A stretch of 56,839 nucleotides of DNA, taken from NCBI GenBank assembly GCA_017463565.1, contig JAFTOZ010000004.1:1-56839 (forward strand), written 5' to 3'. The translations under genes and the position numbers were made by a program. Below are positions 1 through 56,839 of this stretch, in pieces; position 1 is the first letter of the stretch; every line of letters begins with the position of its first letter. The notes beneath the pieces were generated by a model, which saw only the letters and a list, made by a program, of their open reading frames with translations, searched no databases and was not told where the DNA came from. The stretch is from Clostridia bacterium. GTDB taxonomy: Bacteria; Bacillota; Clostridia; Christensenellales; CAG-1252.

Positions 1-134
1 CGAGACTCGCAGAGAAAAGTGTGAGGAACTGATTACGGCCATGGTAAACAAGCCATTGTAGGCGTAGGGCTTTGAAATGGCGTATCGAAATATGCTACAA
101 TAGGAATAATCGAACCAAGAAAAGAGGGTGGAAG

Positions 135-671
135 ATGAAATTGGTAATGATTATAGGTGCCGGTGCGGTTGGCAAAATGACCGTGGGGCAGGAACTTGCG
201 AAAATCACAAATCTGCGGTTGTTTCACAACCATATGATGATCGAGCCGGTGCTCGAGATTTTTGGCAGGTTCAAAGGCGATACCATTCTGAAACTGCGTG
301 AGGTGATTTTTGAGGATTTTATCGCCGACGCGCAAGAGGGCATGATCCACACCTTTATGTGGGCGTTTGATATGCAGTCGGATTGGGAGTACGTAGAAAA
401 CCTTGCGAAAAAGTTTGACGAGGTGTATTGCGTGGAGTTGATTGCCTCGCAGGAGGTGCGCCTTGGGCGAAACAAATCGGAAAACAGACTGGCAAACAAA
501 GCCTCCAAGCGAGACGTAGAGGCCTCCAACGGCCGCCTTTTGAACGAGGACAGATATCGGTTGGTGAGCAACGAGGGGGAAGTCCCCTTTGCGAACTACT
601 TGCGAATCAACAACGAGAATATATCTGCAGAAGAAGCGGCAAAGCTCATCAAGGAGAGATTTGGTCTGTAG
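135..671 (+). CDS. P-loop NTPase / small-molecule-kinase-like ATP-binding protein
   Basis: Part of ORF 72..671. Walker A motif GAGAVGKMTVG follows directly after the internal Met at 135, which is preceded by AGAGGGTGG. The 21 upstream codons look like a read-through extension. Confidence 0.6.
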   Translation: MKLVMIIGAGAVGKMTVGQELAKITNLRLFHNHMMIEPVLEIFGRFKGDTILKLREVIFEDFIADAQEGMIHTFMWAFDMQSDWEYVENLAKKFDEVYCVELIASQEVRLGRNKSENRLANKASKRDVEASNGRLLNEDRYRLVSNEGEVPFANYLRINNENISAEEAAKLIKERFGL

Positions 672-705
672 GGGCACAAAAGTGGGCCCCTTGGGGTAGT
701 GGGGA

Positions 706-1671
706 ATGATTCGCGCGTTTTTGTTAGACAAATACGGCATATCCGCATTGGATATCAGGCAGATGACTACGGGTGCCGGCGGCACTACGTATCGGGTTTG
801 CACGAGCGAGAAATCCTACGTGCTGAAGCTCGCCAAGGAGGACGCGATGAATCACCCAAGACTAGAGCCTACCGTATGTGCGGTGTTGAGAAGCAATGGA
901 ATCAACACCCTCTGCTTTGTGCCAAGCAAGGACGGCGAATATAGCACGCTACTGGATGGATATATTGCCAACCTGTATGAATACGTAGAAGGAGATACGG
1001 TCGCGCACAATTCCCTGTCGGCGGAAAAAGTCGACGAGTGTGCTGCGCTCCTTGCCAAAATCAACGTAGCGTTGCAGAATATGGATTTGCCGATGGGTCT
1101 GTCGCAGGGCTTCTTTGATTTTATGACCCCCGACCGCGCCCTGCAATCTTATTTGCAGTCTTTGGAAAAAGCAAGGGAAATCAAGGACGCGGAAATTATC
1201 CGCAGCATAGAAAACAGAATCGAATTGTTGCCGTACATACACGGGTGGCAGTTTGATTGCGCCAAACTCACCTTTTGCAATTCTCACGGCGACTATACCA
1301 ACAACCAACTGATTTTGCAGGGGGAGTGTGTTCATATCATCGACTTTACCTGTTGTTGCCGGCAACCCGTTGTGTGGGAACTGACGAGGTTTTTCTTTCA
1401 CGCAGACAAAACCGCAAAGGACGGCGCATTTGACGAAAAGCGGTATAGGGAGTATCTGCGCAACTACACCAGTATAGTACGGTTAACCGACTACGATTTA
1501 GATAACGCATATAAACTCTACTTCTATCAAATATTGGTGTGCGACTACTATAGCCAATATCTGGCAGAAAAGGATGATATCAAGAAAAAAGACTATCTCA
1601 CCCAAGCCAATTTTGCATCAAAAATTCTCAATGCCAACAGCGAGTTGATTAAAAATGCACAGAAAGGCTAA
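706..1671 (+). CDS. APH/choline-kinase-family phosphotransferase
   Basis: 321-aa ORF with catalytic-loop motif HGDYTNNQ followed by IIDF (metal-binding Asp), the signature of aminoglycoside-phosphotransferase-like kinases. Confidence 0.65.
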   Translation: MIRAFLLDKYGISALDIRQMTTGAGGTTYRVCTSEKSYVLKLAKEDAMNHPRLEPTVCAVLRSNGINTLCFVPSKDGEYSTLLDGYIANLYEYVEGDTVAHNSLSAEKVDECAALLAKINVALQNMDLPMGLSQGFFDFMTPDRALQSYLQSLEKAREIKDAEIIRSIENRIELLPYIHGWQFDCAKLTFCNSHGDYTNNQLILQGECVHIIDFTCCCRQPVVWELTRFFFHADKTAKDGAFDEKRYREYLRNYTSIVRLTDYDLDNAYKLYFYQILVCDYYSQYLAEKDDIKKKDYLTQANFASKILNANSELIKNAQKG

Positions 1672-1677
1672 TTGGGA

Positions 1678-1705
1678 TTGCAAGGATAGCGAATTTTGGT
1701 ATAAT
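1678..1705 (+). promoter_or_regulatory. sigma-A-type promoter with extended -10 in front of the TIR gene
   Basis: TTGCAA (1678..1683), 16-nt spacer, TGgTATAAT (TATAAT at 1700..1705). It lies 24 nt upstream of the ATG at 1729 and starts just after the APH stop codon. Confidence 0.55.
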
Positions 1706-1728
1706 GAGAGTATAAAAAGGAGCAAACA

Positions 1729-3324
1729 ATGGACGTATTTGTGATAGCAGAACAAGATCCACACCAGATTGTCAAAAAGATGGCAGAGGTGGGCATTCAT
1801 TCGGTGTACGAGTCCAGCGTGAAGGCAAGCGGCGTCACCTGGTTTGAGGAAGAAGGGATATATATTCGCCTTTCCAAGTTGGTGGTGGCTCTGGTGGACG
1901 AGGAACTGTTGGCGGACGAGTGCGACGCCTATGCGCTCAATTACGCCAAAAATTGCCGCTTATCCGTCTATGCGCTCATGCAAGGGGCTACGGACGAGGT
2001 GGAGGCGGCATTTTCCTCACGCTATCCCGAGTGTGAGGTTTTCTCCGACCCCAACAAACTGCTCAGCGCTATCATGGAATTCCAAATCACCCACCGCACC
2101 GGCTCGGGTCTTTCTGTCAAGGCAGATATGTATTTCCGTGCCGCCCTCTACGACGAGGCGCTGTCTGTGTGCAAGGAATATTTAGAGTACGCCACCGAGG
2201 AATTGCAACATTTGTCGGGATTGCCTGCCGTACAAATCAAAAAGGACGTTTGCACGATCCTCGAGATGGTAGCCTGTATTTACTTCATCCGCCGAGATTA
2301 CGAAAAGGTAGAAACGGCGCTCCGCAAGCAAATTGCCGTGGTAGAGGATGAAAGGGTGATATGGGGTACGGACCACCTGTTGTATGCACGCCATCTGTTG
2401 CTCACTTTCTACACCGCCTACTATCCGGACCGCGCCAAAGAAGAGGAACTGCGAGGACTGGTAGAGGGCAAGCAATGCTTTGGGTTCGACGAACAAGAGG
2501 CCCAACGGCAAACGGACAAAATGTTGCAGCGTGTCCTGCTCTATTTTGAGCGTTGCACCCGCCTGTTGCACCGCTACGAAGAGGAGCAATCGGACAAGCG
2601 CGAAATCCCCACCGACAATATCCACAAACTGATTGCCGAGCATATCGAAACGAGCATTTTACTCTTCAACGAGCTTGCCAAGCAGGGTGTACCCCTTGGT
2701 TTTGGCGAGTGTCTGTCCACCGGCTACGAGCGGTTGATGGAATATTGCCGTATCATCGGCGAGCGCAAGCTGGCGGTGCGCTGTCTGGACGCTATCGCCG
2801 CCAACGTCAAGGTGGGGCATATGATGCAGGCCAAAGAGAATGAGGAAGCGATGCTCAACCTCAAATGCATCAAGGCATATCTTGGCCAGACCCAACCCGA
2901 TTCGGGCAACTACGACGCCTTTATCTCCCACCGCGCCGCCGACACCGAAATGGCAATGACGGTCTATACCCTGTTGCGAGCAAAAGGCAAGGAAACCTTC
3001 CTGGACCGTGTGAGCCTACCCGTTTTGGGGGATTCGGAATATCGCAATTCCATTTTGGAGGCCATCGACAATAGCGCACACCTGATATTGGTCTCCTCGG
3101 GCGTGGACTTTTTCGACTCCAAGTGGGTCAAAGAGGAATGCAATATGTTCTGCGACGAAAAGAGAGAGGGGCGCAAGAGCGGAAACCTGGTGATGGTATT
3201 CCCACGCTCCGTCTGCAACGAGATTTTTGCCGCCAACAAGCGAAACCTGCCTATACAACTGCGCTCTTTCGAAATCATAGCCCTCGAGGATATCGAAAAG
3301 TACCTGTTGCAGTATATCGTCTAG
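1729..3324 (+). CDS. TIR-domain protein with a long helical (TPR-like?) N-terminal region
   Basis: RBS AAAAAGGAG upstream. The C-terminal ~135 aa carry YDAFISHRAAD (TIR beta-A strand) and SKWVKEEC (SxWxxxE motif carrying the catalytic Glu in NADase TIRs). I recognise no motif in the N-terminal ~390 aa. Confidence 0.75.
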   Translation: MDVFVIAEQDPHQIVKKMAEVGIHSVYESSVKASGVTWFEEEGIYIRLSKLVVALVDEELLADECDAYALNYAKNCRLSVYALMQGATDEVEAAFSSRYPECEVFSDPNKLLSAIMEFQITHRTGSGLSVKADMYFRAALYDEALSVCKEYLEYATEELQHLSGLPAVQIKKDVCTILEMVACIYFIRRDYEKVETALRKQIAVVEDERVIWGTDHLLYARHLLLTFYTAYYPDRAKEEELRGLVEGKQCFGFDEQEAQRQTDKMLQRVLLYFERCTRLLHRYEEEQSDKREIPTDNIHKLIAEHIETSILLFNELAKQGVPLGFGECLSTGYERLMEYCRIIGERKLAVRCLDAIAANVKVGHMMQAKENEEAMLNLKCIKAYLGQTQPDSGNYDAFISHRAADTEMAMTVYTLLRAKGKETFLDRVSLPVLGDSEYRNSILEAIDNSAHLILVSSGVDFFDSKWVKEECNMFCDEKREGRKSGNLVMVFPRSVCNEIFAANKRNLPIQLRSFEIIALEDIEKYLLQYIV

Positions 3325-3341
3325 GCGCAAGAGCGGATACG

Positions 3342-3368
3342 AAAGCAGTCTTCGGACTGCTTTTTTGT
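3342..3368 (+). terminator. rho-independent terminator after the TIR gene
   Basis: AAAGCAGTC-TTCG-GACTGCTTT stem-loop followed by a T-run. Confidence 0.8.
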
Positions 3369-3596
3369 TTACACAGAGCGCAAAACTCGTGCAAAAGCCA
3401 AGTTGTATGCAAACAGAATGCCACGCAAGGTAGGCGTTTGGCTCTTGCTCCTTTGCCCAAAGCAGACCTTTGCAACAGGAAAACCCCTTGCGCTCGCCCC
3501 TCTTGCAGGGGCAGAAAGGGGAGGGGATTGCCCCAATAGGGGCAATGATCTTCTGTAAAAAATCGAGAAAAGAGGGGGTTTTGCGGAAATAGGGTA

Positions 3597-3624
3597 TTGA
3601 CTATTTGGGCGGAATAGGTATAAT
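3597..3624 (+). promoter_or_regulatory. sigma-A-type promoter of the membrane-protein pair
   Basis: TTGACT (3597..3602), 16-nt spacer, TATAAT (3619..3624), about 55 nt upstream of the ATG at 3680. Confidence 0.55.
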
Positions 3625-3679
3625 TAAAATATACCTAAATGCAACAAAGGTTGCGGAAAACTATGTCGAGGAGAACTTC

Positions 3680-5368
3680 ATGAAACCCAAACCCTTTCTC
3701 AAACTGCAAAGAAAGAAATCCATGTTTGGCGTGCTGAAGGCGATCGCATACTGTGCAGGTTTCCCCTTACTGCTCCTTTTCGTGATTGCAGGTAGCGTGC
3801 AGTTTATGCACGAGTACGTGTTCGAAAAGACGTGGTATTTGGGAATCGGAATTGCTTTGCTCCCGTGGCTGTTGACGGCCATTCTGCAGATTGTGTTCAA
3901 CCGATTCAGCTCGTCGCAATATATCAAGACCTTGGTCGTGGCGATCGTGGCGGTGGCGTGCGTATTGGGCACGGCCGGCATTTTGGATTTGCACGGCGCG
4001 GCTGTCATCGAGGAAGTCAAGGCAGAGTACGAGGATACCGCCGTGGACATTCCTACCATCGACTACCTCAAGGGACACTATTTGACCACAACCAAATACT
4101 TCCCCAGTGAGTTGGACGGTTTCTACGATGATCTCGACGAGTTCTGCATGATCTACAACGTGGGCACCCGTATTGATATCCGCAATGGCGAAAATAGCGA
4201 CGGCACCCCCTACGTGGTGGACAAAAAGACAGGTCTTCCCATGAACCCCAACGGCCTGGTGAGCGAGTGCTTCGTCTACGACGCACGCTTTGCCATCGAC
4301 GTGATTTTGGACTATATCGAGAGCGAGGAATATCTGCTTTCGCACAAAATCACCAGGACCGAGGGTGGCGAGGACGTTGCTCTGACCAGTGAGGAAATCT
4401 ACCGTGAGTTGATTGCTTTGGTCGAGGCAAGCGACGCCTATACCACCTATCAAACCTCGGAGGAATATTTGGCGGCATACAGCAAGGAAAAGGACGAGAA
4501 CGGCGACTACGTTGGCTCTGCCTACCGTGTGATGTTGGACCTTGCCGACCTCGACGATATGTTGCCTGCTTTGCTTCGCCACGTGGGCGTTGCGCTGCTG
4601 AACAACGATCTGATCGGTTCGCTCAGTATGATCACCAGTATGATCAAGTTGGACGAACTGTTTGAACAAGCATCCCTGCCCGACGCTACCGTGGAAAGCT
4701 TGCTGACCTATATCCAAGATACCTTCTGGCCCCAAGTGCGCTCTTTGGTGGGCGGTCTGTTGCCTGCCGAGACCTTGGCACAAATCGAGGGTATCATTGC
4801 TGGGCTGCAAGTGAGCCAGTTGGAGGAACTGTTGGAAGAGTTGACCTACTACTATTCGCCTGCGGTGTTGCCCTCCTTTGCTTTCATCGAGCCCGCCAAT
4901 ATCGCAACGCCCGGTGTGGACGGCTCCTACGAGTTGACGGTAGCCGACACCACCCTGACCTTTGCCGACGAGGCGGAGTTCTCTGCTTTCTCGGCAGAGC
5001 TCAAGCGCTATGCATACGCTCGCTACTACGCCAAGATCAACGGCGCCTATATCGGCTCGGTGTTGATTCCCAACAACGATGTAGGTATCGGCACTCTGTT
5101 GAATAGTGAGGGTCGTATCGGTATGGTTACCCTCAACGACAACGGTTTCGACAACAGCAAGGCTTGGACGCGCGACGAACTGTTGCAACTCAAGGCAGAG
5201 TTGTCCTACGTGCCCCAGTTGTTCCCCTTGTTGACGGCTCGCCGCTTCCTCTATACCTTTGCGGGTATGGTAGCGCTGAGCATCATCCTCTTCTATCAAT
5301 TTGGACGCCGCCAAGATGAGGTCATCGAGGAAATGTGCGCCCTCAAAGGAGGTGCTTGCCATGAGTAA
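3680..5368 (+). CDS. large membrane protein of unknown function (N-terminal TM bundle, acidic ectodomain, C-terminal TM)
   Basis: Part of ORF 3605..5368. Start placed at the Met at 3680, behind GAGGAG. Hydrophobic segments near both termini; no catalytic motif recognised. Confidence 0.7.
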   Translation: MKPKPFLKLQRKKSMFGVLKAIAYCAGFPLLLLFVIAGSVQFMHEYVFEKTWYLGIGIALLPWLLTAILQIVFNRFSSSQYIKTLVVAIVAVACVLGTAGILDLHGAAVIEEVKAEYEDTAVDIPTIDYLKGHYLTTTKYFPSELDGFYDDLDEFCMIYNVGTRIDIRNGENSDGTPYVVDKKTGLPMNPNGLVSECFVYDARFAIDVILDYIESEEYLLSHKITRTEGGEDVALTSEEIYRELIALVEASDAYTTYQTSEEYLAAYSKEKDENGDYVGSAYRVMLDLADLDDMLPALLRHVGVALLNNDLIGSLSMITSMIKLDELFEQASLPDATVESLLTYIQDTFWPQVRSLVGGLLPAETLAQIEGIIAGLQVSQLEELLEELTYYYSPAVLPSFAFIEPANIATPGVDGSYELTVADTTLTFADEAEFSAFSAELKRYAYARYYAKINGAYIGSVLIPNNDVGIGTLLNSEGRIGMVTLNDNGFDNSKAWTRDELLQLKAELSYVPQLFPLLTARRFLYTFAGMVALSIILFYQFGRRQDEVIEEMCALKGGACHE

Positions 5369-6932
5369 GAAACAAAAAATCGCCGCAACGATTGCAAAAG
5401 TTGCCCTGCACGTGGTCGGTTTCCCCGTGCTGTTCCTCGTGGTGTTGCTCATCAATCTCGAGGTCATCAAGGGCGGTATCAGCTACGGTCTGCCTGTGTT
5501 CGTCAGCTTGATCGTCACCGCCGTCATGGCTATCATTTTCTACGCCACCTATTTCTTGGTGCGTACCAAAAAGAGCCGTTCTATTCGCAACCAACACGTC
5601 ATCATCGCCATCGTAGCCCTGTGTTCTTTGATGGGTTTGTGGATGGTGGTAGACGCATTTCTGCCCGAGCCTCTGGAGACCGCCACTTCTTCCACCCTGC
5701 GTTGGGAGGATCTGTCGGATAACTGGGCGGCACGTGCCGAGGTCAACGAGGACTTGTTGGAGGACTATATCACCCTCAACTATACCCTGGGCAGATTGGA
5801 GGGCGAGACCCTCGATACCTACCTCAAAGAGGGCAATAGCAACGATCAAGTGGCAGAGCTGTTGAAGCAAGACTTCAGCGCAATCGACCAAAACGGCTAC
5901 GCTACCTTTGTGGGTCCCAGTATCGACTATGCCCAAATGGACCGTATGACAATCCCCGTGCTGTTGCACCTGTTGTTGGACGATCGTGACGACCAAAAGG
6001 CCAGCACCGCCGACGGTCTCAGCCTGGAGATCAAGATGCCCGTCTACCGTGATTGGAACGGTGACGAGGTGCATATCGTACGTGCCTACGATCCCGATGC
6101 AGGCAACGGCTATCTGTTTGTGGACGAGGACTTCAACAAGACATCCAGCACTTCCGAGCTGTATATCGTCAAACCCAACACCGAATCCACCAAGACCCCT
6201 GCTACCGATTGGTTGGCAGAGAAGCGCGTGAATATGGGCCCCGTGGACGGCAAGGTCAACGAGGAAATCGAGACGATGGCTTGCGCTACCGCCGAGGAAG
6301 CGTTGTCCTATCTGACCGCCACCTATCCCGACGCCGTGGATAACTACTATATCTGTACCTACGAGCCTCGCCTGATTCGTTGGACGGTGCTGGATATGAT
6401 GGGTGATCCCATGGCAATGGGTCTGCTTGGCCCCGACATGATGGAGTTGGATATCGACGCCGCTATTGCCGGCGCAACCGGTGGCATGATCAACTTGGGT
6501 ATGGGTACCGTTGGTGATATGTTGGATAGCGAGCTGGTGCAAGACACCCTCATCATTGCCGGCGAAATGATTGGTAGCGACGATCTGTTGGGCGCTCCCA
6601 TCTACATTTCTTTCGACAAATCCACCGGTTCCCTGGTGCTGACTCCCAGCAATAGCGCACGCGGTGTGTTGGGCTATATGCAAATGGGTTGGTTGAACAG
6701 TAACGGTCTGCTGTACGTGATCGTCAGTTTGTTCTCCTGCCGTACCGTGTTCTATATCTACGCGCCTATCATGGCTCTGATCGCTATCGCTCTGGGTTGG
6801 ATCCGCGAAAAGGAAGCGGCGCTTTCGGGCGGAGAGCCCACCCCCAAGCGTTCTTTGCGCAAGAAGAAAGGGGAGCAGGCAGAGGAAGTGGCAGAGACCC
6901 CTGCCGAGGAAGAAGTTCTTTTGGAGGACTAA
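5361..6932 (+). CDS. large membrane protein of unknown function, same architecture as the upstream gene
   Basis: Part of ORF 5301..6932. Start placed at the Met at 5361, behind AAAGGAGG. Overlaps the upstream stop by 8 nt. N-terminal TM segments, acidic ectodomain, C-terminal TM and a charged tail. Confidence 0.7.
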   Translation: MSKKQKIAATIAKVALHVVGFPVLFLVVLLINLEVIKGGISYGLPVFVSLIVTAVMAIIFYATYFLVRTKKSRSIRNQHVIIAIVALCSLMGLWMVVDAFLPEPLETATSSTLRWEDLSDNWAARAEVNEDLLEDYITLNYTLGRLEGETLDTYLKEGNSNDQVAELLKQDFSAIDQNGYATFVGPSIDYAQMDRMTIPVLLHLLLDDRDDQKASTADGLSLEIKMPVYRDWNGDEVHIVRAYDPDAGNGYLFVDEDFNKTSSTSELYIVKPNTESTKTPATDWLAEKRVNMGPVDGKVNEEIETMACATAEEALSYLTATYPDAVDNYYICTYEPRLIRWTVLDMMGDPMAMGLLGPDMMELDIDAAIAGATGGMINLGMGTVGDMLDSELVQDTLIIAGEMIGSDDLLGAPIYISFDKSTGSLVLTPSNSARGVLGYMQMGWLNSNGLLYVIVSLFSCRTVFYIYAPIMALIAIALGWIREKEAALSGGEPTPKRSLRKKKGEQAEEVAETPAEEEVLLED

Positions 6933-6987
6933 GCGAATATCCGTTGGGTCAAGGTTGACCCACGCAAACAAAAATCATCGCAAGAAT

Positions 6988-7178
6988 GCGTGTTCTCCGT
7001 TAAGGATAACACGCAATGAATTGCAACCTCGCGGTTGCGTGAATTGAAAGCCGTGCTTTCGTGAATTGCCTGCGGCATGAATTGTGCCCACTAGCACATT
7101 GGTTGCAATTCAATTCATGGAGCGGAGCGAGAAATCATGGCGAAGCCAATTCATGATTCGTCAGAATCAATTCATTCG
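6988..7178. repeat. hairpin-punctuated short-motif array A (4 direct RTGAATTG, then 4 inverted CAATTCAT)
   Basis: Direct copies start at 7016, 7039, 7061 and 7077. Inverted copies start at 7111, 7147 and 7168, with a degenerate copy near 7132. Linkers are unique mini-hairpins such as CAACC-TCGC-GGTTG and AAAGC-CGT-GCTTT. Confidence 0.7.
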
Positions 7179-7188
7179 TAAAAACAGA

Positions 7189-7245
7189 AAGAGCAAGAAT
7201 AGAAGGAAACTTCTCCTTTTACTCTTGCTCTTTTTTGCTTGTAAT
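7189..7245. terminator. long hairpin terminator, probably bidirectional
   Basis: GAGCAAGA...TCTTGCTC outer stem with an inner GAAG-GAAA-CTTC hairpin. A-run upstream and T-run downstream. Confidence 0.6.
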
Positions 7246-7388
7246 AAGGGTTTGGGCATAGCCCAAGTACATTTGGCTAGTCAAACGCGATGCTTGCACT
7301 ACGTTGAATATTCAAATTCTCCGCTAAGAACATCACGCTAATCCCTTGCGATGATTTTTTATGTCTACGGTAGAGAAAGGAAACTTGT

Positions 7389-8156
7389 CTATAAATTGCC
7401 CTCTATCAACAGTTTGTCTGCAACCAGCGCAATAAACTCGCCGTTGGTAGGCTTTTCGTTGGCGCTATACACTTTGATTCCAAAGATATGGTTGACGTTT
7501 TCAATCTTGCCTTTATTCCAAGCCACCTCGATAGCGTGGCGAATAGCACGCTCCACCTTGCTGGGGCTTGTGGCAAACCGCACCGCCACCGCAGGGTACA
7601 GACGTTTGGTGATACTGTTGATGATATCGGGATTTTCTATGGTCAGTTTGACCGCCTCTCGCAGATAATGGTAGCCCTTGATATGGGCAGGGATGCCCAC
7701 CGTAATGAAGATATTGCTCAACTTTTCGTCCAGCGTTCGGCTGAGTTGTGCACGTGCAGAGGGGGTCGCCAGGGCACAGGCCGCCTCGGACGGGGTGGCG
7801 GTATCGATCAACCTTTCCGCCAACGCCTTGACGTTGAGGGGCTTTGTCATATAGTAACGCGCGCCCGAGGAAAGAGCACGGCTCACAAACTCGTCCCCAA
7901 TCGGCAGGGATACGGCAATGGTATGCACCTTCAATCCGCTCTCCGACAGGGTATGCAACACGTCCAAACCGTCTATGGTGGGCATCATCATATCCAACAC
8001 CATTGCGTCCGGACGAAAGCTTTCGCACGCCTTGATGGCAGACAGGCCGTCGTATACGGCGCTCACCTCAAACAGCTCGGTAGCCGCCAACTCACGTTTG
8101 AGCTCGTCACAATAGGCAACGTTGTCATCCACTACTAAAATCCTGGTTTTTCTCAT
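7389..8156 (-). CDS. spo0A: sporulation master regulator Spo0A
   Basis: N-terminal receiver domain (ILVVDDN...DAMVLDMMMP). The C-terminal Spo0A-specific DNA-binding domain includes GIPAHIKGYHYLREAV and SKVERAIRHAIEVAW. Confidence 0.93.
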   Translation of the reverse strand: MRKTRILVVDDNVAYCDELKRELAATELFEVSAVYDGLSAIKACESFRPDAMVLDMMMPTIDGLDVLHTLSESGLKVHTIAVSLPIGDEFVSRALSSGARYYMTKPLNVKALAERLIDTATPSEAACALATPSARAQLSRTLDEKLSNIFITVGIPAHIKGYHYLREAVKLTIENPDIINSITKRLYPAVAVRFATSPSKVERAIRHAIEVAWNKGKIENVNHIFGIKVYSANEKPTNGEFIALVADKLLIEGNL

Positions 8157-8236
8157 ATCTCCACTCCTTTTGGGTCTATTATAACAAAATCCACTATAAT
8201 CGGCAAAAATGGGCTATGGCTAATTTTGTCTAACTC

Positions 8237-8243
8237 TGTCGAA
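8237..8243 (+). promoter_or_regulatory. candidate 0A box (TGTCGAA) in the spo0A upstream region
   Basis: Exact match to the TGNCGAA consensus, 81 nt upstream of the spo0A ATG. It is a single 7-mer, so a chance match is possible. Confidence 0.3.
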
Positions 8244-8431
8244 GGGGTGGTGATTTGTTGGTTTTTTGCCGACTCAGACCCTCCTGCGCAACCGTGAACG
8301 GAAAATATGCATATTTTTTCGAAAAAAGTGCTATTTTCGCACAAGTTTTTTACAAAAACAGTTTACAAACCTATCCTTTATCCATATAATAAGTGCAACT
8401 TGATACACGCATAATACAAGGAGTGATTTTT

Positions 8432-8938
8432 ATGGCAAAATACAAAAAATGCCCCCGTTGCGAATTGAACTATATTCTGGAGGCCGAGGAGTACTGTTCC
8501 GTATGTCTGGACGAACTCAAGGGCGTGATCGTCAACGACCTGGAGTTGGAGGAGGAATACAGCAAGCTTTGCCCCCGTTGCGGTGTGAACTACATTGCAG
8601 ATGACCAGGAATATTGCGAGGTCTGTCGCGCTGAGGTAGAGGAACTGCACGCTATCCACGATGCAGAGGACGCTCCTTGGGCAGATACAGGCACCGACGG
8701 CGAGGAGGTTTCTTTGGACGAGATGGTAGAGGATGCCGACGAGGACGATGCTGAGTTGGACGAGGCCCTGGTTTTGGACGAGAGCATGCTGGCCGAGTTG
8801 GAGTCTGCTGCCGAGGACGAGGAAGACGAGGACGAAGACGAGGAAGACGAGGACGATTTCGACGACTTCGACGATCTGGACGACCTGGACTTCGAGGACG
8901 AGGACGAAGAAGACGGGGAGGAAGACGAGGATTTCTAA
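8432..8938 (+). CDS. duplicated zinc-ribbon protein with an extremely acidic C-terminal tail
   Basis: Part of ORF 8393..8938. Start placed at the Met at 8432, behind AAGGAG. Two tandem modules CPRCxxNYI...EYCxVC, then ~90 aa dominated by D/E. Confidence 0.7.
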   Translation: MAKYKKCPRCELNYILEAEEYCSVCLDELKGVIVNDLELEEEYSKLCPRCGVNYIADDQEYCEVCRAEVEELHAIHDAEDAPWADTGTDGEEVSLDEMVEDADEDDAELDEALVLDESMLAELESAAEDEEDEDEDEEDEDDFDDFDDLDDLDFEDEDEEDGEEDEDF

Positions 8939-8963
8939 TCTTTGTGCAAAACCCTGATAACAA

Positions 8964-9015
8964 ACAGAAAGAGAGGACAAATCGGGAAATTCCGAAACGT
9001 CCTCTCTTTTTCTGT
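8964..9015. terminator. bidirectional rho-independent terminator
   Basis: ACAGAAAGAGAGGAC ... GTCCTCTCTTTTTCTGT long stem between convergent genes. Confidence 0.7.
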
Positions 9016-9102
9016 TCGTGATGTTTTTTTTCTGGCGCGAATGCTCCGTTAAAAGATCACGCTAAAGGTAGGCTTTTCTTTTGTCTAACGAGGGGCAACA
9101 GT

Positions 9103-10923
9103 CTATTTCTTTTTGCCTGGTTTGTGCTTGTGCAGTAGCACCAACAATACGACAGCACCCACACCAAGCACCGCACCGCCACAGATACACCCGATCAACA
9201 CGCCCAAGTCTACGCTTGGCGATACCGCGTCAGCAAGCTCAATTGCAAAACTCTGGGTATAGTAGGTGCGGTAATTTTCATCGGTATAGACCGCCACCGC
9301 GCGGCGGTTATCTTTCGAGACAAAAGCAACACGTCCGCACACGGTACTGATTTTGCCACCGTAGTTTGTGCGACAGAGCAGTATCTCGTCGCCTACTGCC
9401 ACTTTTTCCTGCTGTGTTTCTGCCACAACCCCCACCAGCTTGTCGGGGTGGGTGGGCTCGTCTGTGGTGAGTCCTACAAAACCCATATCTTCCCACGCCG
9501 CCACTTCTTCCCGTGTTTTGTGCGTCCACGTCCAACAGATAATACCGCGGTCACGCAGTAGTTGTTGGTTGCTCTCCTTTGTGATTTTCTTGTGGTCGAT
9601 ATCCAATCCGCTATTGCATTGCCCCATCATCGATAGCAGGGTGCCCAGCATGACGTCGTGCACGCCAATGGTATTATTCAGCCGCGAGGTAGGCACGTAG
9701 GGCAACAACTCTTTCATCGCCAGTAGTTGCTCCGCCGAAAAACTGATGGCTACCGTGCGCTCCAAAATGGGGGCAAATTCCGACTTTTGCAGGCAATCAC
9801 GCAGCTTCTCTACCACCTCGGTGCCCTCGCACTTCAACTCCACCACCAATACGGCCTTTCTTTCGGCAGACAGCATACCTGCCACCACTTCCTCAAAGGT
9901 GGGGATCATTTCCTCGGGTAGTCCACCCCCTACCAGGCGGTAACTTCGCAATTCTTCCAGGGTCATATCTGCTACGTAACCGCTGCCGTTGGTGGTGGCG
10001 TCAATGGTATCGTCGTGCATAACCACCAAGTGCTTGTCCCGGGTCAGGTGTACGTCAATCTCCACGTGTGTTGCGCCCTTTTCTACCGCCGACAGCACGC
10101 CCGAAAGGGAGTTGGCTTGGCAATGCTCGGGGTCACCTCGGTGTCCCACTATATAGGGAGTCCGCACGAAGACCCGCTCGCCTCCCTCACTCAACTTGTC
10201 GTAGAATGCGTAGAGGGCAGCAGGGTCTGCCACCACACCGTATGCGCCGCTAAATACCGCATTGGATAGCGCAATTTCGTCCGTACCCTCTGCCTCTACC
10301 CACACCGTTTTGAACATTCCCTGCAGGTAGCGCACGGTTTCTGCTGTGGCGAGGGTTTGTGGCAACAGTAGGATACTCGCTTGGTTTTGAGTGGCGGTTT
10401 TCACCATCTCGTAGCGGTCTTTGCCCTCCGGTACTTTCCATATACCGCGTGCGTAGGCGCAAGCCTCTCGTACCGCTTTCACCAAGGTAGGCTGGGTAGA
10501 CAGTACCGCCCAATCGGTAAGCCCCGTGTGCGCTCCAACAAAGGTCAGTAGGGCAGACACGTCTCCCTCGCTCTCCACCTGCACCACAGGCAAAATATCC
10601 TTTTGCAAAACTTGGGTATAGGCCGTCTCCAGGGTAGAAAGCGCCTCTCCGTTGGGGCTTATGACCTCTCCCTCGGCGTTGATACGCAAAATGGCGTTTG
10701 AGGGCTTTTGCGGGGCTTCTCCAAGCATAGCAAGGCCCTCGTCGTCCACCACTTCGTAGACGGCAGTTGGCGCACACACCACGTTGCTTTCGTGCTCGTA
10801 GGTGCGCACGGTATCGCTATCCAAAAAATCTCCGCCTGCAGCCACCGCCACCGCAGGGTACAGGCAGGTAAGCGCAAACACCGCCACCAATCCAACACAA
10901 ACGATAAAACCTCGAAATCTCAT
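9103..10923 (-). CDS. secreted, membrane-anchored glycerophosphodiester phosphodiesterase (GDPD) family protein
   Basis: GDPD motifs YIVGHRGDPE...ANSL and HVEIDVHLTRDKHLVVMHDDTID. N-terminal signal-like segment and a C-terminal TM helix followed by a KKK tail. Confidence 0.8.
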   Translation of the reverse strand: MRFRGFIVCVGLVAVFALTCLYPAVAVAAGGDFLDSDTVRTYEHESNVVCAPTAVYEVVDDEGLAMLGEAPQKPSNAILRINAEGEVISPNGEALSTLETAYTQVLQKDILPVVQVESEGDVSALLTFVGAHTGLTDWAVLSTQPTLVKAVREACAYARGIWKVPEGKDRYEMVKTATQNQASILLLPQTLATAETVRYLQGMFKTVWVEAEGTDEIALSNAVFSGAYGVVADPAALYAFYDKLSEGGERVFVRTPYIVGHRGDPEHCQANSLSGVLSAVEKGATHVEIDVHLTRDKHLVVMHDDTIDATTNGSGYVADMTLEELRSYRLVGGGLPEEMIPTFEEVVAGMLSAERKAVLVVELKCEGTEVVEKLRDCLQKSEFAPILERTVAISFSAEQLLAMKELLPYVPTSRLNNTIGVHDVMLGTLLSMMGQCNSGLDIDHKKITKESNQQLLRDRGIICWTWTHKTREEVAAWEDMGFVGLTTDEPTHPDKLVGVVAETQQEKVAVGDEILLCRTNYGGKISTVCGRVAFVSKDNRRAVAVYTDENYRTYYTQSFAIELADAVSPSVDLGVLIGCICGGAVLGVGAVVLLVLLHKHKPGKKK

Positions 10924-11032
10924 TTTCTCCCCCTGCCCACGGTTTCCACCCCATAGGGGTGAACGCTATATAATTATTGTCCGGGACGGCAGGGCGTTTG
11001 TCAATACGCAACTCTTTCGGCGCATTCGGCAA

Positions 11033-11059
11033 AAGAAAAAGCCCGCCGGTTGGCGGGCA
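11033..11059 (-). terminator. rho-independent terminator
   Basis: On the minus strand, GCCCGCC-AACC-GGCGGGC followed by a T-run, 16 nt past the stop at 11075. Confidence 0.75.
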
Positions 11060-11074
11060 TTTTATGGGCAGGAA

Positions 11075-12520
11075 TTAGTGGTTGTGACCAGCGTGGTCAT
11101 CACTGCTATCTTCATTGTCGTCTTTCTTGTCGTTCTCAATATCTTCCTCGGTCATTTCGCCAAGCAGGGTCTCCACTTGAGCCTCGCCGTCGAACTCGCT
11201 GATATTGTAGTAGTACAGATAGTCCACGTGACCCTCGCTGAAGTACACCAGGCACAGGTCGCCGTCAATCTCTACCAACTCGGGAGCAATGAAACCGGAG
11301 TGGATCTCGTCTGCGCCCAGGCATTGCACGTAAGAGGTGCCGTCCATCTTGTAGCGGTACGCTACGTTCTCTACGCTGTAGTACACAAAGCCGTCTGCCA
11401 CGCCCAACACGGTAGCCTTGGTGATACTGCCGTCGTCATCTTTGAACAGGGTGGGGATAGCAGCCTTGCCGGTAGCAACGTCGTAGCGGTACAGGGTCAG
11501 GGTACTGGAAGCGTCCAACACGCCCTCTTCGAAACCGATTGCGGTGATGGCGCTGAGTGCGCTTGCGCTGATTTGACGCTCCGCGGCAGGATCAAAAGAG
11601 AAGTCCTTGCTGAAACGGTATGCGTACACGCCGCTATTGGTACCGGTGGAAGAAGTGGACTTGTAGTAAGTCTTGGTGTAGAAAATGCTCAGGTCGCCAT
11701 TCTTCTCTACCACGTGGTCGAGGATGGAGATACTGAACTCTTGCTTGTAGTCTTGGGTAGCGGTATAGGTAGTCTTGTCGATAACCTTGGTGCTGGTACC
11801 GTTAGCGTAGACGTACAGGGTGTTGGTATAGTCGTTGGGAGCAGTCGCAGCCACGGTATAGAACACACAGTCAGCCAAGCTTGCGTTGCCGCTCTCGTTC
11901 ACGGGGAAGTAGATAGAGGAGAATTCCTCAACCACAACCTCGCCGTCCTTGCTGGCCTTGAACTTGTCGGCCTTGGTGGACTTGAAGTACAACTTGCCGT
12001 CACGCACGTAGAGCAGACCGTCGGGGGTGTACTTGTAGTTGGTGGAAGTGCCGTTCTCGATCTCCAAAATCACTTGGGTGTTTTGGCCGTCCAAACCGGT
12101 ACGGACAAATTGCAGATTGTCGTGCAACACAGAACCGTCACGAGCCTCCTCCACAGAGGGGGTCACGTAGTAGATATAGTCGCCGTAGATGCTGAAGCCG
12201 GTGTTGGCAGCGCTGGAAACCACGGTCTTGGGAACGATGACCTCTGCGTCCGCAACGTCACCGCCAACCTCGTAGCGCATGATAGCGCCCTTGAGGGGGT
12301 TGCCAAACCAGTTGGCTTGTGCGTCGTCGAGATAGCCGGCATAGCCGTTGATAAAATAAACGTAGCCGCCTTGCACCACAACGCTACCGCCGTTGCTTTG
12401 AGCGGGAGTGCCGTTGCCTTTGTCAAAGGTAGCATTGTCGTAGTTCTCACAACCAACCATCATCAGAGCGATAGCGGCGATGAGCACAATAACGATTGTC
12501 AGAATAACTTTCTTTTTCAT
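11075..12520 (-). CDS. lipoprotein with beta-propeller-like repeats (DUF5050-like)
   Basis: Part of ORF 11075..12604. Start placed at Met MKKKVILT (12520). Lipobox LMMVGC. Recurring GGYVYFIN / GDYIYYV / DGKLYF blades. Acidic C-terminal tail. Confidence 0.65.
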   Translation of the reverse strand: MKKKVILTIVIVLIAAIALMMVGCENYDNATFDKGNGTPAQSNGGSVVVQGGYVYFINGYAGYLDDAQANWFGNPLKGAIMRYEVGGDVADAEVIVPKTVVSSAANTGFSIYGDYIYYVTPSVEEARDGSVLHDNLQFVRTGLDGQNTQVILEIENGTSTNYKYTPDGLLYVRDGKLYFKSTKADKFKASKDGEVVVEEFSSIYFPVNESGNASLADCVFYTVAATAPNDYTNTLYVYANGTSTKVIDKTTYTATQDYKQEFSISILDHVVEKNGDLSIFYTKTYYKSTSSTGTNSGVYAYRFSKDFSFDPAAERQISASALSAITAIGFEEGVLDASSTLTLYRYDVATGKAAIPTLFKDDDGSITKATVLGVADGFVYYSVENVAYRYKMDGTSYVQCLGADEIHSGFIAPELVEIDGDLCLVYFSEGHVDYLYYYNISEFDGEAQVETLLGEMTEEDIENDKKDDNEDSSDDHAGHNH

Positions 12521-12771
12521 GATACTCTCCTTGATAGAGTCGTGCGGTATAAAACACACTTCTAGAGCATAATTATATACCAACACCGCTAATAATGCAA
12601 CCAAATTCTTTCATATTATACACATATTCGTTATGCATACATACGCACACGCACGCAGATTGCTCAAAAACAAGTCCCCAGTCCCCGAGGTTGCCGAGAA
12701 AGAGCGCGCTATCTGTGCCTATCAGTTTATTCTGAAACAAATGGAAGATCATATTCGCAAAGGAGATCCGT

Positions 12772-13503
12772 ATGCTCATCAACAAAACTTTTCTGTTCAA
12801 ACCGCAACCGTTCGCCAGTCTTCGAGTGAGGATATTGGAGGGGCAATATACCCTGTTGACCCTGCCCCGTGAGGTGCAAGATGCCCAACACGTGCTATTG
12901 GTGGAAGTGAACGGAGAGGTGCAGGCCCATTCCACCGAGGGGGAAATTCGCCTGCCGCCTATTGTTCCCGAGCGTGCAATCTTTTGCATTTGCACCACTT
13001 CGGGAGACTTGGTGAAATGGGCAACCCCCGACGGTAGGTGGACAGAGGGCGTGAGTGCCTTGGTGGATCGTTATCGTAGACGTATGGCGCCCAAGCCGTC
13101 TGCGGAGCCAAGTGCGCCGCCGCCCAAGGTGGAGAAGGTGGAAAGTAGCGCCCCCATAGCCCCCGCAAAAGCGCAAGTGGCAGAGGCAGATATTACCGCA
13201 CGGTTTGGTATTTGTGAGATAGAGAGCGAGACCCCCAAGGCGGACCCGTGGAAGGGGCTTGTTCCGTATTTGCCCCTACAAAAGCGGATTCGCGACAGCA
13301 GGTGGGCCCAGGCGCCCCAAGCAGATGGCGGCTATTTGGTGGGCATGCTGTTTGACAGCGACCGCAACCCCACCCACCAATGCTATGGGGTAGAGGGAGA
13401 TTTTGCCCATCCTCTGTCGGAGAATGCCGAGTGGCTGCCTGCGGACGAGGAAGATTGGCAGGGCAAAGGTTGGTGGATTGTGTATTTGCCCTATACCGCA
13501 TAA
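12772..13503 (+). CDS. hypothetical protein
   Basis: 243-aa ORF behind AAAGGAG. Contains a Pro/Ala-rich linker; no motif recognised. Confidence 0.5.
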   Translation: MLINKTFLFKPQPFASLRVRILEGQYTLLTLPREVQDAQHVLLVEVNGEVQAHSTEGEIRLPPIVPERAIFCICTTSGDLVKWATPDGRWTEGVSALVDRYRRRMAPKPSAEPSAPPPKVEKVESSAPIAPAKAQVAEADITARFGICEIESETPKADPWKGLVPYLPLQKRIRDSRWAQAPQADGGYLVGMLFDSDRNPTHQCYGVEGDFAHPLSENAEWLPADEEDWQGKGWWIVYLPYTA

Positions 13504-13509
13504 AAGCGC

Positions 13510-13643
13510 GGCGTGCCCGGTGCCTGCAAGTCAAAAAAAAGAAGGCAAGCCCAGTACCTGCAAGTCAACCGTGGTATGACGATCAATGGCATGCCCAGTG
13601 CATGCAAGTCGCCAAATGACGGCGTGCCCGGTACCTGCAAGTC
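13510..13643 (+). repeat. four direct copies of a 23-nt element GGCGTGCCCGGTGCCTGCAAGTC
   Basis: Copies at 13510..13532 (reference), 13544..13566 (4 mismatches), 13588..13610 (3 mismatches) and 13621..13643 (1 mismatch). Confidence 0.85.
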
Positions 13644-13651
13644 AGGGAGAT

Positions 13652-13695
13652 AAAAAAAGAGCAGACGACAGAAATCCTGCGTCTGCTCTTTTTTT
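13652..13695. terminator. bidirectional rho-independent terminator
   Basis: GAGCAGACG ... CGTCTGCTC stem with an A-run before and a T-run after, between convergent genes. Confidence 0.8.
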
Positions 13696-13707
13696 GCTAT
13701 TTGCTAA

Positions 13708-13878
13708 TTAGTTCTCGCTGATAGCGGCAACGGGGCAACCTGCATCGCAAGCACCACAATCGATGCACTCGTTTGCATTGATTTCGAACTTGCCGTCACC
13801 TTCGCTGATTGCATTTACGGGGCAGTTAGCTGCACATGCGCCACAACTGATACATTCATCACTAATAACTCTTGCCAT
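13708..13878 (-). CDS. fdx: 2x[4Fe-4S] ferredoxin (56 aa, below the ORF-track cutoff)
   Basis: Hand translation: MARVISDECISCGACAANCPVNAISEGDGKFEINANECIDCGACDAGCPVAAISEN. It has two CxxCxxCxxxCP clusters and an AAAAGGAGAG RBS upstream. Confidence 0.85.
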   Translation of the reverse strand: MARVISDECISCGACAANCPVNAISEGDGKFEINANECIDCGACDAGCPVAAISEN

Positions 13879-13952
13879 AATATCTCTCCTTTTGGGTTGT
13901 TGACTGTATTATACCACTCTATACGCACCTTGGCAAACGATTTGGCGAAAAA

Positions 13953-14819
13953 TTATTCTTCTTCTTCGTCCATCTCCTCGGTGTCCTCTTCCTGCTCGGG
14001 GGCGGTAGGTTGGGGCTTGAGACCAAGTGCCTCTACCGGATAACGCTTATATTCGATGGCGTCATCGCGCAGAAAACGCACCACCACCTCGCGGCGGAGC
14101 ATATCCAACGTATCCACGATACCCTCGCCGTCGGGGGTTTGGATTTTGCTCTTGACCTTGGGCATCTCTTTGGCAACCTCTGCGTAGTAGTCGCTCTCGT
14201 ACTTCAAGCAACACATCAACTTGCCGCACATACCGCTGATTTTGGTGGGAGACAGGGACAGCCCCTGCACCTTTGCCATTTTGATGGTGACCTTTTCAAA
14301 GTCGTTCAAAAAGGCGTTGCAACAGCAAGGACGGCCACAGGGTGCCAGCGCTCCACGCATTTTGATATCGTCACGCTCGTAGATTTGGCACAGCTCGATA
14401 CGCGCACGCAACGCGGACGCCAACTCCTTGACCAATTCACGAAAGTCCACTCTGCCGTCTGCGGTAAAGTAGAGCATCACCTTCTTGCCGTCAAAGGTAT
14501 AGATACAGTCCACAAACTTGAGTTTCAAGTTGAACTTTTCTGCCTTTTGGGCGGCAATCTTCATTGCCTCTTTGCGCTGAGAAAGCAAACGCTCTGCCTG
14601 CTCGGTATCACGCTGGGTGGCCTTGCGCACCACGGGCTTCAACTCCCGCTTGATTTCCTTTTCCTCAACCTCTTTGTTTGCAATCACAACCTCGCCATAC
14701 TCCAAACCGCGTGCGGTCTCTACGATGACGTGATCGCCCAGCGCAAACTCTTGCCCTTTCGGGTCAAAATAAAAGGTTTTGCGATTGGTTGGATATTTAA
14801 CACCAATAATGGTTACCAT
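13953..14819 (-). CDS. ricT: PSP1-domain stage 0 sporulation protein RicT/YaaT
   Basis: Conserved N-terminus VKY...YFD and Cys-rich motifs CGRPCCCNAFL and CGKLMCCLKYE. Sits in the classic position downstream of holB. Confidence 0.85.
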   Translation of the reverse strand: MVTIIGVKYPTNRKTFYFDPKGQEFALGDHVIVETARGLEYGEVVIANKEVEEKEIKRELKPVVRKATQRDTEQAERLLSQRKEAMKIAAQKAEKFNLKLKFVDCIYTFDGKKVMLYFTADGRVDFRELVKELASALRARIELCQIYERDDIKMRGALAPCGRPCCCNAFLNDFEKVTIKMAKVQGLSLSPTKISGMCGKLMCCLKYESDYYAEVAKEMPKVKSKIQTPDGEGIVDTLDMLRREVVVRFLRDDAIEYKRYPVEALGLKPQPTAPEQEEDTEEMDEEEE

Positions 14820-15787
14820 TTACTTTTTACCTCCAGAATGCCCAGCATCAGGTCATCTGCAATATTCGCAGCGCCACAATAGGCGGCTACCTTTTGCTTG
14901 GCCGTTTCGACCAGCTCCATCACCTGCGGCAGCGCGCGAGGGGAAAACTCGCCGGCGAGTGGCAACAGAGCGCTTAGTTTGTTTTGATAGGTGACCGCAT
15001 CCTGTCGGCCACATTGGATATATAGCAAATCCTGCACTACTCTGCCCATCATAGACAGGGTTTCGCCAATTTGCTCTTTGCTCCACATAGGAGCGTAGAT
15101 ATAGTGCATGACGTCACGGCTACGCTTGCAAGCGGCAAACCAATCCAGCACCTCTTGCAACTTGTCAAAGTAGTCGGTGCGCCCGTGAATTGCCTTTGCG
15201 ACCGTCAAGTTGCCCGAAGCGAGCCTTGCAATCACCTCGGCTTGTGCCTCGCCCTCCTCTTCTAGCCAAGAGCGCACGTCTTTAGCAGACAGCGGCGGCA
15301 AGGATAGGGTTTTCACACGGCTTAGTACGGTGGGCAAAATGCTGCCCGTGTGGTTTGCGCCCAACAAAAACACCACGGACGGCGCGGGCTCTTCCAGGGA
15401 CTTCAACAGAAGGTTTTGCACACGCTCGCTAGCCTCGTGCATAGAGCGCAACACGTATACCTTTTTGCCACCCTCAAACGAGCCGAGGCTCGTGTCCTCT
15501 ACCACCTTTTCCAACAACTTGTGCTTGCCAAGGGTAAGGGGCTCTCCGTCCGGGTTGGGTTGGACGATATCCGGCTTGGAGCCGGACAAAATCTTTCGGC
15601 ACTCTGCACAGGAGCCACAAGCACTTTCGCAGTAGATACGCAGTAGCATCAACTGCAACATCCCCTCGCGCAATACGTCGTCGTCACTCACCACCAAATA
15701 GGCGTGAAAAGGACGGCGGCGCATTTCGCCGTCAAAGATACGCCAAGCGTCGCTTTCCACAAGGATTCGGTGCAATACCTCGTTCAT
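14813..15787 (-). CDS. holB: DNA polymerase III subunit delta-prime
   Basis: Part of ORF 14813..15829. Start placed at Met 15787, behind GGGAGGAGG, in an ATGA overlap with the upstream gene. Contains the zinc module CGSCAECRKI and a clamp-loader-like fold; holB-ricT synteny. Confidence 0.75.
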   Translation of the reverse strand: MNEVLHRILVESDAWRIFDGEMRRRPFHAYLVVSDDDVLREGMLQLMLLRIYCESACGSCAECRKILSGSKPDIVQPNPDGEPLTLGKHKLLEKVVEDTSLGSFEGGKKVYVLRSMHEASERVQNLLLKSLEEPAPSVVFLLGANHTGSILPTVLSRVKTLSLPPLSAKDVRSWLEEEGEAQAEVIARLASGNLTVAKAIHGRTDYFDKLQEVLDWFAACKRSRDVMHYIYAPMWSKEQIGETLSMMGRVVQDLLYIQCGRQDAVTYQNKLSALLPLAGEFSPRALPQVMELVETAKQKVAAYCGAANIADDLMLGILEVKSKW

Positions 15788-16632
15788 TGCGCCTCCTCCC
15801 ACGTAGCAACCAAGGTGAATTGCCCCCAAGTAATGGCCTCAAAACTCAACGAGGTCACGTACATAGGCTCGTCAATCACCGTCAATTCGCCGTTGACGAC
15901 AAACTCGGGGTGGGTAGAACTCTGGGGATATAGCACCCAACCTGCAAAGGTACGCCCGGAGTAGCGCGCAGGCTCCAACACCAAGGTATCGCCCATCTCT
16001 ACGGTATAGACGGTGGGGTTTCCGTGTACGGCGCTTGCCGCCACACCCTCAATGCCCGACGCGTAGCCGATGGAATATTCGATGGCAACGGCGTGCCAAA
16101 CCAGGGTCAGATCGCCGTGTGCGCTGGCAGGTACGCCCAACCAATAGCTATCCTGCCCCTCGCACTTCCAGGTGCTTTGTTTGTGGTAGCCCACGGGGGT
16201 TTGGGTAGCCTGGGGCAGACTCACGCCCACACCGTACCGATAGGTCTGCGGCAGAGGATCGGTAAAGGTCACGTCCTCGGGATGTTCGTAACTCAAGCAG
16301 TAGACCTTGCCGATTTGTCCCAAATAGAGGGTGGTGTCTGCCTGCACCGTGGTGGTGGGGTCGTATAAGTTTTTGCATTCTGTGTCGTAGAACCAAGCCC
16401 ACTCGCAGTAGTCTGCGGCATCAACAGTCGGCAGGGGGAGTGCGCCACCTACCGCGCCTTTGTCGAGAGAAACAGGCTCAAAAGAAAACTCGCCCCAACT
16501 CTCGTCCACCGCAAAAGAAAGCGCCACCTTTGCGTTCTCGTTGGGACGCACGACGGTGCCTGTTTCCGCACAACCCACCAGGGCGGTGCAAAGCAATATG
16601 AGCAAACAAATACAAGCGAGACTGCGTTTCAT
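15784..16632 (-). CDS. lipoprotein with FxGW-type (Listeria/Bacteroides-repeat-like) modules
   Basis: Signal peptide plus lipobox LVGC. Contains RTFAGWVLYP-type motifs. Confidence 0.6.
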   Translation of the reverse strand: MKRSLACICLLILLCTALVGCAETGTVVRPNENAKVALSFAVDESWGEFSFEPVSLDKGAVGGALPLPTVDAADYCEWAWFYDTECKNLYDPTTTVQADTTLYLGQIGKVYCLSYEHPEDVTFTDPLPQTYRYGVGVSLPQATQTPVGYHKQSTWKCEGQDSYWLGVPASAHGDLTLVWHAVAIEYSIGYASGIEGVAASAVHGNPTVYTVEMGDTLVLEPARYSGRTFAGWVLYPQSSTHPEFVVNGELTVIDEPMYVTSLSFEAITWGQFTLVATWEEAQ

Positions 16633-16761
16633 AATGTACCTCTAATTAGTATAACACACAATATCACTTTTGTAAAAGATATTTTTCACGCGCCTCGTTT
16701 CTGCGCTACCGCCAAAAAAAGGACGGTCGCAGGTTTCCCCGGACCGCCCACTTTGCATGGG

Positions 16762-18279
16762 TTATTGCACCTCGGACGGCGTGCTCACCGTAAAGGTTGC
16801 CGTGCCCTGTACGCCCTCGCGCAAATAGGTGATGACGATCGTATCGCCCGATCTTGCGTTCAGCATAGCGTCTACCACCGCAAAAGTACGGTTGATGGCA
16901 ACGGGTGCGTTTGTGCCCACTTGGATACTCACGAGCAGATCTCCCTCTTCCAAAATGCCGGTGACGATACTGCCTGCGGTCACCTCCAGCACGCGCACTT
17001 CCTCGCGAATCCGCGTCACGCCCTCGTCCGCATCGTATACGGCTGCGCTACCTGCGGCGTGTACCATAATGCCCAACAGATACTTCTGCACCTTTTGCGC
17101 AGTACCCTTTGCTTCGTAGCCGTCGATAATGTTTTGCGCTACGTACGTGGCGATATTCGAGGGGATTGCATAGGCAATATTTTCCACGTCGCTATAGATG
17201 ATCTTTGCGTTGACGATACCGATCAGGTTGCCCTCGCCGTCAAACAGACCGCCGCCCGAGTTACCTTGGTTTACGGCGGTATCGATACGCATCACGCGGA
17301 ATTCCACGGGGGTCACCTCGTCTGCGCCCGTCATTTTGATGATTTCGCTATCTACCGAGATGATACCTTTCGTCACGGAAATGCCCTCTGCCTCGGGGTT
17401 GCCAATAGCGATTGCGTCCTGACCCACTACGACCTTGTTACTATCCGCCAGGCGAACCGCACGTGCCTCGCTATTTTTCAACACTTCGCTATTTTCCACA
17501 CGGAGCACCGCTATATCGTAGGTCATTGCACCACCCACGTAGGTGGCAGGAATTTTATAGGGGAGATAGGCCGTTCCCGACTCGTCCTCGAGTGCGATCT
17601 CGTGGCCGTAGAGCAACAGATAGATATCCTCGCTGATGTGGGTTTCGTTGTTGGACTCTGCGCTATATACCACGTGGTAGTTGGTGATGACGTACGCATC
17701 ACCCTCCTCTTTGTTCAGCCAGAAGATTACGCCCGAGCCTGCCGAGCCGTACTCCTCGGTGCGTTGCTCGCTTTCCTCGTTCCAACCCCAACCCGAATTG
17801 ACGGTGACCGTCTTTTTGAAGGAGCAATAGACGCTCACGCTAGACAGAATCGCCTCGCTTGCAATCTTGTCCGAGCCCACGCTATCCACCGACAGATATT
17901 CCTTGATAAAGTCCAAAAAACTACCCTCAAAGCCGTTCTTCACGGCGGCTTGATAGATCTCCTCGATGGTGGGAGAGGTAGCGTCCTTGCCGTCCTCGCC
18001 GTCTTTGCCGTTGTCGCCTTTCAGGCTGGCAAGCCATTCTTCCATGGTACCCTTGAAGCCGTTTTCTACCGCCAGGTCGTAGGCAGAGCGTCCTGCATCT
18101 GCGCCCTTCAGGCTCTCCAACCATTCTGCTTCCGTGCCAACAAAACCGTTTTGCACGGCAATTTCGTAGGCGCTCAAACCGCCCGACAGTACGATACTGC
18201 CACAACCGGTCAGCAAACAGGCAGATACCGCCACCACGGCAACCAACGCAATCACGAGGAAAAGGGGTCTATTTCTCAT
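16762..18279 (-). CDS. HtrA/DegP-like S1C serine protease with PDZ domain, lipid-anchored
   Basis: Part of ORF 16762..18306. Start placed at Met 18279, behind GAAGGAG. Lipobox LLTGC. Catalytic triad contexts ITNYHVV, DIAVLRV and GNSGGG. A PDZ-like C-terminus. Confidence 0.85.
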   Translation of the reverse strand: MRNRPLFLVIALVAVVAVSACLLTGCGSIVLSGGLSAYEIAVQNGFVGTEAEWLESLKGADAGRSAYDLAVENGFKGTMEEWLASLKGDNGKDGEDGKDATSPTIEEIYQAAVKNGFEGSFLDFIKEYLSVDSVGSDKIASEAILSSVSVYCSFKKTVTVNSGWGWNEESEQRTEEYGSAGSGVIFWLNKEEGDAYVITNYHVVYSAESNNETHISEDIYLLLYGHEIALEDESGTAYLPYKIPATYVGGAMTYDIAVLRVENSEVLKNSEARAVRLADSNKVVVGQDAIAIGNPEAEGISVTKGIISVDSEIIKMTGADEVTPVEFRVMRIDTAVNQGNSGGGLFDGEGNLIGIVNAKIIYSDVENIAYAIPSNIATYVAQNIIDGYEAKGTAQKVQKYLLGIMVHAAGSAAVYDADEGVTRIREEVRVLEVTAGSIVTGILEEGDLLVSIQVGTNAPVAINRTFAVVDAMLNARSGDTIVITYLREGVQGTATFTVSTPSEVQ

Positions 18280-18403
18280 AAGATTCTCCTTCGGGTGCAA
18301 CTGCACCTATAACTAATATAGGCTAATAGTCTAAAAATAACTTTAACCGACGCTAAAAAGTTATCTTTCCCTGCCCAAGTCCAACCTCTTTTGCCCAATA
18401 ACG

Positions 18404-18426
18404 AAAAAAATACCCTCGTCGGGTAT
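18404..18426 (-). terminator. rho-independent terminator
   Basis: On the minus strand, ATACCC-GACGA-GGGTAT followed by T7. Confidence 0.7.
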
Positions 18427-18448
18427 TTTCGGAGTTGGATAGGATATT

Positions 18449-19039
18449 TTATTCTCTGCCGAATAGGCTCTGCAGAGCAATTTGGCTCCACCCCTCCAAG
18501 GAGTCGTAGACCGAGCGCAATTCCTCTACCGTCATCCAGTCGGCACTCATTTTGTCCGTTTCACGTACGGCGCAATCTTGGTTTGCTACCTCGATGGTAT
18601 AGCAAAGCCCTACGTGCACGGTATTGACGGCGGTGGAGTTGTCGTTGATCAGCCCACGGTAGCGCATAGACAGAATAGGTCCGATATACACTTCCTCGTA
18701 CAATTCACGGAGCAACCCCTCGCCAACGGGGTCTGCCAATCCGTCCTGGTGGTTGATATGACCCCCCACACCGATAGACCTGCGGTCGTGCAGTCTTGCT
18801 TCCGTCTGCTTTTTGGTGCGCTTCGTCACAAACACACGGTCGCCCGAGGTAATCACGCAATAGGCGATCACCTGTTTGAGGGTTTCGTCCGTCTCTGCCT
18901 CATCTCGCCAGGCATAGGTCAGGTTTTCCGCCACCATATCCTTGAAGGATTGTTCGTCTGCGCCCAACAATTGATTGTTCGAAGATCCGTAGGTGCCGTC
19001 CACCAGCACACGGGGTAACACTAAAATAGCCTCACGCAT
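18449..19039 (-). CDS. NUDIX-like hydrolase
   Basis: Nudix-box-like segment GGHINHQDGLADPVGEGLLRELYEEV. Overlaps the helD stop by 8 nt. Confidence 0.55.
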   Translation of the reverse strand: MREAILVLPRVLVDGTYGSSNNQLLGADEQSFKDMVAENLTYAWRDEAETDETLKQVIAYCVITSGDRVFVTKRTKKQTEARLHDRRSIGVGGHINHQDGLADPVGEGLLRELYEEVYIGPILSMRYRGLINDNSTAVNTVHVGLCYTIEVANQDCAVRETDKMSADWMTVEELRSVYDSLEGWSQIALQSLFGRE

Positions 19040-21110
19040 ATTGCACCTCCTGTAGCCACAAACTGGGCTCTCCCTCGTAGAAAAGGCTCAGACTGTGAAG
19101 AGCCCTCGTAGAGGAAATATAGAGCAGGTTTTTGTCCCACGCGCTATGATACAGCTCATTGCTGACGTTGGGCAAAATCACTTGGTCAAACTCAAATCCC
19201 TTGATGGCAATGGCGGTGGTGATAATCACGCCGCCGTGGTAGGGGGTCTCGCCGTCCAGTAGCAGTTGCGGATGCCAATCGGCAAGCTCCTTTTTGAGGG
19301 CGCGTGCCTCGGCTATGGTGCGTGCGATAATAGCGGTGGAGTCAAATCCGCGCTCTTTACCGTGCGCAAGAGCGCGGCGGATATGCGCCAATCTCTCCTC
19401 GTAGGAGGTTGCACCTACCAATTCCACAGGGTCGTCGTGGCGGTCTATTGCCGTAATGCCACCGCCCGAAAAACGGGACGCAAAGTGAGAAATCTCGTAG
19501 CTGGAGCGGTAGCTCGTGTGCAGGTCAATCACGTCGCACTCGCCACCCATCAGCTGATGAATGGTCTCCAATTCCCCAATATTCAAATAGGGGTCGGCAA
19601 TTTGTTGCAAGTCGCCAAGCACCGTCTTGGGGCAGGAGAACAAATGGTTCAGATAGGTGTATTGCGTGGGGGTATAGTCCTGCATTTCGTCCACCACCAA
19701 GTGCTTGATACCGCTAAAGTTGAATTGGGTGCCTTCTACCAAATACTTCATCAGTAGCACGCCAAACACGTCCTCGTAGGGCAGAGGTTTGTCGGGGTCG
19801 GGCAACAGCACCGCCTTTCCGCGGCGATTCAAGGCAGACAGAAAACGGCGGTAGAGGGACAGCACGTCGTAGCGTGTATACATACTCATCACCATCTCCT
19901 GCACGCGTAGCGCCAGTTGGGTGCTCAGCTTAGAGTGGAAAAAGCTCGCCATCTCACGTTGGACGTACTCCACGATTTTGCGCATACGTGCCTGTTGCGG
20001 ATAGTGGGCAAAGCGTTTGAAATAGAGGGATTCAAAGGTAGACTTGGGGCAGGTGTAGCTACCCGCCATAAAATCACGTGGCTTAAAGCAAAGCTTATCC
20101 ACGTTTTTGGCAAAACTTTCCAGATCCTTGGCAAAGGCAGGGTCTGCCTTGACGCGCATACTTGCCACCCTTGCGCCGTCCATGGGTTTGCCGTTATACA
20201 GAGCGTCCAAGTGCTCCGCTCTGCGCTCAAAAGAGCAGATTTTGCGAAGCTCCGCAGCTGCCAAATCTTCCATACTGTATTGTGGCACCATTTCCTCGCC
20301 CAACTCTGGCAACACGTTGCCAATATAGCCGGTAAACGCCTTGTTGGGGGTGATGATCATCACCTCTTTGGCGCGAATGGTACTGCGGCAATGATACAGG
20401 ATATAGGCGATACGGTGCAGGGCAATGGAGGTTTTTCCGCTACCTGCCACACCCTGGATCAACAGATTTTCGCCAAAGGGGTGGCGAATGATTTTATTCT
20501 GTTCCTTTTGGATCGTTGCGGCAATATTGCGCATCAGGGGAGATGCGTTTTTCGACAGTTCCTGCATCAATACCTCGTCCAAAATAGTGGTAGAGGTATC
20601 GATCACGTACTTCATTTCGCCGTTTTCGATTTTATATTGGTACTTGTTGTAGATGGTGCCACGAATAGTACCGCGCGGTGCTACGTACTGCGCCTCGCCC
20701 AAATCGTTATTGTAGTAGAGGTCCGCCACCGGCGCACGCCAGTCGATCACGTAGCTATGCCCTGCGTTGTCGCTCACTTCGCCCAAGCCAATATAGAAAT
20801 TGATACGCTCCTTGGGGTTGGGGCCAAAGTCGATTTTGCCAAAATAAGGAGATGCCGACTGACGGCGCAAGCGGTCTGCCTGCTGGGTGAGCATCACGTA
20901 GCGATCCGAGTTCAACTCGGCGGCGGTCTCCTCGCCTGCCTGCTCGTACTCGTCTACGTTCCCCACGTTTTCCCATATCTCGCGGCGGTGCGCCACCATA
21001 CTGTCGGCCATGGTAGCCCGCTTTTCTTCGATGGCGCGGACGTTATCTTCCAACACCCCCAGCACGCGTTGCAAATAGGCTTTTTCCTTTTGAATGAAGT
21101 CTTGATCCAT
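19032..21110 (-). CDS. helD: UvrD-family helicase IV (HelD-like RNA polymerase recycling ATPase)
   Basis: Part of ORF 19032..21200. Start placed at Met 21110, behind AAGGAGG. Walker A GVAGSGKTS, motif II VVDEMQDY, and YRSS late motif. Confidence 0.8.
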   Translation of the reverse strand: MDQDFIQKEKAYLQRVLGVLEDNVRAIEEKRATMADSMVAHRREIWENVGNVDEYEQAGEETAAELNSDRYVMLTQQADRLRRQSASPYFGKIDFGPNPKERINFYIGLGEVSDNAGHSYVIDWRAPVADLYYNNDLGEAQYVAPRGTIRGTIYNKYQYKIENGEMKYVIDTSTTILDEVLMQELSKNASPLMRNIAATIQKEQNKIIRHPFGENLLIQGVAGSGKTSIALHRIAYILYHCRSTIRAKEVMIITPNKAFTGYIGNVLPELGEEMVPQYSMEDLAAAELRKICSFERRAEHLDALYNGKPMDGARVASMRVKADPAFAKDLESFAKNVDKLCFKPRDFMAGSYTCPKSTFESLYFKRFAHYPQQARMRKIVEYVQREMASFFHSKLSTQLALRVQEMVMSMYTRYDVLSLYRRFLSALNRRGKAVLLPDPDKPLPYEDVFGVLLMKYLVEGTQFNFSGIKHLVVDEMQDYTPTQYTYLNHLFSCPKTVLGDLQQIADPYLNIGELETIHQLMGGECDVIDLHTSYRSSYEISHFASRFSGGGITAIDRHDDPVELVGATSYEERLAHIRRALAHGKERGFDSTAIIARTIAEARALKKELADWHPQLLLDGETPYHGGVIITTAIAIKGFEFDQVILPNVSNELYHSAWDKNLLYISSTRALHSLSLFYEGEPSLWLQEVQYA

Positions 21111-21121
21111 CGCTTCCTCCT

Positions 21122-21913
21122 TTATTCCCGTTGCAGGGTCAGGTCCGCCAGCAACACCAGCGCCAACATATCGCCCGACCCACCCATGGACAGATGGCAA
21201 CGCTCAAAATAGCGGTCGGCGGTGCGTACGTCCTCAATATCGAAGTGCTCGTACAGATACTTGGCAATGGTGCGCGCGTTTTCTGCTAACTCTGCTCCTG
21301 CGCGATAGTATGCGCAACTGTCCTTGAGTTGGCTCATGATATAGAGCAACAGGCGCAACCGTCGGTGCTCTCCCTCCAGTTTGCGGTAGAGCCACAGACC
21401 CTCCGTGAGCCAACGTGCATATCCACAGCGTGCCTCACCCAACGCGCCCTCTACCTGGTAGGACTCGGCAACCCACGCACCGTGGCTATCTCTTTCTCTC
21501 TCTATCCCTTGGGCAAGCGCAGAGATCTGTGCGCTCAGACTCGTGCTATCGATTTCCACTCCCTTGCGATACAGGCGGTAGTAGGCGGTGATATACAACC
21601 CCAACGCCAACACGGTGCCCTTTAGGGCATTCACGCCACCCGTTGCTTGGTACATATCCGCCAGGGCTGCGCGCCCCACCTCTTGCATCACGTGCGACAC
21701 CTGCTCGTCCGTTTTGTCCGCCAAAAACAAACCGGTCTGTCCAAAAGTCACCATATGGGGCGCAACCGCCTCAATGGCTTTTTGCATGGTAGAGTAGTCC
21801 ATATCGGTGTGCGGACCTGCCGTCTCTCTGTCCACCAAGCCGGGTTTCGGGGTGGTATCCAGAGCGGCAAGCATTGCTTTTTTGGCCAAAACGCCCATAT
21901 CAAAGGGATTCAC
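21122..21913 (-). CDS. citG: triphosphoribosyl-dephospho-CoA synthase (CitG/MdcB family)
   Basis: Family motif TPKPGLVDRETAGPHTDMDY. I place the start at GTG 21913, 5 nt after AAAGGAGG. The ATG at 21961 abuts a TATAAT box, and the ORF-track start at 22042 lies inside a terminator. Confidence 0.7.
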   Translation of the reverse strand: MNPFDMGVLAKKAMLAALDTTPKPGLVDRETAGPHTDMDYSTMQKAIEAVAPHMVTFGQTGLFLADKTDEQVSHVMQEVGRAALADMYQATGGVNALKGTVLALGLYITAYYRLYRKGVEIDSTSLSAQISALAQGIERERDSHGAWVAESYQVEGALGEARCGYARWLTEGLWLYRKLEGEHRRLRLLLYIMSQLKDSCAYYRAGAELAENARTIAKYLYEHFDIEDVRTADRYFERCHLSMGGSGDMLALVLLADLTLQRE

Positions 21914-21962
21914 GTTGCCTCCTTTGCGCGCATACGCGCGAATAACGCCAATTGTGTCCATG

Positions 21963-21991
21963 ATTATACCATATTTCGTCGCTTTTTGCAA
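21963..21991 (-). promoter_or_regulatory. sigma-A-type promoter for citG-helD-NUDIX
   Basis: On the minus strand: TTGCAA (21991..21986), 17-nt spacer, TATAAT (21968..21963). Confidence 0.5.
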
Positions 21992-22020
21992 GCCCCCACT
22001 TTTGGGGCGGTTTTCGCAAC

Positions 22021-22042
22021 AAAAAATGCCCACGAGGGGCAT
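22021..22042 (-). terminator. rho-independent terminator ending the aro operon
   Basis: On the minus strand, ATGCCC-loop-GGGCAT followed by T5, 14 nt past the stop at 22056. Confidence 0.6.
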
Positions 22043-22055
22043 TTGGTCGGTTTGA

Positions 22056-22526
22056 TTATTCTGCGGTTATCGGTGGCGTGCCCGGTGCCTGCAAGTCGGC
22101 AAGTTTGGCATAGAGTAAAGCCACGATATCTTCGTCCGTATAGAGCGTTTGCACCAATTGTTCCATGGGGCACAGGCCGTCCCCTCTGCGGTTTTGGATA
22201 TAGGGCACGCACCGCTCGTAGCTTGTTTGAATGCCCTTCTCCTGCAACCACAGTAGCGCAGGTTGGCTCAGGGTGAGTGCGTGGCAAGCCACTACGCCTG
22301 CTCGGCTCATCACCATAGCGGCGGCTTTGCCCACCACCTTGTCTACGACGGTAGCACCAGCCAACGCGTCGCGTGCATACAGGCGCAAAATAGGCGCAAC
22401 CCCTCTGCCGCTTTCCTCGTAGGTCGTACCGTTGGGGAGAATGGCAATGCAAGCCGCCTCGTCCTTGCGGATACGCATAGTGGCTGCAAGAATAGCATCT
22501 TCCTTTTTGGTGTCTACGCTACTCAT
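22056..22526 (-). CDS. DUF1893-like protein
   Basis: 156-aa ORF in an ATGA overlap with the upstream AKR gene. Contains the segment VVDKVVGKAAAMV. The family assignment is from memory only. Confidence 0.5.
   Translation of the reverse strand: MSSVDTKKEDAILAATMRIRKDEAACIAILPNGTTYEESGRGVAPILRLYARDALAGATVVDKVVGKAAAMVMSRAGVVACHALTLSQPALLWLQEKGIQTSYERCVPYIQNRRGDGLCPMEQLVQTLYTDEDIVALLYAKLADLQAPGTPPITAE
22075..22097 (+). repeat. exact remote copy of the 23-nt element seen at 13510
   Basis: GGCGTGCCCGGTGCCTGCAAGTC, 23/23 identical to 13510..13532 and in the same orientation. Embedded in the last 14 codons of the minus-strand CDS. Confidence 0.9.
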
Positions 22527-23653
22527 TTTCTACTAAGATTTATCGCCAGTTTAGGCATCACCTCAGAGATGGCAATACCCTGCGGACAGGCGCGCTCACA
22601 ACTGCGGCACCCTACGCATTGCTCTGGGGGCAGAGTGCCCTCCTCCAATTCGGGCAGGGGATTTCCCTCTTTCGCCGCCTTTCTGCGGTCGTTATACAAC
22701 TTGATTAACACGGGAATAGACAATCCCATCGGACACTTGGGCAAGCAATACTCACACGCAGTACAAGGCACGTCCATACGTCCTCGCATATCCTCGGCAA
22801 TCTCCATTAATACCTCATTTTCTCGTGCAATCAGGGGTTTTTCTTCTTGGTAGGTAGCGATATTAGCCGCTAACTGTTCCATGTTGGACATGCCGGAGAG
22901 GGTCATCACCACGCCGGGCACCGACTGCAAATAGCGAAACGCCCACTCGGGCGCATCAATCTCGGGGCGCAGGAGAGACAGTCTCTCCATATAGCCGTCT
23001 TCCAGCTTGGCAAGTCTACCGCCACGCACAGGCTCCATCACCCAAATGGGAATGTTCATTTCGTTCAAAAGCGCCACCTTTGCCTTTGCGTCCTGCAGCT
23101 CCCAATCCAGATAGTTCAGCTGAATCTGGCAGAATTCAATATCCTTGCCGTATGCAGACAAAAACTTTTTCATCGTCTCCATACTGCCGTGGATAGAAAA
23201 GCCCAGATGACGAATGCGACCGCGTCGCTTTTGCTCCATCAGATAGGCGTGAATGCCGTATGCAGGATTCAAATAGCCGTCCACGTTGTCCTCGCAAACG
23301 CAATGGAACAGATAGAAGTCAAAGTATTCCACCCGACATTTTTCCAACTGCTTTTCAAAGATTTCCTCTACGTGGGTCATGTTGTACTCGCTAAACCCGG
23401 GGAATTTGGTTGCCAAATAGAAACTGTCGCGCGGATAGTCCGCCAGCGCCTCGCCGATAGCCAATTCCGAATTGCCACGGTGATAGCCCCAAGCGGTATC
23501 GTAGTAATTGATCCCGTTTGCCATGGCGTAGGCCACCATTTGTTTGGTTTGCGCCATATCGATCTTTGCGTTATCTCCGTCTACCACGGGCAAGCGCATC
23601 GTGCCCAAGCCAAGCGCAGAGAGTTTTTTATCCTGAAAGGTTTTGTAAATCAT
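22523..23653 (-). CDS. aldo/keto reductase with C-terminal 4Fe-4S binding domain
   Basis: AKR N-terminus LGLGTMRLP and Y/K/H core. C-terminal CTACEYCLPKCP and CVGCRSCERACP cluster motifs. Confidence 0.8.
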   Translation of the reverse strand: MIYKTFQDKKLSALGLGTMRLPVVDGDNAKIDMAQTKQMVAYAMANGINYYDTAWGYHRGNSELAIGEALADYPRDSFYLATKFPGFSEYNMTHVEEIFEKQLEKCRVEYFDFYLFHCVCEDNVDGYLNPAYGIHAYLMEQKRRGRIRHLGFSIHGSMETMKKFLSAYGKDIEFCQIQLNYLDWELQDAKAKVALLNEMNIPIWVMEPVRGGRLAKLEDGYMERLSLLRPEIDAPEWAFRYLQSVPGVVMTLSGMSNMEQLAANIATYQEEKPLIARENEVLMEIAEDMRGRMDVPCTACEYCLPKCPMGLSIPVLIKLYNDRRKAAKEGNPLPELEEGTLPPEQCVGCRSCERACPQGIAISEVMPKLAINLSRK

Positions 23654-24090
23654 AGAAGATCTCCTTGCGTATTTGCCAAATAGTCCAAGGCGTCCAAATA
23701 ACTTTGAATTCCCTTACCGCAGAAGCAGACGGGGGTATATTCACGGACGTAACTAATATGCCGATAGGGCTCACGCTCGCTTGGCGCGGACAAATGCACC
23801 TCAACGGTGGGCAGACCGACCGCGCGCAAAGCGTCCAAAATGGCGATTGAGGTATGGGTATAGGCGGCGGCGTTGAGCACCAACGCATCGTAGCGTCCGT
23901 ACGCTTGCTGAATGGTATCCACCAACACGCCCTCGTGGTTGGACTGTACCACCTCTACCGTTTGCCCAAGCTTTTGTCCGTGCGCCACCACTTGCGCCAC
24001 CAACTGCCCGTAGGTAGCGGTGCCGTAGATGGCAGGCTCACGTATGCCCAACAGATTCAAATTGGGTCCGTTAATCACTAATATTTTCAT
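23650..24090 (-). CDS. aroQ: type II 3-dehydroquinate dehydratase
   Basis: MKILVINGPNLNLLGIREPAIYG and QSNHEG motifs. Confidence 0.9.
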   Translation of the reverse strand: MKILVINGPNLNLLGIREPAIYGTATYGQLVAQVVAHGQKLGQTVEVVQSNHEGVLVDTIQQAYGRYDALVLNAAAYTHTSIAILDALRAVGLPTVEVHLSAPSEREPYRHISYVREYTPVCFCGKGIQSYLDALDYLANTQGDLL

Positions 24091-26587
24091 CTATACTCTC
24101 CAGAGCCAAAATGGCCTCTTCCAGATTGATATTGTCTATTTGCAAGTCGCAGATTTCTCGATACAGCGGATAGCGTTCCTTTTGTAGTGTTTCCACACCG
24201 CGCGCTTGGCTAATTGGACGGTTATCCACACTGAGTGCCTCTATGGGGCGGGTGATCCAAACCACCTTGCCCGATTGCGCCAATCTTTGCATAGAGGGGC
24301 ATAGCACGCTACCGCCACCTGTGGCAACCACCTGACCGCCAGATCGGGCAACCTTTTCCAGTACCGCATTTTCTATGGCGCGGAAATATCCCTCTCCATA
24401 CTCACGGATAAGGGCAGACGGACTGCCGTAGTCCCTTTCTATCAGCCCGTCCACGTCTACCAATTTGCGCCCCGTCCTTTGGGCAAGGGCAGCGGCAAGG
24501 GTACTTTTGCCACAAGAGGGCATACCCACAAGCACCAAATTGCTCGCCTGCTTTTGCACCTTTCGATAGACGGCAACCTCGTCCACGTCCTGCACGCCCC
24601 AAATCCTTGCGCTCTCGGCCGCTTGTGCAACCAGCATAAACAGACCGCCCACCGCCCGAATGCCCTTTTGCTTAGCACGCAAAATCAAGCTTGTTTTGAG
24701 GGGACGGTAAACGAGGTCTACCACCGCACCAAGCCGTGGCAATTTGTCGAGGTCTATCACACACCCCTCGTAGTCGGGCGCCATACCCACGGGCGTGGCG
24801 TTTATCAATACCTCTGCGTGGGCGTAGCGTGCCACTTCCTCATAGCTAACCGTGCCCTCGCTTGGGGTGCGGCTTAGCACCAACACCTCTTTTGCGCCCA
24901 AATCCTTGCACACCGCCTGCGCCGTGCGTGACACACCGCCCGAGCCACAGATTGCCACCGTGCGGTCGCAAACGGAGATACCGTAGTGCGCCAAGCTTGC
25001 ACGCAGACCGTAATAGTCGGTATTATAGCCCTTGTAGCCCTTTTCGGTGCGTACCACGGTGTTTACCGCGCCGATACGCGCGGCGAGGGGATCAATCTCT
25101 GCCAAATAGGGCAGAATAGCCTGCTTATAGGGCATCGTCACGTTAAAGCCCTGCAAGCGCACACCTCGGATCCAAGCGTCAAAGTCTTGCTCCTTGACCT
25201 CAATCGGCATATAAACAAGACCCCACTCGCGGTGGATCAAAGGGGAGAAGCTTGCGCCTATCTGACTACCCACCAAGCCGTAAGAGGCTTGTTGGATTTG
25301 TCTGCCTGCGCCAATGATACTCTCTGCTACCGAAGTGTAGAGTTGGTCGTAGGGGGCTTGCAGTTTTGCCTGTTGCCGTGACAGAACCTCCGCCTCACGT
25401 TGGGGCGCCACAACGGGCAATCCCTCTATGGTTTTTTGCACGCCAACCTCTCCGCAAAGGCGCATTCTCTCGCTGAACAAACGGGCCAGTTGATCGTCTA
25501 TGCGGTCGATATCCGTGCGCAAGGATTCCAAAGTAGCGGTAGGGGCTTTCTTTGCCGTGGCGCTTTCTTGGCGCAAAAACTCGTTCCACAGTCCAATAGC
25601 CACCGCAGACAGTAGGGCAAAGCGTGCTCTTGGCACGATACAAGCATCGTGGCGACCCTCTACGGTCAGTTCCACTTCTTCCATGGTTTGTAGATTCACC
25701 GAAAGTTGCGGTAGCCCAATAGAGGGGGTTGGCCGTAGCGCCACACGCACCGTCAAAGGCATACCGTTTGTCAATCCGCCGTTCAACCCACCGCTATGAT
25801 TGGTGAGGGTTTGGATTTTGCCGTCACGCACCGCAATGGGGTCGTTTGCATCGCTACCACGCATGGTAGATAGCGCAAAACCGCTCCCAAAGGATACCCC
25901 TTTCACACCCGGTACGGCAAACAGTAGCGAAGACAGCACACTCTCCAATCCCTCTGCCGAGGGGCCGCCAAGTCCCACGGGGAGTCCCTCTGCAACGAGG
26001 GTAACGGCACCGCCCACGCTATCCTTCTGCTCGCAGGCCAAGGCAATTTCCGCCTGCATTTTCTCTGCAATGCCGGCCTCTTTTGGCCAGCCGTTTTCTC
26101 CAAACTCGTTGCCGTGGTAGCATACCGTTCCCACGGTATCAATCCCTGCCGAGAGTCGCACGCCACGCTTTTCCAGCTCGCAAAGGGCAATACCCCCGGC
26201 AATGCACAAAGGTGCGGTCATGCGCCCCGAAAAAGGACCGCCACCCACCGTGGGGTAGCGCCCATAGGCAGGATAATCTGCGTGTGAGGGGCGAGGAATA
26301 TGGGCAAATGCTTCGTAGTCACGGCTTTTGGCGGCGCGGTTTTGCAACCAACCCTCTACTGCGCCCACTACGTAGCCTTGCGCCGACAGACCAACCCAAC
26401 GAATATCGTCCTGCTCCACACGCTTGGTTGCGCCCACACCTTGCGGACGGCGCGCGTGCAAAAACCTCTGCACCCACGCAGTGTCCACCCGTGTGCCGAG
26501 GGGAATCCCCTCAATGCGCACGCCAATCTGCGCCTCGTGCGAGGCCCCCAGCAGGGTAATATGGAGTTGATCTTGTATCAGTCGCAT
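24071..26587 (-). CDS. aroC: four-domain fusion: chorismate synthase, chorismate mutase (AroQ class), shikimate dehydrogenase, shikimate kinase
   Basis: Part of ORF 24071..26746. Start placed at Met 26587 (10-nt overlap with aroA). AroC-like RPSHADY and GRHDACIV. CM-like LESLRTDIDRIDDQLARLFSERM. AroE-like SFSPLIH, NVTMPYK, AVNTV and YNTDY. AroK Walker A GMPSCGKST. Confidence 0.85.
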   Translation of the reverse strand: MRLIQDQLHITLLGASHEAQIGVRIEGIPLGTRVDTAWVQRFLHARRPQGVGATKRVEQDDIRWVGLSAQGYVVGAVEGWLQNRAAKSRDYEAFAHIPRPSHADYPAYGRYPTVGGGPFSGRMTAPLCIAGGIALCELEKRGVRLSAGIDTVGTVCYHGNEFGENGWPKEAGIAEKMQAEIALACEQKDSVGGAVTLVAEGLPVGLGGPSAEGLESVLSSLLFAVPGVKGVSFGSGFALSTMRGSDANDPIAVRDGKIQTLTNHSGGLNGGLTNGMPLTVRVALRPTPSIGLPQLSVNLQTMEEVELTVEGRHDACIVPRARFALLSAVAIGLWNEFLRQESATAKKAPTATLESLRTDIDRIDDQLARLFSERMRLCGEVGVQKTIEGLPVVAPQREAEVLSRQQAKLQAPYDQLYTSVAESIIGAGRQIQQASYGLVGSQIGASFSPLIHREWGLVYMPIEVKEQDFDAWIRGVRLQGFNVTMPYKQAILPYLAEIDPLAARIGAVNTVVRTEKGYKGYNTDYYGLRASLAHYGISVCDRTVAICGSGGVSRTAQAVCKDLGAKEVLVLSRTPSEGTVSYEEVARYAHAEVLINATPVGMAPDYEGCVIDLDKLPRLGAVVDLVYRPLKTSLILRAKQKGIRAVGGLFMLVAQAAESARIWGVQDVDEVAVYRKVQKQASNLVLVGMPSCGKSTLAAALAQRTGRKLVDVDGLIERDYGSPSALIREYGEGYFRAIENAVLEKVARSGGQVVATGGGSVLCPSMQRLAQSGKVVWITRPIEALSVDNRPISQARGVETLQKERYPLYREICDLQIDNINLEEAILALESIDENISD

Positions 26588-27816
26588 AGTTTGCCTCCCA
26601 ATGCCTGATAATCTTTCCAAAAGTCGGGGTAGGATTTTGCCACCGCCGACGGAGTTGTCAGCGAGCCACCCACGCAGGATAGTGCCACGGCGCCTGCCAT
26701 CACCAATCGGTGATCCTGCCTGCCACGTAGGGTAGCCCCTCTCCAAGCGCCACCGTGCACCACCAGTTTTCCCTCTTGGAGCAGATAGGATACACCCAAT
26801 CCGTCCAACATATCCAATACGCCACGTAGGCGATCACTTTCCTTGTAAGCCAATCCCTCCAACCCCGTCAGGGTCGAGGTGCCCTCTGCGGCGGCGCACA
26901 CCACCGCCATAATGGGGAACAGGTCCGGATTCTCTGCGAAATCAAAACGACCTGCCACCAACGCTTGTCGGCACAGGCAAAGCACGTCCCCCTCGTGCGC
27001 GTGTTGCCACTCTACCTTTGCGCCCATCTGCCCAAGCCAGGTTTCCACAATGCTATCCGGTTGCAAGGACTCTCTACGTAGACCAAGCAGGCGCACTTCG
27101 CCACGCATTGCAGCCCAACCCAACCAAAAGGCGGCGGCGCTCCAATCTGCCTCAAGAGAAACCTCTCCCGAGCGGTAGACGGCAGGCATAATTCGATAGC
27201 CGTTTGGGGTAGGGACTACCTCTACACCGTGGCTTGCCATTTGTGCCAAGGTCATCTCTACGTATCCGCTACTGACCCCGCGCGAGCAGCATATCTCGGA
27301 GGGAGCGGAAAGCAAAGGCAGCGCCATCAATAGCCCCGACAGATACTGCGAGGTTTTTGCCGTTTCCACGTGAAACATACCGGGTTGTAGTTTGCCCTCC
27401 AGGTGCCAACACCGCTCGGTGCCACGTACACGGTAGCCGTGCGCAACCAGGGTTTCCACCAACGGCGCGTGCGGACGGGCCGCCAACTGTGCGCCCAAGC
27501 GCAACTCTCCCTGCCAACCAACTGCCGCCAAAAGGGGGAGTCCCATTCGCAGCGAGGTCGCAGAAGCACGCACCTGCACGCGCTTTGTAGGCTTGCTTGG
27601 AAACAGGCGCAACACGCCGTCTCTATAGCGGTGCGCCATACCCAGCGCCCCCAATACGGACAGGGTGTCCTTGGCGTCCGCAGAAAGGCTATCGAGAGGC
27701 AAACTCTTTTCCTCACCCACAAGAGCCAAGGCAAACAGCGTGCGGTGCAGGATAGATTTAGATACGGGGGGTCGCACCCTACCCGAGGGCGTGGCGGCTA
27801 AAACGGATAGCGGCAT
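26578..27816 (-). CDS. aroA: 3-phosphoshikimate 1-carboxyvinyltransferase (EPSP synthase)
   Basis: PPVSKSILHRTLFALAL N-terminal motif and ESDRL late motif. GAGGAGG RBS. Confidence 0.85.
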   Translation of the reverse strand: MPLSVLAATPSGRVRPPVSKSILHRTLFALALVGEEKSLPLDSLSADAKDTLSVLGALGMAHRYRDGVLRLFPSKPTKRVQVRASATSLRMGLPLLAAVGWQGELRLGAQLAARPHAPLVETLVAHGYRVRGTERCWHLEGKLQPGMFHVETAKTSQYLSGLLMALPLLSAPSEICCSRGVSSGYVEMTLAQMASHGVEVVPTPNGYRIMPAVYRSGEVSLEADWSAAAFWLGWAAMRGEVRLLGLRRESLQPDSIVETWLGQMGAKVEWQHAHEGDVLCLCRQALVAGRFDFAENPDLFPIMAVVCAAAEGTSTLTGLEGLAYKESDRLRGVLDMLDGLGVSYLLQEGKLVVHGGAWRGATLRGRQDHRLVMAGAVALSCVGGSLTTPSAVAKSYPDFWKDYQALGGKLCD

Positions 27817-28787
27817 AGCACCTCCTCGTGGCTAAGACGCTCCACACGGCAAGCACCCATTCTCTCCATTACCACCATATCAATGCCCCCTTGCGTGGAC
27901 TTTTTATCGTGGCTAAGTGCCACGCCCAGCGCACCCACAGGGGCTTTGGGCAGGTCGAGGTCCTCCAACGCTTCTTGCAGTAGTTGATATTCCTCGATGG
28001 GCATCGTGCCCGAGCGAAAAGCGTGCGCCGCCAAGGTAGACAACCCCATTGCCACCGCCACACCGTGGGGAATTGTCATTCCCGACAGGCTCTCGTAGGC
28101 GTGGCCAAAGGTATGTCCCAGATTCAACAAGCGCCGCTCCCCTCTGTCGTAGGGGTCTTTTTCCACCAGTTTGTTTTTATACTCTACACAAAGGGCAACC
28201 AATTCTTCCGTCACCTCGCCCTCCAGTAGCAAGCGCCCCTCGTCGCCCCCCAATAGGCAGGCGTATTTCAGCATTTCGCCACGGCCGGAGCGCCATTCCT
28301 CTTTGGGTAGGGTGAGCAAAAAGTCAAGGTCCATCAAAATGCCTTGTGGGGCATAAAAGGTGCCGATTTGGTTTTTATAGCCCCCAAAGTTCAATCCGTT
28401 TTTGTGCCCGAGGCTACTGTCAATCATGGCAACCAGGGTGGTGGGCACCTGCCACAACTGTACCCCACGCAAATAGGTTGCAGCGGCAAAGCCAACCAAA
28501 TCGCCTACCACACCGCCACCTACGGCAACCACGGTATCTTGTCGTCCAAGACCTGCCTTTTCCAGTGCGGCAAGCAGGGCTTGATAGACAGATAAATCCT
28601 TGCTCCCCTCGCCGTGGGGAACTACGTATACGTTTTTATCCTGCAACAAGGGGGCGTACAACCTAGCAACCTCGCTATCTACCACCCACAAATGCTTGCC
28701 CTGTGGCAACAGGTACTGCAACTGACAAAAAGCACCCCTTCCTATGTGGATGGGGTAGCCGTATATGGGTCCGTAGAGGGTCTTCAT
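27798..28787 (-). CDS. aroB: 3-dehydroquinate synthase
   Basis: Part of ORF 27798..28967. Start placed at Met 28787, in an ATGA overlap with aroF. Motifs GGGVVGDLVGFAAATYLRG, LNLGHTFGHA and PHGVAVA. Confidence 0.85.
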   Translation of the reverse strand: MKTLYGPIYGYPIHIGRGAFCQLQYLLPQGKHLWVVDSEVARLYAPLLQDKNVYVVPHGEGSKDLSVYQALLAALEKAGLGRQDTVVAVGGGVVGDLVGFAAATYLRGVQLWQVPTTLVAMIDSSLGHKNGLNFGGYKNQIGTFYAPQGILMDLDFLLTLPKEEWRSGRGEMLKYACLLGGDEGRLLLEGEVTEELVALCVEYKNKLVEKDPYDRGERRLLNLGHTFGHAYESLSGMTIPHGVAVAMGLSTLAAHAFRSGTMPIEEYQLLQEALEDLDLPKAPVGALGVALSHDKKSTQGGIDMVVMERMGACRVERLSHEEVLCRYPF

Positions 28788-29764
28788 AGTATCTCTCCCA
28801 ACCGCTTGATCTTGCCGTTCAGCTCTGCCAATACGGCAGGGGTAACGGCTTGCGGTCCGTCGCAAAGAGCGGTCTCGGGCATATCGTGCACCTCGATCAT
28901 CAGGCCCATTGCACCTGCCGCCACCACACCAAGCGCCACGCTCGGCACCAAGCGTCCGTCCCCACAAGCGTGTGAGGGATCAACGATCACAGGCAGATGG
29001 GTACGTGCCTTCACGGTGGGCAGAGTAGTCAAATCCAGACTAGCGCGAGCAGAGGTTGCAAAGTGGCGCACACCGCGCTCACAAAGCACCACGTTTGGAT
29101 TGCCCGATGCCAAAATATACTCGGCAGACGCCAACCATTCTTCCACGGTGGCACCCATACCGCGCTTGAGCAAAATAGGCTTGCCGGTCGCGGCGGCTGC
29201 GCGCAACAAGGCAAAGTTTTGCATATTTCTTGCGCCAATTTGCAACATATCGACCGAGCCGTAGAGGGGCAAATCTTCCACAGACAACACCTCACATACG
29301 GTGGGCAACCCGGCTTGTTTGCCTGCCTCTACCAACCAACCGATTCCCTCTGCGCCTACCCCTTGGAAGGTATAGGGAGAGGTGCGAGGTTTGAAGCAAC
29401 CGCCACGCAATACGTGTGCTCCGGCGCTTTTCACGGCGTGGGCAATACGCAAAATCTGCTCTGCGCTCTCTACGGCGCAGGGACCTGCTATGCAAACGTA
29501 ATCCTTGCCAAACGAGGCTTCGCCGACACGGACGACCGAATGCTCAGTGTCTTCTTTGCGTTGCACCAAAGGCAGCGTCATTCCCTCGCCAACCGCCAAC
29601 ACACCGGGCAGAGCCGTCAGCGTGGGCAAATCCAACCTTTCCACCGCTCCCTCCAGGCGCAAACCGCCCGAGCAGGGGTTGGCCAAAACACCGATGTCGG
29701 ACAGATAGCGGTACAAATCGTGCAGTGCACTTTGACTGATTTTGGGGTCAATGAGAATGATCAT
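28784..29764 (-). CDS. aroF: 3-deoxy-7-phosphoheptulonate (DAHP) synthase, class I-beta with N-terminal ferredoxin-like domain
   Basis: Part of ORF 28784..29824. Likely start at Met 29764 (MIILIDPK). Contains IAGPCAVES and RGGCFKPRTSPYTFQG. Confidence 0.85.
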   Translation of the reverse strand: MIILIDPKISQSALHDLYRYLSDIGVLANPCSGGLRLEGAVERLDLPTLTALPGVLAVGEGMTLPLVQRKEDTEHSVVRVGEASFGKDYVCIAGPCAVESAEQILRIAHAVKSAGAHVLRGGCFKPRTSPYTFQGVGAEGIGWLVEAGKQAGLPTVCEVLSVEDLPLYGSVDMLQIGARNMQNFALLRAAAATGKPILLKRGMGATVEEWLASAEYILASGNPNVVLCERGVRHFATSARASLDLTTLPTVKARTHLPVIVDPSHACGDGRLVPSVALGVVAAGAMGLMIEVHDMPETALCDGPQAVTPAVLAELNGKIKRLGEIL

Positions 29765-29926
29765 AGGGGCCTTCTTCCACATTTTTTGTACTACCATTAT
29801 ACGGTTACTTGCGCCCATCGTCAAGCACCCAATTAAAATTTAGTCTACGTAAGGAGTGGGGTTGACAAAGGCAAGGTGGCGTTTTATACTGAAAAGTAGA
29901 GGAAGCCACGGCTTCGAGGAGGAAAT

Positions 29927-30826
29927 ATGGGAAAGATTATCGGCAAAATGTTTTGTGCAATGACCACCGCAGCAGACCAAAAAAGACTGCGCACCCAGAC
30001 CCTGCCCACAGGCGCAGAAAAGGTGGCGGAGGAATGTTACACTCCGGACAACCATCCCCTGCAACGTGTGAGTATCTACCGACCCGAGGGGATCGAGGGC
30101 TTGTTGCCCGTGATTTTTGACGTCCACGGTGGCGGTTGGTACTACGGCGACCACAATCTCAATTTCCACTACGACCGCACCTTGGCGGCACAGGGCTACG
30201 TAGTGGTGGGCGTTGGCTACCGTCTTGCGCCCGAGGCAACCTACGTGGACCAATTGCGCGACGTGGCAAAGGCGCTTTGCTACGTAGTAGAGCACGCCCC
30301 CCGATTTGGTATCGACCTGTCCCGTGCTTTTCTTACCGGTGACTCAGCAGGCGGCCACTTGTCCTCTCTCTTGTTACGCACCACGGTGGATCACGACTAC
30401 CGTGTCAGCCTGCAAGTAGACGAGGTGCCGGTGCATATCCGTGCGGTCTGCTTCACCTGTGGCGCACACCATCCCACCAATATGGCAAAGATTCCCCTGG
30501 CGCGTGCTTTCTTTGGCTCGGTCATCGGCAAGGGCTACCGTCGCAGCCCCTACTACGACCTGGCGGATTTTCGTCTGCCCGAGGGGCTTGAGGGAGTGCC
30601 TCCTATGCTATTCACCACTTGCTACGGCGACTTTTTGCGAAAGGACGTTTTGCAGTCCTTCGAGGAAACGCATTCCGCCGGCTACGATTGCCGTCTTTTG
30701 TTCCGCGAGGAGCAGACCAACCACAAACTGGGACACGTCTACAACGTACTTTGCCCCGAGTGGGAGGAATCTATCGAAACCAACCAAGCAATGCTCGACT
30801 TCTTTGAGGAGAGTCTTTTGGACTAG
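29927..30826 (+). CDS. alpha/beta hydrolase (esterase/lipase, fold-3 type)
   Basis: Oxyanion motif HGGGW and nucleophile elbow GDSAGG. GGAGGA RBS. Confidence 0.8.
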   Translation: MGKIIGKMFCAMTTAADQKRLRTQTLPTGAEKVAEECYTPDNHPLQRVSIYRPEGIEGLLPVIFDVHGGGWYYGDHNLNFHYDRTLAAQGYVVVGVGYRLAPEATYVDQLRDVAKALCYVVEHAPRFGIDLSRAFLTGDSAGGHLSSLLLRTTVDHDYRVSLQVDEVPVHIRAVCFTCGAHHPTNMAKIPLARAFFGSVIGKGYRRSPYYDLADFRLPEGLEGVPPMLFTTCYGDFLRKDVLQSFEETHSAGYDCRLLFREEQTNHKLGHVYNVLCPEWEESIETNQAMLDFFEESLLD

Positions 30827-30831
30827 ACACC

Positions 30832-32799
30832 ATGCTTTTTTCTATCAACGATCTAACCTTTGGATACGATGACGTCATCGTGCTATCCTCCCTCAATCTG
30901 GTGATGGAGGACGGTGACCGTATCGGCTTAATCGGCGCCAACGGCGTGGGCAAAACCACGCTGTTGCGTTTGATTATGGGGGAATTGATTGCTGATAAAG
31001 GGAACATTGCACGAAAAAACGGACTTCGCGTGGCAATGCTTCGCCAAAAGGACGAACTGGATAGCACGCGCACCGTATGGCAGGAAATGCAGTCGGTTTT
31101 TGCCGACGTCCACGCCGCTATCGACCAAATGCGCGCCCTCGAGGTGGCTCTGTCCTGCGCCGAAGAAGGTAGCCTGGAGTACCGCCGATTGGTGGCGGAG
31201 CACGACCGTTTGGACCGCTTAGTGGCGGCAGAGGAGGGCTACCAAGCAGACGTCCGTATCCGTACGGTCTTGTCGGGTATGGGCTTTGGCGCGCACCACG
31301 ATACCCCCATTTCACAAATGTCCGGTGGCGAAAAGACCCGCCTTGCACTCTGCAAACTGCTACTGGCGAGGTTGGATTTGTTGATTTTGGACGAGCCCAC
31401 CAACCATCTGGACGCAGACACCCTGGAGTGGTTGGAAGAATATCTCAACGGCTACAAGGGCGGCTTGTTGATCGTATCGCACGACCGCTATTTTTTGGAT
31501 CACGTCACCAAGAAAACGTGGGATATGGAGGGGTTGGACGTGCGTGAATATCGCGCCAGCTATAGCCGTAGTCGCGCCATCAAAGAGGAATTGGTGGCGG
31601 CACAACTCAAACTGTACAACAAGCAGCAGGAGCAGGTGGCGGATATGTTGGACTACGTGCAACGCAATATCGTGCGTGCCACCACCTCCAAAAGCGCCAA
31701 AAGCCGTCTGCACCGTATCGAGGGTATGGATTTGGTAGAGAAACCAATCACCTATACCAAGCCCCCCATTTTCCGATTGCAAGCAGAGGGTGAGAGCAAC
31801 CGTGACGTGCTCAAAGTGACAGAGTTGCCCCTGGTCGTTGGGGACAAAACCCTTATTCCCTCGCTATCTTTCAGCCTCAATAAAGGGGAGCGTTTGGCAA
31901 TCGTAGGACCAAACGGCGTGGGCAAAAGCACCCTGATCAAAACCTTGCTGGGTATGCTTAACGCCACCACCGATCGCTATAATCCCCTGCCCAATCCGTC
32001 GGGGAGTGCCTGTGGCGGTTTCCCACGTGTGCGCCACGTTAACGGGCATATCCGCTACGGACTCAATCTGTCGATTGGCTACTACGACCAAGAAAACCTC
32101 AACCTCAGCCTGCACAACTCGGTGCTTGCAGAAATGTGGTACCGTTTCCCCTCTATGACCCAAACGCTTGCCCGCACCATTTTGGGCAACCTGCTGTTTA
32201 CGGCAGAGGATATGGACAAAACGGTAGGGGAGCTGTCGGGTGGCGAGAGGGCTAAACTCGGTTTTGCCATACTGATTGGCGAAAAGAACAATCTGCTCTT
32301 TTTGGACGAGCCTACCAACCACCTGGACCTTGCGGCAAGAGAGGCACTGGAGACAGGACTCAAAAACTACCCGGGCACCGTGGTTTTCGTATCGCACGAC
32401 CGTTATTTCGTCAATGCGGTGGCAACGCGCGTACTGTCTTTGTCCCCCGAGGGCGCAGAGAGTATTGAGGGCAACTACGACAGTTATCTACGGTGGCGTG
32501 AGCGTATGCGCGCGAAAGCCTCTGCCAACCCCCAAAAAGATGAAGCGCCTGCGCCTGTCAAGGAGCGCAGTGGCTACAAGAGCAAAGAGGACAAGCGCCG
32601 AGAAGCCAAACGGCGAGAGCAAATTGCTCGTATCGAGCACGAGCTTGCCGCCTTGGACGACAAAATTGCCGAGCTCAACCAACAACTCTCCAACACGACC
32701 GACTACATGTTGTGCGGTCAACTGGCCGATGCCCTGGGCAAGGCGCAAGAGGAGCAGGATAGGCTGTTCTTGGAACTGGAAGAATGGGAAAACAGTTAG
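30832..32799 (+). CDS. ABC-F family ATPase (two NBDs, no TM domain)
   Basis: Two Walker A motifs (GANGVGKTT, GPNGVGKST), two signature motifs (LSGGEKTRLAL, LSGGERAKLGF), and a charged coiled-coil C-terminus. Confidence 0.85.
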   Translation: MLFSINDLTFGYDDVIVLSSLNLVMEDGDRIGLIGANGVGKTTLLRLIMGELIADKGNIARKNGLRVAMLRQKDELDSTRTVWQEMQSVFADVHAAIDQMRALEVALSCAEEGSLEYRRLVAEHDRLDRLVAAEEGYQADVRIRTVLSGMGFGAHHDTPISQMSGGEKTRLALCKLLLARLDLLILDEPTNHLDADTLEWLEEYLNGYKGGLLIVSHDRYFLDHVTKKTWDMEGLDVREYRASYSRSRAIKEELVAAQLKLYNKQQEQVADMLDYVQRNIVRATTSKSAKSRLHRIEGMDLVEKPITYTKPPIFRLQAEGESNRDVLKVTELPLVVGDKTLIPSLSFSLNKGERLAIVGPNGVGKSTLIKTLLGMLNATTDRYNPLPNPSGSACGGFPRVRHVNGHIRYGLNLSIGYYDQENLNLSLHNSVLAEMWYRFPSMTQTLARTILGNLLFTAEDMDKTVGELSGGERAKLGFAILIGEKNNLLFLDEPTNHLDLAAREALETGLKNYPGTVVFVSHDRYFVNAVATRVLSLSPEGAESIEGNYDSYLRWRERMRAKASANPQKDEAPAPVKERSGYKSKEDKRREAKRREQIARIEHELAALDDKIAELNQQLSNTTDYMLCGQLADALGKAQEEQDRLFLELEEWENS

Positions 32800-32808
32800 C
32801 ACCGCCGC

Positions 32809-32837
32809 TTGCCAAACGGCAATGAGCGTGCTATAAT
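32809..32837 (+). promoter_or_regulatory. sigma-A-type promoter of the riboswitch-controlled unit
   Basis: TTGCCA (32809..32814), 17-nt spacer, TATAAT (32832..32837). Confidence 0.6.
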
Positions 32838-32849
32838 TAAAATACAATA

Positions 32850-33057
32850 CCGCAAGAGTCGCCCTATGGGGCGGAGAGCAGGGGAAGACGGTGAGAATCC
32901 GTCGCAACAGTCATTACCGTGTGGCGTATGCCGAGTCGGGTAGCCTGCCTTGTGGCCAACGAGTACGCAACCTTGGACAACGAAGGAGATGCGGCCCAAC
33001 AATGCACGTCGGTGTATTATTTGTGCGCCTCCTTTTTGTACGAAAGGAGGCTTTTTA
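32850..33057 (+). promoter_or_regulatory. cobalamin (B12) riboswitch with terminator expression platform
   Basis: Core GGGGAAGACGGTGAGAATCCGTC and a B12-box-like AGTCGGGTAGCCTGCC. Ends in GCCTCCTTT-loop-AAAGGAGGC plus T5 (33027..33056). Confidence 0.8.
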
Positions 33058-33089
33058 TTGCGGAAAACCGCCAATATACAGGAGGATTT

Positions 33090-33572
33090 ATGAAAAGATT
33101 CAAAGTGATTGCAACTGTCGTTATGCTTGCGCTCGTGCTCAGCCTTGCGCTATCTGCCTGCACCCCCACCCATACCGTGGGCGACGCCGGCACCGTCACC
33201 ATCGTGCTTGCACCCGAGAGCGAAGGGGGCGAGTGTATCGAATATATCGTGGATTTGGCAGAATTGGACGGGCAAGAGGGGCTTATGACCGTGCTTGCCT
33301 ACCTCAAAGAAACGCAGGGGCTCACCTATACCGAAACGGACGGTGGCTACGGCGCCTATCTCACGCAGGTTGCGCACCTTGCCGAGGACTACGCTAGCGG
33401 CACCTATCTCTATCTCTACACCAGCGTAGAGGCAGATGCAGACGTCAGCGAATACGCCACCACCATCGACTACAAAGGACACGTCCTTTCTTCCAGCGGA
33501 GTGGGCAGTTCTTCTATGCAGATCGAGGACGGTGCCATCATCTATATCGGCACCACCGTCTACGGTTCCTGA
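33090..33572 (+). CDS. DUF4430-type lipoprotein (transcobalamin-like, candidate corrinoid binder)
   Basis: Part of ORF 32919..33572. Start placed at Met 33090, behind AGGAGGA. Lipobox LSAC. GGYGAYLTQV and IEDGAIIYI match my recollection of DUF4430. Under B12 riboswitch control. Confidence 0.6.
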   Translation: MKRFKVIATVVMLALVLSLALSACTPTHTVGDAGTVTIVLAPESEGGECIEYIVDLAELDGQEGLMTVLAYLKETQGLTYTETDGGYGAYLTQVAHLAEDYASGTYLYLYTSVEADADVSEYATTIDYKGHVLSSSGVGSSSMQIEDGAIIYIGTTVYGS

Positions 33573-34213
33573 TGAATCGGGGTCTTGCTAAAAAATACGG
33601 TCGGTTAGCCACCAAGGCGGTGGCGCTCGTTGCCGTCATGGCAGCAACCCTCACCGCCGGCAAAACGGCGTTGGCGGCAATCCCCAACGTGGAGATTGTC
33701 ACCCTTCTTTGCGCCCTCTACGGCTACGTATTTGGGGGTATGGGGGTGTTTGCCGCCCTCATTTTTGTGGCGATAGAGCCACTTATATGGGGATACGGCG
33801 GTTGGGTGATTACCTATCTTTGCCATTGGCCGGTGGTGGCGTTGGTCTTTTGGGGGCTTGCTCGCCTCAAACTTAAAAACCGCCTGTTGCTTGCCCTCGT
33901 TGCAGGTGTATTGACCGTGTGGTTTGGCGTGTTTTCCTCTATGGTAGACGTGGGCCTTTTCACAGGGGGTGAAAACTTTGGCGAGCGGTTTGCCATCTAC
34001 TACGCGCGCGGTGTATGGTTCTACGTCACGCAAATCGCCTGCAACCTGCTTTTGTTCCCCATTGCCTTCCGTCCTCTTGCCACGCTATTGGGCAAGTTGC
34101 ACCGCCGTATGTTTCCAAGGGCTTTGCCCAAGGAGCCAGCAGATCTCCCCGACGAGGTGGAGCCTGCCTGCCCTCCGCCCGAGGAACAGGCCACCGATTC
34201 CCACCCAAACTAA
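33572..34213 (+). CDS. polytopic membrane protein, ECF-transporter S-component-like
   Basis: TGATG start/stop overlap with the upstream gene. About 6 hydrophobic helices in ~190 aa and a Pro/Glu-rich tail. The functional call is by context only. Confidence 0.5.
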   Translation: MNRGLAKKYGRLATKAVALVAVMAATLTAGKTALAAIPNVEIVTLLCALYGYVFGGMGVFAALIFVAIEPLIWGYGGWVITYLCHWPVVALVFWGLARLKLKNRLLLALVAGVLTVWFGVFSSMVDVGLFTGGENFGERFAIYYARGVWFYVTQIACNLLLFPIAFRPLATLLGKLHRRMFPRALPKEPADLPDEVEPACPPPEEQATDSHPN

Positions 34214-34332
34214 GCCGTTTGCCACGCTAAAAATTGAAAAATTGCGACCGCACGAAAAACTTTGCAAAATCAATTGACAATTATTTCGTTATTACCTATA
34301 ATGAATAAGCATTTCGGTGCAGAACGCAATAT

Positions 34333-34408
34333 GCTGATGTGGCTCAGTCGGTAGAGCACATCCTTGGTAAGGATGAGGTCACCAGTTCAAATCTGGTCAT
34401 CAGCTCCA
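34333..34408 (+). tRNA. tRNA-Thr (anticodon GGU)
   Basis: Cloverleaf read by hand: acceptor GCTGATG/CATCAGC, D arm GCTCAGTCGGTAGAGC, anticodon stem CATCC/GGATG with loop TTGGTAA, T arm ACCAGTTCAAATCTGGT. CCA is encoded. Confidence 0.9.
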
Positions 34409-34414
34409 AAAAAT

Positions 34415-34443
34415 TCGACAAGTTTCGACTTGTCGATTTTTTT
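34415..34443 (+). terminator. rho-independent terminator after the tRNA
   Basis: TCGACAAGT-TTCG-ACTTGTCGA followed by T7. Confidence 0.85.
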
Positions 34444-34445
34444 AT

Positions 34446-34612
34446 CCATTGCGAAAGCAATGGCATATCATCACGACGTAGTCGTGTATATCATCACCGA
34501 AGGTGGATATCATCAGCCGTAGGCTGTTTCTTTTTTCGCAATGATGATATACAAGGCCTTCGCCTTGGTGATATACAAAACTTCGTTTTGATGATATACA
34601 CGCCTTTGGCGT
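34446..34612. repeat. hairpin-punctuated short-motif array B (3 direct ATATCATCA, then 3 inverted TGATGATAT)
   Basis: Direct copies at 34465, 34488 and 34507. Inverted copies at 34542, ~34568 (GGTGATAT, imperfect) and 34589. Seven unique mini-hairpins act as linkers, for example CCATTGC-GAAA-GCAATGG and CAGCC-GTA-GGCTG. Confidence 0.7.
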
Positions 34613-34705
34613 GATTGGGACGTTACAGTTCAACATCGTACGATACAGACACAAAACCAAAACAAAAAAAGGAGAACGATGTTCGCCTTTTCTTTTTTCG
34701 TACTC

Positions 34706-36208
34706 TTACAGATTGTAGAGAGCGGTGTATTTTTTCTTGAGGTAGTCCAAGAAATAGTGCGGATCAAAGTCCTCGCCGGTTGCCTCACGCAGAATCTGCT
34801 TGGGGTAGCGACTTGCGCCGTAGGTATGCACCTTGGCTGCCAACCAACCGCCGATTGCTTTCAGGGTGGGCTGACGCATTGCCGTTTCGATATCCAGGTC
34901 CTTGCCCATAGCGGCGTACATTTGCGCTGCGTACGCGCTGCCCAGCGCATAGGTGGGGAAATAGCCAAACGAGCCGTGTGCCCAGTGTACGTCCTGCAAC
35001 ACGCCCTTGGAATCGTTGGGTACGTCAACGCCAAGATACTCCTTATATTTTGCATTCCATGCAGCAGGCAGGTCCGCTACTGCCAAACGGCCGGACAACA
35101 ACTCCTTTTCCAACTCGTAGCGAATCAATACGTGCAAGGGATAGGTAACCTCGTCTGCCTCGGTGCGGATCAAACTGCACTCCACACGGTTGATCTCGCG
35201 GTACATATCCTCGGCGCTCACGTCGGCCAGTTGCTCGGGGAAGATCTCTTTCAGCGCGCCCATGTGGGTCTGCCAAAAAGCAAGGCTACGGCCAATCATA
35301 TTCTCAAAGAAGCGAGACTGGCTTTCGTGCATTGCCATGCTTGCGCCGCCGCCCGACATGGTGTTATCCAACTCTGCGCTCACTTGACGCTCGTACATGC
35401 CGTGTCCCATCTCGTGGATCGCCGAGAAGATAGCAGACAAAAAGTCGTCCTCGTGGAAGTGGTTGGTGATACGCACGTCCTTTCTGCCAAAGTTACTGGT
35501 AAAGGGGTGCTCGCTTTCTGCCATCACGGTGCAAGCAGGGTTAAAGCACATCACGGTGCGCAGATATTCGGCAAAATGCTTTTGTTTGTCGATGGGGAAG
35601 CGTTGCTTCGTCCAAGCCGCAGGCGCACGCTCGCCTTTTGCGCGGATTTTGGCAACCAACGGCACCAACTCACGCTTGATCAAATCAAAGAATTCGTCAT
35701 ATTCCTTTTGACCGTATTCGGGCTCATACTCGTCCAACAGCAAATCATAACCAACCAGGTCGGGGTCTGCAATTTGGCTATATTCCTTTTGGAAAGCGAG
35801 AATTTGCTCCAACATAGGCGCAAAAGCCGCCCAGTTATTGCCGCGCTTAGCGTCCACGTAGACAGGGAAAGCACGTGCGCTCAACTCGCTATACGCCACG
35901 TATTTATCTTGTGGAATACGTGCCAAGCGGTCGCCCCGCTTTTTCAACTCGATCACTTCGTGCGCAAGCACCGCCGACAATTCCTCACGGTGCGCATACA
36001 ACACCTCAATCGCCTCCAAATACTCGGGCGAGGTGGTCAACTCATAGCTCATCTCAGACAGGGTGCCAATCTCTGCGGCACGTGCCTCGGCAGAGATGCG
36101 GGGAGCCAGCGTTTCACGGTCCCAACCCTCCAAGAAAAAGGCCAAATGCAGGGCCTTCATACGGCGGTTTGTAAATTGGTAAACTTCCAATGCTTTTTCA
36201 ACGTTCAT
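34706..36208 (-). CDS. M32 (Taq-type) carboxypeptidase
   Basis: Zinc motif HEMGHGMYE plus HESQSRFFENMIGRS and IRTEADEVTYPLH. Confidence 0.85.
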   Translation of the reverse strand: MNVEKALEVYQFTNRRMKALHLAFFLEGWDRETLAPRISAEARAAEIGTLSEMSYELTTSPEYLEAIEVLYAHREELSAVLAHEVIELKKRGDRLARIPQDKYVAYSELSARAFPVYVDAKRGNNWAAFAPMLEQILAFQKEYSQIADPDLVGYDLLLDEYEPEYGQKEYDEFFDLIKRELVPLVAKIRAKGERAPAAWTKQRFPIDKQKHFAEYLRTVMCFNPACTVMAESEHPFTSNFGRKDVRITNHFHEDDFLSAIFSAIHEMGHGMYERQVSAELDNTMSGGGASMAMHESQSRFFENMIGRSLAFWQTHMGALKEIFPEQLADVSAEDMYREINRVECSLIRTEADEVTYPLHVLIRYELEKELLSGRLAVADLPAAWNAKYKEYLGVDVPNDSKGVLQDVHWAHGSFGYFPTYALGSAYAAQMYAAMGKDLDIETAMRQPTLKAIGGWLAAKVHTYGASRYPKQILREATGEDFDPHYFLDYLKKKYTALYNL

Positions 36209-36344
36209 ATTTTTTTCTCCTTATGGGGGCAAGCGCCTCCACTTTCTATCATACCATATTGTGCACTTCGATTGCAAGGGGGAGGGCGCCCCGTCCAAAA
36301 ATTCGCCAAACAAGAGGAACAGAAAAGCCCCCAACGGTTTGTCT

Positions 36345-36545
36345 ACCGTGGGGACTTTGTACGTCGCACCGCCGAAAGGGGTGACGACCAACGGTTTCTT
36401 TATACGTAGCACCGCCGTGCGTGCGTGTTGCCGATGGGTACTTGATACGTGCCACCGCCGTAGAGTGTCTACCAAAGGTGCTTCGTAGGTAGTGCCACCA
36501 AAGTACCGTCTACCAAGGGTACCTCGTAGGTAGCACCGCCAAGTG
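36345..36545. repeat. five degenerate tandem repeats of ~42 bp, core (A/G)TA(C/G)GT(A)GCACCGCC
   Basis: Cores at 36359..36373, 36402..36416, 36445..36459, 36484..36501 and 36525..36540. The longer unit GTCTACC..GT..GCACCGCC recurs three times. Confidence 0.7.
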
Positions 36546-36546
36546 G

Positions 36547-37737
36547 CTATTCGGTAGCAAAACTGTCGAAGTAGCCCTGCACCAATACCACAGGCGTGCC
36601 CTTGTCGCCCGAGCCGCTCACCAGGTCGCACAATGAGCCCAACAAGTCGGTGATTTGGCGGGGGGTAGTGCCTTGCGATGCCATATTACCCTTCAGGTCC
36701 GCTGCCTTTGCGCGGATACTGTCCTTGATGGCCTGTTGCAAAGCCTCGCCCTCGAGGTTGGCAAAAGCGTTGTCCGTCAGATACTTCAGTTTGATTTCGT
36801 TTGGCGTGCCCACCAGGCCGGGCGTATGGAAAGGGGAGACCACAGGGTCTGCCAACTCCCAAATTTGCCCTTGGGGGTCCTTGAATGCGCCGTCACCGTA
36901 GACCATCACTTCGATATGCCGTCCCGTCTTTTCCAACAGTTTCTGTTGAATTTCCTCCACCAACGCCTGTCCGTCGCGAGGGAATAGTTTGACCGTCTCC
37001 TCGGTGGCTTTGTTAGAGCCCAACAGACCGTAGTCGGGATTGTAGCCCGAGCCCTCAATCGACTCGCTCATAATATCGTCCAGCCCCAGTACGGTGCTTG
37101 CGCCCTTTTCCAAAAGGATACGCTTGCTTTGGGCGCGCGTGTGGATATCTGCCGTCAGCACCACGTCGGTATAGCGCAAAATATCCTCTGCGTGGTTGCC
37201 AAAGATGATTTCCACCTCGCAGTTCTCCGCCTCTACCAACTCTTGGTAATAGGCTACGTAGTCCACGCCCGTAAAGGGGTGGGTGCTATGGCCGAACAAG
37301 TTGCGGTACTCGTCAAGGGTCAACACGTCGCTATACGGCACGATTCCTGCTTGCAATATTTGCTCGTCGCCAAGCAGCGCATTTCCCACCTCATCACGGG
37401 GATAGGACAGCATCAACACCAACTTCTTTGCGCCACGTGCAATGCCTTTGAGCAAAATAGAAAAGCGATTTCTCGACAGAATGGGGAATATCACGCCCAC
37501 CGTTTCGCCGCCCGTTTTCCTCGCCACGTCCCGGGCGATATGGTCCACCGAGCAAACGTTGCCCTGGGTGCGTGCCACGATAGACTCGGTGATACCCACC
37601 ACGTCACGGTCACGGAAGGAAAAACCCTCCGCCTCTGCCGCCGCCAAAAGGTTATCTACCACGTATTCCGCCAGGGGATCCCCTTTTTTTAGTACGGGCA
37701 AACGAATGCCACGAGCAACAACGCCAGTCTTTCTCAT
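36547..37737 (-). CDS. CofE/FbiB-like gamma-glutamyl ligase family protein
   Basis: Part of ORF 36547..37785. Start placed at Met 37737. The N-terminal pattern GIRLPVLKKGD...DRDVVGITESIVARTQG resembles F420-0:glutamate ligases. From memory only. Confidence 0.55.
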   Translation of the reverse strand: MRKTGVVARGIRLPVLKKGDPLAEYVVDNLLAAAEAEGFSFRDRDVVGITESIVARTQGNVCSVDHIARDVARKTGGETVGVIFPILSRNRFSILLKGIARGAKKLVLMLSYPRDEVGNALLGDEQILQAGIVPYSDVLTLDEYRNLFGHSTHPFTGVDYVAYYQELVEAENCEVEIIFGNHAEDILRYTDVVLTADIHTRAQSKRILLEKGASTVLGLDDIMSESIEGSGYNPDYGLLGSNKATEETVKLFPRDGQALVEEIQQKLLEKTGRHIEVMVYGDGAFKDPQGQIWELADPVVSPFHTPGLVGTPNEIKLKYLTDNAFANLEGEALQQAIKDSIRAKAADLKGNMASQGTTPRQITDLLGSLCDLVSGSGDKGTPVVLVQGYFDSFATE

Positions 37738-37738
37738 C

Positions 37739-39157
37739 TTAGTTCTCCTTTTTGGCCAAAATGTTGCGCGCAATATACACGCCACAAGCGCCTGCCTGCG
37801 CCAAACCGCGCGTCAAGCCTGCGCCGTCACCGCCCACGTACAGGTTGCTGATACCCTCTACCTCCAAGCACTTGTCCGTTTGGGGATGAGCGGAATAATA
37901 CTTTGCTTCCACGCCGTACAGCAGGGTATGCTCGGTAGCAATACCGGGGGTGATATGGTCGAGCGCCTTGATCATCTCGATGATAGCCTGCATGGTCTTT
38001 TGGGGCAGACATAGCGCCAAATCGCCGGGTACCGCCTCTTTGAGGGTGGGGTGCACAAAGCCCTCGCTCAACCGCTTATAGGTGGTACGGCGACCCTTGA
38101 GAATATCGCCAAAGCGTTGCACGATGACCGAGCCACAGGCCAACTGATTTGCCAAAGAGGAAACCTTCAGCGCATACTCGTTGGGCTTTTTGAAAGGCTC
38201 TTCAAAGCGGTGCGTTACCAACAAGGCAAAGTTGGTATTTTCACTACCCAACTTGGGATCGTTGTAGGAGTGACCGTTCACGTTGACCACGCCCTCGTAG
38301 TTTTCCATAACCACGTGACCGCTTGGGTTGGAGCAGAAGGTACGCACCATGCTACCCAGCGAGGTGATATAGAGGAACTTGCCCTCGTACAGATGGCGGT
38401 TGATCTCGTCCATCACGATATTGCTGCACTCTACGCGCACGCCGATATCCACGCGGTTCTGCGACATATCCACGCCGTTTTTCTCCAACACCGTCGACAG
38501 CCACGAGCTACCCTCACGTCCCACGGCCAACACCACGTATTCTGCCTCAACGACCTCGTCCTCAGAAAGCACCACACCCTTGATAGCGCCGTCCTTGATG
38601 ACGATATCGGTCACGGCGGTGGCAAAGCGGAAATGCACGTGCTTCTCCAGATCCTCGTAGATACGGGTCAGGATTTTGAGGTTTTCTTCGGTACCCAAAT
38701 GGCGCACCTTGCTGTGGAGCAGTTTCAAGCCTGCCGACATAGCGCGCTTTTCAATATCGTACACGGTGGGGGTCGTGGGGTCGGTGATCACGGTGGTTGC
38801 GCCGTAGCTCAGGTTAATATCGTCCACGTAGTAGATCAGATCCAACAGTTGCGACTCGTCCATATAGTCGGTCAGCCAACCGCCAAACTCGGTGGTGATA
38901 TTAAACTTACCGTCCGAATAGGCACCTGCGCCACCAAAGCCGTTGGTGATAGAGCAGGCAGGATGGCACTCGTTGAAGCCCTGCTTGTTGATGGGGCACT
39001 TCGAGATTTTGTGTTCCAACACGGGACACCTTCTCTTTTGAATGGGCAGTCCCTTGTCCACCAACAACACCTGCAGATCGGGATTGATCTTAGTCAGTTC
39101 ATACGCGCAGAAATATCCTGCCGGGCCGGCGCCCACAATGACAACGTCATATTTCAT
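37739..39157 (-). CDS. FAD-dependent protein (COG2509-type NAD(FAD)-utilizing dehydrogenase)
   Basis: Part of ORF 37739..39208. Start placed at Met 39157, behind AAGGAGAAG. Dinucleotide-binding motif VVIVGAGPAGYF and C-terminal GDGAG. Confidence 0.7.
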   Translation of the reverse strand: MKYDVVIVGAGPAGYFCAYELTKINPDLQVLLVDKGLPIQKRRCPVLEHKISKCPINKQGFNECHPACSITNGFGGAGAYSDGKFNITTEFGGWLTDYMDESQLLDLIYYVDDINLSYGATTVITDPTTPTVYDIEKRAMSAGLKLLHSKVRHLGTEENLKILTRIYEDLEKHVHFRFATAVTDIVIKDGAIKGVVLSEDEVVEAEYVVLAVGREGSSWLSTVLEKNGVDMSQNRVDIGVRVECSNIVMDEINRHLYEGKFLYITSLGSMVRTFCSNPSGHVVMENYEGVVNVNGHSYNDPKLGSENTNFALLVTHRFEEPFKKPNEYALKVSSLANQLACGSVIVQRFGDILKGRRTTYKRLSEGFVHPTLKEAVPGDLALCLPQKTMQAIIEMIKALDHITPGIATEHTLLYGVEAKYYSAHPQTDKCLEVEGISNLYVGGDGAGLTRGLAQAGACGVYIARNILAKKEN

Positions 39158-39211
39158 AATCTTCTCCTTATGATTGCATAGCAATCCTATCCACTTGCCC
39201 TTTGGCAAGAT

Positions 39212-40048
39212 CTATTTCAATTGATAGCCTGCCTCCACGAGTGCCGCCGATAGCGCCACGTAGTCTTTGGCAGACAGTATTTCACCGCGCACCGTCAGGG
39301 GGTAGCCCGTCTTGGCAATGGCGGACTCTGCCACCGCGCGGCTCACGCCCAAGCCCTGCATCAAATTGTTCGTCAGCGTCTTTCGCCGCATGGCAAACGC
39401 AGTACGCACCACGCGCGAAGTCAGCGCAGGATTTGGATCCGCAAATTTGTTCTCTTGGCGGTCAAAGCGCACCACGGCGCTATCCACGTTGGGGGCAGGG
39501 TAGAACATTTGCCGTCCCACCACACGGGTCATGGTGGTATTGCCGAGCAAGTTCATTTTGACGGTAATCGCACCGTAATCCTTGCCACCCGGCTCGGCGC
39601 ACAGTCTGTCTGCCACCTCTTTTTGCACCATCACCGTGATATGGTCGCCAATGCCCTCCTCAAGCAGGCGCAATAGAATGGGGGTGGTCACGTAGTAGGG
39701 CAGGTTCGCCACCACACGCGCCCCGGCAAACCGCTCTCGCAACTCCTCGGTCGTGGCCTTCATAAAGTCTTGGAAAATCACCTCGACGTTATCCAGACCG
39801 CTCAGCGTTTCTTTGAGAATGGGCACCAGATTTTTGTCGATTTCGTATGCCACTACCTTCCTTGCTTTTTCCGCAAGCGCGGCGGTCAAGGTGCCTGCAC
39901 CTGCGCCAATTTCCAGTACGGTGTCCTCGGCGCTCACGCCTGCGTCTGCTACGATAGCCGCCAGCAGGTTGCCGTCGGAAATAAAGTTTTGACCAAACTG
40001 TTTATTGAAGCGAAAATCTCGACTTGCCAAATAATCTCGCAGACTCAT
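39212..40048 (-). CDS. rsmA: 16S rRNA (adenine1518/1519-N6)-dimethyltransferase
   Basis: FGQNFISD, the SAM motif VLEIGAGAGTLT, and NLPYYVTTP. Confidence 0.9.
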   Translation of the reverse strand: MSLRDYLASRDFRFNKQFGQNFISDGNLLAAIVADAGVSAEDTVLEIGAGAGTLTAALAEKARKVVAYEIDKNLVPILKETLSGLDNVEVIFQDFMKATTEELRERFAGARVVANLPYYVTTPILLRLLEEGIGDHITVMVQKEVADRLCAEPGGKDYGAITVKMNLLGNTTMTRVVGRQMFYPAPNVDSAVVRFDRQENKFADPNPALTSRVVRTAFAMRRKTLTNNLMQGLGVSRAVAESAIAKTGYPLTVRGEILSAKDYVALSAALVEAGYQLK

Positions 40049-40635
40049 GGTTCAATATAGGGGCGCACTCGGAGCGCCACGCCGTCGGTATCGGCAATTT
40101 GCCGAGCTTTTTGCAGTTTTTCCTCTCCCAAAATATCCACCACCGAATATACCACCGCAATGCCTTCTGCCAAGCAATCCTTGGCAAACGCACGCAGGGC
40201 GTCATGAGCACCCTCAAAAATCGGTCGGCAAAGGGTATCGTAGTCAGCGCTGCACACCTCGTTGAGGCTCACGTTAATCAAATCCACGTCCACCAACTCG
40301 GGCGCAATGCGCCGTCCACAAATCAGATTGCCGTGTCCGTTGGTATTCAGGCGGGTTTTGCCACCCAACTCCTTGATACGGCGTGCAATTTGGGGCAGGA
40401 TATCCATGCGGTAGGTAGGCTCGCCAAATCCACAAAACACCACCTCACGGTAGCGTGTGGGGTCGCCCAAAGCGTTCAACACTTGCTCCGCCGTCGGCTC
40501 GCCCTCTCGTAGCCACAAGGGATATCCCTCGTAGGTCTCCTTGCCGTTGCGCACGCAAAAGGTGCAAGCATTGGAGCAGCGGTTGGTCATATTGAGGTAG
40601 CAGTTGCCATCTATTTCGTAGGCTAATACGTTCAT
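40045..40635 (-). CDS. TatD-associated radical SAM protein
   Basis: CxxxCxxC cluster motif CSNACTFCVRNG. Four-nt overlaps with both tatD and rsmA. Confidence 0.75.
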   Translation of the reverse strand: MNVLAYEIDGNCYLNMTNRCSNACTFCVRNGKETYEGYPLWLREGEPTAEQVLNALGDPTRYREVVFCGFGEPTYRMDILPQIARRIKELGGKTRLNTNGHGNLICGRRIAPELVDVDLINVSLNEVCSADYDTLCRPIFEGAHDALRAFAKDCLAEGIAVVYSVVDILGEEKLQKARQIADTDGVALRVRPYIEP

Positions 40636-41405
40636 TGATCCTCCAACCGATAAAAACGGCGTGCGTTTTGCGTGGTCAAAAGAGCCACTTCTTCGGGGGT
40701 TTTTCCTATCAACTCTGCCATTTTAGCGCATACGTACGGCAGTAGAGAGGGGTCGTTTCTTTGTCCGCGCAAAGGTACGGGGGTCATATACGGACAGTCG
40801 GTTTCCAACAGTAACCTTTCTGGGGGGATCACCGCCAACACCTTGTCTTTATGCTTGGCAAAGGTGATTGCGCCGCCAAAGCTATAGTAAGCGTCCAATC
40901 CGTTATATACGTCGCGAGCAAGCTCCGCGCTGCCCGAATAGCAGTGGAGCAACACGCCGTTACGTAGCTTATCACGGTGCTCCGCCAAGATTTGATTTGC
41001 GTCCTCGTACGCCTCACGCAGGTGTAGCACCACGGGCTTACCCAACTCGTCCGCCAGCACAAGTTGTCTGGCAAACACGGCACGTTGCGCCTCTCGGGGA
41101 GAATTATCGTAGTGATAGTCCAGCCCGATCTCTCCCACCGCTACGCACTTGGGGTGTGCCGCCAGACGGCGGATCAAAGCCTCGGCTTTTGGGGTATAGT
41201 CTTTGGCACAATGCGGATGGATCCCCACCGTAAAATAACACCAGGGATACTTCTCGGCCAAGGCCAACGAGGTATGGCAACTGTCCTCGTCACAGGCCGC
41301 GTTGACTACGCCAACCACACCTGCTTTTTGCAGTTTCTCTACCACCCCGTCCAGCTCTCCGCCGAACTTTTCGTCGTCCAAATGTGCGTGTGCGTCAAAC
41401 AGCAT
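40632..41405 (-). CDS. tatD: TatD-family metal-dependent hydrolase
   Basis: MLFDAHAHLDD start, GEIGLDY, HCYSG and ETDCPY motifs. Confidence 0.9.
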   Translation of the reverse strand: MLFDAHAHLDDEKFGGELDGVVEKLQKAGVVGVVNAACDEDSCHTSLALAEKYPWCYFTVGIHPHCAKDYTPKAEALIRRLAAHPKCVAVGEIGLDYHYDNSPREAQRAVFARQLVLADELGKPVVLHLREAYEDANQILAEHRDKLRNGVLLHCYSGSAELARDVYNGLDAYYSFGGAITFAKHKDKVLAVIPPERLLLETDCPYMTPVPLRGQRNDPSLLPYVCAKMAELIGKTPEEVALLTTQNARRFYRLEDQ

Positions 41406-43348
41406 TAGCGCACCTCGTTGCCGCCCTCACAGGGACCGCTGGGTTGAATGAGAGCCAAGCCCTCTGCCGTCGTAGCGCACAAAATCATGCCCTCGCTCAC
41501 CACGCCGCACAGTTTCACAGGAGGCAGGTTAGCGACCACCACGACCGACTTGCCCACCATATCTTCGGGGGAGTAGAACTTAGCGATACCGCTGACGATT
41601 TGTCTGGGTTTTTCCTCGCCCACGTCCACTTGCGAACAAAGCAGTTTGTTGCTCTTGGGCACCTTTTCACACGCCAAAATCTTACCCACGCGCAAATCCA
41701 TCTGGGCAAACTGATCGATGGTGATGGGGGGTTTGCTTACCACGGTGGGTTTCTTAGGCTCTTCCTTGGCGGGCTCTGCGGGGTGGAGTGCCTCAAATCT
41801 TGCGTGCACGTCCTTTGCGTCCAAGCGCACAAAGAGTTTTTCTGCGCCCTTGCCAACTTCGCCGCCTGCATACAGACCCCACTCGCCGAGGGTATCAAAA
41901 CTACGAGCCTCCACGCCCAAATCTGCCAGCGCCTTAGCGGCGGTGGTGGGCAGGAAAGGAGCGAGCAAGCTGGTACCGATAATCAAGGCCTCGGTCAGGT
42001 TATACATCACGGTAGCCAAGCGGTCCTTTTTGCTTTCCTCACGGGCCAACACCCAGGGTGCGGTTTCGTCGATATACTTGTTAGCGCGGTTAAAGATAGC
42101 AAACACTTCGTCGATAGCGTCTGCCACTTGATAAGCGTCCAACTTTGCCACCACCTTTTGATAGGCGGCGGTGCATACTGTGCGCAGCGAATCGTCCACT
42201 TCCTCGTACACGCCCTTGTTTTCTACGTGACCGCCAAAATATTTGTGGCTCATAGCCAGGGTGCGGCTCAGCAAATTGCCGTAGGTATTGGCAAGCGCAT
42301 TGTTGCACACCTCGGTCAGCATATCCAGGTTCACCAAGCCGTCGTTATCAAAGGGCACCTGCGACAGCAGATAGTAGCGCACCGCGTCCGTGCCAAAAAT
42401 CTTCACCAGATCGTCGGGGTACAGTACGTTGCCCTTGGACTTGCTCATCTTGCCACCGTCCTGCAACAGCCACGGATGACCGAAAATGCACTTGGGCAGA
42501 GGCTCGCCCAGCGCCATCAAAAAGATGGGCCAATAGATGGTATGGAAGCGCACGATATCCTTGCCGATGATATGCACGTCCGCAGGCCACAGCTTGCCGT
42601 ATTGCTCGGTATGGTTGCCGTCTGCATCGTAACCAATACCCGTGATATAGTTGGAGAGAGCGTCCAACCACACGTAGACCACGTGACGGGGGTCAAAATC
42701 CACGGGGATTCCCCACTTGAAACTGGTTCTCGTCACACACAGATCCTGCAGACCCGGCTTGAGGAAGTTATTCACCATTTCGTTCTTGCGCGAAACGGGG
42801 GTACTAAACTCGGGGTGCTCCTCATAGTAGGCCAACAGGCGGTCGGCGTAGCGACTCATACGGAAGAAATACGCCTCCTCGGTAGCGCGCTTCACCTCAC
42901 GGCCACAGTCGGGGCACTTGCCCTCTACCAGTTGGCTCTCCGTCCAAAAAGACTCACAGGGGGTGCAGTACCAACCCTCGTAGGTGCCTTTGTAGATATC
43001 CCCTTGGTCATAAAACCGCTTGAAGATTTTCTGCACTTGCTTTTCGTGGTCCTTGTCTGTGGTGCGGATAAACTTATCTGCCTCTACGCCCAGCGCAGTC
43101 CAAATCCCCTTGATCGTATCGCTGATCTCGTCTACGTGCTGTTGGGGGGTGATCCCTCTTGCCTGTGCTTTCAGCTCAATCTTTTCGCCGTGCTCGTCGG
43201 TACCCGTTTGGAAAAACACGTCGTAGCCTTGGCTGCGTTTGAAGCGAGCCAAAGCGTCCGCCAACACGATTTCGTAGGCGTTGCCAATATGGGGTTTGCT
43301 CGAAGCGTATGCAATTGCAGTTGTGATATAGTAGGGTTTCTTCGTCAT
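41405..43348 (-). CDS. metG: methionine--tRNA ligase with C-terminal tRNA-binding domain
   Basis: Part of ORF 41405..43384. Start placed at Met 43348, behind GAGGAGG. HIGN (HIGH) and KMSKS motifs, a zinc knuckle CTPCE...CPDCG, and an EMAP-like C-terminus. Confidence 0.92.
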   Translation of the reverse strand: MTKKPYYITTAIAYASSKPHIGNAYEIVLADALARFKRSQGYDVFFQTGTDEHGEKIELKAQARGITPQQHVDEISDTIKGIWTALGVEADKFIRTTDKDHEKQVQKIFKRFYDQGDIYKGTYEGWYCTPCESFWTESQLVEGKCPDCGREVKRATEEAYFFRMSRYADRLLAYYEEHPEFSTPVSRKNEMVNNFLKPGLQDLCVTRTSFKWGIPVDFDPRHVVYVWLDALSNYITGIGYDADGNHTEQYGKLWPADVHIIGKDIVRFHTIYWPIFLMALGEPLPKCIFGHPWLLQDGGKMSKSKGNVLYPDDLVKIFGTDAVRYYLLSQVPFDNDGLVNLDMLTEVCNNALANTYGNLLSRTLAMSHKYFGGHVENKGVYEEVDDSLRTVCTAAYQKVVAKLDAYQVADAIDEVFAIFNRANKYIDETAPWVLAREESKKDRLATVMYNLTEALIIGTSLLAPFLPTTAAKALADLGVEARSFDTLGEWGLYAGGEVGKGAEKLFVRLDAKDVHARFEALHPAEPAKEEPKKPTVVSKPPITIDQFAQMDLRVGKILACEKVPKSNKLLCSQVDVGEEKPRQIVSGIAKFYSPEDMVGKSVVVVANLPPVKLCGVVSEGMILCATTAEGLALIQPSGPCEGGNEVR

Positions 43349-43561
43349 AATTTCCTCCTCGTTTTCCCCAAATGAGAGGGTCAACCAAACTATTGTAGCA
43401 CATTAAACTTTTGAGGTAAAGCAATTTTAACCAAACGCACACGCTCTTACACGTTGCGCACCTGGGATTTTCTCGGGAAAATACAAACGCCTTTTTTTTG
43501 CTCCGTCTTTTTCTTTTTCGGTTGGCGTACAAAGAGCCCCTTTCTCCCCGGGAAAAGCCAC

Positions 43562-43586
43562 AAAAAATCGCCCCGAATTGGGGCGA
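43562..43586. terminator. rho-independent terminator (hairpin flanked by A- and T-runs)
   Basis: TCGCCCC-GAATT-GGGGCGA. Lies downstream of the small minus-strand membrane gene. Confidence 0.7.
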
Positions 43587-43619
43587 CCTTTTTGAGCAAA
43601 AACTCGTGCAATCCCAGAC

Positions 43620-43841
43620 TTACAGGATACGCAGAATGTGACCCTTGGTGATCATCAGAATAAGGTCAATGATCCAGATGAGCAAGCCACCGAAGATACG
43701 AATGATACCGGCGAGGATCTTACCTTCTTTCAAACGGGTGATGATACCCAACAACCAAGCGGTAAAGGGGATGATAGCCAAAATCACGCTAATCAGGCGA
43801 CCTAAGCCAAAATAGTCTTTTTTTGCTGCTTTTGCTGCCAT
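43620..43841 (-). CDS. small two-TM membrane protein
   Basis: 73-aa ORF with two hydrophobic helices and a GGAGG RBS upstream. Confidence 0.55.
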   Translation of the reverse strand: MAAKAAKKDYFGLGRLISVILAIIPFTAWLLGIITRLKEGKILAGIIRIFGGLLIWIIDLILMITKGHILRIL

Positions 43842-44069
43842 AAGGCACCTCCTAAAAATAGTCTACGCTCATTATATCACATTTCCCTGCCTTGCGCGAT
43901 ACCTTTTGCAAAATTTCTTTTGAATTTTGTCAAAAAGAGCACCGAGAGAGGAAAAATAGCAAAAAAACAAGGGAAAAACGGTTGGAGAAAAGGCAAAAAG
44001 GGGCAAATATGTTTTACTTTTTTAGTTTTAGTGCGTATAATAGTGTTACTATACGCGGAGGTTTTGCAT

Positions 44070-45101
44070 ATGTTGATGCAACAAGAACTCTATTCCGAGC
44101 CAGAAGTCGTACTGCGTGCGCTAGATCGCAACGCCGATTTATGCCGCAAAATTGCCGACAAGGTCAAGGAACGCGGTATCAAGAACATCACGGTGATTGG
44201 CCGTGGCAGTAGCGATAACGCAGGTCTTTGCTTTAAGTACATCACCGAGATTTTGACGGGCATTCCGGTAGGCAACGCCCACCCCTCTGTGGTGACTATG
44301 TACGGCGGCAAGGTGAACTATAGCGACCATATGGTGGTTGCCGTTTCTTCCTCCGGTCGCAGTATCGATACTGTTGCCGTGGTAGACAACGCGCGCCGTT
44401 CGGGTGCGTTGACCGTTGCCATCACCAACGACGAAACCTCTCCTCTGGCAGCCACCGCCAAGTATCATTTGTGCCTGCACGCAGGCGTTGGTACTGCCGT
44501 TGCCGCCACCAAGACGGTTGCCGCCGAGCTTGCCGTTTTGTACCAACTTGCCCTGAGCATCTGTGGTCGCGAGGACTATATGAAAGAGTTGCGCCTTATG
44601 CCTGCCAAGTTGTACGAGATCATCGATATGGTGCCCTCTATTCGCCGTATGGCAAAGGCCTGTTGCGAGCACAAGGAATTCATCGTGCTTTCGCGCGGTA
44701 TTATGCAGGGCGTCGGCAAGGAGCTTGCGCTCAAACTCAACCAATGTTGCTATAGTTTCTCACAGTTCTATAGTATCACCGACTTTATGCACGGTCCCTT
44801 TGCTCTGTTGGAGGAGGGGGTCAACGTAGTGCTTTTGGCACCCGAGGGCGAGTGTGGCGAGAACTATTTTGATATCGCTACCCGTGCCAATCTGTTGGGC
44901 GCCAACCTCTACATTTTCTCAGATAGCGACCGCGTGCTGAACTTTGCTACCGAAGGTATGAAAATGCCCTCCACCTCTATCATCAGCTCTGCGTTCGTCT
45001 ACAATATCGCTGTGCACCTATTCGCTATGTTCGTTGCGGTAGAAAAGGGTCTCGACCCCGACTTCCCCCGCAACCTCAAGCGCGTTACCATCACAAAATA
45101 A
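44070..45101 (+). CDS. double-SIS-domain sugar-phosphate isomerase/deglycase (GlmS-isomerase / AgaS / FrlB-like)
   Basis: Part of ORF 43920..45101. Start placed at Met 44070, 8 nt after GGAGG. Contains VIGRGSSDNAG and VAVSSSGRS. Confidence 0.75.
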   Translation: MLMQQELYSEPEVVLRALDRNADLCRKIADKVKERGIKNITVIGRGSSDNAGLCFKYITEILTGIPVGNAHPSVVTMYGGKVNYSDHMVVAVSSSGRSIDTVAVVDNARRSGALTVAITNDETSPLAATAKYHLCLHAGVGTAVAATKTVAAELAVLYQLALSICGREDYMKELRLMPAKLYEIIDMVPSIRRMAKACCEHKEFIVLSRGIMQGVGKELALKLNQCCYSFSQFYSITDFMHGPFALLEEGVNVVLLAPEGECGENYFDIATRANLLGANLYIFSDSDRVLNFATEGMKMPSTSIISSAFVYNIAVHLFAMFVAVEKGLDPDFPRNLKRVTITK

Positions 45102-45144
45102 CCCCACTGGGGCTGCGGATATCCGCAAATATCAAGGAGGAAAT

Positions 45145-45618
45145 ATGTCCGAAATTATTCTGTTAACCCAAGAAGGCTACAACGAAAAAGATGCTGAATT
45201 GGACAATCTGATCAAGGTTGAGCGTCCTGCTGCAATCGAGGCCGTTCGCGTCGCCCGTGAGTTTGGCGATTTGAGCGAGAATGCCGAGTACGACGCCGCC
45301 AAGGACCGTCAAGGTCGCGTTGAGTCGCGTATCCAAGAGTTGGAGTATCTGTTGGCACACGCCAAGATCATCTCCGACGGCGAGGGCGCAACCGACGTCA
45401 TTGGCGTGGGCAGCACCGTCACCCTGTTGGATTTGGATTTTGACGAAGAAAGCGAGTTTCTCATCGTTTCTACCGTAGAGGCCGATTTCTTTGCAGGCAA
45501 AATCAGCAATCAATCTCTGTTGGGCAAGGCTCTGTTGGGCAAAAAGGCTGGCGACGTGGTCGAAGTGACCGCCCCCGCAGGCAAGATGAGTTTCCGTATC
45601 ATCAAGACAGGAAGATAA
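45145..45618 (+). CDS. greA: transcription elongation factor GreA
   Basis: Motif GDLSENAEYDAAKD and the length both fit. AAGGAGG RBS. Confidence 0.92.
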   Translation: MSEIILLTQEGYNEKDAELDNLIKVERPAAIEAVRVAREFGDLSENAEYDAAKDRQGRVESRIQELEYLLAHAKIISDGEGATDVIGVGSTVTLLDLDFDEESEFLIVSTVEADFFAGKISNQSLLGKALLGKKAGDVVEVTAPAGKMSFRIIKTGR

Positions 45619-45640
45619 AGACCGCACGAAGGACAAGTAT

Positions 45641-47128
45641 ATGGAAGAACAATTGATCACAAACGTAGAAGTGGACGAGGCGGAAGCCAAGCGTGTCCGC
45701 AAGGAAAAGTTGGACGGACTGGTCTCTGCCGGTCAGGATCCATTCACGATCACCGCGTTTGACAAAACGCATCTTTCTGCACAAATCAAGGCAGACTACG
45801 ACAGCCTGGAAGGGCAGACCGTACGCCTGGCAGGCCGTATGATCGGCAAGCGCATCATGGGCAAGGCCAGTTTTGCGCACCTTTTGGACGGCGAAGGCAC
45901 CCTGCAGTTTTACGTGCGCCGCGACGATATCGGCGAGGAAGAATACCGCGCCTTCAAACAAATGGATATCGGTGACATCGTAGGTATCGAGGGCTTTGTC
46001 TTCAAGACCAAGACGGAGGAGATCAGCGTTCACGTGCAACGCCTGGTATTGCTCGCTAAGAGCCTGTTGCCCCTGCCCGAGAAGTACCACGGCCTGCGCG
46101 ATACCGACTTGCGCTATCGCCAACGCTACGTAGACTTGATTGCCAACCCCGAGGTCAAAAATACCTTTGTGTTGCGCTCCCGTATCATCACCGAAATCCG
46201 CCGTATGCTCAACGAAGAGGGCTTCATCGAGGTGGAGACCCCCATTCTCAACACCGTCGCAGGTGGCGCTACGGCACGTCCCTTCATCACCCACCACAAC
46301 ACGCTGGATATCGATATGTACCTGCGTATTGCGCCCGAACTGTACCTCAAGCGTCTGATTGTGGGCGGATTCGAAAAGGTCTACGAAATCGGCCGTTTGT
46401 TCCGCAACGAGGGTATGGACGTCACCCACAACCCCGAGTTTACCACCATCGAGTTGTACCAAGCATACGTGGACTTCAACGCCATGATGGACATCAGCGA
46501 GCGTATCTTCCACAACATTGCCAAGAACGTGTTGCACGCCGACAATATCACCTACCAAGGCACCGAGCTGCAGATCGCCGGCAAGTGGAAACGCCAAAGC
46601 ATGAACGACGCCGTGTTGGAGTATACCGGTGTGGACTGTCTGTCTTTGGACGTACAGGGTATCTACGATGCCTGCCGCGAAAAGGGCTTGGAGTTGGAGC
46701 CGGGTCTCAGCTGGGGCAAAGCAATGGCAGCGCTGTTCGACACCTACGTCGAAGAAAACCTTATTCAACCCGTGTTCATCTACGACTATCCCGTGGAGAT
46801 CTCGCCCTTGGCGAAGAAGAAGCCCAGCGATCCCCGCTTGACCGAGCGCTTCGAAATCTTCATCGTGGGTCACGAGTTTGGCAACGCCTTCTCCGAGTTG
46901 AACGACCCCATCGACCAACGCGAGCGCTTTATGGCGCAAGCACGTGCGCGCGCAGGCGGCGACGAAGAGGCACAAATGATGGACGACGACTACGTCACCG
47001 CTCTGGAGTACGGTTTGCCCCCAACGGGCGGCCTGGGAATCGGTATCGACCGAATGGTCATGCTGTTCACCGACAACTACAGCATTCGCGACGTACTGTT
47101 GTTCCCCACCATGAAACCCCGCAAGTAG
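45641..47128 (+). CDS. lysS: lysine--tRNA ligase (class II)
   Basis: RYRQRYVDL, FIEVETP, LYLRIAPELYLKRL and GLGIGIDR motifs. Classic greA-lysS synteny. Confidence 0.93.
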   Translation: MEEQLITNVEVDEAEAKRVRKEKLDGLVSAGQDPFTITAFDKTHLSAQIKADYDSLEGQTVRLAGRMIGKRIMGKASFAHLLDGEGTLQFYVRRDDIGEEEYRAFKQMDIGDIVGIEGFVFKTKTEEISVHVQRLVLLAKSLLPLPEKYHGLRDTDLRYRQRYVDLIANPEVKNTFVLRSRIITEIRRMLNEEGFIEVETPILNTVAGGATARPFITHHNTLDIDMYLRIAPELYLKRLIVGGFEKVYEIGRLFRNEGMDVTHNPEFTTIELYQAYVDFNAMMDISERIFHNIAKNVLHADNITYQGTELQIAGKWKRQSMNDAVLEYTGVDCLSLDVQGIYDACREKGLELEPGLSWGKAMAALFDTYVEENLIQPVFIYDYPVEISPLAKKKPSDPRLTERFEIFIVGHEFGNAFSELNDPIDQRERFMAQARARAGGDEEAQMMDDDYVTALEYGLPPTGGLGIGIDRMVMLFTDNYSIRDVLLFPTMKPRK

Positions 47129-47181
47129 TCGAATCGGCCAAAACAAACCGAATAGAGCAAAAGCAAATCGAACAAAAACCA

Positions 47182-47216
47182 AAGAGGTTGGCTCCTACCA
47201 ACCTCTTTTTTGTTTT
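47182..47216 (+). terminator. rho-independent terminator after lysS
   Basis: AAGAGGTTGG-loop-CCAACCTCTT (10-bp stem) followed by a T-run. Confidence 0.85.
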
Positions 47217-47233
47217 CCCCCCTCACATACCCC

Positions 47234-47257
47234 CACAAAACACCCCTATTGTCAAAC
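47234..47257 (+). repeat. left copy of the 24-bp direct repeat flanking the rhs cassette
   Basis: CACAAAACACCCCTATTGTCAAAC, identical to 52146..52169. Confidence 0.9.
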
Positions 47258-47277
47258 CGTATCAATACGTGTATAAT
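47249..47277 (+). promoter_or_regulatory. candidate promoter of the rhs gene
   Basis: TTGTCA (47249..47254, inside the direct repeat), 17-nt spacer, TATAAT (47272..47277). Confidence 0.5.
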
Positions 47278-47339
47278 ATATTTGTACCCACCCGCGTGTG
47301 GCGCGAGGGGTACTAATAATATTTGAGGAGGAAAAGAAG

Positions 47340-50300
47340 ATGAGCGAAAACTTTAATAAGAAGTGTAATGCAGGAAGTATAGTGTTGGCATCTCCATATT
47401 TTGAATACGTGTATAGTTTACCACTCGTTTCTTTTGGCGACGCAAAAGGTTCGGTAGAGCTAGGCATCGTATACAACTCCCAATTGGCTTCGTCCAATCT
47501 CTTTAACATAGCCAACGGCTTCAAACTGAATCTACAAAAGAAGCTAATTTTCAACAACGGCAAAGTTTCCCATATCATAGACTCCAACGGATTGCAAATC
47601 GCGTGTAACGAAGCAACGAACGGTGCAAACAACTACGGCCAACGCGCCTACGCCCTGAACGATGAGTCCCACCGTATTTTGCGCCAAACGGAAGACGGCT
47701 ACGAACTGGAATATCCCGACTATAGCAAAGAGCTGTTCAATGCTAACGGCGATATCGTCAGCAGCTACGACAAATATGGCGTTCAGATTTTAGATTTTGG
47801 CTATTCGACTGGTACCACGCCTGTCCTGACGACAATTACATACAGACCTGCATTAGGTGCGACATACAAAAAGCTAACTCTATCCTACAATGAGAACGAC
47901 TTCATAAGCATTGCATATTCTGCGCTAAAAGAAGACGGCACGGATTACTTTTCATTGATTGCAGTGGTTTCATTTTTTACTGATGGTGTTAGAATTTATC
48001 ATTATTCCAATGTTGAGTATCTCATTTATAAGGAAGGTTCCGAATTTATAGCAACTGCCTCGACTGGCATTAACAATCTATCGGTGGATGTTTCGGAAGT
48101 AAAGTGTACCGAAACCGAAAACAAGTATGTTGTTCAGAGCTTGGAATATGGAAAAGTCAAAGATTCCGTCACCTATGAAGCACGGCAAATGACAACCGAC
48201 GGCACAGAACTCCTTGTTTTGGACCAAACGGACTTTCACGGTGTTATCACGCGTGTGCAGTACAAGGACCACATGCCGACCTACTCATACGAAATGCTGG
48301 CTGATGAAAGCGCTATGTTCAACGCCCAGGAAAAGTATATCGGTACGGTACAGGTCCAAGAAAAGCGCGGTGTAAGCGGCGCCGTGATCCACGGTTTGGG
48401 GCGTTCCTTCATATGTACACTTCCAACGATGGATATGCGTGTTCGAATATTCCCAGACGACACGCCGAGTTCGGTCTATACCGGAGAGGCGGTTTTGACC
48501 GGCTGGATACGCAGCTCAGAGGTAACTAATTATACACTCTACGTCAAAGAGGTACCGCACCAAATACAGATAGATTGTATTAATACCTGGCTATTCTTTG
48601 CGATACCGTATTTTAACGACGAGCGCTACATTGATTTGCGGCGTACTTTCTCTAACCCTGTGGAATTATGCGGAACGGCGGTATATATGCTAGACCGTCA
48701 TTTGCGTAGGGATACCGCAAGCGTTGTGAACTTTGATAGCATGGTTGGATACAATTTTGACGATGTTACGTTCATGAATGAAATCGACGGCCAACCGGAT
48801 GTATCGGGTTGCGTGGCTAGCTTCGAGGATATCCAACGGTATTTTATCGCTCGCAAAAAGGGACGTACAAACGAGTTTTACTATAACAACGGTCGTAGCC
48901 TCATCACCAATGCCGACACAATTAAGATACGTGTTGTTTTTGTCGATAACGAAGGGTCGACACACTATCAATACGCCCTGCTTTCGCAGTTTTCCGAGAT
49001 AGCAAAATCAACCTCGTTCCAGACGGACAATCGAACTGTGCGCTATATCTTCAATTACGCCCAACATTTTATGGTGGAGGAGCGACCCATAGGTACCACG
49101 CAAAAAACGCTTGTCTATCACTACGATTCCTATCTTGATCTGGTGAGCGCAATATCTCGCACCCAGACACTAGGCGCACCGATAGAAATACCCTTGGAGT
49201 CCTACACAAGAAACAGCCTGGGTTTGGTAACGAGTCACACGCAAGGGGCAGATATAGTACGAAGTTATACTTACGATAACAACTGCACTTGCATACAGTA
49301 CGAAACCGACGAATTTGGCGCAGTCACAAACTACACAACGGATGCCGTATGGGGGCAGATTGTTGCGGCAGATGTCTCTACGCTCGCGAAAAGTAATGCT
49401 GAGTACACCGCCGACGGAAAGGATTTGGAGGTGGCTACTTTTGGCGTAGGTACTAATACCACTTCTAACACCGTAACCTACGCAGATGGAAACGTATCGA
49501 CTGTGAAGTCCGGCGGCATCACATATGGCTTTGGATATACCGACAACGACCTGACAGCCATCAGCAAAAACGGAGTTACACTCAAGAGTATATCCTATGA
49601 CACCAACAACTACCGTACTGCCACAGTAACCAGTCCAACCTCGGCAAACGTAAGCTACGTCAAAACGCGTACGGTAGATAACTATGGTCGAGAGTTACTG
49701 GTAGCAGGTTACCGCGAAAACACCTACGCCCTCTATCCAAGTTTTGATTCAACCGGCGCTCACGTTAACCTGGGGGACGGCAAAGGGAGCAACCGTCTTA
49801 GCCGTACTAAGGATTTGACAAACAACAGAGAAACGTTGTTTGGCACGCTAAATGCTACCCAACAGAAAACCGTGACAATGAGTGGCACAACCACGGTTGA
49901 CGCAACCGTTGTCACGCAAGACGTAAGCGGTAGACCAACTTCACGTGTATATGCACGCGGTGACGCTCTCTCTATTCAGGAATCTATGACCTACGCCACA
50001 GGCGTACAGACGTGGGAGACGGATTCGCGTATTTTATCGCATCAGTATAAGATAGGCGAGCAGGACGTTGTATCAACAGCCATATCCTACGACGACCTCA
50101 AGCGTCCCACCCAAAAGACGCATACCGTAAACAGCATACCCTTCCGCAAGACGTTAACCTACAACCGAAGCAGGGTTCGTTCCGTCATAGACAGCAAGGA
50201 TACCTCCACCGTAGCCCACACCTCGTACGTCTACAATTCCCTGGGTAGGATATTCAGCGAAACTGAGAACGTATCCGGCAAAACTACTACCTATAAGTAT

Positions 50301-51725
50301 GATATACTGGGCCGTTTGACACGCGAAAACAATCAGGCACTCAACAAGACGTATCGGTATACCTACGACGCCGCAGGCAACGTGACCCAAAAGCAAACGT
50401 ACGCCTATACGACAGTGGTGACCCTGCCCGAAACGGCAGAGACCACAGAAACATTTGCGTACGATTCTGTCCACCCCGACAGACTGTCTGCCTACAACGG
50501 TACCTCGCTGACCTATGACCAACAGGGTTGCCCCACTTCACTCAACGGCAAGACTCTCACTTGGACCAAAGGAAAACTTACCCGAGTTTCTTCTACCAAC
50601 GCACAGGGTACAACGACGTATAGCTTTACCTACGATGGATACGGTCGCCGAGTCAATAAGGCCTATAACTTTGTACGCTCCTTTAGTGCGCCGTTAGTAC
50701 CCGACGCTGTTCGTTCCGAGTCCACAGACTTTGTCTATGACCACGCCGGTAGATTAGTGCAGGAGACCAAGACGCGTACCTTGTTCAACAACGCGTCTTC
50801 ACAATATGTGGTAACCTACCTCTATGATGAATTCTCTATTGTTGGTATGAGCTACAATGGAGTGGACTACTACTTCCAACGCAACCTGCAGGGGGACGTA
50901 GTGGGCGTGTATGACAATACCGGTACCAAAGTCGTCACCTTCCAATACGATGCGTACGGAAACTGCACTGCCTCCGGAGGTTCACTTCTGAACTTCTGCC
51001 ATATCCGCTACCGCGGATACTATTATGATGCAGAAACGGAACTCTACTGGGTAACCACACGGTACTATTCCCCTGCACTCTGCCGTTGGATTTCACCTGA
51101 CTCAATCGAATATTTAGATCCAGAAAGAATTAACGGGTTGAATTTATATGCGTACTGTGGGAATGATCCAGTTAATTATGTTGACCCATCAGGTAATTTA
51201 CCATTTTTCATATTAACAGCAATTATTGGTGCTGTTATTGGAGTGGGAATTACAGCTGCTGTAGACTATATTCCTGATAAAGAATTTAATTTACACTGGG
51301 GTTGGTATGTAGGAGCAGGAGCCTTGGGAGCGGCAATTGGTGCTGGTATTGGAATGGCAGTATCATATTATGCTACAGGAAGTATTGCTTCATCCACAGG
51401 AAACGTATTTGCAAGTCTATTCAAAAGCACTTCACTATATCGTTCGGTCGGTCCCGACGAATTGGCTGATTTAAAAGCAATTGGTAAGTTTAGGCAAGGT
51501 CCAAATAGTATGGAAGGTAAATTCTTTGCAAATTCAAAAAAAGGAGCGATGAAATGGGGAGAAAGTTTTAGCCAATCGAGTTATATTAAAATTAGAGTTC
51601 CTAAGAGTTCGTTATCAAATGTATCAGTTAACGCAATGAAGCATTTAGATGCTATTGATGATGCGTTTTACTTCTCTGATTTAGGATATTTAAATTCAAT
51701 TGCTGGAAAAATCTGGTTCTTGTAG
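47340..51725 (+). CDS. RHS/YD-repeat polymorphic toxin
   Basis: Part of ORF 47298..51725. Start placed at Met 47340, behind GAGGAGGAAAAG. Many YD repeats (YTYDAAGNVTQ, YKYDILGRLTRE, FTYDGYGRRVNK, FVYDHAGRLVQE, FQYDAYGN). Core end is RYYSPALCRWISPD...YAYCGNDPVNYVDPSG, followed by a variable ~175-aa tip. Confidence 0.9.
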   Translation: MSENFNKKCNAGSIVLASPYFEYVYSLPLVSFGDAKGSVELGIVYNSQLASSNLFNIANGFKLNLQKKLIFNNGKVSHIIDSNGLQIACNEATNGANNYGQRAYALNDESHRILRQTEDGYELEYPDYSKELFNANGDIVSSYDKYGVQILDFGYSTGTTPVLTTITYRPALGATYKKLTLSYNENDFISIAYSALKEDGTDYFSLIAVVSFFTDGVRIYHYSNVEYLIYKEGSEFIATASTGINNLSVDVSEVKCTETENKYVVQSLEYGKVKDSVTYEARQMTTDGTELLVLDQTDFHGVITRVQYKDHMPTYSYEMLADESAMFNAQEKYIGTVQVQEKRGVSGAVIHGLGRSFICTLPTMDMRVRIFPDDTPSSVYTGEAVLTGWIRSSEVTNYTLYVKEVPHQIQIDCINTWLFFAIPYFNDERYIDLRRTFSNPVELCGTAVYMLDRHLRRDTASVVNFDSMVGYNFDDVTFMNEIDGQPDVSGCVASFEDIQRYFIARKKGRTNEFYYNNGRSLITNADTIKIRVVFVDNEGSTHYQYALLSQFSEIAKSTSFQTDNRTVRYIFNYAQHFMVEERPIGTTQKTLVYHYDSYLDLVSAISRTQTLGAPIEIPLESYTRNSLGLVTSHTQGADIVRSYTYDNNCTCIQYETDEFGAVTNYTTDAVWGQIVAADVSTLAKSNAEYTADGKDLEVATFGVGTNTTSNTVTYADGNVSTVKSGGITYGFGYTDNDLTAISKNGVTLKSISYDTNNYRTATVTSPTSANVSYVKTRTVDNYGRELLVAGYRENTYALYPSFDSTGAHVNLGDGKGSNRLSRTKDLTNNRETLFGTLNATQQKTVTMSGTTTVDATVVTQDVSGRPTSRVYARGDALSIQESMTYATGVQTWETDSRILSHQYKIGEQDVVSTAISYDDLKRPTQKTHTVNSIPFRKTLTYNRSRVRSVIDSKDTSTVAHTSYVYNSLGRIFSETENVSGKTTTYKYDILGRLTRENNQALNKTYRYTYDAAGNVTQKQTYAYTTVVTLPETAETTETFAYDSVHPDRLSAYNGTSLTYDQQGCPTSLNGKTLTWTKGKLTRVSSTNAQGTTTYSFTYDGYGRRVNKAYNFVRSFSAPLVPDAVRSESTDFVYDHAGRLVQETKTRTLFNNASSQYVVTYLYDEFSIVGMSYNGVDYYFQRNLQGDVVGVYDNTGTKVVTFQYDAYGNCTASGGSLLNFCHIRYRGYYYDAETELYWVTTRYYSPALCRWISPDSIEYLDPERINGLNLYAYCGNDPVNYVDPSGNLPFFILTAIIGAVIGVGITAAVDYIPDKEFNLHWGWYVGAGALGAAIGAGIGMAVSYYATGSIASSTGNVFASLFKSTSLYRSVGPDELADLKAIGKFRQGPNSMEGKFFANSKKGAMKWGESFSQSSYIKIRVPKSSLSNVSVNAMKHLDAIDDAFYFSDLGYLNSIAGKIWFL

Positions 51726-51737
51726 GAGGCAATACAA

Positions 51738-52028
51738 ATGAATTATATTGCAGAAATTAAATGGCTAAAACCAGAAGAGGGTGGTAGAGAAACGGAAGCT
51801 CCCTTTAATAGTGATAAATATGGACCACAAATAAGGTTTGATGGTCTTAAGGGATCATGGAGCTTAATTGTTTGTAATTACCAAAAACTAGGTGCGTTTA
51901 GAACATTAGCTAAAGTTCATTATCTAAACAAAATAGATGCACCTAATAACTTGAAAATAGGTTTAGAGTTTGATCTGTATGAAGGTGTTAAAAAGGTTGC
52001 TCATGGAGAAATTATAGACATAATTTAA
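51738..52028 (+). CDS. candidate cognate immunity protein, EF-Tu domain-III-like beta-barrel
   Basis: 96-aa ORF, 12 nt after the rhs stop, behind AGGAGG. AT-rich like the toxin tip. LKPEEGGRETEAPF...YGPQIRF and GLEFDLYEGVKKVAHGEI resemble EF-Tu domain III. Confidence 0.7.
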   Translation: MNYIAEIKWLKPEEGGRETEAPFNSDKYGPQIRFDGLKGSWSLIVCNYQKLGAFRTLAKVHYLNKIDAPNNLKIGLEFDLYEGVKKVAHGEIIDII

Positions 52029-52100
52029 ATATCACAGACATGCAAGAGTGTAACTATCTAAACAGGAAGTTGCATATCTTCCCCTCACTCAAACCAAACA

Positions 52101-52129
52101 AAAACCGACTGCAACCAGTCGGTTTTTTC
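52101..52129 (+). terminator. rho-independent terminator after the immunity gene
   Basis: CCGACT-GCAACC-AGTCGG followed by T6. Confidence 0.7.
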
Positions 52130-52145
52130 TTGGCTCGGTAGAAGG

Positions 52146-52169
52146 CACAAAACACCCCTATTGTCAAAC
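52146..52169 (+). repeat. right copy of the 24-bp direct repeat flanking the rhs cassette
   Basis: CACAAAACACCCCTATTGTCAAAC, identical to 47234..47257. Confidence 0.9.
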
Positions 52170-52243
52170 TACACAAAAAAGGGTTTAAAAAATGAAAAAC
52201 AAAATTAAAATATCAGATTTTAGTAACCGCACATACTGCGGAC

Positions 52244-52273
52244 AATAAAAAAGACCTCGGTTGCCCGAGGTCT
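52244..52273 (-). terminator. rho-independent terminator of gap
   Basis: AGACCTCGG-TTGC-CCGAGGTCT stem, with a T-run on the minus strand. Confidence 0.8.
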
Positions 52274-52288
52274 TTTGTTTTACTTGTC

Positions 52289-53353
52289 TTACAGAAGTTC
52301 TGCAAAGTGCTTAATGGTACGCACCATTTGGCTGGTGTAGCTGTTCTCGTTGTCGTACCAGCTGACTACCTGCACTTGATAGGTGTCGTCGTCGATCTTA
52401 GCAACCATAGTTTGGGTAGCATCGAACAAGGAACCGTAGGTCATGCCAACCACGTCGGAAGAAACGATTTGGTCGGTGTTGTAGCCAAAGCTCTCGTTGC
52501 TAGCAGCCTTCATAGCAGCGTTGATTCCGTCCACGGTCACGTTTTGACCCTTCACCACAGCGATCAGGATGGTGGTGGAACCGGTAGCGGTGGGCACACG
52601 TTGAGCAGCGCCGATCAACTTGCCGTTCAACTCGGGGATAACCAGACCGATAGCCTTAGCAGCGCCGGTGGAGTTGGGAACGATGTTCATAGCGCCGGCT
52701 CTGGAACGACGCAGATCGCCCTTACGTTGGGGACCGTCCAGGATCATTTGGTCACCGGTGTATGCGTGCACGGTGGTCATGATACCGCTTTGGATGGGAG
52801 CGTAGTCGTTGAGGGCCTTAGCCATGGGAGCCAAGCAGTTGGTGGTGCAAGAAGCGGCCGAAATGATGTTGTCCTCAGAGGTGAGGATGTCGTGGTTCAC
52901 GTTGAACACTACGGTGGGCAGGTCGTTGCCAGCGGGAGCGGAGATAACAACCTTCTTAGCGCCAGCGTCGATGTGAGCTTGAGCCTTAGCCTTGCTGGTA
53001 TAGAAACCGGTGCACTCCAGCACAACGTCTACCTTCAGCTTCTTCCAGGGCAGTTCCTTAGCAGCAGCCTTAGCGTAGATGGTGATCTCTTGACCGTCCA
53101 CGATGATAGCGCCGGAGGTAACCACAGTCTTGCCGTCCTCGGCCAAGATGGGATCCTTGTAGTCCACGGTGTGACCGCTGCGAACGTAGTTGCCTTGCAT
53201 GGTATCATACTTCAACAGGTGAGCCAGCATTTTGGGGCTGGTGAGGTCGTTGATGGCGACTACCTTGTAGCCTTTCGCACCAAACATTTGTCTGAAAGCC
53301 AGACGACCGATACGACCGAAACCGTTGATTGCAACTCTTACATTTCTTGCCAT
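52289..53353 (-). CDS. gap: type I glyceraldehyde-3-phosphate dehydrogenase
   Basis: [12 protein letters not shown]-binding motif and the active site SCTTNCLAP. Confidence 0.93.
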
Positions 53354-53542
53354 AAATTATATCCTCCATTTGAATAATTTGTTTTCTCGTTAATTGGCCC
53401 GATTCGGACCATTGTCATTGTACAACAAACCCCTGCTATTTGCAAGCAGTTTTTCACACTATCCACAGCCATGTTTTCACTCTTTTTTGAATATTTATTC
53501 AAATTTGCCCGTTTTTGCCCCTTTTTTGCTCTCAAAATACAG

Positions 53543-53576
53543 AAAAACCGCGCAGGGCAGAGGGCCTTGCGCGGTT
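53543..53576 (-). terminator. rho-independent terminator
   Basis: AACCGCGCA ... TGCGCGGTT stem, with a T-run on the minus strand. Lies 28 nt past the stop at 53604. Confidence 0.7.
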
Positions 53577-53603
53577 GGGCTAAACTGTCTTTTGAGGGCG
53601 AGA

Positions 53604-54719
53604 CTATGCGCGCTCCCAGGGGAAGACGTACTTCGTCAAACCCAGCTCGTCGCGCACCTTGCTCATTTCCTTTTGCACAGCCTCGTTGATGGGCACGCCG
53701 CTGTCTTTGCGTGCTTGCCACACCAAATATTCCTTCTCGCCGGCAGAGTAGATATGGTCTGCGCCGGGAGCCTTGCGGCTGGCACGTACCGAGCGGATAA
53801 TGTCGCCGGCCTTCTTGCGGCAGGCAGCCTCACCCATAAAGTGCTCGGTGTCGATGGCAATAAAGAAGTGACCCAGGTGATAGGGGCGAATGTTGCCGTC
53901 TGCGTCCTTGCCGTTGAGGTCCTTGCCGTAGATACCGTCTGCCAGTGCCGCCGACAAAATCTCAACCACCATAGCGTAGCCGTAGCCCTTGTAGCCGCCC
54001 AGCGCCTCGCCGATACCGCCCAGAGTAGTCAGGGCAGCCGTGCCGTTGCGGATCTTCTTCAGCGCAACACCTGCATCTCCCTCTACGGGGTTGCCGTCCA
54101 GGTCCACGATGGTGCCGGGGTGCACGTCCTCACCAATGCGCTCGTAATATTCTACCTTGCCGTTTTGGGTGATAGAGGTAGCGCAGTCCAGGTTGAAATC
54201 AAACTCCTCGTCGGTAGGAATGCCAATGGTCAGGGGGTTAGTACCAAACATACCCTCAACGCCCCAAGTGGGAGCCACAGAGGGACGGGCGTTGGTGCCC
54301 GTGATACCAATGCAACCGTGCTTGGTAGCCATGGTAGCGTAGTAACCGGCGATACCGTAGTGGCAACTGTTGCGCACGGCAACCATACCCATACCGTACT
54401 TCTTGGCTTTGGTGATTGCCAACATCATCGCCTTATAGCCAATCACTTGGCCCATACCGTCGTGGCCGTCCACAACTGCGGTGGTGGGGGTCTCACGTAC
54501 GATCTCAAAATTAGTCACAGGGTTTTGGATGCCTGCATTGATGCGGTCGATATAGATGGGCTTAAAGCGGTTGCAGCCGTGCGACTCAATGCCGCGCTTG
54601 TCCGACTCCAACAGCACGTCGGTACAAATCTCTGCGTCCTCGCGGGGAACACCCACGCCAACGAATGCGTCCGTAATAAAATCGTAAGCAGTTTTCCAAT
54701 CCAAATTCATTTTAGGCAT
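53604..54719 (-). CDS. Ldh_2-family (malate/L-lactate/ureidoglycolate-type) oxidoreductase
   Basis: Part of ORF 53604..55085. Start placed at Met 54719, behind AAGGAG. Contains SDKRGIESHGCNRF, HYGIAGYY and GTNPL. The 122-codon upstream extension is Arg/Gly-rich junk. Confidence 0.8.
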   Translation of the reverse strand: MPKMNLDWKTAYDFITDAFVGVGVPREDAEICTDVLLESDKRGIESHGCNRFKPIYIDRINAGIQNPVTNFEIVRETPTTAVVDGHDGMGQVIGYKAMMLAITKAKKYGMGMVAVRNSCHYGIAGYYATMATKHGCIGITGTNARPSVAPTWGVEGMFGTNPLTIGIPTDEEFDFNLDCATSITQNGKVEYYERIGEDVHPGTIVDLDGNPVEGDAGVALKKIRNGTAALTTLGGIGEALGGYKGYGYAMVVEILSAALADGIYGKDLNGKDADGNIRPYHLGHFFIAIDTEHFMGEAACRKKAGDIIRSVRASRKAPGADHIYSAGEKEYLVWQARKDSGVPINEAVQKEMSKVRDELGLTKYVFPWERA

Positions 54720-54799
54720 AGTCCAATCTCCTTGTAGAAAAAAAAGTGGTACTAACATAGTACCACCAATCAGCGCCTCTGTCAATGCGCGTTTCAAAA

Positions 54800-55567
54800 T
54801 TAATACTCTCTTTCGGCCACGAGAAAGTTTTGTTTGGGGGCGTCTACCACCGCTTCCTGCTCGTCTGCGTGCCATTCTTCTTCCTGCTCGATACGCAGCA
54901 TGGCCGCCATCGTGTTGCGAGCGCCGCACACGCGTCTGCCTGCACAGTCGCAAATCTCGCTCTCCCTGCGCAGCATCTCTACCGCCACGTAATCTGCGTC
55001 GAGCCTCTCGTCCAGCTTGGGGTATCCTGCCGCCAACAGGCTCTCGTTCAATATCGCCACGTTGTCCTTCCAATCTCTCTTGCAAAGAGGGGAGCTGGAG
55101 GCACTAAGCGCGTACAATATCAGGTGAGCACGACTCATAGGCTGATAAATATCGGTGGGCAAACCATCTGTCAACAGGCGCAAAATACCGCGGTTTGTCG
55201 GGGCAAAAAAGCAGATCGAAGTGGCAGGTAACGTGTGCAAAAGCTGATGTCCTGCGCGGGTCAGGTAGGCCTCGCCTTGCTTTTCATAGAAAAAGAAATC
55301 CTCTTGTAAATTGGTCAGTAGTTGCAACAATAGGTCCTTGGCACTCGGCAGACGCTCGCATTGGCGAATGCTATCCACCAACAGACGGTCCTCCACGTGG
55401 GCAAGCAACGGCAGCAGATTTTTGTGCAATTCTGCAAAGCACGCCTCAAACAGCACCTTATATTGGGGCGCGGTGGCCTCTACGTGCGGTTGTGGGGTAC
55501 TGTCGAAACGACGGCTGCGTAACAACTGAAAATACCATGTATGGTGATCGACCAATCTATTTTGCAT
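54800..55567 (-). CDS. hypothetical protein
   Basis: 255-aa ORF with protein-like helical composition. It has no good RBS of its own but follows a 10-codon uORF that has a strong RBS. Confidence 0.5.
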   Translation of the reverse strand: MQNRLVDHHTWYFQLLRSRRFDSTPQPHVEATAPQYKVLFEACFAELHKNLLPLLAHVEDRLLVDSIRQCERLPSAKDLLLQLLTNLQEDFFFYEKQGEAYLTRAGHQLLHTLPATSICFFAPTNRGILRLLTDGLPTDIYQPMSRAHLILYALSASSSPLCKRDWKDNVAILNESLLAAGYPKLDERLDADYVAVEMLRRESEICDCAGRRVCGARNTMAAMLRIEQEEEWHADEQEAVVDAPKQNFLVAEREY

Positions 55568-55694
55568 AGGATTTACCTGTAACCTTCATTTTTTGCCTCC
55601 CGAGGTATGGGTTTACTGATATTATAGACACATTTTTCTCCAAGCGCAACGCTTTCGCAAAAATTTGTTTTTCTACCCCCTCCAAAGGAAAGCG

Positions 55695-55723
55695 TTGACA
55701 ATTCCTTCTTTCGCGCCTATAAT
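55695..55723 (+). promoter_or_regulatory. consensus sigma-A promoter
   Basis: TTGACA (55695..55700), 17-nt spacer, TATAAT (55718..55723), 43 nt upstream of the ATG at 55766. Confidence 0.65.
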
Positions 55724-55765
55724 AGTAATATACCAAGTTTAGGCGGAAAACCGCCAGGAGGAAAT

Positions 55766-56284
55766 ATGGCCGCACGTCGAGTCAGTTGTTTCAAAGTATG
55801 TTGTATCGTATTTGCCGTTATCTTCGTTTTGGTCGTAGCGGTATCTTGCGTTGCTTTCCTCTATTCTCCCGACGCCGTCAAGATGGCAGACAAGTTGAGC
55901 AAGATGGAGGGTATCACCGTCAATAACAGCCTGGAAGAGGGCAGTGCGTTCACCCCCGAGGGCGGTATGTTGCTGTTGGGTCTTTCTTCCGTCTATGCCG
56001 AGGCCAATGGCGAGGGCGCAGTCCCCGTTGCGGCTCTGGAGTTCTATTCCACCGACGTAGACAGCGCGGACGAAAACTACGTACACGGTATCCTGCTGTA
56101 TACCAACAGCATCGAGGAGGCGTGGAAGACTTTCCTGCAATTCTATACCAACATCAGCGAATCGGGCGCCGCCAGCGAGGACGCATCCGATCCCACCGCT
56201 ATGATCTGCTTCGCACGTGGCAAGGCAGTCTACTGTGGCAACGCCGCCGGTCTGATGTACTTCTACGGCAAGGCGTTCATCTAA
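55766..56284 (+). CDS. membrane-anchored hypothetical protein
   Basis: 172-aa ORF behind AGGAGGA, with one N-terminal TM helix. Confidence 0.6.
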   Translation: MAARRVSCFKVCCIVFAVIFVLVVAVSCVAFLYSPDAVKMADKLSKMEGITVNNSLEEGSAFTPEGGMLLLGLSSVYAEANGEGAVPVAALEFYSTDVDSADENYVHGILLYTNSIEEAWKTFLQFYTNISESGAASEDASDPTAMICFARGKAVYCGNAAGLMYFYGKAFI

Positions 56285-56298
56285 GAACAAACGAATTT

Positions 56299-56327
56299 GG
56301 CCGCCGGTCTACGGCGGCTTTTATTTT
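56299..56327 (+). terminator. rho-independent terminator
   Basis: GGCCGCCG-GTCTA-CGGCGGC followed by TTTTATTTT. Confidence 0.8.
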
Positions 56328-56509
56328 GCCCGAAGCCCCGTACTGCCTACCGTACGTACGCACATACGCACGTAGCGAGCGCACGCACACACACGATACA
56401 TATTAGATTTTGCGCCCGTCCGCGCGCACTCGCGCGCGCTCTACAGTATAGGGAAGAAAATTTTCCGCAAAACCTGCAAAAAAAGAGTAAAAATAGCACT
56501 TCATTTCGG

Positions 56510-56538
56510 TTGACTTTTATTTTGCCTGCTCATATAAT
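56510..56538 (+). promoter_or_regulatory. near-consensus sigma-A promoter (upstream member of a tandem pair)
   Basis: TTGACT (56510..56515), 17-nt spacer, TATAAT (56533..56538), in AT-rich surroundings. Confidence 0.55.
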
Positions 56539-56612
56539 GACTATGCTAATACCGAGGAAGACGTTTTTGTTAAAAATTTCTTAGAAAATTTGCAAAAAGT
56601 TAGAAAAAAAAT

Positions 56613-56641
56613 TTGACAAAGATTTTTTAAAGTGTTAGTAT
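56613..56641 (+). promoter_or_regulatory. near-consensus sigma-A promoter (downstream member of a tandem pair)
   Basis: TTGACA (56613..56618), 17-nt spacer, TAGTAT (56636..56641), preceded by an A-rich UP-like tract. Confidence 0.5.
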
Positions 56642-56839
56642 GAATGGAGCGCGACTTGTGAAAGCGAGCGTGCGAAAGTAACTTGACAATAGAATAGATA
56701 GGTTTAAAGCGAAGTGTAATCCTTGTTAATTATACCCCGAAAGGGGAAACAAGAATATATGAGTTTTAATTTCTTTGAACCAGAAAACAAACAGTCTTTC
56801 TTAAAGAAAAAGAGATTAACTTAGTCAAGATTGAACTTA

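Follow-up and report, generated by a model that had tools for sequence, protein, structure and literature searches.

A free-standing EF-Tu domain III homologue as the putative immunity protein of a minimal ADP-ribosyltransferase-fold Rhs toxin tip

Why would the small gene that follows a polymorphic toxin encode a protein resembling a single domain of EF-Tu? The question is raised by an Rhs locus in the window, i.e. the whole stretch of 56,839 nucleotides that was analysed, in which a 96-aa protein is encoded directly downstream of the toxin. A preliminary description had read this protein as a free-standing copy of EF-Tu domain III that might act as an immunity protein by mimicking the target of the toxin. 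The open reading frame is present 12 nt after the toxin, and it translates exactly as had been quoted. Here, we ask whether the resemblance to EF-Tu is real, what kind of toxin the protein is paired with, how strict that pairing is, and which modes of action would agree with these results.

Organization of the toxin locus

The features of the locus are collected in Table 1. The toxin ORF encodes 1475 aa and ends with a TAG stop codon at 51723-51725, and it shares one common reading frame with the immunity ORF. Its product has the composition of an Rhs polymorphic toxin, with YD/RHS repeats, an Rhs-associated core that has a DPxG-type end, and a variable C-terminal tip; the YD_repeat and Rhs_assc_core models match at aa 1217-1299 (E=6.8e-22). 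The motif that closes the core occupies the usual site of Rhs C-terminal autocleavage, and homologous tips elsewhere start after similar motifs. The ORF opens with a GTG, and the real start is likely the ATG at 47340 (MSENFNKK), an N-terminus that is also found in fragment P0168.

The Gly/Ala-rich helix pair between core and tip is probably a membrane-insertion or translocation segment. Pfam returns just weak membrane-protein noise for this segment; P0163, L003, and P0205 retain both the segment and the tip. Across the tip and the immunity gene the GC content drops from ~50% to 34-40%, giving the cassette a foreign base composition, and the hairpin downstream of the immunity gene is likely the terminator of a toxin-immunity operon. 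The candidate promoter of the rhs gene sits just 3' of the lysS terminator hairpin (47181-47208), and promoter-like sites around the rhs gene are not more frequent than in shuffled sequence.

Table 1. Positions of the features of the toxin-immunity locus in the window
Feature	Position	Strand	Remark
Candidate sigma-70-like promoter, 5' of the rhs gene	47249..47277	+	TTGTCA-17-TATAAT, 11/12 matches; consensus match only
Rhs/YD-repeat polymorphic toxin gene	47298..51725	+	RHS_repeat E=6.4e-11
End of the Rhs core, DPVNYVDPSGN, aa 1290-1300	51165..51197	+	Boundary between shell and swappable tip
Two hydrophobic Gly/Ala-rich predicted helices, aa 1301-1322 and 1334-1359	51198..51374	+	Between Rhs core and toxin domain
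Toxin tip, aa 1379-1475, predicted minimal ADP-ribosyltransferase-fold domain	51432..51722	+	AlphaFold2 model and Foldseek
GGAGG ribosome-binding site of the immunity gene	51725..51729	+	Overlaps the toxin stop codon at its final base
Immunity gene, 96-aa free-standing EF-Tu domain III homologue (putative cognate immunity)	51738..52028	+	
E-E-G-G-R-E loop, immunity aa 13-18	51774..51791	+	Corresponds to E. coli EF-Tu D314-H319
G-L-E-F-D-L-Y-E-G-V-K-K-V-A-H-G, immunity aa 75-90	51960..52007	+	Corresponds to EF-Tu G371-G386 (GLRFAIREGGRTVGAG)
GC-rich hairpin with A and T runs on either side	52100..52127	.	~70 nt past the immunity stop codon

Homology of the immunity protein to EF-Tu domain III

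As a single sequence, the 96-aa protein has no match in Pfam, in the PDB (phmmer), or in PADLOC, and its matches to the NCBIfam EF-Tu models, aligned to EF-Tu 305-395, are marginal (E=0.018 and 0.032). A word-indexed protein search reached only relatives of at least 60% identity, and a profile of just 13 close homologues found nothing in the PDB. The homology is significant only with the broad family of 97 members that was gathered by exhaustive search. For these, hhalign against EF-Tu domain III gives a probability of 96.6% (E=5.8e-10, 87 columns), and the family profile run against all PDB sequences returns 28 matches, which are EF-Tu without exception (best E=7.8e-4) and span the whole of domain III in 26 cases. 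The proposal of a free-standing domain III homologue is thus borne out by the family. Pfam GTP_EFTU_D3 (PF03143), where a match had been anticipated, is missed by the single sequence but hit directly by 8 of the 97 members (best E=8.7e-6).

Five long proteins from the exhaustive search, namely P0088, P0105, P0132, P0140, and P0161, each matched the family in 3 to 6 separate stretches and were discarded. P0088 and P0105 are repeat proteins, probably of HAMP type and Ig type, and their matches are artefacts of summed repeat scores; the matches of the other three were assumed to be artefacts of the same kind.

The AlphaFold2 model of the immunity protein is an all-beta barrel of six strands, of moderate confidence (pLDDT 67.6). 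Its best 50 PDB matches with Foldseek are EF-Tu (TMq, the query-normalised TM-score, 0.51-0.57; E ~1e-3 to 1e-2), in agreement with the predicted fold, and no immunity protein of any kind is among these 50. With domain III the protein shares the beta-barrel and the ordered motifs EGGR...P, Y-x-P, and G-x-x-F-x-[LI]-x-EG-x-[KR]-x-V-[AG]-x-G. The order of three such motifs had been recognized correctly in the preliminary description; the alignment has no indels apart from a 3-residue insertion in the loop after the GGR motif and gaps in the variable middle. Unlike EF-Tu, the protein is free-standing and encoded in a toxin cassette: its ORF has its own ATG and its own ribosome-binding site, with no preceding G domain or domain II, and it is therefore a domain homologue and not an EF-Tu. 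Its evolutionary descent from EF-Tu domain III, as a protein that stands alone, is well supported.

The mean column identity of the immunity family is only 23%, and its near-invariant positions include G15, G16, R17, E82, G83, K/R85, A88, and G90. The EF-Tu counterparts of G15, G16, R17, E82, G83, K/R85, and G90 are G316, G317, R318, E378, G379, R381, and G386, i.e. the most conserved residues of the family fall on the GGR and R-E-G-G-R motifs of EF-Tu. Other near-invariant residues are specific to the immunity family (W9, W41-S42, and A68-P69). Several residues that are invariant in EF-Tu are changed, including R377, which is Tyr or Phe in 83 of the 97 members, H319 (Lys/Arg), and G384 (Ala); T382 is also replaced. 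Doc, of the phd-doc system, inactivates EF-Tu by phosphorylating T382 in the domain III GGRTVGAG hairpin, and this hairpin is the one that the immunity family conserves.

The conserved residues were placed on surfaces from the alignment and the literature. G316, Q329, A375, and E378 of EF-Tu are the kirromycin-resistance positions at the domain 1/3 interface, and because such positions are included, the conserved EF-Tu-like residues point to a functional surface and not to the core alone. For some of the shared residues (turn glycines, Pro, aromatic core), the demands of folding may by themselves account for the conservation. The retention of functional EF-Tu residues in a protein that has neither domain 1 nor a known tRNA partner suggests selection by a partner that also reads EF-Tu. 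One of these residues, E378 (Thermus E390), contacts the T-stem of tRNA in EF-Tu (PMC3239215).

The toxin tip and its pairing with the immunity gene

The toxin tip has no match in Pfam, NCBIfam, or PADLOC. Its AlphaFold2 model (pLDDT 87.9) has the split beta-sheet fold of ADP-ribosyltransferases (ARTs), with alternating beta and alpha elements, and its leading Foldseek matches belong to the ART superfamily only (RhsP2, Tpt1, TreTu, cholera toxin, PARPs, TreX, MbcT, and DarT). Conserved in the alignment of the tip family are the Arg of LYR on strand 1, a Glu six residues on in helix 1, M-E-G-K-F-F-A on strand 2, and L-D-x-I-G-P-A-x-Y. Compared with the canonical catalytic triads (R-[ST]-E or H-Y-[EDQ]), the tip family has the invariant strand-1 Arg and the Glu at +6, and the S-T-S and E-x-E motifs are absent; candidates for catalytic elements are the E-G-K-F-F of strand 2 and the L-D that precedes strand 5. 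Going by this model, the tip appears to be a minimal ART-fold toxin domain, previously undescribed.

Structurally, the tip model comes closest (TMq 0.62) to RhsP2 of P. aeruginosa, the toxin of the RhsP2-RhsI2 pair (PDB 7RT7). Both are Rhs-delivered ARTs by fold, but they share 8% sequence identity and RhsP2 ADP-ribosylates structured RNAs, RNA being also the substrate of the similar-fold ART toxins TreThr and Tre23. A second Rhs toxin of this kind is found in Salmonella Typhimurium, where TreTu, from the Rhs-main TreTu-TriTu pair (PDB 7ZHL/7ZHM), ADP-ribosylates EF-Tu (PMC9825190). Like TreTu, the tip is Rhs-delivered, very small (about 100-115 aa), and of ART fold with what appears to be an unorthodox active site, and it has a strand-1 Arg followed six residues later by a Glu, as in the essential R6 and E12 of TreTu. 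By contrast, H31 and W68 of TreTu are not evidently conserved in the tip, and the sequence similarity is marginal.

TreTu is the only match of the tip profile among PDB sequences, and it is a weak one (hmmsearch E=0.62 and 0.89); hhalign gives a probability of 78% (P=1.8e-5) on a matched fragment that was picked post hoc. A narrower tip profile (A5) had only spurious PDB matches, e.g. ICOS, of a strength similar to that of the TreTu match, and the sequence link between tip and TreTu should therefore be held weak. Taken together, the ART fold and this weak match to a toxin that modifies EF-Tu strengthen the link of the tip to EF-Tu. Kinship with TreTu alone does not implicate domain III, because TreTu modifies D21 in the G domain (domain I), where it is thought to anchor on helix D, and TriTu has a different fold, i.e. 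a five-stranded sheet with two helices, forming a lid that traps NAD+ (PMC9825190). The all-beta barrel of the 96-aa protein rules out an immunity protein of the TriTu type at this locus.

Other toxins of polymorphic systems, namely the CdiA-CT NC101/EC869 tRNases, SRLase1, Tse6, and Serratia Rhs2, bind EF-Tu as a cofactor or delivery aid. A model of SRLase1 places it at the domain II/III interface of EF-Tu, and it competes with aa-tRNA; in the literature consulted, EF-Tu-like immunity proteins are described for none of these toxins. Some of them belong to the BECR or BECR-like RNases, and the others are an NADase and an HNH DNase, whereas the tip is predicted to be an ART. The CdiA-CT tRNases, Tse6, and Doc had been cited as toxins that bind, require, or modify EF-Tu; they are not the closest relatives of the tip, which is an ART by fold and belongs neither to the BECR RNases nor to the NADases or Fic kinases. 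Doc, a Fic-fold kinase, is neutralized by Phd, an unrelated antitoxin that is not a copy of the target. An EF-Tu-dependent BECR-like RNase of the SRLase1 type, with its conserved Arg, Asp, and two His, was also considered and ruled out, as the tip has an ART fold and lacks the conserved His residues of SRLase1.

The pairing of tip and immunity gene was followed from both sides. A search for loci via the tip, using the narrower tip alignment, found a D3-like ORF directly downstream in 9 of 9 genome loci, and tip and D3-like gene are neighbours in every complete locus reached via the tip. Distant tips (33-35% identity), one within a VgrG-PAAR-DUF4123 island and another forming a stand-alone pair, likewise have a D3-like ORF after them. 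In metagenomes, a scan with a hand-made degenerate DNA pattern derived from the immunity gene only recovered 109 full D3-like domains; for 9 of these the DNA before the gene was missing and 8 formed part of longer fusion proteins, leaving 92 that could be assessed. The tip lies 0-44 nt upstream (97 nt in one case) in 66 of the 92. No toxin family besides this tip was seen upstream. The remaining 26, about a quarter, have no detected upstream tip, and at least 4 of them are remnants or tandem copies. That homologues always sit downstream of the same tip, a point that had been proposed for survey, holds for all loci found via the tip and for most, but not all, of those found via the immunity gene.

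The pairs are carried by Rhs proteins, one large non-Rhs protein, and a T6SS cargo locus or island, or they stand alone, and some of the two genes are translationally coupled or overlapping. This is the genomic behaviour expected of polymorphic-toxin immunity, i.e. a small same-strand gene that is next downstream and is co-inherited with the tip across delivery scaffolds. At the level of gene arrangement, the immunity role that had been proposed is upheld, and there is good support for the 96-aa protein as putative immunity partner of the tip that precedes it.

Possible modes of action

Why the immunity protein would resemble EF-Tu can be accounted for if it acts as a pseudo-target decoy. We lean slightly toward this reading, in which an immunity protein derived from EF-Tu domain III would protect against an undescribed minimal ART tip of an Rhs toxin. 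The tip would have evolved to recognize EF-Tu, either as the substrate of ADP-ribosylation or as an obligatory cofactor, via the domain III face on which the GGR loop and the R-E-G-G-R hairpin lie. Inside the producer, this same face would be shown by the immunity protein with at least one EF-Tu-invariant residue swapped (Tyr/Phe for R377, Lys/Arg for H319, Ala for G384), and the immunity protein would bind the toxin more tightly than EF-Tu does. The toxin would then be sequestered on the immunity protein as a pseudo-target, with its substrate site blocked. We infer that the two proteins bind physically, that binding neutralizes the toxin, that they meet at the conserved EF-Tu-like face, and that the toxin has EF-Tu as its partner; a decoy, with EF-Tu as target or cofactor, is the most economical inference from the homology, the fold, and the pairing.

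A wider claim, to which we would give somewhat less than an even chance, is that a widespread and unnamed family of minimal ARTs attacks EF-Tu via domain III, either by ADP-ribosylation in or beside the GGR / R-E-G-G-R face or with EF-Tu as obligatory cofactor, and that its immunity proteins, derived from tuf fragments, are pseudo-target decoys. R377 would be the obvious candidate acceptor, since it is the sole EF-Tu-invariant motif residue that is systematically Tyr/Phe in the immunity family. If true, this would be the first polymorphic-toxin immunity family derived from the toxin's own target; the literature consulted, including the 2012 catalogue of polymorphic toxin systems, contained no relevant EF-Tu-like immunity protein or antitoxin.

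Were the decoy confirmed, immunity proteins could evolve by copying a target domain, and a simple new rule would follow, in which the likeness of an immunity protein predicts the target for thousands of uncharacterized tips. It would also establish a new family of ART toxins and reveal a new site at which EF-Tu, itself targeted by antibiotics, is vulnerable. The arms race between toxin and immunity would be constrained, as a toxin that escapes the decoy loses its target, and this constraint could account for the unusual conservation of the immunity family. Even without a decoy, a free-standing EF-Tu domain III family that has no annotation in Pfam, NCBIfam, or PADLOC and is strictly coupled to one toxin family is worth naming.

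The same observations can be read without any involvement of EF-Tu. An exapted tuf fragment could serve as a plain, small beta-barrel and block the ART active site of a toxin whose target lies elsewhere (e.g. tRNA, rRNA, or FtsZ), as the known ART immunity proteins (TriTu, RhsFI) occlude the active site with unrelated folds. We consider this unlikely, though it draws on real features of the data, e.g. the RNA-targeting activity of the best structural match of the tip, the statistical weakness of the TreTu link, and the number of shared residues that are Gly, Pro, or aromatic and thus possibly structural. What it leaves unexplained is why a fragment of EF-Tu was recruited, and why charged residues of the EF-Tu surface (the equivalents of R318 and E378, and R381 as K/R) are near-invariant at ~23% column identity, when the interfaces of immunity proteins normally diversify fast.

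Two further readings appear very improbable to us. The retained residues match EF-Tu positions that touch the T-stem of tRNA, and they also correspond to positions contacting domain I, as would be expected if the D3-like protein shielded the substrate of the toxin (the tRNA T-arm or a domain-I surface of EF-Tu) rather than binding the toxin. However, tRNA and EF-Tu rank with the most abundant molecules of the cell, which makes stoichiometric shielding by a small accessory protein implausible, and the close one-to-one association with just one toxin family, with coupled or overlapping genes, is the signature of direct binding between toxin and immunity protein. Equally hard to credit is a protein with no immunity role, i.e. 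a chaperone, an adaptor, an activating subunit acting as EF-Tu surrogate, or an unrelated translation-associated bystander. A supplied surrogate is conceivable in that some toxins (SRLase1, CdiA-CT, Rhs2) depend on EF-Tu to act or to be delivered. Any toxin that acts in the cytoplasm nonetheless requires an immunity gene, and the D3-like gene is the sole conserved partner of the tip, with no other small ORF between the toxin and the terminator hairpin. Moreover, orphan and tandem copies that lack a toxin are commonly seen for immunity genes but not for chaperones.

Homology of the small protein to EF-Tu domain III

The 96-aa protein quoted in the preliminary description, where it was read as a free-standing copy of EF-Tu domain III, is the exact translation of its ORF. 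Searched as a single sequence, it has no match in Pfam or the PDB, and in NCBIfam it matches just two EF-Tu models (E = 0.018 and 0.032), end to end on EF-Tu 305–395, which is only a hint of EF-Tu likeness. A profile of 13 close homologues aligns in hhalign with 79 columns of E. coli EF-Tu domain III at 33% identity (E = 0.012). An exhaustive profile search finds 173 cluster representatives with E ≤ 1e-3; most are stand-alone and ~100 aa long, and a few are repeat-protein artefacts. The profile built from 97 aligned representatives (the D3-like family) matches 28 distinct PDB sequences, all bacterial or mitochondrial EF-Tu (best E = 7.8e-4), and 26 of these 28 matches span the whole of domain III. 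Compared by hhalign with six EF-Tu domain III sequences—i.e. two derived from the PDB and four entered by hand, whose motifs agree with the former—the family alignment yields a probability of 96.6% and E = 5.8e-10 over 87 columns. Homology is thus significant at the family level, and the Pfam model GTP_EFTU_D3, which the single sequence does not match, is matched individually by 8 of the 97 members (best E = 8.7e-6).

Structure comparison also agrees with the proposed homology. Specifically, the AlphaFold2 model of the small protein, built from a shallow alignment (pLDDT 67.6), is all-beta with six strands, and EF-Tu accounts for every one of its 50 best PDB matches in Foldseek, at a query-normalised TM-score (TMq) of ~0.55. 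We find no eEF1A, SelB, or IF2-gamma among the sequence matches of the family, so its source looks like bacterial EF-Tu itself. Domain III ancestry is therefore well supported, and the small protein is confirmed as a free-standing homologue of this domain that is not an EF-Tu.

The toxin tip and its pairing with D3-like genes

An Rhs polymorphic toxin that carries an ADP-ribosyltransferase (ART) tip, with an immunity gene downstream, is a known type of system. The tip of the Rhs protein in the window has no match in Pfam, NCBIfam, or PADLOC, and these collections hold no model for the tip family or the D3-like family. An alignment-based search finds 43 relatives. In the alignment of 37 tip sequences, the Lys and the second Phe of M-E-G-K-F-F-A are invariant and seven more residues are ≥90% conserved, including the Arg of LYR, a Glu six residues on, and the Leu-Asp of L-D-x-I-G-P-A-x-Y. 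The AlphaFold2 model made from this alignment is confident (pLDDT 87.9, pTM 0.78), with alternating strands and helices, and all its leading Foldseek matches belong to the ART superfamily: RhsP2 is best (TMq 0.62), and Tpt1/KptA, TreTu (TMq 0.52–0.57), cholera toxin, PARPs, TreX, MbcT, and DarT also appear. The model thus identifies the tip as a minimal ART-fold domain with a predicted unorthodox active site. A BECR or BECR-like RNase was also considered for the tip and rejected; it has no conserved His, unlike SRLase1.

The closest characterised system is TreTu-TriTu, whose toxin is a Salmonella Rhs protein that ADP-ribosylates EF-Tu (PMC9825190); its immunity protein has a different fold, and the toxin similarity is marginal. 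Among PDB sequences, the tip profile matches 7ZHL (E = 0.62) and 7ZHM (E = 0.89) alone, both TreTu, and hhalign of the matched fragment gives a probability of 78% (P = 1.8e-5). The tip's conserved Arg and its +6 Glu fall with equal spacing on TreTu R6 and E12, both of which are essential (PMC9825190). Because a narrower tip profile gives unrelated matches about as strong, this link is suggestive only. In a tip subgroup (P0201, P0202, and P0205), the N-terminal half (LYRSVGPDELADxKxTGKF) and a preceding transmembrane segment are shared and the C-terminal half differs (...EAKQFGLSLDET...RLDxTxVD...), which suggests that the toxin domain has recombined internally or that this subfamily is divergent.

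A homologous tip lies 5′ of each small-protein homologue in three loci, L003, L002, and L006 (60, 44, and 49% identity, respectively), and the gene of a remote family member, P0100, shares 4 nt with the end of an ORF whose product finishes in ...LDGIGPAY.... Viewed from the tip, a D3-like ORF is directly 3′ in 9/9 recovered genome loci, one with two cassettes; these come from metagenome-assembled genomes of Erysipelotrichaceae, Bacillales, Clostridia, Eubacteriales, and Acutalibacteraceae. Two distant tips (33–35% identity) likewise precede D3-like ORFs containing ...LYEGGR... motifs; one lies in a VgrG-PAAR-DUF4123 island, and the other forms a stand-alone pair amid glycosyl-hydrolase genes on a high-GC contig.

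Metagenomes were scanned with a degenerate DNA pattern that encodes solely the motif F-E-L-[YF]-E-G-x-[KR]-x-V-A-x-G of the immunity family; this gave 120 stretches with 109 full D3-like domains. An ART tip lies 0–44 nt upstream on the same strand in 66 of them (one at 97 nt), 9 have no upstream sequence, and 8 are the C-terminal part of longer proteins. No tip is detected for the other 26; they include at least four tip remnants or second tandem copies, and the remainder resemble orphan immunity genes. No alternative toxin family is seen upstream of D3-like genes in the loci or the scan. Tip carriers include Rhs proteins, a non-Rhs protein of 1818 aa, and ORFs of ~115 aa, as expected for a cognate immunity gene that moves with its toxin domain between delivery systems. 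Pairing from both sides thus gives good support to the proposed immunity role, with the small protein as the putative cognate immunity protein of the tip.

In locus L008 (1–4676, GCA_025352585.1), a stand-alone tip of 107 aa ends a VgrG / PAAR / FHA-DUF4123 / DUF6972 string and is followed by its D3-like partner, so the tip family also serves as T6SS cargo, here in a Gram-negative genome.

Conserved surface and proposed mode of immunity

Mean column identity in the D3-like family is 23%. Despite this drift, W9, G15, G16, R17, P22, Y28, W41, S42, A68, P69, L72, G75, F78, L80, E82, G83, V87, A88, and G90 are near-invariant, and position 85 is Lys/Arg in 80 of 97 members. Many of these positions map to EF-Tu G316, G317, R318, P321, Y326, G371, F374, I376, E378, G379, R381, V383, and G386 (E. 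coli residues, by our own count from three profile/hhalign alignments). E378 corresponds to Thermus E390, which together with two other residues reads the T-stem of tRNA (PMC3239215). Q31 of the small protein in the window aligns with EF-Tu Q329 (Thermus Q341). Mutations that confer kirromycin resistance affect G316, Q329, A375, and E378, along the interface of domains 1 and 3, and Doc phosphorylates T382 of the same hairpin. As tRNA-contact and kirromycin positions are shared, the conserved set extends beyond the hydrophobic core to a domain III face of known function. Inside the conserved motifs, four EF-Tu-invariant residues are systematically changed: R377 is Tyr/Phe in 83 of 97 members, H319 is Lys/Arg, T382 is variable, and G384 is Ala across the family. 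These positions are candidates for an acceptor residue or for affinity-raising changes.

A stand-alone barrel lacks a domain I on which to pack and has no evident need for tRNA, and the simplest reason for keeping this face is that the toxin reads it. A tuf fragment would most simply have been recruited because it already bound the toxin, in which case EF-Tu would be the toxin's substrate or cofactor. Homology, the ART fold, and pairing are shown, and we infer that the small protein binds and neutralises the tip through this interface, with EF-Tu as the toxin's partner. The decoy mechanism put forward in the preliminary description is strengthened, and we lean, with modest confidence, towards the full reading that the immunity protein imitates the EF-Tu face recognised by the toxin. 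It is possible, if doubtful, that the barrel is an exapted scaffold that just plugs the ART cleft of a toxin directed at something other than EF-Tu; the best fold match of the tip, RhsP2, modifies RNA, and the immunity proteins known for ARTs block the active site using unrelated folds, while the retained functional face is most simply explained by toxin recognition. Shielding of the target, with the D3-like protein covering tRNA or EF-Tu, is implausible by stoichiometry and highly improbable. We give equally little credence to a surrogate cofactor or chaperone that has no immunity role, as orphan and tandem D3-like copies speak against it.

The EF-Tu-dependent toxins CdiA-CT NC101 and EC869, SRLase1, Tse6, and Serratia Rhs2 show that interbacterial toxins repeatedly partner with EF-Tu; the published sections consulted describe no EF-Tu likeness for their immunity proteins. 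In a literature search of limited scope, no immunity protein or antitoxin resembling EF-Tu domain III came up, and EF-Tu goes unmentioned in the 2012 catalogue of polymorphic toxin systems.

Locus layout and family variants

Features of the toxin–small gene unit (nucleotide positions in the window; aa, residues of the Rhs protein)
Feature	Position	Strand	Basis or remark
Sigma-70-like promoter candidate, good match, 5′ of the unit	47249–47277		sequence
rhs toxin gene, 1475-aa product	47298–51725	+	RHS/YD repeats; Rhs-associated core aa 1217–1299
DPVNYVDPSGN, end of Rhs core	aa 1290–1300	+	sequence
Two predicted Gly/Ala-rich hydrophobic helices after Rhs core	aa 1301–1359	+	sequence
Tip domain, ~97 aa	aa 1379–1475	+	after hydrophobic helices
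Toxin stop TAG	51723–51725	+	12 nt with GGAGG, then small-gene ATG
Small gene, D3-like protein of 96 aa	51738–52028	+	translation
GC-rich hairpin closing the unit	52100–52127		sequence

The ATG at 47340 is likely the true start of the rhs ORF. GC content is 34–40% over the tip and small gene (51000–52200), compared with ~50% in the Rhs body, ~55% in the flanking housekeeping genes (greA and lysS), and 54–60% in lysS and the downstream genes. Such a sharp drop is the usual mark of a swapped toxin–immunity cassette, and the composition indicates that this one was acquired apart from the Rhs scaffold.

Two strong bidirectional terminator-like hairpins, with 12-bp stems and A/T-run flanks, lie at 52249–52276, separating the toxin operon from the convergent gene 52289–53353 (−), and at 47181–47208, 3′ of lysS. 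The toxin and small ORFs share a reading frame (51723–51740), separated by just the TAG and four codons; stop-codon read-through would fuse toxin and immunity protein, and the shared frame is probably a coincidence. Two short chimeras resemble products of deletion or recombination at the locus: P0168 (150 aa) joins the exact N-terminus of the window Rhs protein (MSENFNKK...ALNDES) straight to the last ~40 tip residues, and P0169 (91 aa) has the same tip end attached to a different piece of Rhs protein.

The D3-like domain is also C-terminal in proteins of ~410 aa (P0025, L053, L069, L111, and L136) and ~260–280 aa (P0036, P0038, P0050, L041, and L118), which begin with two transmembrane helices and have a middle domain that is uncharacterised. 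Their loci contain no detectable ART tip at all, and these proteins may provide immunity in a multi-domain or membrane-anchored form or have another function. Tandem D3-like duplications occur within one protein or as adjoining genes (P0046, P0033, P0087, L087, and L089; the last two with two ORFs in tandem), and one genome locus (L014, 1025–2527 and 5344–6614) carries two tip–immunity cassettes and an extra degenerate D3-like ORF. Such tandems and double cassettes are typical of orphan-cassette arrays.
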